Shown here: positions 1-64,000 of the stretch, in pieces | Numbering within the stretch: position 1 is the first letter of the stretch | Layout of the letters: each line of letters opens with the position of its first letter | Assembly: GCF_041146345.1 (NCBI RefSeq) | Contig: NW_027191408.1 | Span: forward strand, 1-64,000 | Source: Neodothiora populina | Lineage: Eukaryota | Reading direction: 5' to 3' | Length of the DNA: 64,000 bases | Translations under genes and position numbers: made by a program | The notes under the pieces: generated by a model | Told to the model about the DNA's origin: nothing | What the model saw: the letters and a program-made list of their open reading frames with translations, nothing else | Database searches by the model: none

Positions 1-247
1 TACCTCACTGTACCCACCGCATGTATAAGACAAGTCAAAAGTGGCACGCAGGGTGAAGGCCCCCACCCAGAGCAGCTCCAACGACGAAAATGTTGCGAAG
101 AAAAGAAGAGAAACCACTTCCGAGTCAAGGACCTGCGTTCTGGGCCACGTCTACCTATGTAAGAGCGTTGAAAAAGTCGCAGTTCGGCTCATAGCCCTGG
201 GTCAGTCGGGTCTATAACGCAAACGGTTTGAGGGTTCAGGCGACGAA

Positions 248-275
248 GATGATGATGATGATGATGATGATGATG
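248..275. repeat. (GAT)n microsatellite
   Basis: About 9 tandem GAT units read directly. Confidence 0.9.
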
Positions 276-874
276 TAACCAGACTACCTAGGTATCATTC
301 CATATTTGCCCTCTACAGCTACCGTACCAACCACTACTTGGTGCAACATGTGGGTTTTGTAGTATCGCATGTGGCTCGCTGTTAAATGTACAGTACACGT
401 TCACTGTATGATATAAGGTCGGGTGTAGCAAGAAACAAATGCCGAGGCTCTCGAGGCCAGGGCTACGAGGCAGGGAATGAGCGGTGCGGGGGGCTCCGTG
501 GCCAGTTTGTCTACGTGGGTAGTCTTTGACGGGGGTTGCGTTCAAGGATGTCGTGCAATGAGACAGACTGAATGAGCTGGGAAGAGGAAAAAGGAGAGGA
601 GGACGCCTTGGGTATTCATGAACACTCTCTGCCGACCCAGGTGGTTGTTCAACCGCTCTTCTTCCAAGAGGCGTTTACGCAGGGATCATGATATCCATGT
701 CTGGAAATGTATGATACAGGTGAAACAGAAAACAATAGTGATACGGAAATGGTTGTGGTAATGGGTTGATTTTTGCTTTACATATCCGTACATTTGATAC
801 TCCTTCTTATCCGTCCTCGTCACAGACTGTTTGGTTCTATTTTGTTGCAGCATAACCGTTCAGCAAAGGAAAGA

Positions 875-2524
875 CTAAGCTTTCCTCTCGTTCTGATGTT
901 GCCGCGCGAGCTGCTCGATCAGCTTCGTGGGATCCTCACGGCTCTCGCCCTCGACGGCACCCTTTGCCCTCGTCAACTCTGCCGCATCGAACGCCTGAGC
1001 GCGTCTCGCAGGGCGCTCGTCGGGTAGTGCGTAGCCGTAGTTGGCATTGCCCCTCGTGCCGGGCGGCGACCTCTCGTCGAGTCTCGGAGCGCGGCCAGAA
1101 GGAAATCCGAATCGCGGGGCAGACGACAAGGACGGCGCCTCGATGGGCTTGCCGGTCTTGACGCCCACTGCACCGTCTGCGGCGCGGTCGACAGAGATCT
1201 GGATGAGGCCCTTCTCGTCGACGTGCGCCTTGATCGGGTCGACCCAGATCTTGTTGCCGCCGGGCGTGTCCGGGTCCAAGTGCGAGAGCTTCTGGATATG
1301 TCTCTGCTCGGGCGACAGGTTCTCGGCGTTGCGCAGCTTCGAGTTGTTGAAGTTGGAGTGGTGGGATTCTTCGGTGACGAAGCCGGCGACACCGATGTTG
1401 GCTCTGCGGTCGTTGCCGGCGCCGATGGCTGAGCGCGGACGGATGACGCGGGCCTCGACGGGCTCGTGAGAGGCTTGCGGGCCGAAGGTCGGGTGGTTCT
1501 GCAGGAAGGCTTTGGTGCGAAGATAGGAGAGTCCGGCGGAAGGATGGGTGGCCGGCGGGTTGGCCAGGTCGGTCTCGGCGGGCAGACGCAGGTTCTTGAT
1601 GAATGCGTTGGTGCTGTCCTGCTTGACGATGGGGAAGGCGGGCAGATCAAAGTATTGGCGCACGAGCTCGCTGAGCTCCGAGGAGAGACCGTTGTTGTTG
1701 TCGCGCAGCTCCTTGATCAAGTCGCCCAGCTCGTGTCGGTGCAGCTGGCTCTGCTGCTCGACCTCAAAAGCAAAGGCCTTGGGGTCCATGTCGGAGATCA
1801 GCCCCGAGTCACGCATGGCCGCGATGGCTGCCGACTTCTTCTGGTCGATCTTGACCTGCTCCAGGAACTTGAGGAAGCCGGGCTTGTGCTTGCGCACCGT
1901 CTTTGCCAGGTACTGCTGGAACTCTTCCTCGCTGAGGCCGTTGACCCAGGGGCCCTCGGTCTTCCACCGCTGCGGGCTGTCCGCGGCCGACAGACTCCTC
2001 AGGATGATGGCGCGTTCGGCGGAGATGGGGATGCTGTCAATGTCTCTGGCGCCTGCTTGGGAGGCGGCCGTGGTGGGAAAGGCGGTGTTGTCGACGTCTT
2101 CCTCAAAGACACTGACCGGCGTCGCCCTCGAGCCTCGCGTCATGCCGTTTCTCTTCTGCGGCATGGACAGCGGCATGTTCATGTCCTGCCATTTCAGGAC
2201 GGTCTGGGTGTGGTCGGCGGCAGAGGCGAAGTCGGTCATGTGGTTGAGGTTGTCGATTGCCTTGATGCGGACATGTGCGTTGCATCTGGGCATGGATCGG
2301 CCGGGGAGGGAGCGCTTGAGACCCCAGTCGCCGCGGTGACGAGCAGCGGGAGGCGTCGAGATGGCCTGGTGTGTGGGATAGGGGAGCGTCGCCGTGTCCG
2401 AAGAGCGTAACTGACCGCTTGAGTTGACGGCCTCTAACGGGGCGGCGGGCAGAGGAGGAGGGAGCGAGAAGAGTCGAGACGAGCGGAGCAGGCGCGCCGT
2501 GGGCGAGTTGAGCGACTTGGACAT
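875..2524 (-). CDS. MRP51: Mitochondrial small-subunit ribosomal protein MRP51/bS1m-like, single exon
   Basis: ATG at 2524 gives MSKSLNSPTARLLRSSRLFSLP, an Arg/Ser-rich mitochondrial presequence. Family motifs include YPTHQAI..P..RHRGDWGLKR.LP, HPSAGLSYLRT and PVEARV. The ORF extension to 2998 runs through a microsatellite and is not credible. Confidence 0.8.
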   Translation of the reverse strand: MSKSLNSPTARLLRSSRLFSLPPPLPAAPLEAVNSSGQLRSSDTATLPYPTHQAISTPPAARHRGDWGLKRSLPGRSMPRCNAHVRIKAIDNLNHMTDFASAADHTQTVLKWQDMNMPLSMPQKRNGMTRGSRATPVSVFEEDVDNTAFPTTAASQAGARDIDSIPISAERAIILRSLSAADSPQRWKTEGPWVNGLSEEEFQQYLAKTVRKHKPGFLKFLEQVKIDQKKSAAIAAMRDSGLISDMDPKAFAFEVEQQSQLHRHELGDLIKELRDNNNGLSSELSELVRQYFDLPAFPIVKQDSTNAFIKNLRLPAETDLANPPATHPSAGLSYLRTKAFLQNHPTFGPQASHEPVEARVIRPRSAIGAGNDRRANIGVAGFVTEESHHSNFNNSKLRNAENLSPEQRHIQKLSHLDPDTPGGNKIWVDPIKAHVDEKGLIQISVDRAADGAVGVKTGKPIEAPSLSSAPRFGFPSGRAPRLDERSPPGTRGNANYGYALPDERPARRAQAFDAAELTRAKGAVEGESREDPTKLIEQLARQHQNERKA

Positions 2525-2534
2525 GTTGCCTTTC

Positions 2535-2606
2535 TTGTCCTCTTGTCCTCTTGTCCTCTTGTCCTCTTGTCCTCTTGTCCTCTTGTCCTCTTGTCCTCTT
2601 GTCCTC
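2535..2606. repeat. (TTGTCCTC)9 perfect octamer tandem repeat
   Basis: Nine perfect units starting 10 nt upstream of the MRP51 ATG, in the short divergent MRP51/Csm1 spacer. Confidence 0.95.
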
Positions 2607-2991
2607 TTTTCCTCTTTTCCAAGCCCCTTGTGGTGTGCAGAGGCAGAGAGCGCGCGTGGGAGTCTTGTTGTTGTCCACCTCTTTCTTCTGTCCCGTGCGC
2701 TGTCTCTTGTCTCCCAATCAATGAATTTGCCCTCGTGTTTCGAGCCGGACTCCAGTCGACAAATCTCAAGCAGCGCCAAGCCGGGAGCGAGCCCTGAAGA
2801 TGTCCTTGTGCTCCGACGGAGGAGAGATCCGACAGCGCGGATCTGATTAGGGCTTGCGATAAGCAGCGGAACAGAAAGAGGAAAGAGCAAAGTGGGCAAA
2901 TGTAAACACGAAACTCGACATCGACAGTGGCCCATGACGCGTAGAGTAGCAGTAAACAAAGACAACATCCACGCGATTGACATTCGCCACA

Positions 2992-4937
2992 ATGGCACCC
3001 AGAACAGCAGCAGCGAGACACGTCGACGAGTCAGATCTCGCAGATGACCTTTTGAACCCGGAACTCGTCGACGCAGACGAAGAGCCGCAGCCGGCGCAAC
3101 CTGTCATCAACAGGACTGTCGTCAAGAAGAAGCCTTCGGCTGCCTCTGCAAAGCAATGCAGAGCTACTGCCACTGATCCGGCAGTGAAGAAGACAAGTGC
3201 GACAAGAGCGGCTTCCTCCAAGTCTTCTGGCGCGTCAAAGGAGACCAAGGCGCCAAGGGAGGCCCTCAAGGATCGCACGAACATGACCGATGGCGCCGAC
3301 GACGCGAACAAGACCGAGGAAGTAGACGAGTTTGACGACGATGATGCTGCTGCTCCTGTCGCCGGATCTGCGCCTGTAAAGACGGACCAAAAGGTCAAGA
3401 AGGCGCGTGCGACGACAGACCCAAGGGAAGCAGCAGACCACCAACAGGACCACCACCAAGAAGAAGAAGCCGAGGCGCCGCCAGCGAAGAAGCCTCGTCT
3501 GCCAAAGACAAAGGCTGCCGCTGCGACATCAACTGCGACCTCGAAAGAAATCCCCGATTCGCAAGTTGCGCCGACCAAAGTGCCCAAGACCAAGCTGGTC
3601 AAGCGTGGTGCTGCTCCTACGTCCGACGTCGAGCGCAAGACCAGATGCACAATCCCGGAGGCTCAAGTCGAGCCTCAGCCAGAAGAAGCATCACAGACCA
3701 TCGAAGCGCCGGAGCCAGACAACATGGACATCGACCAAGAAGCTCCGCAACCCGTCAAACCCTCGCGTTCATCCTCTCAGCAGCGTCGACAGCCACTGCC
3801 CACCACTTCACGAGCGCGCTCGTCCTCGACCCAGGCCCGTCAGTATGGAGCACGTCGAAGCGGAGGCAGCAGAGCAGGAAGCAGAGCGGGCAGCGTGTCC
3901 GACACCGAACGCCGCCTGTTGACCGACCACTCTTCCACCACCGCCACTGCCACCGCCAAGAAGCTGCAGGACATGACACGCAGGTACGACGATATGAGGA
4001 TCAAGTACGAGAGCTTGCAGGAGATTGCCCAGAACGCGGCCGAGAGCAACTTTGACAGGCTCAAGAAACTGAGTGACGAGAAGACCAGAGGTATTTCTCC
4101 TTTCATCTTCTTTTTTTTTTCTTCACCCTCCCTGGCCATTCTTGTGTTGTTTTGTTCACTGACAGGGAAACAGACGCCAACGCACTGATAGCCTCGTTGC
4201 AAAAACAAGTCCAAGACCTGCGCAAGTCCACATCCCAAGTCACGTCGGAGTCCGCCCGTCGGCAATCTCGCATATCGCAACTCGAGACGACCAACGAGAA
4301 GCTGCGCGAAGACCACAAATCCTCGACCGCCTCGCTCGCAGAAGCGCAAAACGAGATCAAATCACTAAACGCCAGACTCGACGCGGCGCGCAAAACCGCC
4401 CACCAGTCCGACAAGCTGCCGACCTCCTCGTCGGGAACAACAGCAAGCCGCTCCGCCGCCGCAGCAGCAGCTCTGAACAACACCAGCAACGCCAACGGGC
4501 CCGAAGCGCTCAAGCACGCCGCGCTGAAAGAAGAACTCTACCGCGACCTCACAGGCCTCATAATCAACAGCGTCAAGCGCCGCGACGACGAAGACGAGTT
4601 CTCGTGCATCCAGACGGGCCGCAACGGCACGCTGCACTTCCACCTGACCATCTCCAACGACTCGTCGTCCGCAAACCCCAAGACGCCCACGTCCAAAGCA
4701 CAGAGCTACGAGGACACGGAATTCGCCTACGAGCCGCTGCTCGACGAACAGCGCGATCGCGAACTCATAGACGTCGTGCTGCCCGACTATCTCGCCGAGG
4801 AAATCTGCTTCCCGCGCGGTCACGCCGTCAAGTTCTACACCAAGGTTGTCGAGAGCATGACGCGGAGGGTTATCGTAGAGGACGACGACGAGGATGGCGA
4901 TGAGGGCGCTGCGGGGGCAGGGCATGATGGCGAGTAG
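2992..4937 (+). CDS. Monopolin subunit Csm1/Pcs1-like chromosome segregation protein; exons 2992-4090, 4174-4937
   Basis: Low-complexity N-terminus, central coiled coil, and C-terminal LKEELYRDLTGLII..V......FSCIQTGRNGTLHFHL...F.YEPLLD..RD..L...LPDYL.EEI.F typical of the Csm1/Pcs1 C-terminal domain. Intron 4091-4173 (GTATTT..CTGAC..CAG) joins the two ORFs in frame. Confidence 0.85.
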
Positions 4938-4948
4938 ACGCGTTCTGT

Positions 4949-4994
4949 TTTCTTCTTCTTCTTCTTCTTCTTCTTCTTCTTCTTCTTCTTCTTC
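4949..4994. repeat. (TTC)n microsatellite in 3' UTR
   Basis: About 15 tandem TTC units read directly. Confidence 0.9.
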
Positions 4995-5185
4995 TGCGTC
5001 GCTTTCCCAAGATGATATCACGTCGGCGTTTTCTGCGTTTCCGCTTGAGTGCATTCCTCTACTTGTGCTCCTCTTCGTCTAATGAATCAACCGCCTTTCC
5101 TCTTCCTCTCCCTCTTCGTCTTGTCACTCCGCGTACCAGGCTATCCGTCTCCCGAGAGACGTTAATGGATCGTTTGAGTAGGCGT

Positions 5186-5865
5186 GTCCTGCGCCGACGG
5201 CGCCACTGCGTGGTGCCCTCCTTTCTTCTCCTCTAAAAACCCAATGGCTATGGGTGGGCATGCATGTCCTGCGCCGACGGCGCCACTGCGTGGTGCCTTC
5301 CTCTCTCCATTTCCTTGCCCCGTTTTTGTTTTCTTCGTTTCCATTTCTTCATTTCCAACCCGTCTTCTTCGCTACGCAAGCCGTCCCAGTCGACCCTACA
5401 TCCCAGTCGACCCTGCATGAACGCAAAAAGGGTATAGGATAGAGGTAATAGAATAACGGTGTAGAGTGAGTAGTATTATCGAGTCCTTCAGCGATCAGCG
5501 CCCTTCAACAGCCGTGCCTTTTTGTTGGTCTTTCTGTTGGTCGCGATGATGATGGACAAATCAATGGACAGATATATGGACAAATGAATGGAGGAATCGA
5601 GCGGAGGAGAAAGGAAAGAAGAAAAGGAAAGCGAGGAAAGGCTCGACTGTGGCGTTGTCAAGCTAGACATCTCCATCCCACTTATACTTATACGCATTGG
5701 TTCTCCAGAAGAGAAGAAAAGAAAGGCTCCACGCAGTGGCGCTGTCCGCGCAGGACATCGTTTCGTCACTTTGTCGCTGAGCGGATGACACTTACTTGTC
5801 TATGCTGACTGGTCAGGTATATGATGAAGGGACGGCTCCACGCAGTGGCGCCGTCCGCGCAGGAC
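5186..5865. repeat. Four copies of a 32-bp double-hairpin motif (5186-5217 and 5266-5297 on +; 5725-5756 and 5834-5865 inverted)
   Basis: GTCCTGCGC[C/G]GACGGCGCCACTGCGTGG[T/A]GCC. The first two copies are identical and the last two are near-exact reverse complements. Confidence 0.9.
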
Positions 5866-6054
5866 TAGTTCACAGACCACGGATAAGGGATAGGTTCAGA
5901 GAGAGGTACAATTAGCGATTGGATTGCTCTACGTGCTCGATTATCATCTAGTTCAATGCCCCTGCATGCGTCCACACCTGTACAGTACCAATCGCACATG
6001 GCTCGTCGGTCGAAACACTAACTACAAAGTGTCCAACATTGGGGGGGGGGGGGT

Positions 6055-9000
6055 TCACTGCGCCGTCTCCCAGCCGACCCACTGGCGTCCGACCACTCTC
6101 CACACCCTGACCTCGCCGCTCTTGAGGTCGGCCAGGCGGAAGCTCTCGAGCCGCACCTTGGACTTCTTGCTGTTGTCGTCGCGGCCCTGCTCCCAGGCGC
6201 GGATCTTCTTCTTGGTGCCGTCCCAGTCGGCCACGACGGCGACGTGTTCGCGGCCCTGCATGCCCACTTCCAGCGAGTACTTCTGGTGCATGGTGCCGTG
6301 CTTGCCTTGCAGACGGGCGTTGCGCAGAGTCAGGATGTCGCCGGAGCGGATCTCGTCGAACTGCTGCACCGAGGCGTTGGCGAGGTTGGCGTAGATGAGG
6401 GCGCCGTACGCGCGGGTGCCGACTGGCAACAAGGCGTCTTGCAGGGGACGGAGGAGTTCGCTGACGAGCGCGCGAGGGGAGCCGTCGCCGACGGTCGTGT
6501 CCTTCTTGCCGGCCACGGCGTCTGCGACGCGTGCACCATAGCGTTGCCAGAACATCTCGAGCTGGTCCTGGCGGAGTCGTGCCGGAGGGGGCTCGTGGCG
6601 CTGCTCGAACGTCACCTCGTTGACTTCGCGTGAGTCGAAGCGCGCCGTGATGATTGTCTGGCTGTAGTCGATGAACAGCACATAGACATCCTTGGAGACT
6701 GTCGTCCTGCCTCCGCGTCGCGACGTCTGTGATTCTTCGACCTCGACAAGCACATCGTTGCGGTTCTGGAACACCGGTGGGGGCGCATCACGCTGAGCCC
6801 ACCACTGGCTCTCCTCTGCCAGGTCGACATCGGTGGCGATGAAGCCATCGTTCATGGGCCGGGGCTGGTCCATGGAGCGTCTCGCGGACATGGAGGCCCG
6901 CGGCTGGTCCATGGACTGCCTCGTCGATGCGCGCGAAGGAGGTGAGAACTGAGGAGGGTGCGAGGCAGAAGGAGAAGCCGGAGGCAGAGATCGGTCGTTT
7001 CCTGGTGCGGCGTGAGGGGGCGGTGGTGGAGGACGATCCATGGATCTTCTCGGCGGAGACGCAGAGTACATGTCGTCGGAACTGTCTTGTCGCACAGGGG
7101 CGGCAGGCGGGGGAGCAGGCGCACTCGGTGGAGGCGGAGGCGGCACCGAACGAACAGGCAGCACATGGCTCGGGACGTCGTCGCCGTCCTCGTCGCTGTC
7201 CATGTCCCCGCTGAAGTCTCGAGCCGGAGGCGGAGGAGGTGGCGGAGCTGCTCTGGGCGCATCAATGGACATTCTACCCGTGGGCTCCTGAGGCGGGGGG
7301 GCGGCACGGCGCGGTGGGTCGGAGGTGGAGGGGGAGGTTGTTGGTGTGTGGGAAGCGGCGGTGCTACGACAGGCAGACTCTCATCCATGGTCGAGTCGCT
7401 GAAGGTCCTGGCGTGCGACTTGAGAGCGTCCTTGTGCTTGGCGCTGGAGGCGATGTCGGTGTCGTAGTCACCCTCGTACTCGCTCTCCTCTTGTGCGAGC
7501 TCTTCGACTGGAGGCTGTGGTACAGGTGGCGCCGAGGCGAACGGCTCTGCGGTCGGAGGAGGTGGAGGCGGGGCGCGAGCGGTCGGCGACATGGGGCCGG
7601 TGCCGGGGATTGGAGGGATGCGACTGGCTCGCTTGTCGAAAGAGCTGGTGGGAGAGGCGGGCGAGATGGGCGAGGTCAAGTCAGAAGCTCCGAAGTAAGA
7701 AGCGCGCTTGGCAGCAGGCGGTGGAGAGCGTTGCTCGCTGGGTCTGGCAGTTGTAGGCACGGGAGGGGGAAGGCCGCGAACAGACTCCGTGGCAGGCGAC
7801 TTGAGACTCTCGTCTTCGTAGGCAGACCCCTCGCTGTCAGATTGGGGGACATTGGCAGTGGTGGGTCGAGACGGGACGGGGCGGGCTGTGTAGGGTGGTC
7901 ATGCTGTCAGTCTTTGGTTGTGATTTTGAGAAGCATCACAACATACATTGTGCAGGAGGCGGAACCGGACGGTCGACGGGGAGCGGTGGCGGTGCTCCGG
8001 AGCCGGCCGTGGACGAGGACATTGGTCGTTCTGTTTGTGTTCTGTCAGTGATTTTCTGGCAAGACAAATGTAAACAAGAAGAAATACCTGTGGGCACTGG
8101 CGGAGCAGCTCGATCCATCGAAGTCTTCGGTGAGGCTTCAGGCTTGACCTGCTCGACATCGGGCACGACATGCGCAGGTCTTTCGCCGGTGATTGGACGC
8201 TCCTCTTGTTCCTCTTCTCCCTTCTCCACCTGCAGCTGCTTGTCCTGCTGCTCGGGGCTGCGCACAGTCTGCATACCGGGAATAGGAATCATGGGGATCG
8301 GAGGAGCCTGAACTGGCGATCTGATCTCATCATCCTGCGAAGGACGCGATTCTCTGGCCGACTGCCCGGTCGACTTTTTCTTGGGAGGCATGGCGCCTGG
8401 CATGGGCATACCGCCTGGAGGCCCGAACATGCCTGCCATGCCCATTCCTCCGCTCATCTTGGCCATGCGCTCTCGCAGTTCCATGCGACGTCTTGTCTCG
8501 GCATCCATCTCGTCTTCTTCTTCCTCTTCCTCCTCTTCTGTCTCTGGCTGCTGCTGCTGCTGCTGCTCTCCGCGAGTCTCGTGTGCGGGCGCTGGCTCTC
8601 CTTCCTCGACACTGCCGTCCTCCTCGCCCACGTCGGGCTCTCTGCGCGGCGCAGCAGGGGCTCTTGCGGCTTCGTGCGCCGGGTGCTTCAACGAAGTCGT
8701 CTCGTCGCTGTCGGCATCGTTGCCCTCGGTCGTTTCTCCCGCAGCAGATAGATCGGCGTCATTGGCCTCGCTGTGCAGCTCGGTGTCTGGACCGGTGGTG
8801 GAGCGCGAAGGAGGCAGCATCGACACTCTGTTCGCCGAGTGAGAGAGCTGGCGCGAGAGATCGATCGACGCACCTCGGCCACCATCAGCCTCGTCCGCCA
8901 TGTCCCCGTCAGCAGCAGCGGATGGGACCGACGGAGGTGCAGCGTGAGCATGCTCAACACCAACAACAGACTCGTCGGTGGCCTTCTTGACCGGCTTCTT

Positions 9001-9478
9001 GGGCTTTTCCTTGTGCGCCGCCGGCTCAGCTCTGCGTGCGGCCTGTTCCATCTGCTGTCGCTGCAACATGGCGATTCTCTCCTTGAGACTCTGGGGCTTG
9101 GGGGCCTCTTCGCCATCGTCGGCCTGAGCCGCACCGCCGGGCTGGTCCTGAGGCAGCAATCCAGCTCTTTCGGCATCGGCGCGGTCCTGCTCCTCCTTTT
9201 GTTTGATTTCGGGATCCTCTTCTCTTCGGTAGACTTTGGGCACGGGGTCGACGCGGGGGGGCGGGACGTAGGCGTTGCTGCTCGGAGGAGGGGCGACGAA
9301 TGGCTTCTTGATGAACGAAGGCTGGGCGCCCGGCGGCTTGAAGGGAGTGACGGGAGCTGCGGCGGGCTTGTTGAAGGCGGCGATGCGGTCCCTGAAGGAG
9401 CTCGGCTTCTCGGAGACGGGCGGAGGCGCCTTCTTCTCTGCTGCCGGGGCGGCCGGGGCTGGAGCTGCAGCTGGAGTC

Positions 9479-9513
<35 letters not shown>

Positions 9514-10014
9514 TGGTGCGGGTGCGGGTGCTGCAGCTGGTGCTGGTGCTGGTGCTGGTGCTGGTGCTGGTGCTGGTGCTGGTGCTGGCGTGCGAGCAGG
9601 AGCGAATGACATGCGCTTCTCCGCCGCAGGAGGTGATTGGACAGGAGCTTCTCTTTCTGCTTCTTGTGTCGACGGCTTGGTCTCTACCTCTTCAGGCTCG
9701 GGGTCTGCCGCCGCTGGAGCAGAAGGAGGCGGCAGCGGAGGTGTCGAGTGCACATCCTGCGATGGCGCCGGGGCGTGACGGGCTGCCCTCGCAGGACGAG
9801 AGGGCACCGGAGGCTGGTAATCTTCGACAAAGTTCTTGGGGAAGAGGCCGCTCTGGGGGTTGCCGGAAGCGTCTGTGTACTCTCCCACGTACCAATCGTC
9901 GTCTTCCTTTTCCGTCACGGTGATGATCTGTCCTGTGGGGAAGTTGAGGTCGTCTTCGTGTGGACTCGCGTAGTCGTATACCGCCTTGACCTTGAAGGGG
10001 AGGGCGGCCGCCAT
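6055..10014 (-). CDS. BBC1: Bbc1/Mti1-like SH3, proline-rich myosin-I/actin patch protein; introns 8031-8087 and 7886-7946; apparent frameshift at ~7295-7301
   Basis: N-terminal SH3 (VKAVYDY..PHEDDLNF..GQIITV..KEDDDWY.GE......GLFPKNFVE), SFRDRIAAFN and LRERMAKMSGGMGM motifs, and a conserved C-terminal domain (GDG....GALIYAN.....DEIRSGDI..L...H.AVV.DWDGTKKKIR..EQ). Both introns restore frame. One base appears missing in a C7 run. Confidence 0.85.
9470..9590. repeat. Coding hexamer repeats (GCAGGA)n/(GCTGGT)n encoding a poly(Pro-Ala) linker
   Basis: Read directly inside the Bbc1-like ORF. Confidence 0.9.
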
Positions 10015-10469
10015 TGTTTGGGGGTAGTGTCAGGCTGCAGCCAGCAGGCGACCTGGAGTCAATATGCAGAGATGCAGATGCTGCGGGTAGTCTCACGCGA
10101 ATGCGGTGAAGAGAGTAGACAGCGATGACAATAGCGGTGGTTGCACTGGTGATGGTGATGCGAGAGTGCTGGAGGTGGTTCAATGAACGCCTCTCTCTGC
10201 AGGTCGTCTTGTCAAGCTTGTCCTCTCGACCTGATCGTGATGATGATGATTATTATAGCAAGGAAAAAAAACAAAGAAAAAACAGCAGATGCCGTGCACA
10301 GAGGCACTTTGTTCTGGAAAAGTCTCGATTTCTGGGTTGTTGTTGTTACAATTGCAGAAAGAGTAGGTAGGTACGGTAGGTGGGCCAGGCAGCTTAAGGT
10401 GGATGTAGAGAGGCAAGGTAGGAACGGTATAACGTAGCCCAAAGTCCAAGTGTCGGCCCAAGACAGACG

Positions 10470-10510
10470 AGCTTCTGCTTCTGCTTCTGCTTCTGCTTCT
10501 GCTTCTGCTT
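10470..10510. repeat. (GCTTCT)n hexamer repeat
   Basis: About 6-7 tandem units upstream of the Bbc1-like gene. Confidence 0.85.
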
Positions 10511-11607
10511 GTTGATTACAGTACGGAGTACAGTGTGACGCCCTCCTCCACTGCTCTGTGCTGCTCTGTGCCACCTAGCTGCTGCGCTGGAATAGCTCAA
10601 TTACAAGAAAATGCCCTGAGCCCTCGCTCAATCACTAAATCAATCAATCAATGGCGGGCCGCTCGAGGCTCCAGCAGCAGCAGCAGTGACGTGTTCCGTC
10701 TCGCTGTCTTTACCTTATTAGTGTACGGTATCTTACTGTATCAAGTACCCTGAAAACGCACCAGAGCGTCAACCCGTCGAGTCCATGCTTCCAAGTTCAC
10801 TTTCAATCGATGTCTGATAGCGCAGTACTGTAATTACAGATTGAACGATACCTTACTATCTACTATAGACATGTTTGACACCCCCTACCTACCTACCTAC
10901 CTACCTACCTTGATCATTGAACATAGAGGTGTTTACTGTTACTCCATTTCTCTCCCTCCCTATCTATCCCCGAACCCTTCTTTTCTCTCTCTCTCACCCC
11001 CTCTTTCTACCCCCCCCCCCCCGGAGCCCCCCTAAACCAGAAACGGGCGGATGACGACGAAACGCGATGCCGAATGCTGCGGGACTGGTACAGTACCGGC
11101 TTGCCCGTTCCTTCCGGCCCTTGGCAGGGTTTCATCATCGCGCGTCTCCTTGACCACCGCCCTTTCACTGCACTGTATACGGTACGCCTGATAGTAATGA
11201 TCATGAGCCATGTCGTGGGCAAAGAACCTAAGTATTAGAGAATGTCTGTTGTCCACATTTCAATGGCCATGGGACCCCCTTACGTTGCATGTGAGACGAG
11301 TTGTCCATTCGTTTCTCACTTCTACTTCGAAATGTCAGAAAGTGTAATAAAACACAAATGATCAAAGTAGTAAAGATACTGAGATAGGTAATGCCAAAGT
11401 AGTTGCTTTTGTTCATCAAGTCGGGTCTTCTCTCCGAGTCCCGAGTCCGTTTTCTGTCCAAATCCTCGAAATCAATTGCATCAGTGAAGAATGAGTAAAC
11501 AGAAGAATCCTCGAATAGCCTCCTCTGCAGTGGACAGGGTCGTCCATAAATCCTCGTCTCTCCCTCGCTTACAGCTCCTTCCTCCGCAACCCGATCCTTA
11601 ATCTGCA

Positions 11608-12701
11608 TCACCTCGCCACAAGAACAAACTCCTCAGCCGCCCTCCAGAACAACTCCACAAATTTCACCTTCGGCTCTCTGCCCGCAGCAAAGTGAGTCCG
11701 AGACGACGCCATCATGGCTTCGTGATCAACCACCAGATTCTCTCCTCCTGCTCCGAGACGGAATGTGTTGCTCAGAGTACTCCGGATGAGGTATCTTTTC
11801 TTCTTTTCCATTTCCTCGACACCGTATTTCTTCTTGTTATCATCTGTCCTCGACTCGTAGTCGGCCTGCACAGGCTCGCAGTCGCGATCCCAGACCCGCA
11901 AGAACAGCGGTAAGAAATCACGTACGAGATCTCCAGGTCGAACAACCAATCCATCCCATCCAAGAGCCGGGAAATCAAACTTCACTTCCCTCAGTGCTAC
12001 CTCCCCAGCACTTCCCCCCTCTTCTTCCTCCTCATCATCTTCCTCGGCAAGAAAAGCCGCACACTGCCTCGCCGCAGCAGAGGAAGTATACGCCCACTTC
12101 CACCTGCCCGAGAGCTCCACATGCCTCAAGCACTTTTTCCACACCCCCAGCCGTCTCAAAAAGGGGCGCATTGACGTCGTGCTCCCGAAGCGGAACTTGT
12201 TGGCGCCGTATAAGACCGTCGAGGCTTCGTGGTTGACCTGCTGGTTCGTCTGCAGAATGCCGACTGTGAGATAAGGCCCCTTGAGGCGGTGCGCGTGGTA
12301 GGACGTGCATGATAGCGAGGTCTGAGAAAAGGGGCGCTGCAGACTATAGCGCAGCCGGCGCGATGTGCCTTCTATAAGGTATTCGAGCCTCACGGAATCC
12401 GGGTCGTCGGGGTCCAAAGCAGATGTGTAGACCACGAAGATGGTAGTGTATATCAAATTCCGCAGTTCAGGAGGTAAAGCCAGGAACTCAAAGTGGGCAG
12501 TCGGCGGTCTGCGAGCTTTTATCCGGCGGAATCTTGTCTGTGGTCTCTTCGTTAATGTGCTACTACATTTTTGGCACATGGAGGGGAGCAGATAGGGATA
12601 ATCACCTGTTTGTTGGCCCTCTCCAAGGCACCCTTTAGGTCGTTTGCTTCCATGGCTTGGTTTCCCATAGAAACCCTGGCTGGAAACAGAGCACCATTCA
12701 T
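11608..12701 (-). CDS. Hypothetical protein with an F-box-like N-terminal motif; intron 12538-12605; start uncertain (12701, 12668 or 12653)
   Basis: FEFLALPPELRNLIY and ILQTNQQVNHEASTVLYGANKFRF motifs, common in Pezizomycotina F-box-like proteins. A GT..CAG intron joins MEANDLKGALERANKQ to TRFRRIK in frame. Confidence 0.65.
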
Positions 12702-12924
12702 CTTTCCGGCGAAAGGTATTCCGGCTAGTCGAGGACTGTACGAGACTTGTTCGCACTGCAGATTAACGCGCTCTCTTTGTGACTTATCTTAGTTACGTAG
12801 GTGTCCACAACCAAGAATTTGTTGCCAGATTTTATTCTTCTCTGATCCGCATAGAACGATAAGAAGTAGAAGAGCAGAAAGAGAAGAGAAACAGAAAGAA
12901 AAAGACACACCTTCACACCATATA

Positions 12925-13138
12925 CACGAGCAACTCAGCAAGCGCTCGCGCGCATGCCAAAAGAACCCCACATGAACGACAGGCGAGTGACGGACACCTA
13001 TACACATCACGCCTATAGCATCACGCCTATAGCATCACGCCTACTCCATTCGCACGAGCATAGCAGCGAGAGGCCAAGCGCATGCCGAAAAAACAACACG
13101 TGGAACAGGGCAAGTAAGTAACGGACAATCATACACAT
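12925..13138. repeat. Diverged ~128-bp-period direct duplication enclosing (CACGCCTATAGCAT)x2.6
   Basis: 12925-13007 and 13053-13138 share CACGAGCA..GCGCATGCC..ACGGACA..TACACAT. A 14-mer tandem repeat lies at 13008-13043. Confidence 0.7.
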
Positions 13139-14034
13139 GCTTAAGGACATAGGGACAACGCATAGCTTCTCTGCTCGTGACTATTGCTGTTGTCTTGTCT
13201 TCTATATTCCTTATCCTTGCACGAGGTGAGGGATAGTGATATGCAGAAGCTCGTGGTATATAATGTATAGATAGAGGTAAGGGGTATCGAGATCCTGGAT
13301 GGTAGTCATAGACAGCACGTGAAGCGTAGAACTACTTCGTAGTCCAGATCATAGGAATACGCCTCTGCTCTGATAAGGTTCCAGTATACCTCCTCTTTCT
13401 ATCCGTAGTAGTGGACTATGGCAGTAGCTATTCTGGGGATGGGCTTAGAGTGATATGATAGACCACTTTTTTTGTCTGTTACCTTGTACTTGTACTGCTG
13501 CTGCTGCTGCTGCTGCTGCTGAAGACGAAGACAATGAGATGATGATGGTGATGATGATTCAAGCACTTATGCCGTCTTGTGTAGATTGCTGGGTTCAAAA
13601 AGCGTATTAGATCATCAGGACAGAGGTAGACGTATAGGCAGAGGATCGCACAGAGAAAAAGAGTAGTAGATATATGGCGGCAGATAAGGTTGCAGGGAGA
13701 TGCAATTGAAGATCCAATCCCCTTCTTCGACGTGTATTTTTCGCAAATCAAAAGTGTATATAGAAATGTCCATCTGAAAAAAAAAAAGAAACGCCTCGCG
13801 GCTTTTTTTGTGTATGAAATGTCACTGGACATCTATTAAAATTCCGATCAATTTGTGGAGAACGAAGCCCGACAGACAGGCAGGCAGGCATCGTACCTGC
13901 CAACTATAAACATGGCATGGTCTCAAAGCTACCGTGTCTTCAGGCAGCCGTGATGCCCTCAAGGAACACATCCCCAGAGGAGGAAAAAAAGGGCGCCTTT
14001 CTCTAATGCGAACAGAAAACAAAAATCCAGCTGC

Positions 14035-16008
14035 TCAATCATCTTTATGCCTCTTGCCAGCGCCAGCACTGGTTCCACTCCTGGCTCGTTCTCTCAGGGT
14101 ATCTTGTGATCGTCCAAAGGACGTGCTATTACTCACTCCTCTAACCCCCCCGTTGGCCCGCACGGTGTTTGCGGATCCCTGTCTGCCTCTCTGTTCTTCT
14201 TCGTCTTCGTCTTCGTGCTCGCCGATTTCGAATTGGTCTGCCATCTCGATGAGATCCCCCAGGCCGTCGCCGCCTCGTCCGGGTATGCCGACACTTGCTC
14301 TCGCAGCGGCGGATTTCGGCTCTGGGGCGTCCAACGCTGTGAGTGCTTTGCTTGCCATTTTCCTGGCCCAGCTTTCTATGGCGCCGCCGACGTTGTCTAG
14401 TCCGATGCTGTTCGGTGTCTGTACGCCAGAGACGTTGGCAGAAGAAGCCACGGAAGGCTCATCCGAGTATAGGGGGATCTCGGGTAGATACAGGTTCTGC
14501 TGATTTGATGGTGGTGCAACGTTTGGCAGATGGCTTGCGAAGAACTTGTTCAGACCATCTTGCGCCGGTCCGGGCGAGTGTACATTCTTGGCCATGGTAC
14601 CTACACCTCCGGGACCAGACAGATAGCTCGGGAAGTATCCGGTGGTTGCATTAGACAGCTTCCGTCCACCGCGAGGTCGCTGTGGAATCTCTCGCAAGGG
14701 TGATAATGACGGGCCGTCCAGGGTGGATGTGCGAGTGAGGTCTAGCGAGGTCGAAGGAGTATCGAGATCAGAGTAAGACTGAGACTTCCGTCGTGCAGGT
14801 GGGAAATATGCAAGGTTCCGGCGAGACAGCCGGGCTATCTGGGTGGGTTCCTTGGCGTTGGGAAAGAGCACCCAGGAATCGTGGATCCATTGCTGCTCAG
14901 ACTCGAGAGATCTGTGCGAGGACTGCGGGCGGTCGCTGTTGGTGGATATCGACTCGGCTCTGCCTCTGTCCGTCGGTGCTGCAGCAGCAGCGGTGACTTC
15001 TGGAGCTATAGAGGTAGGAAAGGGGTTGTTCGCCTGCGACTCGGTGTCGCCAGAAAGCAAGTTTATCTCTTCGGCATTGCTGAGCTTCCTGCCCTTGACA
15101 CCGCAGGCATCCACGGGGATTATGATTGTTTTGCGGACCTGGGGTCTGTCGTTGGGCCACATCCGGTTGGTCCGGCGTAGTACGGCATCCTTGCAGTTGT
15201 ATTTGATGGTGATTCCGGCGACGGTGTCGTTTGGCTTGACGTGGTGCACATAGACCAGAGCGTCTCTGTTCTCGTTGTCGCCTGGCGGTGCAGACTCGTA
15301 GCGTCTGGCATCCGAATTCCTTCTCTTGAAGCGACCCATCGAGTCGGCATGTTGGTCCGGGCTGGCGATCAAGAGATCTCTCCTCTTGAGCGCCCTGACC
15401 TCGGCTTCTCTTTCATCTCTGGTGCCGACTCCGACTCCGACTCCGACTCCGACTCCGACAAGACTCCTGGCCGGAGAGGGGACACCCCACTGAGCTGGTG
15501 GAGCGCTGGTGTTCCTCGGAGGGGCGCTGCCGCCGTGCGAGGGTTTGCGTCTCCGGTGCCCTGTCTGTGACTGTGACTGTGACTGTGACTGTGACTGTGA
15601 CTGCGACTGACCCTTCACGGGAGAGGCTGCGCCGCTTCCCAGCATCTCCGAGGCTTTGCCCTGGATGGCGTTCCACGAGTCGCTGAAGAACAGCGACAGC
15701 GAGGGAGACTCATCTCGGTTGTGCTTGCTCGCGGCTGTTCGGGGGTAGGGTTTCCTCGCCGACGACGAAGACTGCGTGGGACGCGATGGATGGCGGTTCG
15801 GGATGGGCGAGCGAGCCCTGAAATCAAAAGGAGCGAGCGAGGGCGAGGGAGATGGTATGCGCAGGTTCGGGGCGGTGACGGGGTCGAAGCCAACCTCGTC
15901 CCCCTCGTCGAGACCCGAGATTAAGCGACCGACACGAGGTCGCAGGGAGTTTGTGGTGGCTGGCGTCGAGCTTGTTCTGGAGGAGCTGCCGCCATAGCTG
16001 GAGTTCAT
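14035..16008 (-). CDS. Intracellular LysM-domain protein, single exon
   Basis: 657-aa ORF with one LysM-like segment (YVHHVKPNDTVAGITIKYNCKDAVLRRTNRMWPND...RKTIIIP). No signal peptide. (QS)n and (VG)n tracts are encoded by hexamer repeats. Confidence 0.8.
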   Translation of the reverse strand: MNSSYGGSSSRTSSTPATTNSLRPRVGRLISGLDEGDEVGFDPVTAPNLRIPSPSPSLAPFDFRARSPIPNRHPSRPTQSSSSARKPYPRTAASKHNRDESPSLSLFFSDSWNAIQGKASEMLGSGAASPVKGQSQSQSQSQSQSQSQTGHRRRKPSHGGSAPPRNTSAPPAQWGVPSPARSLVGVGVGVGVGVGTRDEREAEVRALKRRDLLIASPDQHADSMGRFKRRNSDARRYESAPPGDNENRDALVYVHHVKPNDTVAGITIKYNCKDAVLRRTNRMWPNDRPQVRKTIIIPVDACGVKGRKLSNAEEINLLSGDTESQANNPFPTSIAPEVTAAAAAPTDRGRAESISTNSDRPQSSHRSLESEQQWIHDSWVLFPNAKEPTQIARLSRRNLAYFPPARRKSQSYSDLDTPSTSLDLTRTSTLDGPSLSPLREIPQRPRGGRKLSNATTGYFPSYLSGPGGVGTMAKNVHSPGPAQDGLNKFFASHLPNVAPPSNQQNLYLPEIPLYSDEPSVASSANVSGVQTPNSIGLDNVGGAIESWARKMASKALTALDAPEPKSAAARASVGIPGRGGDGLGDLIEMADQFEIGEHEDEDEEEQRGRQGSANTVRANGGVRGVSNSTSFGRSQDTLRERARSGTSAGAGKRHKDD

Positions 16009-16700
16009 GGCGGGGACAGCAGATTGATGCAGGACGGAGGCATTGGGGTGGATTGACAGTAAAGGTATCCAGATAGATGTGAGAGTCAGCTAAGGTAATT
16101 AAGGTGAGGAAGGTACAGGTACTGATATCAGCCCCTCGTTGCTGGTGCCAAGACAATAGTGATATGAGGTATCAACAGTACAAAGTAGTACAAGGCTTGG
16201 ATCAGGTGTCCAGATGTTCCATTAAGCCTTTTATAGTGGACCCATGATTCTGATAACAAGAGACTTGATTTCAGTCGATCACGACGGGTATCTGAAGAGA
16301 GATCAAGAATGGAGATTGCGTGTATTCCTTATATTATAGGTAAAGTGAGATACGTAAAGTAAGGTAAGGCAGGATAAGGTAGCAGTCGGCGGTAGCGTGT
16401 CTCGTGCCGTCTCAGTGCCGCCCCCGTGCCCCGTCTGTCTCATCTTTTGCTCTGCTGCAGTCGTCATCGGCCAGAGCACAGTCCATACAGTCCATATGAG
16501 CCGCCAAGTCCCATCTCAGCAATCTACCGAAGATCCACCGGCTAAGCGAGTCCCGCAGCGAATCCACCCAGTCCCCGACTTCCTCTGTAACAAATTCCTC
16601 TGCTGCCTTTGAAGTGAGAAGATTTCGAGAAGTCCACGACCAACGACAACCACCCAATCCTTCCTCCCTCCTCCACCAGACAAGTCAACCATCCGCCAAA

Positions 16701-17257
16701 ATGGGTCGCGTTAGAACCAAGACTGTCAAGAAGTCGGCCAAGGTCGTCATTGAGCGTTACTACCCCAAGCTCACTCTCGACTTCGAGACCAACAAGCGCA
16801 TCTGCGATGAGATCGCCATCATTGCCTCCAAGCGTCTTCGCAACAAGGTAACTATTACACTCCACTCACTCCCAGAGGAAACAAGAAGACTAACAGGCAC
16901 AATCCAGATCGCCGGTTACACCACCCACTTGATGAAGCGCATCCAGCGCGGACCCGTCCGCGGTATTTCCTTCAAGCTTCAGGAGGAGGAGCGTGAGCGC
17001 AAGGATCAGTACGTTCCTGAGGTCTCCGCTCTCGACTTCACCCAGAACAGCGAGAGCGGCCAGCTCGACGTTGACCAGGAGACCAAGGACCTCCTCAAGT
17101 CCATGGGCGTACGTTTTGTCTCTGTCTCTGCTTGTGACAGTCCCGCTAACAACATCTCCCTCAGTTCGACTCCATCCCCGTCAACGTCGTTGCCGTCCAG
17201 CAGCAGCAGGTTGCTGAGCGCCCTCGCCGCTTCGGTGACCGCAACCCCCGCGTCTAA
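16701..17257 (+). CDS. RPS17: 40S ribosomal protein S17 (eS17); exons 16701-16847, 16908-17108, 17165-17257
   Basis: [33 protein letters not shown]...[40 protein letters not shown], with two canonical introns. Confidence 0.97.
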
Positions 17258-18282
17258 GCGTCACGCCAGTCTCTCTGACGATGAACAAAAAGCGCACAAG
17301 CAAAATTCACAATTTGGGGTTTACGGATTGATCATGGGTTGGGACAAAAATGACGGCGCACTAGCTCGGGTATACCAATGCATGCTTTCTCTTCCCCATC
17401 AGGTGTCGCTGAGTCGGACGCGCTATGCGCTCAAGACGAGGCTTGATCGCCAGGCTTAACAGCCACTCACTTTTCCCCTTCCCGCCCCCTTTGTTGTGGA
17501 ATTGTGACCCTTTCAGACCCTTCTCGATGTTTTCAGCTCGAGCTTCGAACGCTCACCTGGTATACTTCGGACTCAGCATCATACTGTCCAGGTAGGTCTA
17601 CTCGTTCAGTATGCTAGTTCTTCAGCCTGCGCCTCGAATTCCCGGCCTGAAAATGCTGCGCAGAAGACACAAAAGTTCTGTGTGCTCCAAGTTCTTGTAT
17701 AAAGTGATACAGTCAGTGTGGCTATGCAATTCAATGCCTTCTGACGTTATCAGTAAGCACCACGGTAGGTCTGCCTGAACTCCCTCTTCTCTAGCTCTGT
17801 TCAAGTTGCCATAGATAGGCAAGAGGCGCGGTTTCCGGACCACAATCATAGCCACGCTATAGGTATAGTCCGCCCAGATATCAGGATGTCGAATCCTTCG
17901 TCCGTGCAGAACTTGCGGTTCCTGTATCTTAAAGGGGTGAACCGAAAGTTGACCAATATAATATGAAACCAGAAGTGATTCCACCAATGGATTGCGATAG
18001 CCAGGCGCACATCTTTCTCCCTCTGGGGATCTAAGCGGCTTTCGCAACTAAAGGCAATCAACGCCTCTTATCACTGCCGCGGGCTATCGGGCTCTCGTCT
18101 GTCCAGCCTCGTGCGGGTATCATCTGATACATCTGGCTCCTTGCCAGTCGCGAGTGAAATATGAACTCGATGCTCTCTGATCTCGAACGACATTAGGTCC
18201 CAGGCTTGCTCTTGAGGGTACTCTGGACAGTCGCTATCGCTTTGTTCCTAGGCTTCCTCTTTGTAGCTGTACCACAACAAAT

Positions 18283-19272
18283 ATGCTACAAGCATCTTGT
18301 CCTGTCTCCCTCGCTGAACTCCGGAAAGAACTTGACGATTCTAAGGATCACATCTTCTGTGTAGCTTACGCTACTTCTCGCAAACGCAGATGTCACAACT
18401 CCATTGCCCCAGCGAAGATTTTGAAAGCTCTGAACACACTAAAGAGTGAAACTGTCGGTCTTTCCGAACGCCTGGTCATGGTCGCAAGACTGTGCTGCTG
18501 CGAGAAAGTGTTCAAAAACGACACTAAACATCAGGACTCGGCCATCGCGATAGCTTCCGTCTGGTTGAGCAGCGAGCAGGCTGGGCAAGACATGTTGCCG
18601 ACTCCTCAAACGACGCCTCTCAGGACTACATCAGAAAGCAACGAAGGGACAGAAAGTGACACTTCGGCTCGTCCTGGGCTTCCACATCATCTCTCTGCCC
18701 CCACACCTTCATATGGTGCCACGGTATCGATTCCGACAAGGAAGAGAATGCAACGAACCTCTTCATCCACCCACCTTATGTCCCCTGCTGCTAGCCTCGT
18801 CCGACAAGTAGACGAAGACGCATCAGACGCCGCAGCGCCCGTTCGTACTCAGCTTACCAGAGCTTGCGAAACCAATGCTCTACTCGGCTCTCAACTTCGG
18901 AAGCTCGCATCTGCGATGTACGCCGAGATTGAATCTTCACGCAAGTCCGAGGCTGACATGTACGACCGCCTCCGTGACGCCGAAGCGCAGGTCACGAGAA
19001 CGCGCGAGAGACGGCAACAAACCGAGGAGAAGTACATCCAGAGTGCAGCCAAAGCGGAAGAAGACCACGAGCAAGAACTCGAGGACATGCAGGCGGAGAT
19101 CGAGGATCTGCTGGATGAGCGAAGAGACTTGAGGGCGACTATCGCGGAACTCGTTGTAACTCAGAAAGAAAAGAAGAGGGACAGGGAATCCAAGGAGGCA
19201 AAGAAGTCACGTCCACGAAGCGGGAAGAGAGCCGCAGCAGGGGAGCCTGTGATTGTGGTCGACTCTGACTAG
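18283..19272 (+). CDS. Hypothetical protein with N-terminal Cys/His motif and C-terminal coiled coil
   Basis: 329-aa ORF from an ATG. C.AY.....RRCHNSI ... LCCC......HQ is a possible Zn-binding arrangement, and the C-terminus is charged and heptad-like. Confidence 0.7.
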   Translation: MLQASCPVSLAELRKELDDSKDHIFCVAYATSRKRRCHNSIAPAKILKALNTLKSETVGLSERLVMVARLCCCEKVFKNDTKHQDSAIAIASVWLSSEQAGQDMLPTPQTTPLRTTSESNEGTESDTSARPGLPHHLSAPTPSYGATVSIPTRKRMQRTSSSTHLMSPAASLVRQVDEDASDAAAPVRTQLTRACETNALLGSQLRKLASAMYAEIESSRKSEADMYDRLRDAEAQVTRTRERRQQTEEKYIQSAAKAEEDHEQELEDMQAEIEDLLDERRDLRATIAELVVTQKEKKRDRESKEAKKSRPRSGKRAAAGEPVIVVDSD

Positions 19273-19998
19273 TGAGCACGAACAAGATCTGGAGAGCCAT
19301 CGTAGATGTGTGCTTGTCTATCAAAGACAGTGCTTCGTCAAACTTTGGACGTCTTGTGGCCCCCCATATAGCATGTACTATAGTTTCCAATTTGTTTTTC
19401 TCGTTTCCTGCTATCTTCTCTGTTCACGTTTTTCTCATACAGTCGAGTTCCTTTCGAAAATCATCTGATGCCCTCCTTTTGTGCGACATTCATTGTTATA
19501 CTGTGTTTCCATACCGTCCTTTGTGTGCTGAGTAATATACTATGGACCGCAAGACGAAACTCAACGCCGGGACAAGACGTACTGCCCAGCACGTCCAGGA
19601 TCTGCTTCAGCTGACCCTTGTGAGACATTTTGTCTCTCAAAGGCTTTCACTTGTATTGTTTCAAAAGTCTATGGCAATGGGTGTGTTACATCGATTTGAC
19701 GAACCTCAAAAGACAACAACCCTCGGTCGAGCAAAAGGCGGGGATATGCTACCTACTCCACACATGCACACCCTTTTCCTCACTGCGGATGTCTCGGTCC
19801 AGCCAGCCCCATATTGCGACAAATCCGACCTCATCCGCTTACACCTGCTTTTTTCCCTCTTCGACTGCAAGCCCCGGCCGCTTCACAATACCGGATACTT
19901 TACGTTCTTCTTGAAAAATTTGTGACAGGCAAGAGAAAGCAGCTCTTGCGCAATTGAGTCAGTGGCGGCAAGCTTGGTGTTTCTCTCTCGGTCATCTA

Positions 19999-21956
19999 AT
20001 GGTAGACGCCGAGTCTGCCGGCGTTCGGCGTAGAGCGCCGAGATATGAAGATGAAGATACGAGCGCAACGACGGACCGCGAATTGAAGGGTTGGTATTCG
20101 TACGGTGTTGCTGCCGAAGTATTTGCTGTTTGCGGTGTTGGTATGTACTCGTTCTCTCACACCTTCAATTGGGCTTCTGCTCGTCTGAACAATTGCTTAT
20201 ACATATCAAAGGCTCATTTCTTCCCGTGACCCTCGAACAGCTTGCTAAAGAGCATGGTGTCCTGAGATCCGACGGTGTCACTTCTTGTCTTGCTCCTAAG
20301 AATCCTGCGCCTGAGAGTGGTGCAGGCGGAGATCCTGCTAATACTGCTGCAAATGCGCTGATGCGATTCGTGCGCCGTGCTGCTGAGGGTCAGGATGCAG
20401 GTCAATGTGTTGTCCATCCTTTTGGCAAACCTGTCAGCACTGCCAGTTTCGCCATGTATACTTTTTCATTAGCAGTTCTTGTTCAGGCACTTGTTCTTAT
20501 TTCTTTCAGTTCGGTGGCTGATTATGGTAAGAACGAAAGCACTCTTGAAACATCATAGAGCGCAAGACTGATTCGTGTTGTCGCAGGTACTTACCGCAAA
20601 AAGTTTTTGCTTGCGTTTGGTTATGTAGGCGCAGCATCAAGTATGCTTTTCATCATCGTCTCTCCCAGGCTCTATGTACTTGGATCTGTATTGGTCATCA
20701 TTGGTGTCGTCTGCCTTGGCTCTTCCTTTGTGCTACTGAACTCCTTCCTACCTCTACTAGCCTGGAACGATCCCTCAGTAGCAGAGGCGACGTCTATGCC
20801 ACTTCACGACATGGATGATGGTGAGTTTGGCAATGACGATTACGCGTTCGCCAGCTCCAGCGCGAAGTCGCCAGAACAGCCAGCATCGCCCGCACTTACG
20901 TTATCTACAAAGATCTCGTCGAAAGGCGTAGGTCTAGGTTATATAGCAGCAGTGTTCGTACAAGTCTTGAGTATCGGTCTTCTCTTCGGACTTTCGAAAG
21001 TGCACTTCTCGTCGCCATCGATTCCTCTGCGTACTGTTCTGTTTCTTGTCGGCATATGGTGGGGTGTCTTCACCATACCCTGCGCGTTGTGGCTACGCGA
21101 TCGTCCTGGACCACCACTGCAAAGCTCGATGAGCAGACAGGGTCGAGTCCGACAAGTGTTCACCTACATTACTTTCGCCTGGGGTTCAGTGTGGAAGACG
21201 GTCAAGGTGGCGGTCCAATTGCGACAGACCGTTCTGTTCCTGATCGCCTGGTTCCTACTTTCAGACTCTATTGCGACCATCTCAGGGACAGCGATCCTGT
21301 TCGCGAGGACCGAGCTTCACATGGGCACCGTCCCGATCGCTCTCCTCTCAATCACAGCAACATCATCGGGCATTGCAGGCGCTTTCATCTGGCCGATCAT
21401 ATCACGCAAGTATCAACTCCCCACACACAAGACCATCATAGCATGTATCTTGTTGATGGAGATCATCCCCTTGTACGGCCTACTCGGCTTCCTACCCTTC
21501 ATCCAACGCTGGGGCGTCGGCGGTCTGCAACAGATGTGGGAGATCTATCCTCTTGGCGTTGTTCTGGGCCTTGTAATGGGTGGTCTATCGTCCTACTGTC
21601 GATCCTTCTACGGTCTCTTGATCCCACCAGGTAGCGAAGCTTCGTTCTACGCACTCTACGCGATCACGGACAAGGGTAGCTCGGCCGTGGGTCCGGCAGT
21701 CGTGGGCTGGATCGTGGACGCTGTGGGGACCATTCGACCTGCGTTTGGATTCGTGGCCGTCTTGCTTGCCTTGCCTATCCCTCTGATTCTCATGATCGAT
21801 GCCGAGAAGGGACGCGCTGACGCTGTCTCGATCGCCGAGACGCTTGGTATGAACGGAAAAGTCGGTTCAGGGCATGCGTACTCGGCTGCTAGAACGGCAG
21901 AAGAGAGCGACGATGAGGATGGCACTGGCCTGCTGGCTAGAGCTCACCGGGATTGA
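19999..21956 (+). CDS. ATG22: Vacuolar amino-acid efflux MFS transporter Atg22; introns 20141-20211, 20527-20586
   Basis: PRY.DED...T..RELKGWYSYG.AAEVFAVCGVG, GSFLPVTLEQLA, NSFLPLL and RSFYG.LIPPGSEA.FYALYAITDKGSS motifs. Introns restore frame. Confidence 0.92.
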
Positions 21957-23156
21957 GGTAGGAGGCCGTAGGGCGATGACATCTTGACGAAGTATCCACG
22001 AAGGGACATACCGAAGATGTACGAAAGTATTGAAAAAAGCCAGGAGGAAGGCAGGGTGAAAAGTAACATGTGCGACGAAAAGCAACGAATATCGGACCCG
22101 ATAACTCGCAGTCGCGAGACCAGATGTGGATAAAGTGATTTACAGCATACAAGAGAGCAACTCTACAATTCTGCGAGAGAAAATGATCATACAAACACTA
22201 TAGACAAACCATAGATGAAATCAAAGCCATCAATAAGGCCATTGCCACACATGACAAAACTCAGCCGTGTCCCATGAAAACAACCCATGAAATCAAGCAT
22301 ACCAATCAAGTCACAAAGAGTCTAGACCTCGAGTACGAGCACGACAAAAGCAACGAGCAGAAGCAGGAGAAGAGAGCAAAAGAAGAAGCAGCAGCAGCAA
22401 CAACGACAACGGCACAATCTAATCTCCTATACTTCGACCCCTGCCCCTCTTTCGTCCCGGCGGCAGCAACAGAAAACGAAGAGATTGACAGTCGGCGCAA
22501 AAGAGATTGATGCGAATCCTCAAGGAACCCAAAACCGCGAAGAGATGCAAACGCCATCAGACCAGCCTTACTCACTTACAGCATCGCGCCTCGGCGATCG
22601 AGAACTACCGTACAATACCAAGCCCTCAACGACCCAAACAACCCCAACACCCATCCAGGGCCTCTCTACAAAAGCGCACTCAGTCTACATGGAGCGGAAA
22701 AAAGCGCCAGAGAACGCGAGACGAACGCGGAACGCCCGCCAGGGCAGGATCGTGGAGGATTAAGCTTTGTTGCCAAACCAAATAAACACAGCAGAAAGAG
22801 AATAAATCAATAAAGGAAAATAGAGGAAATGGAAATAAGACAAAAATGCCAGCATCTCGCGGAACACGAAGAGGACACGAGATGACACGTAGAAGTCTCG
22901 AGAGGGCGCGCGGCTAAGCGAGGAACGAGAGAGAGAGAGAGAGAGATGTAGTTACTGTGTTTTGGGGCTGATAGGTATAGAGACATAGGTGGTTGGATTG
23001 ACCATCGCGATGTGAAAAAAGGATAAATAAGATAAGGTGTCTAGTGGTGCAGTGTACCTAGGACCGAGCAACGAGAAAGCAGCAGAAAAAGCGACTGCTG
23101 AGAATATCTTCACTCAAATCGCCATCTTCAGACATATATTCTCTCAGCCAGCCAGC

Positions 23157-23205
23157 CAGACAGACAGACAGATAGACAGATAGACAGATAGACAGAAAGA
23201 CAGAC
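23157..23205. repeat. (CAGA/TAGA)n tetranucleotide repeat; a (GA)n tract lies nearby at ~22927-22945
   Basis: Read directly. Confidence 0.8.
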
Positions 23206-24873
23206 ATTCGAGTTCGTCGAGCAAAGAGGTCGTCTCAGAGACTCCTCTTCGTATCACGAATCGCACGTTCACTAGTAGTGCTCAAACCAAGCTTACCACT
23301 CTATCCCGTATCATCCCCCGTACACAAAAAGTCGTTTATGTGTGTATGGCCATAGAAATCCGACGAACCACAGAATCAACGACAATAGCGGGATGCACCG
23401 AGAACGGCGTCGCTGAAGGAAAACGAGAACGAAATCGTATTGTGGTTCACGCGGCCGATCATTTGTCTGCATCGCATGGCATGGCAAAAGAACGTTTTTC
23501 TGCGGGAAAACGGCGGGTAGTAGTAACTGTCGCAGTACGTACCGATTCTCTTCACGCATCGAGTTCTTCGAGGCAAGTAGGTAGGTAGGGAATGAGCAAT
23601 CGGCATCCCTCTTCTTCTTCTCTAGAGTCTCACGCTCTCCTGTGATTTAATGAGTACCTGTTGCTGTAGCATCCATAAAAACACAATGGTTCAACTAGAT
23701 AGAAGTGTGGCTGCAAGAAACCCAGAGCTGAAAGACTCGATGATGCGCCACTACAGAGCAGCAAATGCTACGCTATGCGAAACAAGAAAAGCCTGTTAGC
23801 GCCAAATGTCACCGCAAGACTTCCATGTGATCTCTCACCCGATTTGAGGTGAAGCAAGAATCATCTGAGTCATTCCAAGTGCGCTGCGCTGCGCACCGAC
23901 TAGGGATCTGAGACTCACTACAACGCAGAATTAAGTGCGAAGTGAGAACCCACCCACTTTTACTCATGCCTCGGACCTACACTGCACTAGTCTGGTCTCA
24001 ATATGGGATATGTCCAGTCGAGCAGTACACAAGAATATTCACTTTTGAGGTAAATTGCAATTGGCATTTTACCCAGTAGTAGTGGCTGGTGGCGCTTTTG
24101 TGCCGTGTGTGTAGCAGTGGTGGCCTTGCGAGCACTACGCTGCGCTGCGCGGGGGGGACGAGAGAGCGCTTCTGCTTTGGAGGCTGGGTGACTCGCTCGC
24201 ATTTCTGAGGCATTAATTTGAGTGAGAATTGGGTTTCGTTTTATTACCTTTTTCGCTCTCTCAAACTCTCTGACTCTTCCTCTCTTCCTCTCTTCCTCTC
24301 TCGTGGGTCGGAACGTCCGGCTAGCGTTGTATGGACTTCAGTTGTGGAGGTGATACGAACTACTGTCGCTGAATTTCCAACGGCTAGGGAAGGTGGGAGA
24401 AGATTCGATCGGTTTGCGGGTTTTTTGTTGCGATCTGCTCGCCTCTCGTCACAGATGCGTGAGCCCTCGTGGGCAAAGACTGGTATTCAGGGTGTTGTGT
24501 CATTGCCTTGTCTCGGTTTACAAGTCGTCTACTATTCAATTCCTTGGTGTGTCGTATGCGAGATTCAATCGAAGCACAATCACAAGTAATTAAAAAAAAG
24601 ACGATCAAGTAGTTTTGTTTGAAATGCGTGATTAGAGATTAATGGCTTCTAAACTATTTAGAAAGCGAAATCTTTCTTTTAAAATGTAACAAAAAGCCAG
24701 TCCCCATAGGCAAGGATATTTCCCAACCCAAACAATGCTTTGATTTGTACAGAGGTAGTTCGCAAGAAAAAGCAGATAGGAAGAGTACGAAGATAATAAA
24801 TAAAAAAGACTTTCGATACTGTCAACCATCCCAGATCAATGGTCGGTCAACAAAAATCGGAGCAGGCAATCCC

Positions 24874-25842
24874 TTAAACAAGGAGAGCAAGACCGGCAAG
24901 GAGGACGGAAGAACCGCCAACGGTCCAGCGGGAAGCGGCACCAGTGTAGACAGGGCCGGTAGGGGTAGCGTTGCTGCCAGTAGGGGTGTTGGTGTGCTGG
25001 GTGGCAGGGGTGCTGGTGGAGGCAGAGTAGACAATGGTGGTGGGCTTGGAGACAGTGTAGGTGCTGCTGCCAATGGTGAGGGTGGTCTCCTTGGAGATGT
25101 AGGTGGTGGAAGCAGAGTGGACCTCAGAGGTCTTGGTGCTAGCGTTCCAGGTCTGGCCAGTGGAAGTGGTGGCGTTCCAGTAAGCGGTGGTAGGGACGGC
25201 AGGCGCAGTAGGAACGGGGTGAGTAAGAGTGCAAGGGCAGTCAGTGATGGTGAGGGTTGTGGCAGAAGAGATGGTGTAGGTCTTCTGGTTGAAGACAAGA
25301 GTGGTAGGAGCAGGGCAGTAGGTGGTGAAAGAAGTGACAACCTCAGTGGTGTAGACAACACCACCATCAGCAGCAGGAGTGACAGTGTTGGTTCCGTTGC
25401 TGGCGAAGGGGTTGGAGCCCAAGCAGCCAGCGTACTCAGCGGCACAGGCAGCTCTGTTGGCATCAGGAGCACCGCGGCATGCGTCGTACTTGGTGGAGCA
25501 AGCGTTGACGGTGGCGTTGGCAGTGGTGGCAGGAGCAAGAGCAGTGGTGGATGCTACAATGGGAGCAACGACAGGAGTGACGGTGTTGGTTCCGTTGTTA
25601 GAGAAGGGGTTCATGCCGAGGCATCCAGCGTAGGAAGATGCGCAAGAAGCCATATTGGCCATAGGCTGGACGCGGCAGCTGTCATAGGCAGACTTGCAGG
25701 TGGCCTGGCACTGAGCGAGAGATGCAGAGCAGCTGGCCTGGTTGGCATCGGGACCGACACGGCACTGGTTGTCGGAGGTAGCACAGTCAAGAGCTGCGGC
25801 AGTGGCAACAAGGCCGAAGATGGAGGTAGCGATGAACTTCAT
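24874..25842 (-). CDS. Secreted, probably GPI-anchored cell-wall protein with three Cys-rich repeats and a Ser/Thr-rich stalk
   Basis: Signal peptide MKFIATSIFGLVATAAA. Repeats of C...YD.CR..P.AN.A.CA..YAGC. A Sed1/Cwp-like YTTEVVTSFTTYCP..TTLTITDCPCTLT segment. Ends with YTGAA plus a hydrophobic tail. Confidence 0.9.
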   Translation of the reverse strand: MKFIATSIFGLVATAAALDCATSDNQCRVGPDANQASCSASLAQCQATCKSAYDSCRVQPMANMASCASSYAGCLGMNPFSNNGTNTVTPVVAPIVASTTALAPATTANATVNACSTKYDACRGAPDANRAACAAEYAGCLGSNPFASNGTNTVTPAADGGVVYTTEVVTSFTTYCPAPTTLVFNQKTYTISSATTLTITDCPCTLTHPVPTAPAVPTTAYWNATTSTGQTWNASTKTSEVHSASTTYISKETTLTIGSSTYTVSKPTTIVYSASTSTPATQHTNTPTGSNATPTGPVYTGAASRWTVGGSSVLLAGLALLV

Positions 25843-27936
25843 GGTGTAGGTAGTAAAGACTCGAAAGTGCTAAGCGAATGTGGTGGTAGAATAGTAGTGT
25901 GATAGTGATTGCTCGTTGGGATGATGAGATACTTCTTTTTCTTCATGTACGACCCAGAGGACTTTATATATTCTCACCTCTGCTGTTTCCAATTAAACCC
26001 AATGGTCTAATTCTGGGTCTTGCTAAAACTTCCTCACCTGGTCTGTCAGGTCTACTGAAGCTTGAACTCATCCAACGTCACATTGTAATTATCACCCATA
26101 GCGTAAAATTTGCGATACGATCTCCCTCAACGGTCAATGTTCTGTACGAGTTATGTGCCTGAACCTTGTTGATTAGTGGTTCCTGTTAGTGAAGGCTATT
26201 TTAGTACCCCACTCCGGGGTTGCGCGATGACAAGCCCCTCGTAGCAGCCGCCTCCAGGTACTCTCATGTGCTAGTTCTTGCTTGGATGGAGGACTGCAAT
26301 GGTCACATCCTCTTTGGTATAGTGCGCAACATGAATGTCAGTCAGTCGAGTACCCTCAGATCCACGTAAAATGTCGAGAGTCCTGCTTGTTTGCGCGGTG
26401 CGGTGCATACCAGCATTGTAATACAAGATCTTTCAAATCGGTATCGATTAGCTAAAGGTAATCAGCGCAGCATCAGAGGCACGACTGAGTGAGACAGGTC
26501 ATTGCAGCGAGGTGAGGTCGTCTGTGTAAAGAAACACTCTTTGCTGGGTCAATACTTCGGACTCGTCCAGGTGCACGCGCCTCGATGAAAATAGACCGAC
26601 CTTGGCGCTCTCGACCAATGATCGATGACAGCAGCGCGGTTAGCTCCGAAGCTTCAGTGACAGAGGTACCCGATGAAGAAACATGGCACCTCACCCCTCC
26701 ATCTTCATGGTAAATTCGGCAGGCTAACCAGACCGGATTGAAATCAGACAAGCCACACGGCCCGAGTTCCAAGCAGGCCGTTGTAGGATGTGAGAAGGCT
26801 ATGCTGTCATGCCCGCTTACTTCCAACGAGTGCTGTGAGACAAACGCCGAACGCCCAGTGTCGCTGAAGAGTTTTGCTCTGCGTGACTTCGGTGGCGATG
26901 TAACGATCTACGGTTCTAAATTTGGTGAGACAATTTAAGAGCAGAGCAGAAAAAAGCTGCTGGCGGATGTCCATGATGCGGTTCAAGTAGCATGGCGTTT
27001 GCGAACAGCAACGCATCTAAAGATAAGGCGATAAGATGCATTGCTCTGGTATCCTTGTAGGCTTGTGCTCTTGCCGCTACCGAGATCGTCAATATGCAGG
27101 TCGACCATGCAGCAACATGCTTGTATTACTTTGACTCGACAGATCCGGGGACGCACTCGACCCTCGCATGGCGACATGTTATCGCACAGCAGCCGAAAGC
27201 TTCAGACACGAGCATGTTTATGGCAAAGTCTGGTACGTCTGATTGTACATTACTGGGACAGCAGATTGTCTAATTCCGTGTCCCATGCGGTGTGGGGTCG
27301 ATTCGTGATTTGCGTTCGCCAAAAGCGGTTGTGAAGAGATGGCTGGACCTCGAAATCGTATAAGTCATAAGAGCGTTATAGATGCATCTTCATCCACGAT
27401 CATAGGAGGTTGGGCTCAGGCAAAACAGGATTGCTGTGCAGCCTATGTTGGGTTATCTAAGGTATGGTATCTTATTTCAGTATAAGGTAGGTATGATGAG
27501 ATGAATAATTGTGATACTCTTCTACGTCACTTCCTCTTGCGCTGCTTTCACAGTCTGCCCTCCGTCAGGTGTAATGACAAACTGGGAAGCCTGGGCAAAT
27601 CTTGTTGCTCCCGCTAGGCTTCACTACACTTCGCGATCGATTTGCCCATATCGGAGGGCATGCTCACGTCTCATGCTCGATCCAAGGATACCGTCAGATT
27701 ATCAACACAATGATATTGTCACTGAAGCCGAAGATCCCGTCCCTGAGCTAAGCTTCCCCCGCATACCTTATGCTTCTCGAAAGTGTTGCGAGGCGCAAGG
27801 TGGATCAATTAGGACTAGCGCGGCAAGCGCGTGTAAGCTTCGGATAAACAAGCGGTTGCACAAGTCATATAGACTTCCTCCGATAGATTATGCAGTTACT
27901 TTCAATCAAGTCACATCATTGATCTAAACAGAAAGG

Positions 27937-28081
27937 CACAGTGGGTGAAAGTATTGGCGTCCCCTGACATCAGAGATTGGCTCTAGCTTTCCCTCACAAA
28001 ATCTTTATCCAAGCTGCTGAGAACGAGGATCGGAGGGCTTATCTGGTAACGTCAGGGGACGCCAATACTGTCACCTACGTG
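27937..28081. mobile_element. MITE-like element with 25-bp inverted repeats
   Basis: 27944-27968 GGTGAAAGTATTGGCGTCCCCTGAC matches the reverse complement of 28051-28075 at 24/25 positions. The interior is non-coding. No clean target-site duplication is visible. Confidence 0.6.
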
Positions 28082-28378
28082 AGGCATGCTCACAGTCCGG
28101 ACTTTCCTCAGGAGTAATTACTACTTTCTTCCGCCCTCGTTCCGCGCTGCCACACCCAAACACAGCACCTGCATTGTCTATCATAGTGGGGTCCCAGGCG
28201 CACAAGTACAAGTATAGTATTGTCGGAAGAATGTGGCGTGATCTGAGCCCTAGATATTTGTGCTTGCAAACTGGGCTGGGTGCGTCCTTGAATTTTCACC
28301 AACCTCGTGGATCCCCCAACTACGCTTATCATTGAGTGTTAGTATCTGACCTACATTCCTGACTGCAATAATCCCACG

Positions 28379-30431
28379 ATGACTATCAACGTTAATGTGA
28401 CATTGCCTACAAGCACTGTTCCAATCCGTGAACAGACTGTTGTAGGCAAAGCCTCTTCCATTCCTGGTCTGCGAGAGTTTAGAGGGATCCCCTATGGTCT
28501 CGCTCAAGCACGTTGGGAACCCTCCACTGTACGCACGTCTTTGCCGACAGATGTCTTCGATGCAACCAGGAATGGTCCGCGCTGTCCACAGCCTGCCGCC
28601 TTTCTTAGTTCCGCTGTCTTCCAGTCTAATCTTGATTTTCCGGATGATGTCGAAACAGATGAGCTTGAGTGTCTAAACTTGTTCATCGTAGCCCCTGGAA
28701 ACATAAGTCCTGGCCAGAAACTACCCGTCTATGTGTTCCTGCACGGCGGGGGCCTCGCCTTCGGGGCGGGATCTGATCCGATGTGGGGTGAGTCTCAAGC
28801 CGTCTGTGACCTTCTTCCGGGGACCTTGTGGAGGTGATTTGATCAAGACACTACGATATCAAGCCATTGCTAAGATGTGTCGACCGGCGATCCCCCTTTT
28901 CAAGTCCTTCACTGCTGACGACTTAAGCACGCAATCGTACTTTTTGTTGAGCTGCACTAATTCATCATCGTCCAGACCCTTCCAGACTTGTGGCAGCTTC
29001 TGTTTCATCTGGCAAGCCTATCATAGCGGTAAATGTGAATTATCGCCTGAACATTTTCGGCTACGGTTGTCCTCCAGCAACAGGTATGCTGCCGTTCCTT
29101 TTCCATCTATCCCAGTACTATTCCGCGATGTAATCAGATCGTTATTCTAACATGCCGAGGTACGAATTTTCACATTCGAGATCAGCATGTTGCCCTAGAA
29201 TGGATTCATACCAACATCATCCATTTTGGCGGCGATCCCGATCGCGTAACCATAGGTGGTGAGTCCGCAGGATCCTTCTCTGTGCATTCGCACGTGATAG
29301 ATGCCAAATTTGGGTCCGTACCCCATCTGTTCAGGCGTGCAATCATGGAATCTGCTGCAGTAGGAACCGCCGGGCCAATTTCTTTGGACGTGGCTGCCAA
29401 ACGCTTTGCTAAACTCCGCGAACACTTTGACGGCGCAGACGTTGAGACCTTGAAGGAGATTCCAGCAGCACAGCTGCTTCAGGCCAACTCGGAATTGGGC
29501 TGGAACACCGAACCTTTCGTAGAGGATGGAAGCAGCATCAGGCGTGCTCCCGTAGGCCAGGGCCGATGGAAGTTTGATCTCAGCAGTCCCACCGCCAAAA
29601 TCGAGAAGAGTGCGGTAGACATCGAGAAGAAGAAAGAACCACTGGTCATCTTACATGGTTACAACGATACTGAGGTATGTATAACACGAATGCAGCAAAT
29701 CTCATATGTGGAAGAGTGATGGACTTCTCGATGTAGAGTGCTTACATCGTATCACGAATCTTTGACTAACCACTTTTGTTTAGGCTGCACTTTGGGGTTT
29801 CATGTTGTCGAGAATTGGAAGCTTTGATCAGCTGAAGGAATTCATGCAGTCTTACATCCCTACCAATCTTTTCGACGATTTTTGCAGGGTGTACGGCATC
29901 GCGTCTTCTTCAACATTGCCTGTAATACATGAGGCTATAACTCTTTTCCTTACAGACATAGTCTTCGGAGTACCACACCATGTGGCACAATCGGAGTTGA
30001 GTGCCACAAACGCAGCAGGACCAGATGCATGTCAAACAACAACGCAGATTTTTCATGTCAAGTACGGCAATCCTTGGCCGGGACCCTCCCAGGACAAAGC
30101 ACATCATCTGGTGGAATTGATTTACATATTTGATTGCTTCCATGAAGACCTGCAGAAAGCCGACGCTGCCGAGACGAGTACAAGCGTGAGCAACGTAGCA
30201 CTGGTCGAGAAAATGCAAAAGGTGTGGCTTGACTTTATCGCCGACGATGAACCAATTCAGCGTCGTGAAGACCAGGCATTGGTCTTTGGCAAGGATCGTG
30301 TTGCTCGTGTTGTTGACTTGCTCGAAGAGGACGAGTTCATCAAGAACAAGCAACGCCACGAGTTCCTTCTCAAGGACGCTGACGTTTTCACTGCAGCTGC
30401 ACATGCAATCAATGGCATGTCCTTTGATTAG
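28379..30431 (+). CDS. Type-B carboxylesterase; introns 28788-28975, 29084-29159, 29675-29783
   Basis: FRGIPY, GPRCPQ, ECLNL, PVYVFLHGGG, NYRLNIFG, DQ.VALEWI...I.HFGGDPDRVTIGGESAG (catalytic Ser), NDTE and AHH.VEL. No signal peptide. Confidence 0.9.
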
Positions 30432-30898
30432 TTTAATTTGATGTTCCATGATATGGATGGACAGATCCGCCTCCAGTAATTAGGCGCGATATATATAGAG
30501 CTGAACACGGACTTGTAAATGACTATTCCTCTGGGAACTTCTCTATTTCTTGTGACCACTGGTGACAAATCAAATGCCAGCGAAAGAGCATTGTTCACTG
30601 AAGAGAGCGTAGTGACCATTTAGTCGGAGCTTAAGGTGCTATCTTGCTGGATTCACCGGAGTATTGTTCTTCCGCATGCGCCAACCTTACCTCAAGTTAG
30701 ACGCTCCCAGCTACATACTGTATACTGTACTATCGTGGCTTTAGATAATTTAGTCATATCATATAAGTGACCGAAGCAATTTAGCATTGAACATCAATCC
30801 AGCTTCGACTATCGAAACATATATCATATCTTGACAATCTTGCCATTCTGCGGATAGAACAGCAGTATTGCGTCACAGCACTAAAGACGGGATCTATT

Positions 30899-31759
30899 AT
30901 GTCGGCACCACTCAACCAGTCACCACTACAAAATTTCAACAAACTCACCGATGCAATCTCCTTGTCAGAGCCTACAACAAAACCTCTACATAGCAAGATT
31001 GTACCGGATGATATATCTCTCATCGTCATCTGTGCGTGGATGGAAGCAACGCCAAAGCACATAGCCAAGTACTCCGCATACTACCGAGACACCTACCCAG
31101 CGGCGAGCATTCTGATCCTCGAGTCCAAGTTCCCCGATGTGATATATCGGACGAGCAAAATTCAACAATCGAGACTGGGACCAGCTTGCGACGTGGTCAT
31201 CGATCGAAGATCTCAAGGCAAAGTCCTACTCCACATCTTCTCGAACGGTGGCGCCCACACTGCTTCTCAATTAGCCTGCGCTCTGTCTTCGATAGCCCCT
31301 TCGAACTCCCTCTCGAGTCCGACCAAGAGCCGCTTGTTCTGCGCCATGGTGCTCGACAGCTGTCCTGGTCGCCTCGACTTCGCACGGGGGACCAAAGCTA
31401 TGCTCGCGTCTGCGCCAAGGAGTGCAATTGGTCGCTTCGTCGCGTTTGTCTTTGCATATACAGTTATCTTTTTTATGTACTTTCTCAAAGCGCATGGAGT
31501 ACAAGATGCTGTGTCTTTTGCGAGGGCGAAACTCAATGACACAGAACTCTTTGCGCTCGATACGCCGAGATTGTATGTCTACTCTCAAGCTGATGAGATG
31601 ATTGGATGGAAAGACGTGCAGGACCATGCAGAGGAGGCAAGGAAGAAGGGGTATAGCGATGTGCTTGCATTACCGTTTGTGGAGTCTCGGCATTGTGCGC
31701 ATATCGTTGTCGATGCAAAGAGATACTGGGGGGCCGTAAGCGATATCATCAAGCACTGA
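30899..31759 (+). CDS. DUF829/TMEM53 (PaxU-like) alpha/beta-hydrolase-fold protein
   Basis: IVICAWMEA..KHIAKY, LLHIFSNGG, VLDSCPG, RLYVYS.ADEMI and S.HCAH motifs. Confidence 0.85.
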   Translation: MSAPLNQSPLQNFNKLTDAISLSEPTTKPLHSKIVPDDISLIVICAWMEATPKHIAKYSAYYRDTYPAASILILESKFPDVIYRTSKIQQSRLGPACDVVIDRRSQGKVLLHIFSNGGAHTASQLACALSSIAPSNSLSSPTKSRLFCAMVLDSCPGRLDFARGTKAMLASAPRSAIGRFVAFVFAYTVIFFMYFLKAHGVQDAVSFARAKLNDTELFALDTPRLYVYSQADEMIGWKDVQDHAEEARKKGYSDVLALPFVESRHCAHIVVDAKRYWGAVSDIIKH

Positions 31760-32372
31760 ACATTAATAATAGAAGTAAACGTATTCTGGCAGAATATCGA
31801 GAAACACAATTTGTGCCACGAATACGATTCACTCCTCAAAATATTTCGTTTAGTGGTGAGCAATAGTGAGCAACAGCTCAAGACAAGCAGCTGCACTACG
31901 ATCATCTAGTTGTCTATCCACATGTATAGATAGTATCATGGGAAGGATTGAGATTGCAGAGGTTGCAGGACAAACAGGGTCGCCCTCGATGCAGCGTCCT
32001 GATCGCGAAGCTTTGTTCGATGACGTCCCAGCGAAATCTTGAACGCGTTGAAGAATCGCGTTGATTTTGGCCAAGATGTATAATGAACTGTGCATCTCCG
32101 GAGATCACATACTGTGAAATCATTGCGGTTCTGGCGGAGGACCGCCGCATGTGCAAAACAACAGATTCCAGTGACGCTCGCCATCGCTCAACCTAGACAA
32201 GTGCCCTGCTTCACCAATGCTGGTGACGAGGTGAATCGGCCTGTAGCAGACGAGAAAGCAGTAAAATGAGCTTGTAATTCATGTTATCCTCCATGAGTCG
32301 TCAAGGATGTCCGCGTCCAGCACACAAGAGACTTCTCACGTGGCGATTGTCTCTCGTAACAACATGACATCA

Positions 32373-34061
32373 CTAGTATACATAACGGAACCGTGGATGA
32401 TCGTCACCAAGATTTGCAACCTCGTCCGCAGACCTCTCAAGCCTGTAGTCCCTGCCTCCCCTGGCTCTCTTGCGGTTTTCGAATATCAACCCTACCAACA
32501 GGGCGGTGGTCAACACTGCGGCCGCGCTCGTCAGGCCAAAGTCGACGCGGAAGCCAGTCCAGTAGTGTGGAGCTTGTTTGGTGACGAAGATGCAGGATGC
32601 GACGATACCGCCGGCATTACCGAATCCGACACACAGCGCGGATGCAATCGAGTTTTTCCAGTAGCCACTAATGTTATTGACGCACATAGTCCACACAAGC
32701 GGCAGGCAAATGTAGGTGCCGATGGAGATGAGGAACAAAGCTCCGTAAAGCGCGCGAGGGGAGAGATGCTCTTGCGCAAAAAACATTGCCAGACCGATCA
32801 AGGTTATGAGGTAGCCGAACATTGCGAACCCATAGCGGTGACGAGCTTTGTCTGATGCGATGGCTGATATCAGAGTCACTGCTGCCGACGCTATAAAGAT
32901 AGGCACGGTGAGAATTTGTACGTGACGTCCACTATAGTGCGGATTAAGCTCCTTGATAATGGTGGGCGAGAACAAGCTGATGGAGTAAGTACTGCAGATG
33001 GTACCGATGTAAATGGCGGTGCTGGTAGGATGTTTGATTAGTTATATTGCAGAGAAGTGCTCCGGTAAGGTGATGACTTACCTGAGCCAAACCTTCCAGT
33101 CCAATAAACAGCGCTTCAGTGCGGCCATGTCCAAGCGATCCATCCTGAACTCGCCAGCCTGTTCTCTGATCCGGGTCTTGATCAATGCACGCTCATGATC
33201 ACTGAGCCATTCCGCTTCATCTGGCCACGACACAACGAAGAATATGCAGAGCAGTGACACAACTGCTGTTACCGAGCCTTCGATGATGAACACCCAACGC
33301 CATCCGAGGTATCCTTCTTCACCACTCATACTGGAAATGGCAAACGCCAACAACTGGTCTGTATGAGCAAGGCGGTCTTCAATGTGCTGAAAGGAAATAC
33401 AGAGGGACTTACACCACCGAAAGCGCTAGCAACGGCATTGCCAACGATCAGCATGTTGAGCCGCCATTGCAAATCGAAACGGGCGTAGTATGCTGATAGC
33501 AAGAAGATTGAACCGGGTACCAGACCTGCTTCGAAGAACCCGACCAGGAAACGCATCGCCCATAGTCCCTCTTTGGTCCTGACAACACCCTCACCAATCG
33601 TGAAGAGGGCTGAATTGCACAAGCGTCAGAGCTCATGTTTCGACATGAAGATACTGAAATGCCTTACCGAGAAGAAAGTTCTGTACCGGGAGCCAGACCG
33701 AGGGCTTGATCTTCTTTAGGATCATATTGAATGGAATCTCGAAAAGAATGAAGGGCGCGAAAAATATACACAATGCCACGTTGAAGTCGTTGCCCTTCAT
33801 ATTCAAGTCCTTTTCCAGACCTCCAAGTCGAGCCATGCCAATGTTGACACGGTCGATGAACGAGAGAAACCAGAGCAGGAAGATCGGGGGCAGGACTCGT
33901 AGGTCGAGTTTCCAAAGAAGCTTTCGCAGCTCTGCAGCATTGTAGTCGACTTTTTCTCCATCTTCGACATAAAAGCTGTCTGAGTTGCTAGGACTGTACG
34001 CGCCTCCTTCATCGATCTCCTTGGAGGGCGCAACCACAGGAGTGGTGCCTTTGATATCCAT
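32373..34061 (-). CDS. MFS transporter, allantoate/nicotinate (Dal5/Tna1, ACS) family; introns 33610-33667, 33354-33412, 33022-33081
   Basis: KLDLRVLP...LSFIDRVNIG.AR..GL.KDL, RFLVG.FEAG..PG, GWRW.FIIEG, and the C-terminal ENRKR...GD.HP.FRY. Confidence 0.9.
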
Positions 34062-35624
34062 GTTGGATATGTGTACAGGACTCTGTGTCTGAGCTTCCTG
34101 CTTGGTTCCAATGCCTCGCTACGCAAGCTGCGTGTAGAAGTGCCACGACAATTATCCTACTCAGCAGGAAGCTAGGACTGGGGTAGTGTTCCTTTGGAGA
34201 CGACGATCTCCTGTGTAAGTGTAATCTCAGTGGCTCTGAGGCAGGAACAAAAAGACTTCTCTTGGCCCTGGTGCAGGCTGCATTGCATATAAGGACCCAG
34301 GAAATGGGTGGCAAGTGGTACCTGCTACATTCGGCTGGAGCTATCAGGACATGACAGGCAAGCAGATCAAAGACCATGGGGACAAGTCAGAGCTGCCGTC
34401 TCCCGCTCACATAGATGTTGTACTCAACGTGCTGCGCACTGGTATCGACTTCGCATAGTAAACCATCAGCAGGGAAAATCTATGCAACTATGGCCCACGT
34501 GGTATGCATTCCCCCCGTACGCTAAGAGCCGCCTACATAATCAAATACCGCCTTTTAGTGGTTTCGATCAGACGGTGCGATTTGGTCTCGAACACAACCA
34601 TTATCAGCCACAATGTCCTTTGCATGCAAGCTACGTTTTGGATGTATGGTGATTAGTGGATACAGACCAGGAGAAGGCGAAAGTCTGCCTTTGGTGGGAG
34701 CTAGCTGTGCTGTCGCCATCCGGCTGCTCGAACGACCCACATGGCCCTTGCATCGCCTGGTGTACGAGTATCTGATTGATTCAGGTGCTCTGCATCGTTC
34801 ATGCAACATTTGCATTTTCGAGTAGAGTAATGAGCTAAAGTGGTTTAGTGATATGTATTTTTGTGGAGCAAACGCTTAGCGAAGCGTTGGATTTGCAAAA
34901 GTTCAGTGGTTGTGCAGACAGGATACTTTAGCATGCACCATGCCATGTAGCCATCATTGCGACAACGAGGATCTCGAAGACGTGTAAGTACATCTGTCTG
35001 CGATCTCGATATACAAGAAAGGTCACACACTCATTGTTGCCCACTTGGCTGTAAGGGAGACCATTGCACTGGACTACTGCAGTGGATCGCAGCCTATAAA
35101 TGAAGCATGAGTGGTCGGAACCGCTGCCGAGATTCCGCCCGAGTAACCTAAGCGCCACAACTCATGGACTGTAGAGCTATCGCACCCTGAACTCGCCCTA
35201 GTTACTACAATTTATACGTCGCTAGTAGAGGACCACTCGAAGAGCTCTATAGTAACGATCAGCACGGCAATACTTGTACATGCAATATGTAGAGGTGGAG
35301 CATTACTCGCAAAAATTATTCCGGATTGTTCTTGGATGCAGGGTGTGTGCCATTCGGGAACTCCGCAACGGGATTTACGGGCCGATAATGTAATGCTTAT
35401 TGACACGACCAGCATCCTCAATCATGGTGGAACGTCAGTCAACGAATAAGGTGATCGCAAGGTTTCCTCATAGTAGGATACGTCCGTATCTTCAATGAGA
35501 GTGGATATTGCGGCCCTACGAGCTCAGCTCACGAGTCACTGGCGATGTAAAATCTAGAGGCAGTTCTTTCGCCGTTTGAACTGTCTGGAAAACTCCGAAG
35601 GAAACCATATTCATCATGAAGGAT

Positions 35625-37000
35625 TCAAGCTTCGGAGTGAACCTTTTCAAGACTCGCGCGGTGCGAGTCAACCGACTGGAGCACTTCCCAATGTGTAGTT
35701 TTGGTGATTCCGGGAATGTCGTGTTGCACGATACTGTCCTCGCTGCCGCTCCTTTCCGTTCCATCCTTGACTCGGACGCTGTATGAGTCCTTGTCGACTT
35801 GAGTCTGCCACTGTCCGACATTGGCATCCATGACGGAAACATGTTGTCGGCGCGGACTGGAGATTTGGTTGAGACTGTATGGATGATCTGATGACAAACC
35901 TCCTTCTACGCCTCGTGCGTGTCGGATGGCTTGTAGTGCTGGCCCTCTCAGCGGAGGGAGACAGGCACAAATGACCGAGACGTTTGCTTCCACGGCAGTC
36001 CACATGATGGCCATATAACTGCCCCCTAATAGAAAAGTCAGAATCGACACACTCACTTTGTACCGTAAGAAGAACTTACAGGTCGGATCTTTACTGTGCG
36101 CCGAGCCGTCCAAAGCAGTCATCCGAAGGACACTAGCGATGCAAGCACTGCAGCTGATCAGTTTCTGTCCACATTGTATCTGCACCAAAGCTTACAAGAA
36201 TCCAAGTACGAACAACAGCGCCAGCCCAATCTTTTTTTGCACTGGCATGTGAAGTTTCCACACCAACGGGATGGGCATCGAGAAAATAACAAGATCAAGG
36301 AACGTGTGTACTGCGGCATGAGAATACCAAAACGCCGTATTGTCGATGCAATGGCCATGCAAGCTCTTGTTCCACGCTAGTTCTATAGGCTGACACTGGA
36401 AGATGGTCGCGAAGGTGAATGCTATCGAGCTGAGTATCGCTGCATTCAAAACGATCCACTTTGCGAACCACTGGAATCGCTGTGTGGCGAATATCCGGAG
36501 ATAGAGCAGGACAAAAGCTGCTTTGGCAAAGCCACCGAGGATTTTGTACATGACTTGGATGAGGTAAAAATACTGCGACTGATCAGTCCTCACGATTCCA
36601 GGCACGTATGTGGGAGGGAACTCACAAGGAGTGCTTCGTGAAGTGACTCGGGAGACAAGTCTGCTCCATGTTTGCCTAAACCATAATGTATTGCTTTGTT
36701 GAGTCAGTCGACGGTCTCGAGAGCTAAATACCTTTTTGACGTACCACAGAATCCGAAGATGATTTGAAGATTCAGAGTTATCTGTATACTGTTAGTCTTC
36801 TTGCCGAGCGTAAGAGAAGATTCATCTCAAATACTCACAGCAGCTAAGCCCAGGACGTAATCGTCCACTCCTACTTGTTTCTTGACCATCCGCGTCAAGA
36901 AGCGGAAAATATAGAACACATTCGCGATGGAAAGCAAGACAATGCTGACGACAAGCAGGGAATTTCCCTTTGTCGGGACCTTCTCGTCGCCATCAGCCAT
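35625..37000 (-). CDS. PTH11-like integral membrane receptor (fungal rhodopsin domain, no CFEM), multi-exon
   Basis: RFLTR...GVDDY, YGLGKH, K.AF.LLYLRIF, FQCQPI..AW, D..I..MPIP.VWKL.M...KK and W..VE.NV.VICACLP motifs spread over canonical short introns. Confidence 0.85.
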
Positions 37001-38504
37001 CGCCTGTTATCGAAACACAATTGAATCAACAGGTAAAGATATATAGAACACGAAAAAGGTAACAAGCATAAAATGAGCGACTGACAAAATCGACGACAAT
37101 GAGAGCTCCAAATGATATAAGATAAAGTGTGTATGATTCAAATGGATCGAAATGAGATAGATACATGCATGCCCATGTGGCATGAAGAACGTCAGGTCTT
37201 ACGCCCGCAGCGAAGATGAATCAAAAAGTCATATACCAGCGACACGCGGCTCAAAGCACGACACTCGAAACGATTCTCAAAGGACGAAGGAGGGGAAGCA
37301 ATTCATTCACCAAGCGAGCCCAAACTATTGGGATTCATCGCCAGATGAGAACCTCCGATTATTGCCAAATGGCGAAGATCAAAAGGAATAGCTAGCTAGT
37401 CACAGAAGCGAATGACTTGTGCAAACTCGATACATGCGTGTGAGCTGACAGCATCTCACCTTCTTCCCCCTCGTCCCATTACTCCTTCTTCATCCGTCCA
37501 GCACACATCTCGCGATTAAACAGAAATTGTGGATCAATAAATGTATGGACAGACGAATCACCACAGGCGAAATAGAAAGCAATGGCGATTCCCAGCACAC
37601 TGGTTCCCCGCCTGACGCGATACGCGGGAGGATTTCGCTAGATAGAACCAGAAACAGGTGATCAGTGCCGGAAGCAACGTTGAGTGGTTGGTTCGAACAA
37701 ATCGGTGATCGAATAACTGCCTGTCTGTCTGTCTGTTTTGTACAGAGACGCAGGGATCGTTCATGTCTGAGTCGACTATTTTTTCTGTTCTTACGTGCGT
37801 ACAGTATGTATATTCATATATGCAAGTACGAAGCCAACGTCCTCGCGTCGCCTTCCAACGGTCTGGTAAGGTGGCTGCGGCTGGGCTGGAGACAAATTGA
37901 TTAAAAAAATGGGGGGGTTTCTCCGAATGGGTCGAGATTAAATGTATTGCGCGGCTGTGATGACTTCCTGTCATATGTTTCCTGCAGAGGAAAGGAAATC
38001 GACTGTTATAGTCCTTTTTACAACCACGGGGATTGTAGCAAACACTCGGGATGATCTGTCGTTGGCGGGAAAGGGAGGATGTCTTTGCGCTTGTTCTGGA
38101 AAACCAGATAAATGGACGCTTCGTTTGGTGGATTAAAATGAGACATGCCTGGCCTCTCCTTCTACTATACATCGTGATGGAGCCCACTTTGTAGCAGCAG
38201 ATCTGCGACCGGCATTTCTCATGATTCATTATTGATCGTTCTCCCACGGGGGGACTGCCGGAAGCGAAAGCTCGAACATTCGTTGTGCAGACGCGGTCGA
38301 AGCATAGGCAGATCATTCGAGGAAAGCTCGAAAAGCGAACAGCACACTCTGTCACTCACTACTTTACGCGCGACAGCTGCAAATGCTTCTTCCTTCCGCA
38401 TGTAGATTGTCTCATGTTGCGTGCAATTCCTAATAGATGGTTGTAGCCGCGCTGGAAAGACGGGCCAGACCACGAAGTCGCTGATCAAGGGGAGGAGAGA
38501 GGTC

Positions 38505-40120
38505 CTAGCCACTACTGCCCTCACCGTGCCAGCTTATATGCCTCTCGACAAAGTATTCATCGAGTCCCCAAGATGCATTTTGTCGTCCCCAACCACTTCC
38601 CTTAACACCGCCCTGAGGCCCGGTAGCTGTGATGACGTGAGCTGATTGTTGAGTCGTGAACAGAAGGGTACTTACGGCTGACGTATACCGAGATGCTGTT
38701 GATGTGGACTTGACCATACTCGAGGTTCCTACCCATGTTGATTGCACGTTCCATGTTCGTTGTGTGTATCGTTGCGTTGAGTCCATAGACGCTGCGATTC
38801 GCGAGCGCTACTGCTTGCTCGTCGCTGTTCACTATGTATACGCTTGCACTCGGCGCAAAAGTCTCCTCGTCGATGATACGCATCTGATCTGCAGTCGTTT
38901 CTGGGTCGATTTGAACAAGAGAAGGCTTGACCGCGTTGCGACTGACCAGTTCCGGGCCGCCAGTGAGGAATACAGCACCTTTGTCTTTGGCATCTTGGAG
39001 AATGTCTAGTCCGGTTTGTGCAATTCGCTCTGAGACCGCCGTGCCTCCTGGAGTGCTCTCGACGACTTTGACTAACTTCTCGATGAAGTCGTTGGCAACT
39101 TTCCGTTGGACGATCACGCGTTCGGTGCTGAAGCAGATTTGACCGTGGTGCAGAAGAGCGCCTTTGGCACAGAGCACTGCCGCTTTTTGAATATTTGCAT
39201 CATCAAGCACGATTGCAGGGCCTTTACCGCCTAGCTCCATCAGTACGGGTTTCAGATACTTAGCAGCTGTGGCACCGATCTGTCGTCCAACCGCTGCACT
39301 GCCGATGAACTCGATTTTTCGAATCCGCTCATCCGCGATCAGGGCCTCTGTCATGGATGCTGCTGCCTCACGACTTGCTTGCAGAGAATTGATCACTCCT
39401 GGTGGACTCCCGGCTTTGCGATATATATCAACGATTGAAGCATGAGTCAGAGGGCACTGTTCAGAGGCCTTTAGTACAACAGTACAGCCAGCACCTATCG
39501 CCGATGCAACAGCTCGAGAAGACAAGACAAGAGCAGCATTCCACCTGAGTGAGATAAGTGAGCAGCTTTCCAATAGCGTCGTCTTTACAACTTACGGAGG
39601 AATCACCAGAATTGGTCCGACTGCTTCTTTGAATACGAAGGTCATCGTGTCAGGCTTCTCGGTCGGCGGTATAGTCCCTGAAGCTGTGAGTCGAGCCATG
39701 ACCTGTCAAAGAACACACCAGTACAATACCGTGAACTCCACTGATACACGCCGCGATCTCGCGCATGTATGAAACAGCCAGTACAACATTGTTCCTCGCC
39801 CATGGCTCTGGGCAAGACGTCTCCAACACCTGGCTTTCGACAAGCTTCTCGACATTCTCCTCGTACAATGTCGCCACTTTGAGCAGTAGATTTCTTCGTG
39901 TTAGTATAGATGCCCGTTTCCAGCCGCCGTCGAATGCGTCCCAAGCAGCTGTGCATGCCTTCTTGCAGATATCCTCGTCGGCAGCTTGATAGTAATGTAC
40001 AGGCTCATCGCTCAGTGCCGAGTGCACTGGCACAATAGTGGCGTCGTCGATTGGGAGCTCTGTGTTATTGATGATACACGGCACTACCGAACGGCCTTTT
40101 GAATCCCGAAGCGGCTCCAT
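38505..40120 (-). CDS. Aldehyde dehydrogenase, salicylaldehyde/vanillin-dehydrogenase-like, multi-exon
   Basis: PWNA, LKASE, FIGSAAVG, MELGGK (Glu), GQICFSTE (Cys), EETFAP and GGVKGSGWGR. The substrate is an inference. Confidence 0.88.
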
Positions 40121-40922
40121 CCTTCGTGAAATATAGTTATGTGGAAAGTACGGTATAGTAGCAGTCGTGAGAGTGATACGGAAAGCCGAGCAAGGGCGAG
40201 CGACAGTAAACCCGGGCTGTTTGTCACCCTGGCGGATATATGCGAGACTCTGACGTAGATTGAGGTGTTCTTGCCCACCAACGTGTAAACTTTACATCTG
40301 TCTTTGGTAGCACTAAGGATGTCACTGTAAGGTGGTCCATGTTCAGGACGGGAGGCACAGAATAGATGAAGTATTAGCCGGAGCGCCACAGAAGCGGCCC
40401 CACACGCCTTCGTGCACCATTTAATGCTTGTGGAACAACAAGCACCGGTCCTGTTTCTACCTCGGCGCTCGCAAATGCTTGACGTTACTCGAGGTAAAGT
40501 GCTAATTTAGACGAACTCTGACCGTCGCACTCTATCAGATAGGATGCAATTATTATCCTCTCTTAGATAACAAGATTGCTATTCGCACATGGTAGAAGTG
40601 GCACGAAGGGCTCGCATGGAGGATGTACGCACGTTTGTTCATGTGCCTCATATTCCTCATCCGCTTCGCCCATGGTCTATGAATTGGGAAGATTATTTGG
40701 CTCGTCCAAACATAAAGTATGTTGTAGTAGGTATTGTCCACCGAACTCCCAACTCCCATATACCTTAGTCGACTTCGGCCCTTGGCTCATCTATAGATTA
40801 ATGCTGTTTCCATACCGTCCAGTAATTCGTTAAATTCATAATTTATACAAAGGCAGATCTAGACGTCGATATCGATCGTCAGTGCTGTCGCATTAGTTTA
40901 CCGTCCACGGTAATTTCCCTTC

Positions 40923-43900
40923 TCATTTGACCTTGAAGTTCATTTCGCCAACAAGAGTGATCACATTACTACAACAGGACAAGCATGTCAGCAATGGCTT
41001 AAATGGAGGCGCCACGGTTGTTTCGAACTCACCGACTGAGACTTCTCAGTTCCTCGTTGACCAGAGAGCTCATGACTTCCATTGATGCGAAAGCCCGGAA
41101 TGCTGGGTCGTCCGCATTCGTGATGTCCATGATATCCTCGTTCAGTCTCTGAAGACTGCGTGCTAATGGGAAAGGCTCGAGCGGTGCCAGATATGGCGGC
41201 ACTGCCGTGCCATTCGAGACGGCGGCAGCCAGTTGACAGAGCAGTAAAGTCGTTCGGTGAGTATTGAACTCAGTCGACATGGCTAGGTGGGCCATTCGAT
41301 CGATCCATTCACTGGGTTTAGACTCGTCCTCCTCTGATGGTGGGTGTATCTTGGGCTGAAAGTCTCGTGTCAGGTATGCCATGATAGACATACCAAAGGT
41401 GATAGCTTGAATCTCGCCAATCATCTGATTATACACGCTCTTTGGGAATTTGCCACCAAACGCTGGCTCGTACTTGGTCAGATCTACGTTTTTGCGGATG
41501 CCTGCAAGCAACGCCATTTGTCTTGCAAACAACTTTGTCCTGGCGTTGTCGAGAGCAAGCATTAGCGAAGCAGATGACTGCGCGTCAGAATACCCTTCCA
41601 TCATCCATGTCTCTACCGTGGTGTGCATGTAGCCATAGATGTTTGCAAGTGTGAAGATGCTACGACCAAGCATTTTCCGCACTTGCAGTCTGGTAGAGAT
41701 GGGGTAGGGAAAGATGGTCCAGAAAAAGGAGATCAGACAGCCTGCAGCCACACATGCAAGCTTGTAAGGGCCAAAGAGGTAAATGGGATAGTATGGTTGG
41801 CCACTTGACTCGGCTCGAGGTATACCAAGCTTCTTAACCTGAAAAGTACAGCATTAGCATCAAGACAATTTCGAGGATCGACCATAGTTACCTGGAGCTC
41901 GTAGGCTACGATAACATTCATGGTGACGATTGAAATGACCACTGGCCCGAAGATCTGTGGGTATTTCAGGTAGAAGTAGTACTGCCATATCACGTAAGCT
42001 CGTGTCATGTTCTTCGAGTGCGGTTAGCTTACCTCAAAGCAATTTGCAATGAAAAGAAACACAATGACGCCCGCCGTTCTGCCGTCCACAATGTAATAGA
42101 TGATAAAGCTTAGTACTAAAGCCACTATTGTGCTCAAGACTCTTCCGATGAAACCAAAAATACTTGCTCCACTGGAAGGACTCATGCCAATGACGATGAC
42201 AATCATTGCCCAGATTAGTCGTTGTTCGAGATAAAAATCCTGTGTCTGATGCAAATATGCCAAAATACCAACGGTGAAAGATGCGCAAGCCACACGGAAA
42301 CCAAATACACTCTGGTCAGAGGACATCATGCTGGACAATGCTCGGAGTTGATCTCCAAACCACTCCCACGTATTATTGGGAGACAAGTGCTCTGGATCCG
42401 TCTGTCTGATAGACGAGTCGTTATTGGCGTCGTCGACGTCGCTTTGAGAATCAGAGTCGTCTTGGACCTCGTCTACCGAACCCGGCTCCTTTTTGGGACG
42501 TAAGAGGTCGAGTGAAAACCACTTCAAAATGTTAAAATCCTCCGGGACAATCAAATGATTTCGGCGCAACGCGCCTGAAGCGAGGCGCTGCTCAGTAAAG
42601 GTCATAAGTCCATCGACAGCATCGAGCAGTTCGTCATGGATATTCTCTAATGATATGGCCACCAGGAGTTCTTCGCTGGCAAATCGACGGCCTATGTCTT
42701 CCTCTCCAGCAGGCCTTGGCCAATCAATGTAACCACTATAGGATGTCATGATGGTGTGTAGTGGACCAACCGGGTCGTGATGACGTTTGTGGAATTCGTA
42801 TCGTCTTATCTTAAACTGATCCGAAAAGTTCTCACACCCCGGACTTATCGTGTCAATACCGGCTTCGATGTCATTGTTTTCCTGTGACGTCCGCGAATGA
42901 GCCAGTAAACCGTTTTCTTTCAGTATTCCGAGATTCATGAAACTGTGCTCCAGACCTGCTGTGACGAGGCCTATTGCGACGCTGGTGTCCTGTCGCAAGG
43001 ACTCGAGGTACCGATCCACTCGTCGGGCCCTTATTTCCTGTTCTTGCGATCCTGAATCTGGGTCAGGTGCTTTCTTCTCGGTCGTATCAGACTCTTTGGG
43101 AAAGAGCGGTTTTCCGCAGGCAAGTTTCTCCAATAGCTCTGTAGACATCTTCAGGCCAGCCATAGGTAACAATATCCCACGTAAATGGGTAAAAATGGTT
43201 TGGAGATCCACTGGTGTCAAGGTCCCCCATGCAATCTCGCTTTTAGCATAAATCAACTCCGCACCCATCATGGTGTGAAGGCCCTGAAGTCTCTGCATGG
43301 CTACATTTACCGTTGCCGCTGACGTCTGGATGTCATCTGATGGCTTATCTGTTGCGTCTGACGATGTGGCATTCCCACCAGCTTCGTCAATATCTCTGTT
43401 GCGCAGACTTTCCACGTATTCGTTGAATGCATTGAGCACTCCTTGCACTGTCGCTGGATAAGTACGCAGACCTTGGAAGATGTTCCTCCGGTTCGTGATT
43501 GGCAAGATGAACAAGGACACTCCAGTGGCAATGGCGAAAGCGAGCATGAAAGCGCACAGCAGACGCTTGATGAATTGTAGTCCTTCCGGGACGGTCGTGA
43601 ACTGACCAGTATGTGTAAGAGATATCGCCGAGAAAATGGAGAAGGCCACCATTGGGTCCTGAAGTTCCATTGGACGGTATGCCCTCAGGCTGTTGGAGAG
43701 CCTTGACTAGCTGTCAGTTCATATATCCCGGGAGCTGAAAATCGAGGGAACAAACCATATACAGACTATGAGAAAAATAGCCGAGACGGCAGAAGCATTA
43801 CTATTGTATACACCTTGTGATCCAGGGCCAGTTCCACGAGCTTTAATCGAACAGAACGCGGCCAGGCAACAGAGAGATGCAGCGACACAAACAGATAATA

Positions 43901-44184
43901 GAATGAAGAACATGATTTTGGTGTACTTGGCCCGAGGCAAAAGGCACTGGGCAGTAATGGTCATCAGAGCGGTGATGTATCCGACGGTCGTTGTGATATT
44001 GGAGATGGCATCACTCTGGTAACTAAAGGTATATAGGTCAGAGATGTGACTATAAATCACAAGAACCGGTGGCAAGTGCCTACATTGCGACAACTATGGT
44101 AGGAGGCAGTCCAGCCTTAAGCATTTTTAGGACAGTAGGAGCATCAAGACCAGTGCGCTTGCGGAATGCTGCTAGAGTTGCCAT
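40923..44184 (-). CDS. Aromatic-acid-exporter/FUSC-family (Bre4-like) membrane protein, multi-exon
   Basis: GLD.PT.LKM.K..LPPTI N-terminus, DPEHL.P.N.WE..G, FGFRVACA, RL.WAMI, IVAYELQV.KLG and T.YEP.FGGKFP motifs. Confidence 0.82.
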
Positions 44185-45639
44185 GATTGAAGATGACGGG
44201 AAGGGTCGTCTACTCCGCTGGCCACCGCCGGCGGCCACAAGCGTTGCCTTTGCAACTATTCCGGTCATAGCAGATAGTCGAGTCGGTCAGTACACATGCT
44301 GAACGACGTGCGAAGGACTTGCGCATATATACAAGGTATGGATTGGCATTATATGGAATTTTTCAGCAGGTCGGAACGTTTGTTCGGATGTAGGGGCTTG
44401 GCCATTCGGGATGTGTTCACGGCTGATATCGATAAAGCGTGGGGCGAAGATCCATGGAGTCAGGCCAGGCATAGTCGGCCCAGGCAGCTATGAGGAAAGG
44501 AAGACAGAGCTACCTTACGATGTGCGATTTGATGCAACATGACTGCACATTCATGTCGTCACAGACTCGACACTGTCTGTATATAAGCCTACAGTGATTG
44601 GGCGGTACTCTTGAGCGCGACCAGGGGTCTGATGTTGGACAACAACACTGCGAAAGTCAAGAAACGGCCAAGGAGCCCAGTACCATACTGCGACAAAGGG
44701 TACATACCGTACAGTGCCGAAGACAGCGGCGGTGCCGTTATTATTCGGTCAAAACTACAACAGGCCAGCCATAAGGTATGTCTGGCAGCGTTCTCACCGG
44801 GTCACACTCGAAGCCCTCTGTATGGAAGGACTTGTACACATGATGCTGTCGCATACACGAACGAACAATAATTTCTGCGGGTGAGGCGAAGCACCTACAA
44901 GATGCCCAACAACAGTAGCCATACGCGAAACGCAAAGCTATTGCTGCCATATTTCAACAAATCTCACAATTGGGCATCAATGAGGTTGGTGTTCAGTGTT
45001 GCAAGACTCGTGTTCTAGCAATGGTCGCTGCTGTCATTGCTACAATTGGGCGCGAGAACGGTTGCCTCGAAGCCCTGTGCTGTGCTTGTAGGGGGTTGAT
45101 GACGTCGTGGAAAGCGGTTCGTGCGTTGCAAGTACTTGTACGTGTACTTGTACTTGTAGTGTGAATGTCGGGAAGCTGCGTGGTACTCGGGAATGGGATC
45201 TTGGTTTTCGTGTAAGACTTGTAAGTTAGGTACCTTATGGTCAGTGATCAACTCCCCCACACATGGAATCACCTTGATTGACCTTGATTGACCTTGATTG
45301 ATCGTCGTGATCTGGGAAGTTATATTTCTTCTCCTTCCTTCTTCTGTCAATACTGAACTCGGCCTGATCGTGGTCGGGCAAGGCTCAGCCAGGGTCACAT
45401 CAGACTCAAGTCTCGACCTTTGGATCGATTTCAGAGTGAAACAAGGCAACACGGGAGCCAACGACGCGTACCACCTTATCCTTATCCCAGCCACCCCGCA
45501 GCTGTTTCCCTTTTGGTTTCCCTTTCTGTGTTTCGTGACTGCCTCGACAAGCGACAGACATCCTGGCAATTTCGCCAGCTGCTAATTCTCTCCATCACCT
45601 GCATCGTCTACATCGTCTACATCGTCCAACAACAGACAA

Positions 45640-47297
45640 ATGTCGCGCTTCGGCGGCCGTCACTCTTCTAGTGACTTGGCCTACGGCGATGAGCCCAACC
45701 GCTGGGATCGTGACCGTTTCGAGCGTTTCCGCAGCCGAGGCCCTCCAGGTGCTCCAGAAGAACAACGTGAGACAATCCGGATCCAAGAGAGAGATGCTCC
45801 AAGAAGAACCGATATCCGAATCGAAGAACGCGACACCCGTCGAGGTCCCAAGAGTGTGTACGACGAGCGTGACTTTGATTTCATGCAAGAGGAGCGCTAT
45901 GGTCCGCCTGCCAGGATTCCCCGTCACCGCGTTTCGGACAGAGATTTGTTTGCAGAGATCGACCGCCGCGAACTGGACGACCAGAGGTACAAGAGGAAAA
46001 GCGCCATCGAAAGAGAGGTTGAAATCGATCGCATCGAGCGTCCGAGGCCCGGCCTGATCAGGCGCCAGAGCTCGCTCGACACATTCGACCGTCGTCCGCT
46101 GAGACGTGAACGTGAGCGTGAACGGGAGGAATACAGGTTGCCTCCAAATGTCCCGATTCCCTTGCCCAGACGTCGCTCTCCGTCACGTCGTCGCCACCAC
46201 GATGACTTTGAGGACATCCACTACCGCGAATATTCACCCTACCGCGACGTCGAGATCACGCGTGAGAGAAGCCACGTGCGCAAGCGAGACGGGGCCAAGA
46301 GCGACTTGAGAAGTGTCAGCGCTCGAAGCGACAGCACCGAGAGCTTTGAGGAAATCAGTCGCGCATCGTCGCCCAGTCCAGAGCGTAAGGTGGGTAAAAA
46401 AGGAAAAACCAGGATGCCCAAGCGATTGGTCAAGAGGGAAGCCATTATCCAACTCGGATATCCCTTCGAAGAGGAGGTGAGGGTTTTTGTTTCATCTACT
46501 CGCCGCTCATCTCGACCTTTGGTGAAAGCTGACACGTGACGCAGGAGGACTTTATCATTGTCCGCCGTGCTCTGGAAAAGGAACAGATTGACGAAGTGAT
46601 CCGCATCAGCGAGAACTACAAAGCGCCGAGTATGCCGTTTATCTGCCTTCTCCGTCTGTGCATTTGTTGACGAAGAGCAGAAACCAAGACTTATCGCTTC
46701 GAGGAGACGCTTGAAGTGCCTGCCCCCCCTCCTCCACCAGCTCCTCCCGCAGCAGACGACCATTACGAAGCCCTTCGCACCGAGTGGATCAACCCGCCAT
46801 CTGTCCGCGCTCCTTCTCCCGCCCGCTCCACTCGTACACGTCGTAGCTCGCCTGCTCGTACCGTCCACCTCCCATCCCCTCCGCCTCCGCAACCGATATA
46901 CATCCACCAGCCTGCACCGCCGCCGGTCAGGGAAACCATCTATGTACAATCGCCTCCTGCTCCTGCGCCGCCGCCGCCGCCGCCACAGCCCACTCACCAC
47001 CCCATGACCATCGTTCTACCCGAACGCCATCGTCACAGCGACCGCGACATCAAGGCCGAGATTCGTGCCCTCGAAGCCGAGCAGCGCGCTCTTCGTTATG
47101 AGCGCCAGGTCGACGACAGAAACATGATTGTCCGTCGACCTGACGAGGCCTACGAGGTCGTCGAGTATCGCGAACACAGGCCCGAGCGCGAACAAGTCAT
47201 TGAATATGTCGACAGACCACGCAGCCCGAAGAGAGATGTCATCAGGGTTGAAAAGGACAGGAAAGGTAGGATGGCTCTCGTGAGGACTTCTCACTAG
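45640..47297 (+). CDS. Conserved fungal Arg/Glu/Pro-rich protein; introns ~46477-46544 and ~46630-46680; optional third intron 47266-47371 extends the CDS to 47424
   Basis: RWDRDRFE, RP.LIRRQSSLDTFDR, KKGKTRMPKRLV.REAIIQLGYPFEEE, IIV.RALEKEQIDEVI..S and IKAEIRALEAE motifs. Canonical splice signals. Confidence 0.82.
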
Positions 47298-48518
47298 ACG
47301 AAATGGTGGGGGGCCTTCCTTTTGTAAACGAATTGCAACCCAGGCTGACTTTTTGTGTCTTGTCTTTGTAGGAAAAAAGCCGAACCCCAAGCTGATTGCG
47401 GCTATGATGGCCACTCTTACCTGATCTCTCTTCAGTTCCTCTATCCTTTTCACCTCAAAAGGTGGGACTTTTATCGGCGTTTGACCCAAGATTGGAGTGT
47501 ATTTTCTTGTCATGTTGGATTATGTCTGATTTGGGTGAACCTTATGATTGTCCTTTGTTTTTTCATCTGCTGTCATACCCTTTCTGTCACTTGTCTCTTG
47601 CTATATCGGAAGTTGTCTCCTTTTTGTTTCCTTTTTCTATCATTTCTCTATCAGCAAAGCATCTATCTGTGCAGTAACGAACCTCACGAACCCAAGAAAT
47701 ATACAATCTACGGCGTTTTCTTTTGGCTTGATGAAATACTGCGCTCGATTTCTCAGAGTATTCAGTTGACCATGGGACATTGCAACATCTCGCTCTTTAC
47801 TCACAAATCAATCGCAACGGTCAAGTAATTGAAACACAGTAAACACCCTCTTGGAATCAGTACATTCACGCAGCTAGGCTCTCTATCCCATCGACCTCTG
47901 TTGAGTACATGAGGAGATGAGGGAATGAGGTAAGCGTAAACTTCAGCATTACTACCATAAGAAGAAGCGAATGGAAAGGAAGTGTCCAACAATCAGTACA
48001 GCTGCTTCTTGACAAGACAGCAAGGAAGGAAGGTCTATCTGGACAATCACGGCTGACGAGCATACACGATGAGTTCCAGAACGACTTCATCTCCTAGATT
48101 GTGATACGTGTACACAACTGACAAGTGCGTTGATAGTACTTCACTACGTTTCTACTGTGGATAAAAGAATGCAAGGAAGCAATGAGAGCACGAAAGAGAA
48201 GATTACGCATCAAGGTAAGGGAACGAAGACAGCGGAAGCGAAGGGGTGGCTGTCATCGATAGTGGTCATGTATATACCACTAGTAGGAAGGTACTCATTC
48301 ATACAGCATCGGGAGTAAGCAAGTAGGCAAGTAAGCAAGTAAGCAAGTCATATTCCCTCTCTTCTTCCAGTGGATCAGACTATACATCAAACTACAAGAG
48401 CAATGAAAGTGTAGGCTACCAACTAGTGAACCATTCACTTGGGTAAGGTAAGACCCCATTTACTCCCCCCCTCCCTAAAATCAACCCATATAACCCCCCT
48501 CAAACCGCCCTATATTCA

Positions 48519-48839
48519 AGGCGCCACTACCCACCGGCTCAGTTGGTGGAGTGGCATCCGACGCCTCAAAAAATCAGTCTTGCGTACAAAAAGCATGAGA
48601 GGTCCCTGGTTCGAGCCACCGCCGCGTGATAGCTCTCCGACAAACCAGTGTCAGAATTTCGCAACAATTCCTCATGCCACCATTTCTCTGCAGTGTGAAG
48701 ACGGCGTACCGGGCCCCACCCCCTCCCTCGGGCTGCGCGCACTTGTACACGAGAGAAATGGTGCTGTACGCGACTGGTTTCTTCCCCTCCTCCGGGTGGG
48801 GGGAAGTTTTGCTTCGGCTTGGGGGAGTCTTGTTTTTTT
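48519..48839 (+). ncRNA. Candidate RNA polymerase III-type structured non-coding RNA, family unassigned
   Basis: ATATAA at 48488-48493, A-box-like CGGCTCAGTTGG at 48535-48546, B-box GGTTCGAGCC at 48608-48617 and T7 at 48833-48839. Nested helices form a three-way junction across 48571-48780. Confidence 0.6.
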
Positions 48840-49395
48840 GTGTATTTCTACATACATACATACGTACAAATATATATATACGTCCAAAAGGTGGGAGGAA
48901 CGAGATAGAGGTGAGATGAGGTGAGATAGGATCAGCAAGAAGTGTGGGGTGGAGGATCAGGAGGATCACTACAGCATGCTGTACCGCACTTCGCTATACT
49001 TCTGTACCTTTGTACCACCGCTCCGTCATGGTATGCCTTGCATACCTTGGGTAAATGGTATCGTTGCCGTAGAAGATCAGGTAGGCAAAGGTAGAGTATA
49101 TAAAGGGCCTGAAACCTCGTCAAAGGTCTGTGTGGATTTCAGTCTCTCTACTCGGGATCTTGAACAGATCTTGAGGGGCGATCTACAGGACACAGGATCT
49201 CGACTCACATAGATCAAGCTGTATTATGGTTTCTCTTGGTATACTTGGGTAGTAGATTGATCGGTCTATTGGTTATCAAGGAGTAAAGATAGAGCAGTAA
49301 CAATACGCTCAAGGGGGGCTGGTAAGGCAAGGAAGAACATAACGATTGAGAACACTACAATAGTGAGTATGAACGGAATTAATAGCAGGTCTACG

Positions 49396-50971
49396 ATGAG
49401 ACGTAGCGTCACTCAGCAAGACATTGAGGCCATATCAGCCCTGTTAAGCAACAACGAAAAGAACCAGCCTCATCCCTCCGCGCCCAGATCCGCGACCCCT
49501 CCCACCCGGACTTTCCCCTCTCGATCAAACGCTGGTCGCGCGCCGCCGAGCTCCCCGCCGGCCTAGCAATCGTGCCCAAATCCGCATCCGACATCTCCAA
49601 AGCCCTAGCCTATGCCTCGCACGCGAACCTCGACGTAGCAGTCAAAGGCGGAGGCCACTCAACCGCGGGCGCGAGCAGTACCTCGGGCGGCCTACTGCTT
49701 GACCTCAGCGGGATGCGAAGCGTCAGAGTGGATGTTGAGAAGCGGCTGATCTACGCGCAGGGAGGATGTCTGTGGTCGGACGTCGACGACGAGGCGTGGG
49801 AGTATGGATTCGCTACGGTCGGCGGCACGGCTGCTGATACGGGCGTTGGAGGCCTGACGCTCGGAGGAGGCTACGGCGCTCTGTCCTCGAGGCATGGTCT
49901 CGTCATCGATTGTCTTGTTGGATGCACCGTCGTGCTGGCTTCTGGGGGGCGTAGTCACGGCATCAGAGACGCAGAACCAGAATCTGTTCTGGGCGCTCAG
50001 AGGCGCGGGACAGAACTTCGGGGTCGCGGTCGAGTTTGCGTTCAAGGTCTTTCCACAAAAGGACGTCTGGGGCGGGATGATGTTGTACCTGCCCACGGAC
50101 GACGTGCTCGAGAAGTTGGTCGAGGCGTTCAACGAGCTGTACACCGTGGAGACAGACGACAAGGGCCACAAGTCCACAAGAAGTGGTGGCAGAATGCTGT
50201 CCATGCTAGGCTTCACTAGACCCCCTACCGCAGGGGACCAGCTCATGGTCCTGACCTTACATATCTTCGACGGGCCGGAAAAAGACGCGAAGCCTCACCT
50301 CCAGGAATTCATCAACGCCGGTCCAGTCGTGAACACGATGAGCTCGATGCCATATAACCAAGTCGGCAGAATGTTAGCGCCGCCGATGGGCATGCGATGC
50401 TCGATGAAAGGCGCGGCCTTCGTCCTACCCGTCCGCACGGAATTCGTCAAAGACATCAGAGACAACTTCGAGACGTTCACTGCCCAGCAGCAAGATGCGA
50501 GCGGAAGCATGTTGATGTGGGAACTGTTCGACTCCGTCAAAACGACTGAGCTAGACAACGGATGTTTCGCCAACCGAGGCCATTATCTCAATGCTCTGGT
50601 CGCGCCGCTGTGGGGAGACGCAGCAAACGACCAGGTCTGCAGGCAGTGGGCGAGAGCCATGAGCGGCATGTTCAAAGCAGAGGCAGAGCGACAGGGTCAA
50701 CAAGCGGCAAAGGGCGTCGACAGCGGCGTCGGGATACGAGGGGACAAGGGCGCCATTTTGCTGTATGGAAACTACGACGTAAGTCCTCTCACTGTCCCCC
50801 TTCTTATCTCGATTCCATCCAAGTCCGAGTCAATACTCAACTAAGCGACGGCAATACGACGAGAAATCAAGAGACATCTTCGGCGCCAACTACGAGCGCC
50901 TGCAGTCTCTCAAAGCAAGATATGATCCCGAGAATGTCTTTGATAAGCTCTTTCCTATCACTCCTGCCTAG
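49396..50971 (+). pseudogene. FAD-linked oxidoreductase (FAD_binding_4 + BBE C-terminus), disrupted as assembled; pseudogene or assembly errors
   Basis: SIKRWS.AAE, VKGGGHS, TGVGGLTLGGG.G.L...HGL..D, LFWALRGAG.NFGV and YGNY..IFG.NY.RL..LK..YDP.NVF. There is an extra G in the G6 run at ~49944-49949, a probable frame change near 49456-49461, and the expected acceptor before CAATAC (50852) reads CGG. Confidence 0.7.
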
Positions 50972-51038
50972 GCGTAGCGTAGCCTAGTCTCCTTTGGTTG
51001 CGCGAAGCAGATACGAGGGCGCGCATTGACGAGGGAAT

Positions 51039-51071
51039 GTCCTACGCGGACGGCGCCACTGCGTATGAGCC
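51039..51071 (+). repeat. Fifth, diverged copy of the 32-bp double-hairpin motif
   Basis: GTCCTACGCGGACGGCGCCACTGCGTATGAGCC, about 45 kb from the other four copies. Confidence 0.85.
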
Positions 51072-51347
51072 AGCTTAGTCAAAAGATACCGCAGGCGAAG
51101 GGGTAGAGAAGATGACGAAGTTGCAAAGAGTTTTGCTAGAAGTGATATATAGTAGTGTTACATGATTTCCTTTTTTTCTTTGCCATTCCCTTGCTTTTCT
51201 TTGTCCTTTAGTAGACAAGCAAGCAAGCCAGACATCGAGTCAATGTGTTCCTTGAGATGGAGGCTTCCAATTGTCCGCCCCTGTGATTTTTCATTCTTCC
51301 ATATCCGTTCCCATGCATTGCTTTTCGATAGGCAGAATTCATGGTTC

Positions 51348-54300
51348 TCAAATCTCATATGGCTCTGCGAGAACCAGAATTCCATCCGCAGACGCCGTGG
51401 GCCCACCCTCTCCATCCCCACTCAGTCCGTTATTGCCACTGCCGCTGCCGCCCCAGCCCGTTGATGTTGTCGTCGCTTGTCCTGTGGCTGTCGAGCCAGC
51501 GACGCCAGAGGAAGACGAAGAAGATGTGGCGCCAAAGACCTTGATCGGTATAGCTACTTCAAAAGTCTCAGCCAGAAGTTTCTCTTTGGCGATAAGGACG
51601 ACGCCTCGGTCATCTCGTTGGACTTCTTCCAGGAGGTCGTCTTGTTGTTGGATTGCTTCTTCGCTTTCGTCCTGGTCAGGGTCGTCCGAGTCCGCTGAGT
51701 CGATGTCTTCTCTTTCGTTGTCTTCGTTGTCCCGAGGAGCATGGGTCCTTGAAGCACCGTTGAGACCTCGCGATGGATTTGTGTCTCGATCATGGCAGTC
51801 TACTTGTCTCTCATGTAGACTTCGCTCGCGCACGTGCGTTTGACCAGACTTTTCTTCCTGACCATTACGCGTACTCTGTCGTCGAGGGGGACGGGGACGC
51901 TTGGCGATGACTGCGCCCGTCTTTTCATCATACTCTTCTGCTTCATCGTCGTTGCGGTTATTCTCGTCGATGTCTGCTGCGTTTCGTCCCTCTGAGATAC
52001 CCAGTCCCACTCCTTCTTCTCGTTTCTTTCGTCGTTTACTCTCTTTCGGCGCGCGTTGTCGATACATCTGCTCGTTATCTACAACAACGCCCGCGCGACC
52101 GGTGACAAATTCGACTCTGATCCTCCACTTCAACCCCACCCCAGTAGTCTCGAATCCCGGTGTAGCACTCATGGGAATCTCGAGCCTGAACCCGGTCTGT
52201 CTGGCAAAAAGTACATTCTCGACGACCTGCGCATGACATTTACGTGTTGCTCTTGAAATTGAAGATGCCGAGCGGAGAGCCAGAGAAGGTTCGACGTGCT
52301 CAAGACTCTCGAGAGATATCGAGAGGGCATACGTTGGTATCGTCGATACTCTGGACTTCGTTCTTGACGAATGTGGCGTGTCTGGAACTGGGGGTCGGAA
52401 ATCAATCACACCTACTATCGTCTCGCCAAGTCTATATGCAGGACGGACGACACTGAAAACGGCGACGAACTGACCGGACCGTGCTATGGTGAAGCGATTT
52501 GTTGATTGCGACTGTGAAGGTTCCGACGAAGGACCCAGAGACGTAGATAGATTTGAGCGCATAATTGCCAAGTCAATCGCTGCTTTTACCGTTGACGGAG
52601 GCGTATCGTCTACCGATGACCTTCGGCGTGGCATTTGTTCTGTCGTTGGTGATAGCAGAGGCTCCGTAGTCGGACCTGATTTCTGAGCCAACAACAATTC
52701 AGCATAGTGCACTAAATCGTCTAGAGCAGCGTTGGAAGGCTGCTTCGACGGTGTGTTGGCAGAAGAAGAGGATGCTGACTCGAAATAGCTGGGAGGCAAA
52801 ATCAGCGACTGCTGCTCAGGTGTAGGGATGCTGGCCGTGCGAGAGCGGTCATGTAACAGAATATACGGCGACATGAGGTCATGGCCCAGACTCTCTCCTC
52901 GGTTGTTGACGCTGCCCAGCACGCGGAAAGGCACCTCAATATGCTTGACATTCTGATGACCGCCGAGAGTTCCAGAGCGCTGCACACCAATTTTGATGTG
53001 ATATTGCACCTTGATCGCCCTGCCCTTGTGGGTAGGAGGTAGTCCTCGCGGAAGCTGAAAACGGTAGGTATAACTCCTGCTCTGGCCTGGCGCAAGGCGT
53101 AAATCGACGAAAAGAATCGACTGTGGTGTGCTGAGAAGAGGAATAGTCTTTGTGCTGGCAACGTTGCGCATCTCCTTGATACTGCTCATCTCTCCACCAC
53201 CGAGAAGTCCACCCAGGGATTCGCCAACATTGCCCCAGCCGAAAGAGGTGAATGAGCCAAAGAAGCCGCTTTCTCGTTTCGAGCGTGACTCGATGCCGAC
53301 AACACCTCCCCCGCCCTGACCTCCAAGGACACCTTTACGCTTTACCTCGTCAAAAGGTGTCTGATTGACGAGCGAAGCATCAAGGACAAAAGAACCCATG
53401 GTCTGAGCATAGCCCATCATGAGGACTTCGGGCTCAGCGTCGGGACTGCCATTCGATCGACTACGCGAGGACTTACGACTGTTGGTGGCGGCCTTGGGCA
53501 GCAGACGAGCGCTCATCTGCGCGGGAGTCTCCGAGCTGTTTGTGTCCGAGGAATTGTTGTCCAGAGAATAAAACTCGCTACTCGTGCGAGAGCCTCCGTT
53601 CGCACTGGCTTCAGACAAGACGCGCGCGACAGGGTTAAGACTGTTCGCTGTAGTCAGTCGCTCATGCGACGTCATCCGACTGGGCTTGGGAACATTCATT
53701 GGATCTCTCGGAGGGAACTCAAAGTCAGGGGTGGTGATATGACTGACGTTCGACGGTGAAGTTCGTGGGGGAAATGCAAAGTCAGTGGCAAACGGAGGCG
53801 GCGGAGAAGAGGGCGGCAAGACAATCGCAGGAGTGTTGGGGGCTGTGCTGACACCAGGTTTTCGACGATTAGGACGGATAGCTAGATAGTCATTCTCGCG
53901 AGGTGGAAAGGAGTATGAAGCAGGCAGCGGCGGCGTACCTGCCTCAGACTCAATCAGAGGCGATGGGGGGTTCCTGGGTGAGGGGAATCCAATCATGGGA
54001 CTAGGCGCGGTGGAAGCTCGACCAAGAAGCTGCACACTGGCGGATCGCGCGTGTGTTCCATTGGGTCGGCGTCCAGTAATTGGGGGTGTTTTTTGAGGTA
54101 AACCTGGCGAGCGCATATCACTCCCACTGCCCATTGACATAATGGATAGCGACCTGCTGTGTTTCGGTCTGGGTCTAGACCCCGATGCGCCTGGCGCACC
54201 TGCCGCTGAGGATGACGAGTTGGGTGCTGCTGTTGCCAGAACAGTGCTGTGTGGTGTACTCTGAGCCGAGGCATTGCGAGCGTGAGTGACGGGACTCGGG

Positions 54301-54662
54301 ACGATACTTAGGGAAAGCGCCTGTCGATGTCCTCTCGAGTAGGAAGGAGCTCTGGAATCGGTGCCGGCGAGCGATGGGGTGGTGGAAAATTGGCCTCTAC
54401 TGACTCTGCTGACTCCACTGATTCCACTGGATTGTGTCACTGTCCGTTGTCGCTGCTCGATCCGAGGCCTCAGGCTGCCATTTGCTCTTGCATTATTGTT
54501 GTTTGCCTTGGATTCGTTCTTGTCCTTGTTGTCCTCGTCGTCGTCCGCGTCGCGCACTCTCGCCGTGTTCTTGAATGTGATGACGCATTCTATCTCCTCG
54601 CCGGAAAAGATTGTCGCTTCTTTCCATTGCACAAATGCGCGGATAGGTGAAGGTGAAGCCAT
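51348..54662 (-). CDS. RGP1: Rgp1, subunit of the Ric1-Rgp1 GEF for Ypt6/Rab6, single exon
   Basis: IFSGEEIECVITFKN, E.LMMGYAQ..GSF.LD.SLV...FDEVKRKGV, IPLLSTPQSILFVDLRL.PG and GF.T.GV.LKW.IRVEFVT motifs. Confidence 0.88.
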   Translation of the reverse strand: MASPSPIRAFVQWKEATIFSGEEIECVITFKNTARVRDADDDEDNKDKNESKANNNNARANGSLRPRIEQRQRTVTQSSGISGVSRVSRGQFSTTPSLAGTDSRAPSYSRGHRQALSLSIVPSPVTHARNASAQSTPHSTVLATAAPNSSSSAAGAPGASGSRPRPKHSRSLSIMSMGSGSDMRSPGLPQKTPPITGRRPNGTHARSASVQLLGRASTAPSPMIGFPSPRNPPSPLIESEAGTPPLPASYSFPPRENDYLAIRPNRRKPGVSTAPNTPAIVLPPSSPPPPFATDFAFPPRTSPSNVSHITTPDFEFPPRDPMNVPKPSRMTSHERLTTANSLNPVARVLSEASANGGSRTSSEFYSLDNNSSDTNSSETPAQMSARLLPKAATNSRKSSRSRSNGSPDAEPEVLMMGYAQTMGSFVLDASLVNQTPFDEVKRKGVLGGQGGGGVVGIESRSKRESGFFGSFTSFGWGNVGESLGGLLGGGEMSSIKEMRNVASTKTIPLLSTPQSILFVDLRLAPGQSRSYTYRFQLPRGLPPTHKGRAIKVQYHIKIGVQRSGTLGGHQNVKHIEVPFRVLGSVNNRGESLGHDLMSPYILLHDRSRTASIPTPEQQSLILPPSYFESASSSSANTPSKQPSNAALDDLVHYAELLLAQKSGPTTEPLLSPTTEQMPRRRSSVDDTPPSTVKAAIDLAIMRSNLSTSLGPSSEPSQSQSTNRFTIARSGQFVAVFSVVRPAYRLGETIVGVIDFRPPVPDTPHSSRTKSRVSTIPTYALSISLESLEHVEPSLALRSASSISRATRKCHAQVVENVLFARQTGFRLEIPMSATPGFETTGVGLKWRIRVEFVTGRAGVVVDNEQMYRQRAPKESKRRKKREEGVGLGISEGRNAADIDENNRNDDEAEEYDEKTGAVIAKRPRPPRRQSTRNGQEEKSGQTHVRERSLHERQVDCHDRDTNPSRGLNGASRTHAPRDNEDNEREDIDSADSDDPDQDESEEAIQQQDDLLEEVQRDDRGVVLIAKEKLLAETFEVAIPIKVFGATSSSSSSGVAGSTATGQATTTSTGWGGSGSGNNGLSGDGEGGPTASADGILVLAEPYEI

Positions 54663-55189
54663 GGCTGTTGTCTTCTCTGGCGGTTGCCGCAAAGCAAGGA
54701 GATGACGGCGACAGGAGGGCTCCTGGATACCTTGTCACTCGAGCATTCAATATCCTATCTTCGCGTCACATCTTCTGTCCTCTCTGTTCTTGCGTTTGCT
54801 AAAGCTGACATTGTTTTTGCATTTGTTGTCAGTGTGTACATGTATATTAAATGAGTACACCAACTAAGAGGTCATGCACGCCCGTATTGCCAATGCTCAC
54901 TCGGGGGTGCCGCGCGCTTCTCCGCTTACAATCAATTAATCATTAATTCCCCCCCCCTTCGACACCATTGACTTGGGGGAAACACATAACTCCGAGCATA
55001 ACTCCGGCTTGATTGAATTAGTGAGGATGGAAATAGAGGTATATGATCGCATTGATCAAGGATAGTATAGATTGTTGTATATACACGATGGCAGTGTCAT
55101 GCTTGGAGGCAAAGATCTATCGATGCTATCGTCTATAACAGATGGAAAGGCAGAAAATGCCCAGAGTGAAATCCGGAATCTATCCCACA

Positions 55190-57029
55190 TCAAAACCTCG
55201 ACAGCAACCATCCCGTCGCCGAGACACCCAGCCTCACCATCCCCAAACCAAGCCTGAATCCGCCCCAGGCGACCACACCTGCAACTCCAGAAGCAATCAC
55301 CAGCGTCTTTAGATTCCTCCATTCCACGCCCTGATACTTTAATTGTGCCTCGCCCGCCCCTCCCATTTCCGTGATCGTCTCGTACTCGGGCACGTACTTG
55401 AAGTTGAAACTGGTCATTTCGCCCTTGAGTCCGTATTTGCTCTCGACGACGATGGCCCAGAAGATGCGACGCAGCGTGTCGATCTTCCTGCGGTCCCAGG
55501 ATGGTATTGCGCGGTAGAGATAGCACCAGAAACAGAAGAACACGCACTGTCCCGCCATCAGTAGAGAGTAGTATAGACTCGGTCGGGGCAGACCCAGAGC
55601 GTCACAGAGTTTGTTGCCGTTGAGCCATCTCGCGCCTGCAATCAAGAAATCTGCGGATGCGTATCCTGGAGGTTGGTCTTGCAGACACTTGATGATGTTG
55701 TTCGCAAGCACTTGTGACGTGGGTGACGGGTGGATTTCGTAAAGTAGCAAAGACTCAAAGATACGCTTTGCTTGTGCCGTGTTCTCGAAGAAGCCTTCGT
55801 GAGGGCATCCGATGAGGTAGGCCACATAGCGCCAAAGAGCAATGTAATCTACTGCTTCTTGTTCGCGCAGGTACAGGCCCTGGCGTGGAAGACTGAGCCA
55901 GATAATCGAGGCGGAGAAGGTATCGATCGTTGCTATTGAATCAAGGTCGTTGATGGGGATTCCCCATTCTTTGACATCGTAATAACCAGGCCGGCTGGCT
56001 TCGAGCTTCATGATGCGATTTCTCACCGCAGCGTGAAGTAGCCGTACTCGAATTGTCGACGCGAATCCATCGCCACCAGGCTGAATCGACTCGAGACTTT
56101 TAGTGCATTGAAGCACATGCTGTGTGGTCTCGAACAATCGTCCTCGGGCTACCTTGGTCGAGAACCCACCGGTCCGTGCTAATGTCTCGACAACACGTGC
56201 GGCGCCCATTCCGCCAAGTAGCGATTGGTACGCAAGACCAGTTAAGTTGGCTCCTCCATAGCGATAGAACACATCCTGACCACGTGAAATTTGGTCCCAA
56301 TCGACCTGGTTAGAGGTCAGCATACACAGACTCGGATAGTGAACACGAAAATCATGTCAAGAGACTAGACAAAAACTTTACACATACCCACTCAGGCACC
56401 GTATTAAGCTCCTTCCATAACTTGCTCAAAACTTCATCCTCACCAGCATGCCGCTTCAAAAGCTCATACAAGTCCCTCGCGGGCGGTTTCTGTTTGTTCT
56501 CCTGCTTCTCAGCAGACTCATGCACATTCGCATTAGTCACAGGCACTTCCTTCTCTCCCGGCCCGTTTCCAGATACTGTTGGCAGGTCACGAGTGCTATT
56601 CCTTGGGATCTCTCCTACAGATGCGGGCGGGGCGATCTCATTCAGTCGGTTCAGTGCTGCTTCTCCTAGTTCGTCGTAGGTGTATTTTAGGGGATCGTAT
56701 TGTTTCGGAGTCAAATGTTGTGGTGTCAATTCGAACTCGTAACCCCATGCATCTGGATGTTTGCATATCAGTCGATCTGTAATATCGGCAGCGCTGCAAA
56801 CGCTCTTTGGTACGATATGCGGTATAGCCCTCGAATCATATGTTTATAGCCTTCTCTGATATGCAAATCTGTCGCCACCCGGTTCCATGAGAAGATGCAA
56901 GCATGTAGAAGTGACCACAGATAAACATGACAAAATGATGATTTCAACCACGAGAATAAATTCAGAAATCGTCAAGAACTCACTTCTAGTATTTTCTGTT
57001 TTCGTCCTGAAAGGATTTGGCCACGCCAT
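55190..57029 (-). CDS. MpaB/rubber oxygenase (Lcp)-like DUF2236 heme oxygenase with C-terminal membrane segments; introns 56753-56983, 56306-56387
   Basis: WGY.F..T..H, VPEWVDWDQI.RGQ.VFYRY, RL.ET, RVRLLHA.VR, G.PIN..D...T and YIALWRY..YL.G motifs. Confidence 0.88.
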
Positions 57030-58175
57030 GATGAAACACGCCACTCAAGATGAATCCTCCACAAGCTTTGGGGCAAATAGAGACTCGACGCGGTGAGCAA
57101 GGTCCGAGTATACCAAAAACGAATTACTTATGATCTGATCCCAGTTCAGTAAGCTATGTAATGAATATATAAGATAAGGTACAAACACAATCGACGCAGA
57201 GAATGAAGTATATACACAAGAAAAGTATAGTTAGATGGAGTCGTCTCCAGTGTTCAGGGCATGGTACAAGCGACTTATTACAGTAACAAGAGATGGGCGA
57301 AAGTCTATCTCTAAAATGGATATTAGGGTTAACGGTGTTTGTAGATGGTGAGGTCATGATACTTTTGCACAAGGAATAAAGCACAACCTTGGAATCTAGT
57401 AGCACAAACGGTTCAGGGTAAAAACTGGACCCTTGATGCCTAGGAGAAATAGTGTAGAAGTGATATAGCACAAGCCTTGTTGACAAAGGTGCACTCAAGT
57501 GATCCACAATATACTAAGTACAGTAGGTCATTTATCTTCTTGTTGCGTCACTGGCGCTTTTCTCTATAGGCGATGCCCTTCTGATTAAATGATCATTCCA
57601 GTGGGTTGCAACGCCGCCTTGTAGTCCCTTTCGAGTCCCTTCTTGCGCCCCCCGGCTGGTTGACCACTTCCTGCTCCGCCTGATCGCAGCCTATTTGTGC
57701 CCACCCGTCCCACCGAATATACCCCTGGTATCTGTCCGCCACCCATCCCACTTGAGATCGCTGAATCACAAAAGAAATTAGGTAATAAATAATATAATGA
57801 GCAGGTGAAACAAATGAGAATGTGAAATAAGAGACTCCGTTCTTGTCAAATCGGACATAGCCTCATCCCGAGTCACATATCTGCGGCCATGTTTTCGATC
57901 AGATCAAAAAGAAAAGGAGATACTGAAGAGTAAAAGTCAAAGCAGATGAATGGAAAGGAAAAAGTTGATCGAGATCATCCAAGTCATGAATTGAAATGAA
58001 ACGAATATAGAAAATTTCTTTCTCTTCTCACTGCTTCCCCAGCCATCATTTACTCGATGAACTAAGGAGTAAAAGTTTGAGGGCAGGTATTATGCTTCAT
58101 GCAGAGAGTCGCGATGCATGGTTCAAAGACGCCGTCGTACAATCACGCTATGAATAAACATGACGTTCATCCGCT

Positions 58176-61041
58176 TCAATTCGTAAGCGGGTTGGACCGT
58201 TTGAAGAACTCTTTGATTCCTCGTCGATCGCCAGAGTTGGAGGGCTCTAGCTGCACACTGCGTTCGTATAATGCCTGTAGCAAAGATGAGGTCAGCATAT
58301 GAGATATCAGAAGCAGTCCGTCTTTGATGTACTCACATCGTCGTCCTTGGTCAACGATAGGTTCAGGATAAGCGCTCTGAGCTCGTCTTGCCTGGGCGTC
58401 AGGCCCAGATTGTGATAAGGTTGTCCCTGAGCCCGCTGTATGCCGACAATGACCTCTCCCATGACCTCAAACATCTGCCAATTGATCCTGCCGTCTGTTT
58501 CACCAACGAAGGTCCTGTTACCTTCCTGCGAGCCCACGAGATCGCGTAGTGGTAATGGAACGAACGGAATGCGCTCGCCGCTGGAGTTTTCCCATGCAAG
58601 ACGGTATGCGGAATAAGATTTTGTGGGTGACATGAGGATCTCTAACTTCATCCAGTCTTTCTGGATGCCGTGGGGCAGAAGTTCGCGTGTTGCATTGAGC
58701 CGATGAATTGGGGCGCTATTGATGCCTGCTAGGAATGCGCCCAACGAGTTGTAATTGTTGAGATCGCGCAAACGTCTTGCGACTTGCATCAGCTTCTCTA
58801 GCATCAACACTCGATGCTTTGGTTTTTCTCGAAGTAATATGAAGTTTGCGACCCAATCGCGGAGATGGTTGAAGTGGTCAATCATGCGATTCACGTGTAC
58901 GAGAGATTTGCATGCAGCTTTTTGCGAGGCGGGTAGCGAAACGTGACGAATTAGATCGCGGGGCCTTATCGAACTGAACATGATCCAATCGATGCGCGTG
59001 AGTTCGCGGGCGATGATGTCGTTCGGCATATCGAGCAAAGTCCGCCAGTGCATCTTATTGATCGGCACTTTTGGGACAGGCGACAAAGATATAGATTGTC
59101 GGCGCGCTATGTCCACTGTGTGAAGCAAGCCAAAACTGGAGGGGAGAGGTGTGCCGGAGATGGTTTCGCTTGGTGATCTGGCTCTATCGAGGGACAGATT
59201 TCCCATAGTATCGCTGAACTGGAAATCGGTATCGTCAAGCATTGAGCTTGACCTCGAGTGAAGTGTTGTGCCATCGTCGAAGCCTTCTTGAAGCTCGCGA
59301 TTTTTATCGCAACAAGCCCAGTCGGTGTCATCATCATTTGCGACCACGTCGAGGTCGGCACTCATCTCACGTGCTGCGGCAGAGAAAATTCGGGTATTCG
59401 AGAGTTTGATAACAAATGTGCCCATTCTGCGACGAGTTCGAGGATGTGCGAAGTCTCCAGGGTAGGTCCCGATCCATTGTTCAATCACAGATAGGTAACG
59501 CAATTGCGATATAGTGCGGGACATGAAAGCAACTTCTGCGCTCTCAAGGGCCTCAAAGCGATGCACAATCGCCTCCAAGAGCTGCCCTGGAGCGGCAAAT
59601 TTCCTATATAGAGCCAGAAAGATGGCCCTGAAACGACTGTCTGCTTTCGTTTTGGGAAGAATAAGTAGCCGGTCAACGAGGGTGTCGAACGTGGTGCCTC
59701 TGTCATCAAGAAGCGTCTGAGAAGCTTCCATGCCCGTAATGTCATCTTCAGAGGCCGATGTGAGACCTTCCGAGTAACTAGCAGAATCCTGTGATTCGTC
59801 TAAGTTGAGGAAGGAGCGGTGCATGCCACCATCCTTGACCGGCCCATTACTTGTCTCTGCTCCCACAGTGGAGTCGTGGCGAGCATGAGGTAAATCTCTA
59901 TTTAGCACCGAGTAGTCGGAGCTCGCTCTTGAGTGGTTAGGGTGCGTGCTTGCCCGGGATATTACATTCAGTTGACCAGTGGACGAAAGTGTGCGACGGC
60001 GGAGTGCAGCCGGGCTTTTCGATGCTAGATTCCGGTTAGCCATTATTCTTTGAGATGACATTGGTGCGCGTCTTCGATAATGCTTACCTGCATTCATCGA
60101 GCATATAGTCTTTATAAGCAGCAATACTCCTTGTTTCTGCAAATCTGTATTTGAAGTGGATATTTGTAGTGTATTCAATTTCCTCAGAACAGCCTTGGCT
60201 CTTTTCTCCGTGTCGCTTGGATCGACCTGTCGCTCTGAATGGGTGGTGTCGCATTTGCATGATACGAGCACAGAGGGAAGGAACGACTTGTCTATGGCAT
60301 CTGCGCACGAAATCGGTAAGTGCCAAGTTAAGGACGATCCATGTGTCGCAAGTTCACTTACTCAGCGTTTCGGGCACATCTTGGAAGCTGGCTTTGTCGC
60401 TAATGTCGTAAAGGGTGAGTACGCCATCGACCCGAGGCATGCGACTGTCGCCGACACTATTAGGCCATTTGACCTCTCCATCATCTTCTATATCCACGTC
60501 GGCAATGGACAATTCCACCAGGCGGACTAAGCAAGGCCCATTCTCGATTGTCACTTGCTTTGTGACGATCGGCGAGGTTGGCGGCGTCGAAAGGCCAAAC
60601 GAATGGCGGATGAAGGTTGATTTGCCCACTCCAGGGGCGCCCAATACAACTAGATTGATGTCGGGAAGAGGCTCTGACTCGGTCGGCTAATTGGAGAGTG
60701 TTAGCACTAATCTAACCCATGCAGAGTAATTGGGACCAATGAACCTCTACGACTTGACAATAAGTATGTGCAGCAGCAGACAATCTACTGGAGGAAGCTC
60801 GGGCTCGTGGTGTAGTGGGAGAAGTGGGTGATAGCGAAGTGGGCGTTTTGGGGCTCTGTGGTCTGCTCCTCCGCGACCCTTCATACACAACAAAATTGCG
60901 AGCGCTACTCGATGAACTTGGTCTTTGGAAAGTCGACGTCGGACTGATTTGAGGTGACGATTGTATATGTTTCAACACTGGACGTTGCCCAGAAAGCGCC
61001 GGAATAGACTCCCGTCGGATGTCCCGTGTCCTGTTGGGCAT
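58176..61041 (-). CDS. RasGEF (REM + CDC25 domain) with an N-terminal Ras-like P-loop domain, multi-exon; start uncertain
   Basis: LVVLGAPGVGKSTFI, GVLTLYDISDKASF and LVSCKCD; FLALYRKFA.P..LL (REM); IARELT..D...F..I, NYNSL.A.LAG and IPFVPL.LRDL (CDC25). Confidence 0.85.
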
Positions 61042-62465
61042 GATGTAAGATTCTGTGTGGTCTGCACTCCGGTCACGATGCAGTTTGGTATGTCTGTTGC
61101 AGAGATCGCAGCCTTGCCGTCGTCGTGGGCTTATGTAGAGCGATGGACACCTTGGATAATCAAGAGGGGCTGGCCGCGTATGGCCATGGCAGAAAGTCCA
61201 CAATCAGGGGATGGATTAGGTTAGACAGCATCAACACCAAGTAGCATTCATTTGGTCGCGCACTTTGACATTACGGCCGAATATTTCAAAGTGTAGTAAT
61301 TGGAAGATTGTAGCGCAGATTGCTATACTACTATACAAAAGGTATGGATAAGAAAGTGGGATACAGTAGGGATAGCCTTGCTCCTCGGCCAAAATCTTTC
61401 GTTTCCCGGGGCTCTGGAGACAGACAAACAAAAGCGAGTCAGCCGAAGCGCACGTCCAGACCGTCAGCGTTCTTCGCGATCAGCCGTTGTCTGTTAGAAA
61501 GCAAACAACAGGGAGTCTTGGGAAGGAGGTCTTGATTTTTGGACGCAGAGAACAATAATCGATCATCTTCGTATGACTTTTTTTCCTTTCATTATTGTTA
61601 TCAAAGTTTTCGTCATAATCGTCATCATCAGCATCGTCATTATCAGCACGGCAGTGACCCTCAAGATTGACCTTTTGGCATGGATGGGGTTCTCGCAAGC
61701 ACCGATGAACCTCAAGCTTCACACTTGCTTGTGCAGGACCTCCTGCTTTCAGGGATCCGCGAGCTTGGATCCAAAGTGTCGATCGGGCCGCCGAACCCGC
61801 GCACCGAAGCTCCAGCTGCCAGACCAGAATGAGTAAGTTTCTCCACGTGGTCCACTTTGCACTCGTGATGCATGTACAAAGTTGTGTAGACGACATGTCC
61901 TGGGTATAGATTTCTGTGATGTTGTCCTTCTTGAACACATGATGGCAGCCCACCCTATAGAAATGGCGAGGCGGATGGCCTTTGCTTGGTGAGCTTGTCG
62001 GGTTGAGGAGGACACATGATCTGGCTTGTATGCGTGATTAATGCACTGCAATTTGCAATCTACATGTGCCTTAGCTGCATCTGCATAAAGCGAGACACGT
62101 GTTTTATATGGACCTTGTGTCCATCTGGATTAGGATGAGCATTTACCGACAGGACTAAGTCCAGCGCTTGCAACAATAATGCTTGAAATGTCAAACATCA
62201 ATGGCCACGAGTCGGAGTAATATCTGTATGCCATGTAAGCTCACTCCAGAGACAATTAAATTATAAGCTCGAGAATGTGACGTCAAGTGAATATCACCAC
62301 TCACAGCAACGTGAGGTACTGTGGTAAGGTAGGCATTATTGCTTGTTCTCGTCTCATTCTTGTTTCTCAATTCGCTTTCATTATCATCTTTACAGACATT
62401 ACATCTGGACTTAACAGGATTACTGATACTGACCGGATTGAACATCTACCCTCGTTTCTGTCATC

Positions 62466-63361
62466 ATGCATCCATCTGGACTTGCCATTCTTCTCGGTGC
62501 TGGACCAAACACTGTGCGTCTGTAATATATATGCATTCAATATCGAAGGTGATTGTGAAAAGGCGCGACTGATGCTGCATGACTTCTAGGGCACCGGCAT
62601 TGCCAGAGTTCTCGCTCATCCCTCCCATGGTAATATGGCGGTCGCGCTTTTGGCGCGTCGACCGGAGTCACTCAAGGGCGTTGCCGACTCGCTTCGCGCC
62701 TTCACGCCCGATGCAGTGATCGAGACGTTCCCTACCGACACATCGCCTAACGCACTGAAGAAAGCCTTCTCTGACATCCGACAGCACGAGTCTTTCCGCG
62801 ACTTGAAGTTGCGGGTGGCGATCTACAGTGTCAAGCATTCGTCCAAGAAGCCTTTCCTCGATGAGACCTACGGCGAGTTCACCGAGTCTCTTGAGACGTA
62901 CGTCGGGGGTGCATTCACCTTCGCTCAAGAGTCGATCAAGCGCTTCTTCGCCGATCATGGTGAGGAGGGGCTTGACGCTGGAGCCGAGAAGAAGGGCACG
63001 TTGATCTTCACTGGTACCCTTGGTCAGTCACAAACCAAGCATTGCACTGCGTGATCTGCCGCTCGGCTGACTGTGTCTAGGTGCGCTAAGATGCAATGCA
63101 GAGTATGCGGCGTATGGCGCTGGGAGGGCATCGGTGCGCCAATTGGCTCAGACGCTGGCGCGGGAGATGTCTGCCAAAGGCATCCATGTGGTACACACCA
63201 TTGCAAATGGCAGTATTCAGGACGATCAGGGAGAAGATCAGAAGACGGGCAAGAAGATGTCGGCCGATGCGGTAGGTAAGACTTATCTGTGGCTGTCCGA
63301 ACAAGAACCTTGCCTGTGGACTCATGAATTGGATATGAGGCCCGCACAAGAGAAGTTCTAA
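62466..63361 (+). CDS. Short-chain dehydrogenase/reductase; exons 62466-62513, 62590-63022, 63081-63361
   Basis: AILLGAGPNT|GTGIAR Rossmann motif, GTLIFTG..G, LAQTLAREM..KGIHVVH and WTHELDMRP..EKF. Confidence 0.88.
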
Positions 63362-63687
63362 AGGCGCTCCTGGTGCTTCTCTGCCAATCCCTCGGAGAAG
63401 ACCGGCTTAAGAAGCTTCTGCCTGTCGCAAGTGACGTGTGGTGTAGCAATTAGACATGACCCGAGAACATGGATACAGACTTGTAGTTGCATGGACGGCT
63501 AATCCTCGTCCTAACACATTTCAGATGTGCTTCTATGGCGGTATATGCTGGACGTGCGCTAACAAGCGCGTAAGCACAATCGAGACGCATCTTTTGTCGC
63601 CCGTGTATCTGCACTTAATCATACAGGTACATTCGAAGGAAGAAGGATCATTCAGTCAAAACGACGCCAAGAAGTGGTGAAAGATAT

Positions 63688-63758
63688 GCATTGCATCTAC
63701 TAGTGAACGAGCGTGAAAAGAGCGTGAAATTGCATTGCATCTACTAGTGAACGAGCGT
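63688..63758. repeat. 28-bp direct repeat TGCATTGCATCTACTAGTGAACGAGCGT x2
   Basis: Copies start at 63688 and 63731, separated by a 15-nt spacer. Confidence 0.85.
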
Positions 63759-64000
63759 AAAAGGTAGAAGCGTTGTCAATACCGAAATCAATATGCCACC
63801 CCGGCAGAGCTTGGTCCGTGAGGGCCTAGCTGTTTGATATCTCGCTGATAGCCACAATGCTTCCCCTTCCGATTTGTTTTCGTGCAACGTTCAGAACCAC
63901 GAATGGCCTCCCAATGGATCGTAATCCATCACCAATTGGTATATACAGCTCCTCTTCTAACGCTCAGTAGAGGGAGTCTGAGCCTTGCCTTTCTGCTGAG

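Follow-up and report, generated by a model that had tools for sequence, protein, structure and literature searches.

The element at about 48462–48820 (+ strand) of the 64-kb stretch of DNA analysed in this study (hereafter the window) is multi-copy, diverged and dispersed, and unique DNA is excluded. We tentatively regard the locus, with somewhat less than even confidence, as one copy of a low-copy, lineage-specific, SINE-like short interspersed repeat with a type 2 Pol III promoter. A dispersed family, oriented A and B boxes, the lack of an internal T4 and the T runs at the 3′ end together make a Pol III-type SINE the best reading. The evidence comes from contigs of public DNA runs, from motifs and their chance level, and from the fold of the element and its conservation among the copies.

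Copies of the element in public DNA contigs

Five public runs were listed as containing this stretch, all of them DNA, and the contigs of four were aligned on positions 48000–49400; the counts of other letters and gap letters given here are lower bounds, with differences near the ends of pieces excluded. In run X1, the flanks of the element are covered by one contig each (depths 26.1 and 30.1), and these own-locus contigs both end within it (at 48634 and 48672), as contigs do at a repeat. Further X1 contigs align across the element at 80–96% identity among the pieces listed. At least three other versions, 84–92% alike, lie on contigs of 6.4–15.5 kb with flanks of their own. Record 4 (48519–48662) matches in the middle of a 9.6-kb contig and has at least 16 other letters and at least 7 gap letters, record 5 (48527–48648; 6.4-kb contig) has at least 5 and at least 9, and record 8 (48672–48814; 15.5-kb contig), the closest paralogue, has at least 11 of each. 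Record 6 is a piece of 94 nt (48605–48701), records 2 and 3 are pieces of 53–55 nt within 48473–48548 with at least 4 and at least 2 other letters, and in a contig of depth 27.6 positions 48567–48604 are replaced by two letters.

Four contigs overlap at 48557 and read three different letters (T, A and G), with a summed depth of 115.2, taken as 26.1 + 29.8 + 31.7 + 27.6, and five contigs overlap at 48618–48622 with a summed depth of 157.8. The highest summed contig depth across the element falls in the bin 48517–48563, where the leader hairpin sits. Records 4, 5 and 8 run into unlike flanks, and the loose ends at 48519, 48662, 48814 and 48820 lead into separate flanks, indicating at least four versions of the 5′ half and at least two of the 3′ half. 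The preliminary description had taken the locus for a single, unassigned RNA gene, a view that is not supported now that diverged copies are seen on several contigs, the flanks of which differ. It had also named a SINE as the alternative, to be recognised by dispersed copies with target-site duplications; the dispersed copies were found and the duplications were not.

Runs X3–X5, which are labelled as another organism, contained only pieces of 158–160 nt, extending from CCGG (48535) to CTGCAG (48692). These include the version of the window (0 differences) and the variant of X1 record 5, and one of the three runs also has a variant G48624A. The pieces look like reduced-representation fragments of the same species, with no independent relative among them, and suggest that those samples contain the same fungus or a strain nearly identical to it.

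No second copy was found inside the 64-kb window, where BLASTN gave chance matches of 12–17 nt only. A 20-nt word from the A-box hairpin matched a single locus among metagenome contigs, on a high-GC unrelated contig, and was rejected as a chance match. When the ORF at 48439–48921 (+), which runs through the element, was used as a probe of a protein collection, none of 22 candidates scored, and no relatives of the ORF emerged.

Limits of the repeated unit

The repeated unit is about 350 bp in length, from approximately 48462–48473 to approximately 48814–48820. Paralogous contigs align from 48473 (records 2 and 3), none aligns in the bin 48423–48469, and the upstream loose end of record 4, compared by eye, matches 48490–48521 at about 24 of its 30 letters. 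The unit starts at least 46 nt 5′ of the predicted Pol III start and 62 nt 5′ of the A box, and a start at 48462 or 48473 means that the TATA-like region is included. At the other end, two paralogues diverge at 48814 and 48820, just past the 3′ hairpin and the T4, and the summed depth stays at about double the baseline until approximately 48880 (to the bin 48846–48892). The module of 3′ hairpin and T run is duplicated in tandem (48790–48811 and 48812–48840, +), and its second copy (CTTCGGCTTGGGGGA...) ends in T7. The two copies are 80% alike where 48790–48804 is compared with 48812–48826, and this duplication implies that T4 and T7 are homologous. The two paralogues appear to have the first module only.

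Several of these limits argue against the SINE-like reading. No direct repeat of at least 7 nt that could be a target-site duplication brackets the unit, the ends of which are approximate and the paralogue flanks of which are loose ends of 30 letters. A retroposed Pol III transcript should lack its upstream region, so the presence of at least 46 nt upstream of the start in the repeat speaks against such an origin. The 5′ part occurs on more contigs than the 3′ part, whereas LINE-mediated 5′ truncation gives the reverse. Because the fit to a SINE is incomplete, a gene family and a MITE stay alive as rivals.

The first of these rivals is a cellular, non-mobile family of Pol III structured ncRNA genes, duplicated at the DNA level with their own promoter and terminator and producing a functional RNA; we consider it unlikely, if still the least unlikely of the alternatives. 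It would account for the 46 nt of upstream sequence in the repeat, which are about as conserved as the body in records 2 and 3. Paralogue homology ends after the hairpin and T4 (48814 and 48820), so that the unit resembles a stretch from promoter to terminator.

The second is a MITE-like non-autonomous DNA transposon, in which the C-rich and G-rich ends would be terminal inverted repeats (TIRs), the fold would reflect hairpin potential, and the A and B boxes would be coincidental or captured. This also appears unlikely, and we rank it after the gene family. The C-rich 5′ end ACTCCCCCCCTCCC (48462–48475, +) would be the left TIR, with GGGTGGGGGGAAGT (48794–48807) as the right one; the arms are complementary at 12 of 14 positions and coincide with the limits of the unit, and a second arm match is given by ACTCCCCC/GGGGGAGT (48462–48469 and 48821–48828). 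The C-rich terminus may resemble Stowaway-type termini, and an element moving at the DNA level would explain the "upstream" region inside the repeat. However, the similarity of two paralogues extends beyond the right arm by 7 and 13 nt (to 48814 and 48820), and the flanking letters are TT on either side, or TA on the left alone, which makes no clean duplication of TA or of 3 bp. Both arms consist of low-complexity C or G tracts, of which the region has several, and the most repeated part of the element is 48517–48563, not the termini.

A third alternative, which we regard as improbable, is another DNA-level repeat (a solo LTR, a Helitron fragment or a small segmental duplication) or chance motifs and a chance fold in unique DNA. 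LTRs can contain a TATA-like box with a structured region behind it, and the copies end at different 3′ positions (48814, 48820 and approximately 48880). Nevertheless, a search by eye found no TG...CA ends with matching 4–5 bp flanks, on which ground a solo LTR was rejected, and the loose ends of the paralogues are mutually different and contain no primer-binding-site-like sequence. The element lies on multiple contigs, which excludes a chance pattern in unique DNA, and the fold and a 12-bp stem, described below, exceed those of shuffled sequences.

Promoter-like motifs and putative terminators

A TATA-like ATATAA (48488–48493, +) lies about 30 nt 5′ of the predicted Pol III start (48519–48524), within the repeated unit; records 2 and 3, which span 48473–48548 around it, have 4 and 2 other letters. 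The A-box-like CGGCTCAGTTGG (48535–48546, +) has one mismatch to TRGCNNAGTNGG and is buried in the leader hairpin, and the B box GGTTCGAGCC (48608–48617, +) is located within arm 1 of the body. At the motif level, the two boxes are on one strand and 61–62 nt apart. T4 (48807–48810, +) directly follows the GC hairpin and T7 (48833–48839, +) ends the second 3′ module. These are the only runs of four or more T between 48519 and 48841, both at the 3′ end and none internal. The TATA-like box, A-box-like word, B box, GC hairpin, T4 and T7 listed in the preliminary description are therefore all present on the + strand, and the Pol III-type layout that it had recognised (a TATA-like box, A/B-like boxes on one strand, no internal T4, and a terminal hairpin with T runs) stands. 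A (TACA)5 simple repeat (48849–48868, +) comes after T7 and is followed by a (TA)n-rich stretch to approximately 48888; it may be a tail or a mere flanking microsatellite. Since T4 and T7 precede (TACA)n, a Pol III transcript would not include that tail.

Within the window, the A box (at most one mismatch) was observed 39 times against 22 expected and the B box once against 2.31 expected, and either box alone is not beyond chance. An A and a B box on the same strand approximately 60 nt apart are expected about 0.02–0.04 times per 64-kb window, by arithmetic from the box counts. That a pair so rare by chance lies inside a dispersed repeat supports the SINE-like reading. It counts against the MITE, in which correctly spaced and oriented A and B boxes in a given 350-bp element would be a coincidence of about 1 in 10,000 by our estimate. 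Elsewhere in the window, at 60808–60843 (+), the A-box-like words TGGTGTAGTGGG and TAGCGAAGTGGG occur 24 nt apart, the second being the exact consensus, and ARAGORN made no tRNA call there.

If the locus is a SINE-like repeat, TFIIIC would bind the A-like box (48535–48546) and the B box (48608–48617), and TFIIIB would bind the TATA-like region near 48488. Pol III would then start near 48519–48524 and stop at T4 (48807) or T7 (48833). The predicted product is an RNA of 290–320 nt in which a branched body lies between a 5′ hairpin and a 3′ hairpin that ends in oligo-U. Copies may have spread to other sites and would now be decaying, with the promoter-bearing 5′ part best kept.

Secondary structure

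The element begins with a leader hairpin (48520–48565, +) formed by GGCG/CGCC, GCCACT/AGTGGC and CCACCGGC/GTTGGTGG around a 3-nt loop. It continues with a three-way-junction body (48571–48780, +), the closing helices of which are 9 and 7 bp long and the two arms of which are arm 1 (48593–48677, +) and arm 2 (48678–48763, +), the latter with a perfect 12-bp stem. A GC-rich 3′ hairpin (48781–48806, +), followed by T4, is the last part common to the paralogues. Checked by coordinates, all 12 helices named in the preliminary description pair as claimed, with junction linkers of AAAA, 0 and C. The leader hairpin, the two closing helices and the two arms are also found by ViennaRNA. Inside arm 1 the pairing is ambiguous, as the minimum free energy (MFE) structure uses other pairs there than those first proposed; the explicit structure of that proposal has −54.8 kcal/mol versus −76.7 for the MFE. 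An alternative pairing also exists in which AAACCAGT in arm 1 (48642–48649) is perfectly complementary to ACTGGTTT, the 3′ closing strand (48773–48780), and competes with the 5′ closing strand.

With ViennaRNA, the body (48570–48781) folds at −77.4 kcal/mol (z −3.93), a value equalled by none of 200 shuffles, and the full proposed span (48519–48841) has a z of −2.86. The best z among the spans (−5.01) belongs to the unit 48462–48811, in the MFE structure of which the inverted ends close into a terminal stem. Perfect 12-bp inverted repeats with a spacer of 3–120 nt occur at three loci in the window versus a mean of 0.3 in 30 shuffles. The strong fold that had been claimed is borne out by the z-scores of body and unit and by the 12-bp stem, all of which exceed shuffles.

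These values can be read in favour of two of the rivals. A strong fold (z −3.9 to −5.0) would be expected of a structured RNA gene family, and seven G-U pairs favour the + strand. For a MITE, the closing of the arms into a terminal stem in the best-scoring span would be fitting, as would the roughly equal folding of both strands (z −2.86 for the full span vs −2.43 for the minus strand) and the presence of two other small perfect inverted-repeat loci in the window. One of the latter, at 27950–28069, is a perfect inverted repeat of about 19–21 bp (AGTATTGGCGTCCCCTGAC... vs ...GTCAGGGGACGCCAATACT) around some 80 nt of spacer. This small hairpin or MITE-like element has no sequence relationship to the element at 48462–48820. 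The other, at 56760–56867, has perfect 12-bp inverted arms (TTTGCATATCAG/CTGATATGCAAA) separated by 84 nt and is the third such locus in the window.

Conservation of the structure among copies

Some differences between the copies respect the fold, as a gene family with a functional RNA would predict. In record 8, the pair G48713–C48733 of arm 2 has become A-U, the one compensatory pair seen, C48738T turns a G-C into a G-U pair, and the apical loop has lost 8 nt. In record 4, the pair altered by A48588G survives as G-U. Both the 8-nt and a 3-nt deletion sit in loops, and most changes in arm 1 lie in loops of the fold first proposed. Other differences count against this family. The 7-bp closing helix of record 5 is damaged by a deletion at 48582, C48583A and a deletion of 48588–48590, and the 38-nt replacement (48567–48604) in the contig of depth 27.6 removes 29 paired positions, so that arm 1 and both closing helices lose their 5′ strands. 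Record 8 lacks one nucleotide of the 12-bp stem (48754) and one of the closing helix (48773), and its C48740G breaks an inner helix of the fold first proposed; A48656C breaks GAATT/AATTC. By our estimate, one compensatory pair among the seven listed substitutions would arise by chance about 1 time in 20, and the gene family has no Rfam match.

Three paralogues span the 5′ closing strands, which are intact in the first, damaged in the second and missing from the third. The near-perfect three-way junction had been put forward as a feature of the RNA, but as a conserved feature of the family it does not hold up, the closing helices being damaged or deleted in two of the three informative paralogues. 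Records 4 and 5 are both unchanged over 48590–48617, a block that includes the B box, and have 7 and 3 substitutions plus indels over 48555–48589; for these two records the comparison covers one strand of the helices. In these alignments, conservation is uneven and the promoter-like blocks are kept best, a point in favour of the SINE-like reading.

A related possibility, to which we give a low probability, is that the copies represent lineage-specific Pol III structured RNA genes of about 300 nt in a poorly sampled Dothideomycete, each with its own TATA-like region, a hairpin containing the A box, an internal B box, a 3′ hairpin with oligo-U and a branched body partly held by compensatory change, either as a fungal counterpart of multi-copy Pol III RNAs such as Y or vault RNAs or as a SINE under domestication. 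The interest of the locus would rise if the copies were expressed, structure-conserving genes.

Relation to known RNA families

Rfam, its Afu_* families included, gave no match at the gathering score over the whole 64 kb, and at E up to 10 over 48300–49000 (701 nt) it gave five matches, all at chance level and to unrelated families; a stretch of 129 nt likewise had nothing above chance. The Rfam tRNA model found nothing at E up to 10 on either 701 or 129 nt, and ARAGORN found no tRNA genes in the window. In agreement with the preliminary description, Rfam and ARAGORN gave no match to tRNA, SRP, RNase P/MRP, U snRNA or other Rfam families. Readings as RNase P/MRP, SRP, U6, U6atac, an snRNA with an Sm site, H/ACA and C/D RNAs were rejected, as hallmark motifs are absent by eye on both strands and Rfam is silent. 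The element is not recognisable as a tRNA, 5S, SRP, RNase P/MRP, U snRNA or snoRNA.

A tRNA head that is recognised neither by the covariance model nor by ARAGORN argues against a tRNA-derived SINE, and the label "tRNA-derived" would seem, on sequence grounds, to come from the box motifs alone. The block 48590–48617 may resemble the anticodon-to-T-arm part of a tRNA-Ala. Literature searches yielded no Pol III ncRNA of filamentous fungi with such features, and no repeat of SINE or Pol III type from this branch of the Dothideomycetes.

Genomic context

The element occupies a microsatellite-rich gap in a region that is ordinary and rich in genes. The ORFs next to it belong to ordinary genes of fungi (Rgp1, an aldehyde dehydrogenase fragment, ATG22, ribosomal S17e, RasGEF, Mrp51 and others), and no transposon proteins are found among them. 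The best named relatives of the Rgp1 ORF are from Dothideomycetes and 42–53% identical, which makes the host a rather isolated Dothideomycete. On one side of the element is a microsatellite-like array (AGTAAGCA)4.4 at 48314–48348, and on the other are a 10-nt unit repeated 2.6 times at 48902–48929 and a 9-nt unit repeated twice at 48951–48968.

Comparison with known systems

The element is like MITEs in being approximately 350 bp long and non-coding, with putative, imperfect 14-nt TIRs at the limits of the unit and strong hairpin potential, and in being dispersed, low-copy and adjoining genes. It differs from them in the lack of a clean target-site duplication and in paralogue homology that passes the right arm, and it is branched instead of a single long hairpin and contains oriented Pol III boxes and terminators.

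In yeast RPR1 and SNR52, which are single-copy and encode RNase P RNA and a C/D snoRNA, both boxes lie in a leader that is removed. Like these genes, the element has a structured body preceded by a 5′ hairpin that contains the A box, and it shares with them a T-run terminator and a TATA-like box near −30. Unlike them, it is multi-copy, has no Rfam match to either family, and has its B box inside arm 1 of the body. The removable promoter leader of RPR1/SNR52 style that had been suggested does not fit in the form proposed, as the B box falls within the "mature" part.

Few SINE-type or Pol III-type repeats have been described in fungi. Fungal tRNA-related SINEs are described as low-copy and located in gene-rich regions, AfuSINE2 of Aspergillus fumigatus measuring 140–493 bp, with degenerate A/B boxes, non-cloverleaf heads and long tRNA-unrelated bodies, and with a simple-repeat 3′ end in one family; Mg-SINE, Foxy and nrs1 are listed there as further fungal SINEs (PMC5063351). 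The 3′ end of Mg-SINE mimics that of its LINE (PMC2104539). Unlike fungal SINEs, the element has no target-site duplication that we found, includes approximately 46 nt upstream of its start, has T4 and T7 ahead of the simple repeat, and has no parent tRNA that can be named. It is similar to fungal SINEs, as described, in being short and low-copy in a gene-rich setting, with degenerate boxes and no cloverleaf head, and in having a long tRNA-unrelated body and a simple repeat near the 3′ end.

A unique RNA of an undescribed class is thus replaced by a repeat family of an expected kind, which is a modest single finding. With few diverged copies, a strong branched fold and kept promoter blocks, such a family would be a convenient small system, possibly of use for studying the spread and decay of Pol III elements in compact genomes and for asking if any copy has turned into a functional RNA. 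The SINE that the preliminary description had offered as its own alternative fits the element better than a unique RNA of an undescribed class, and the family is probably new but of a known general kind, the comparison with fungal SINEs being one of descriptions.
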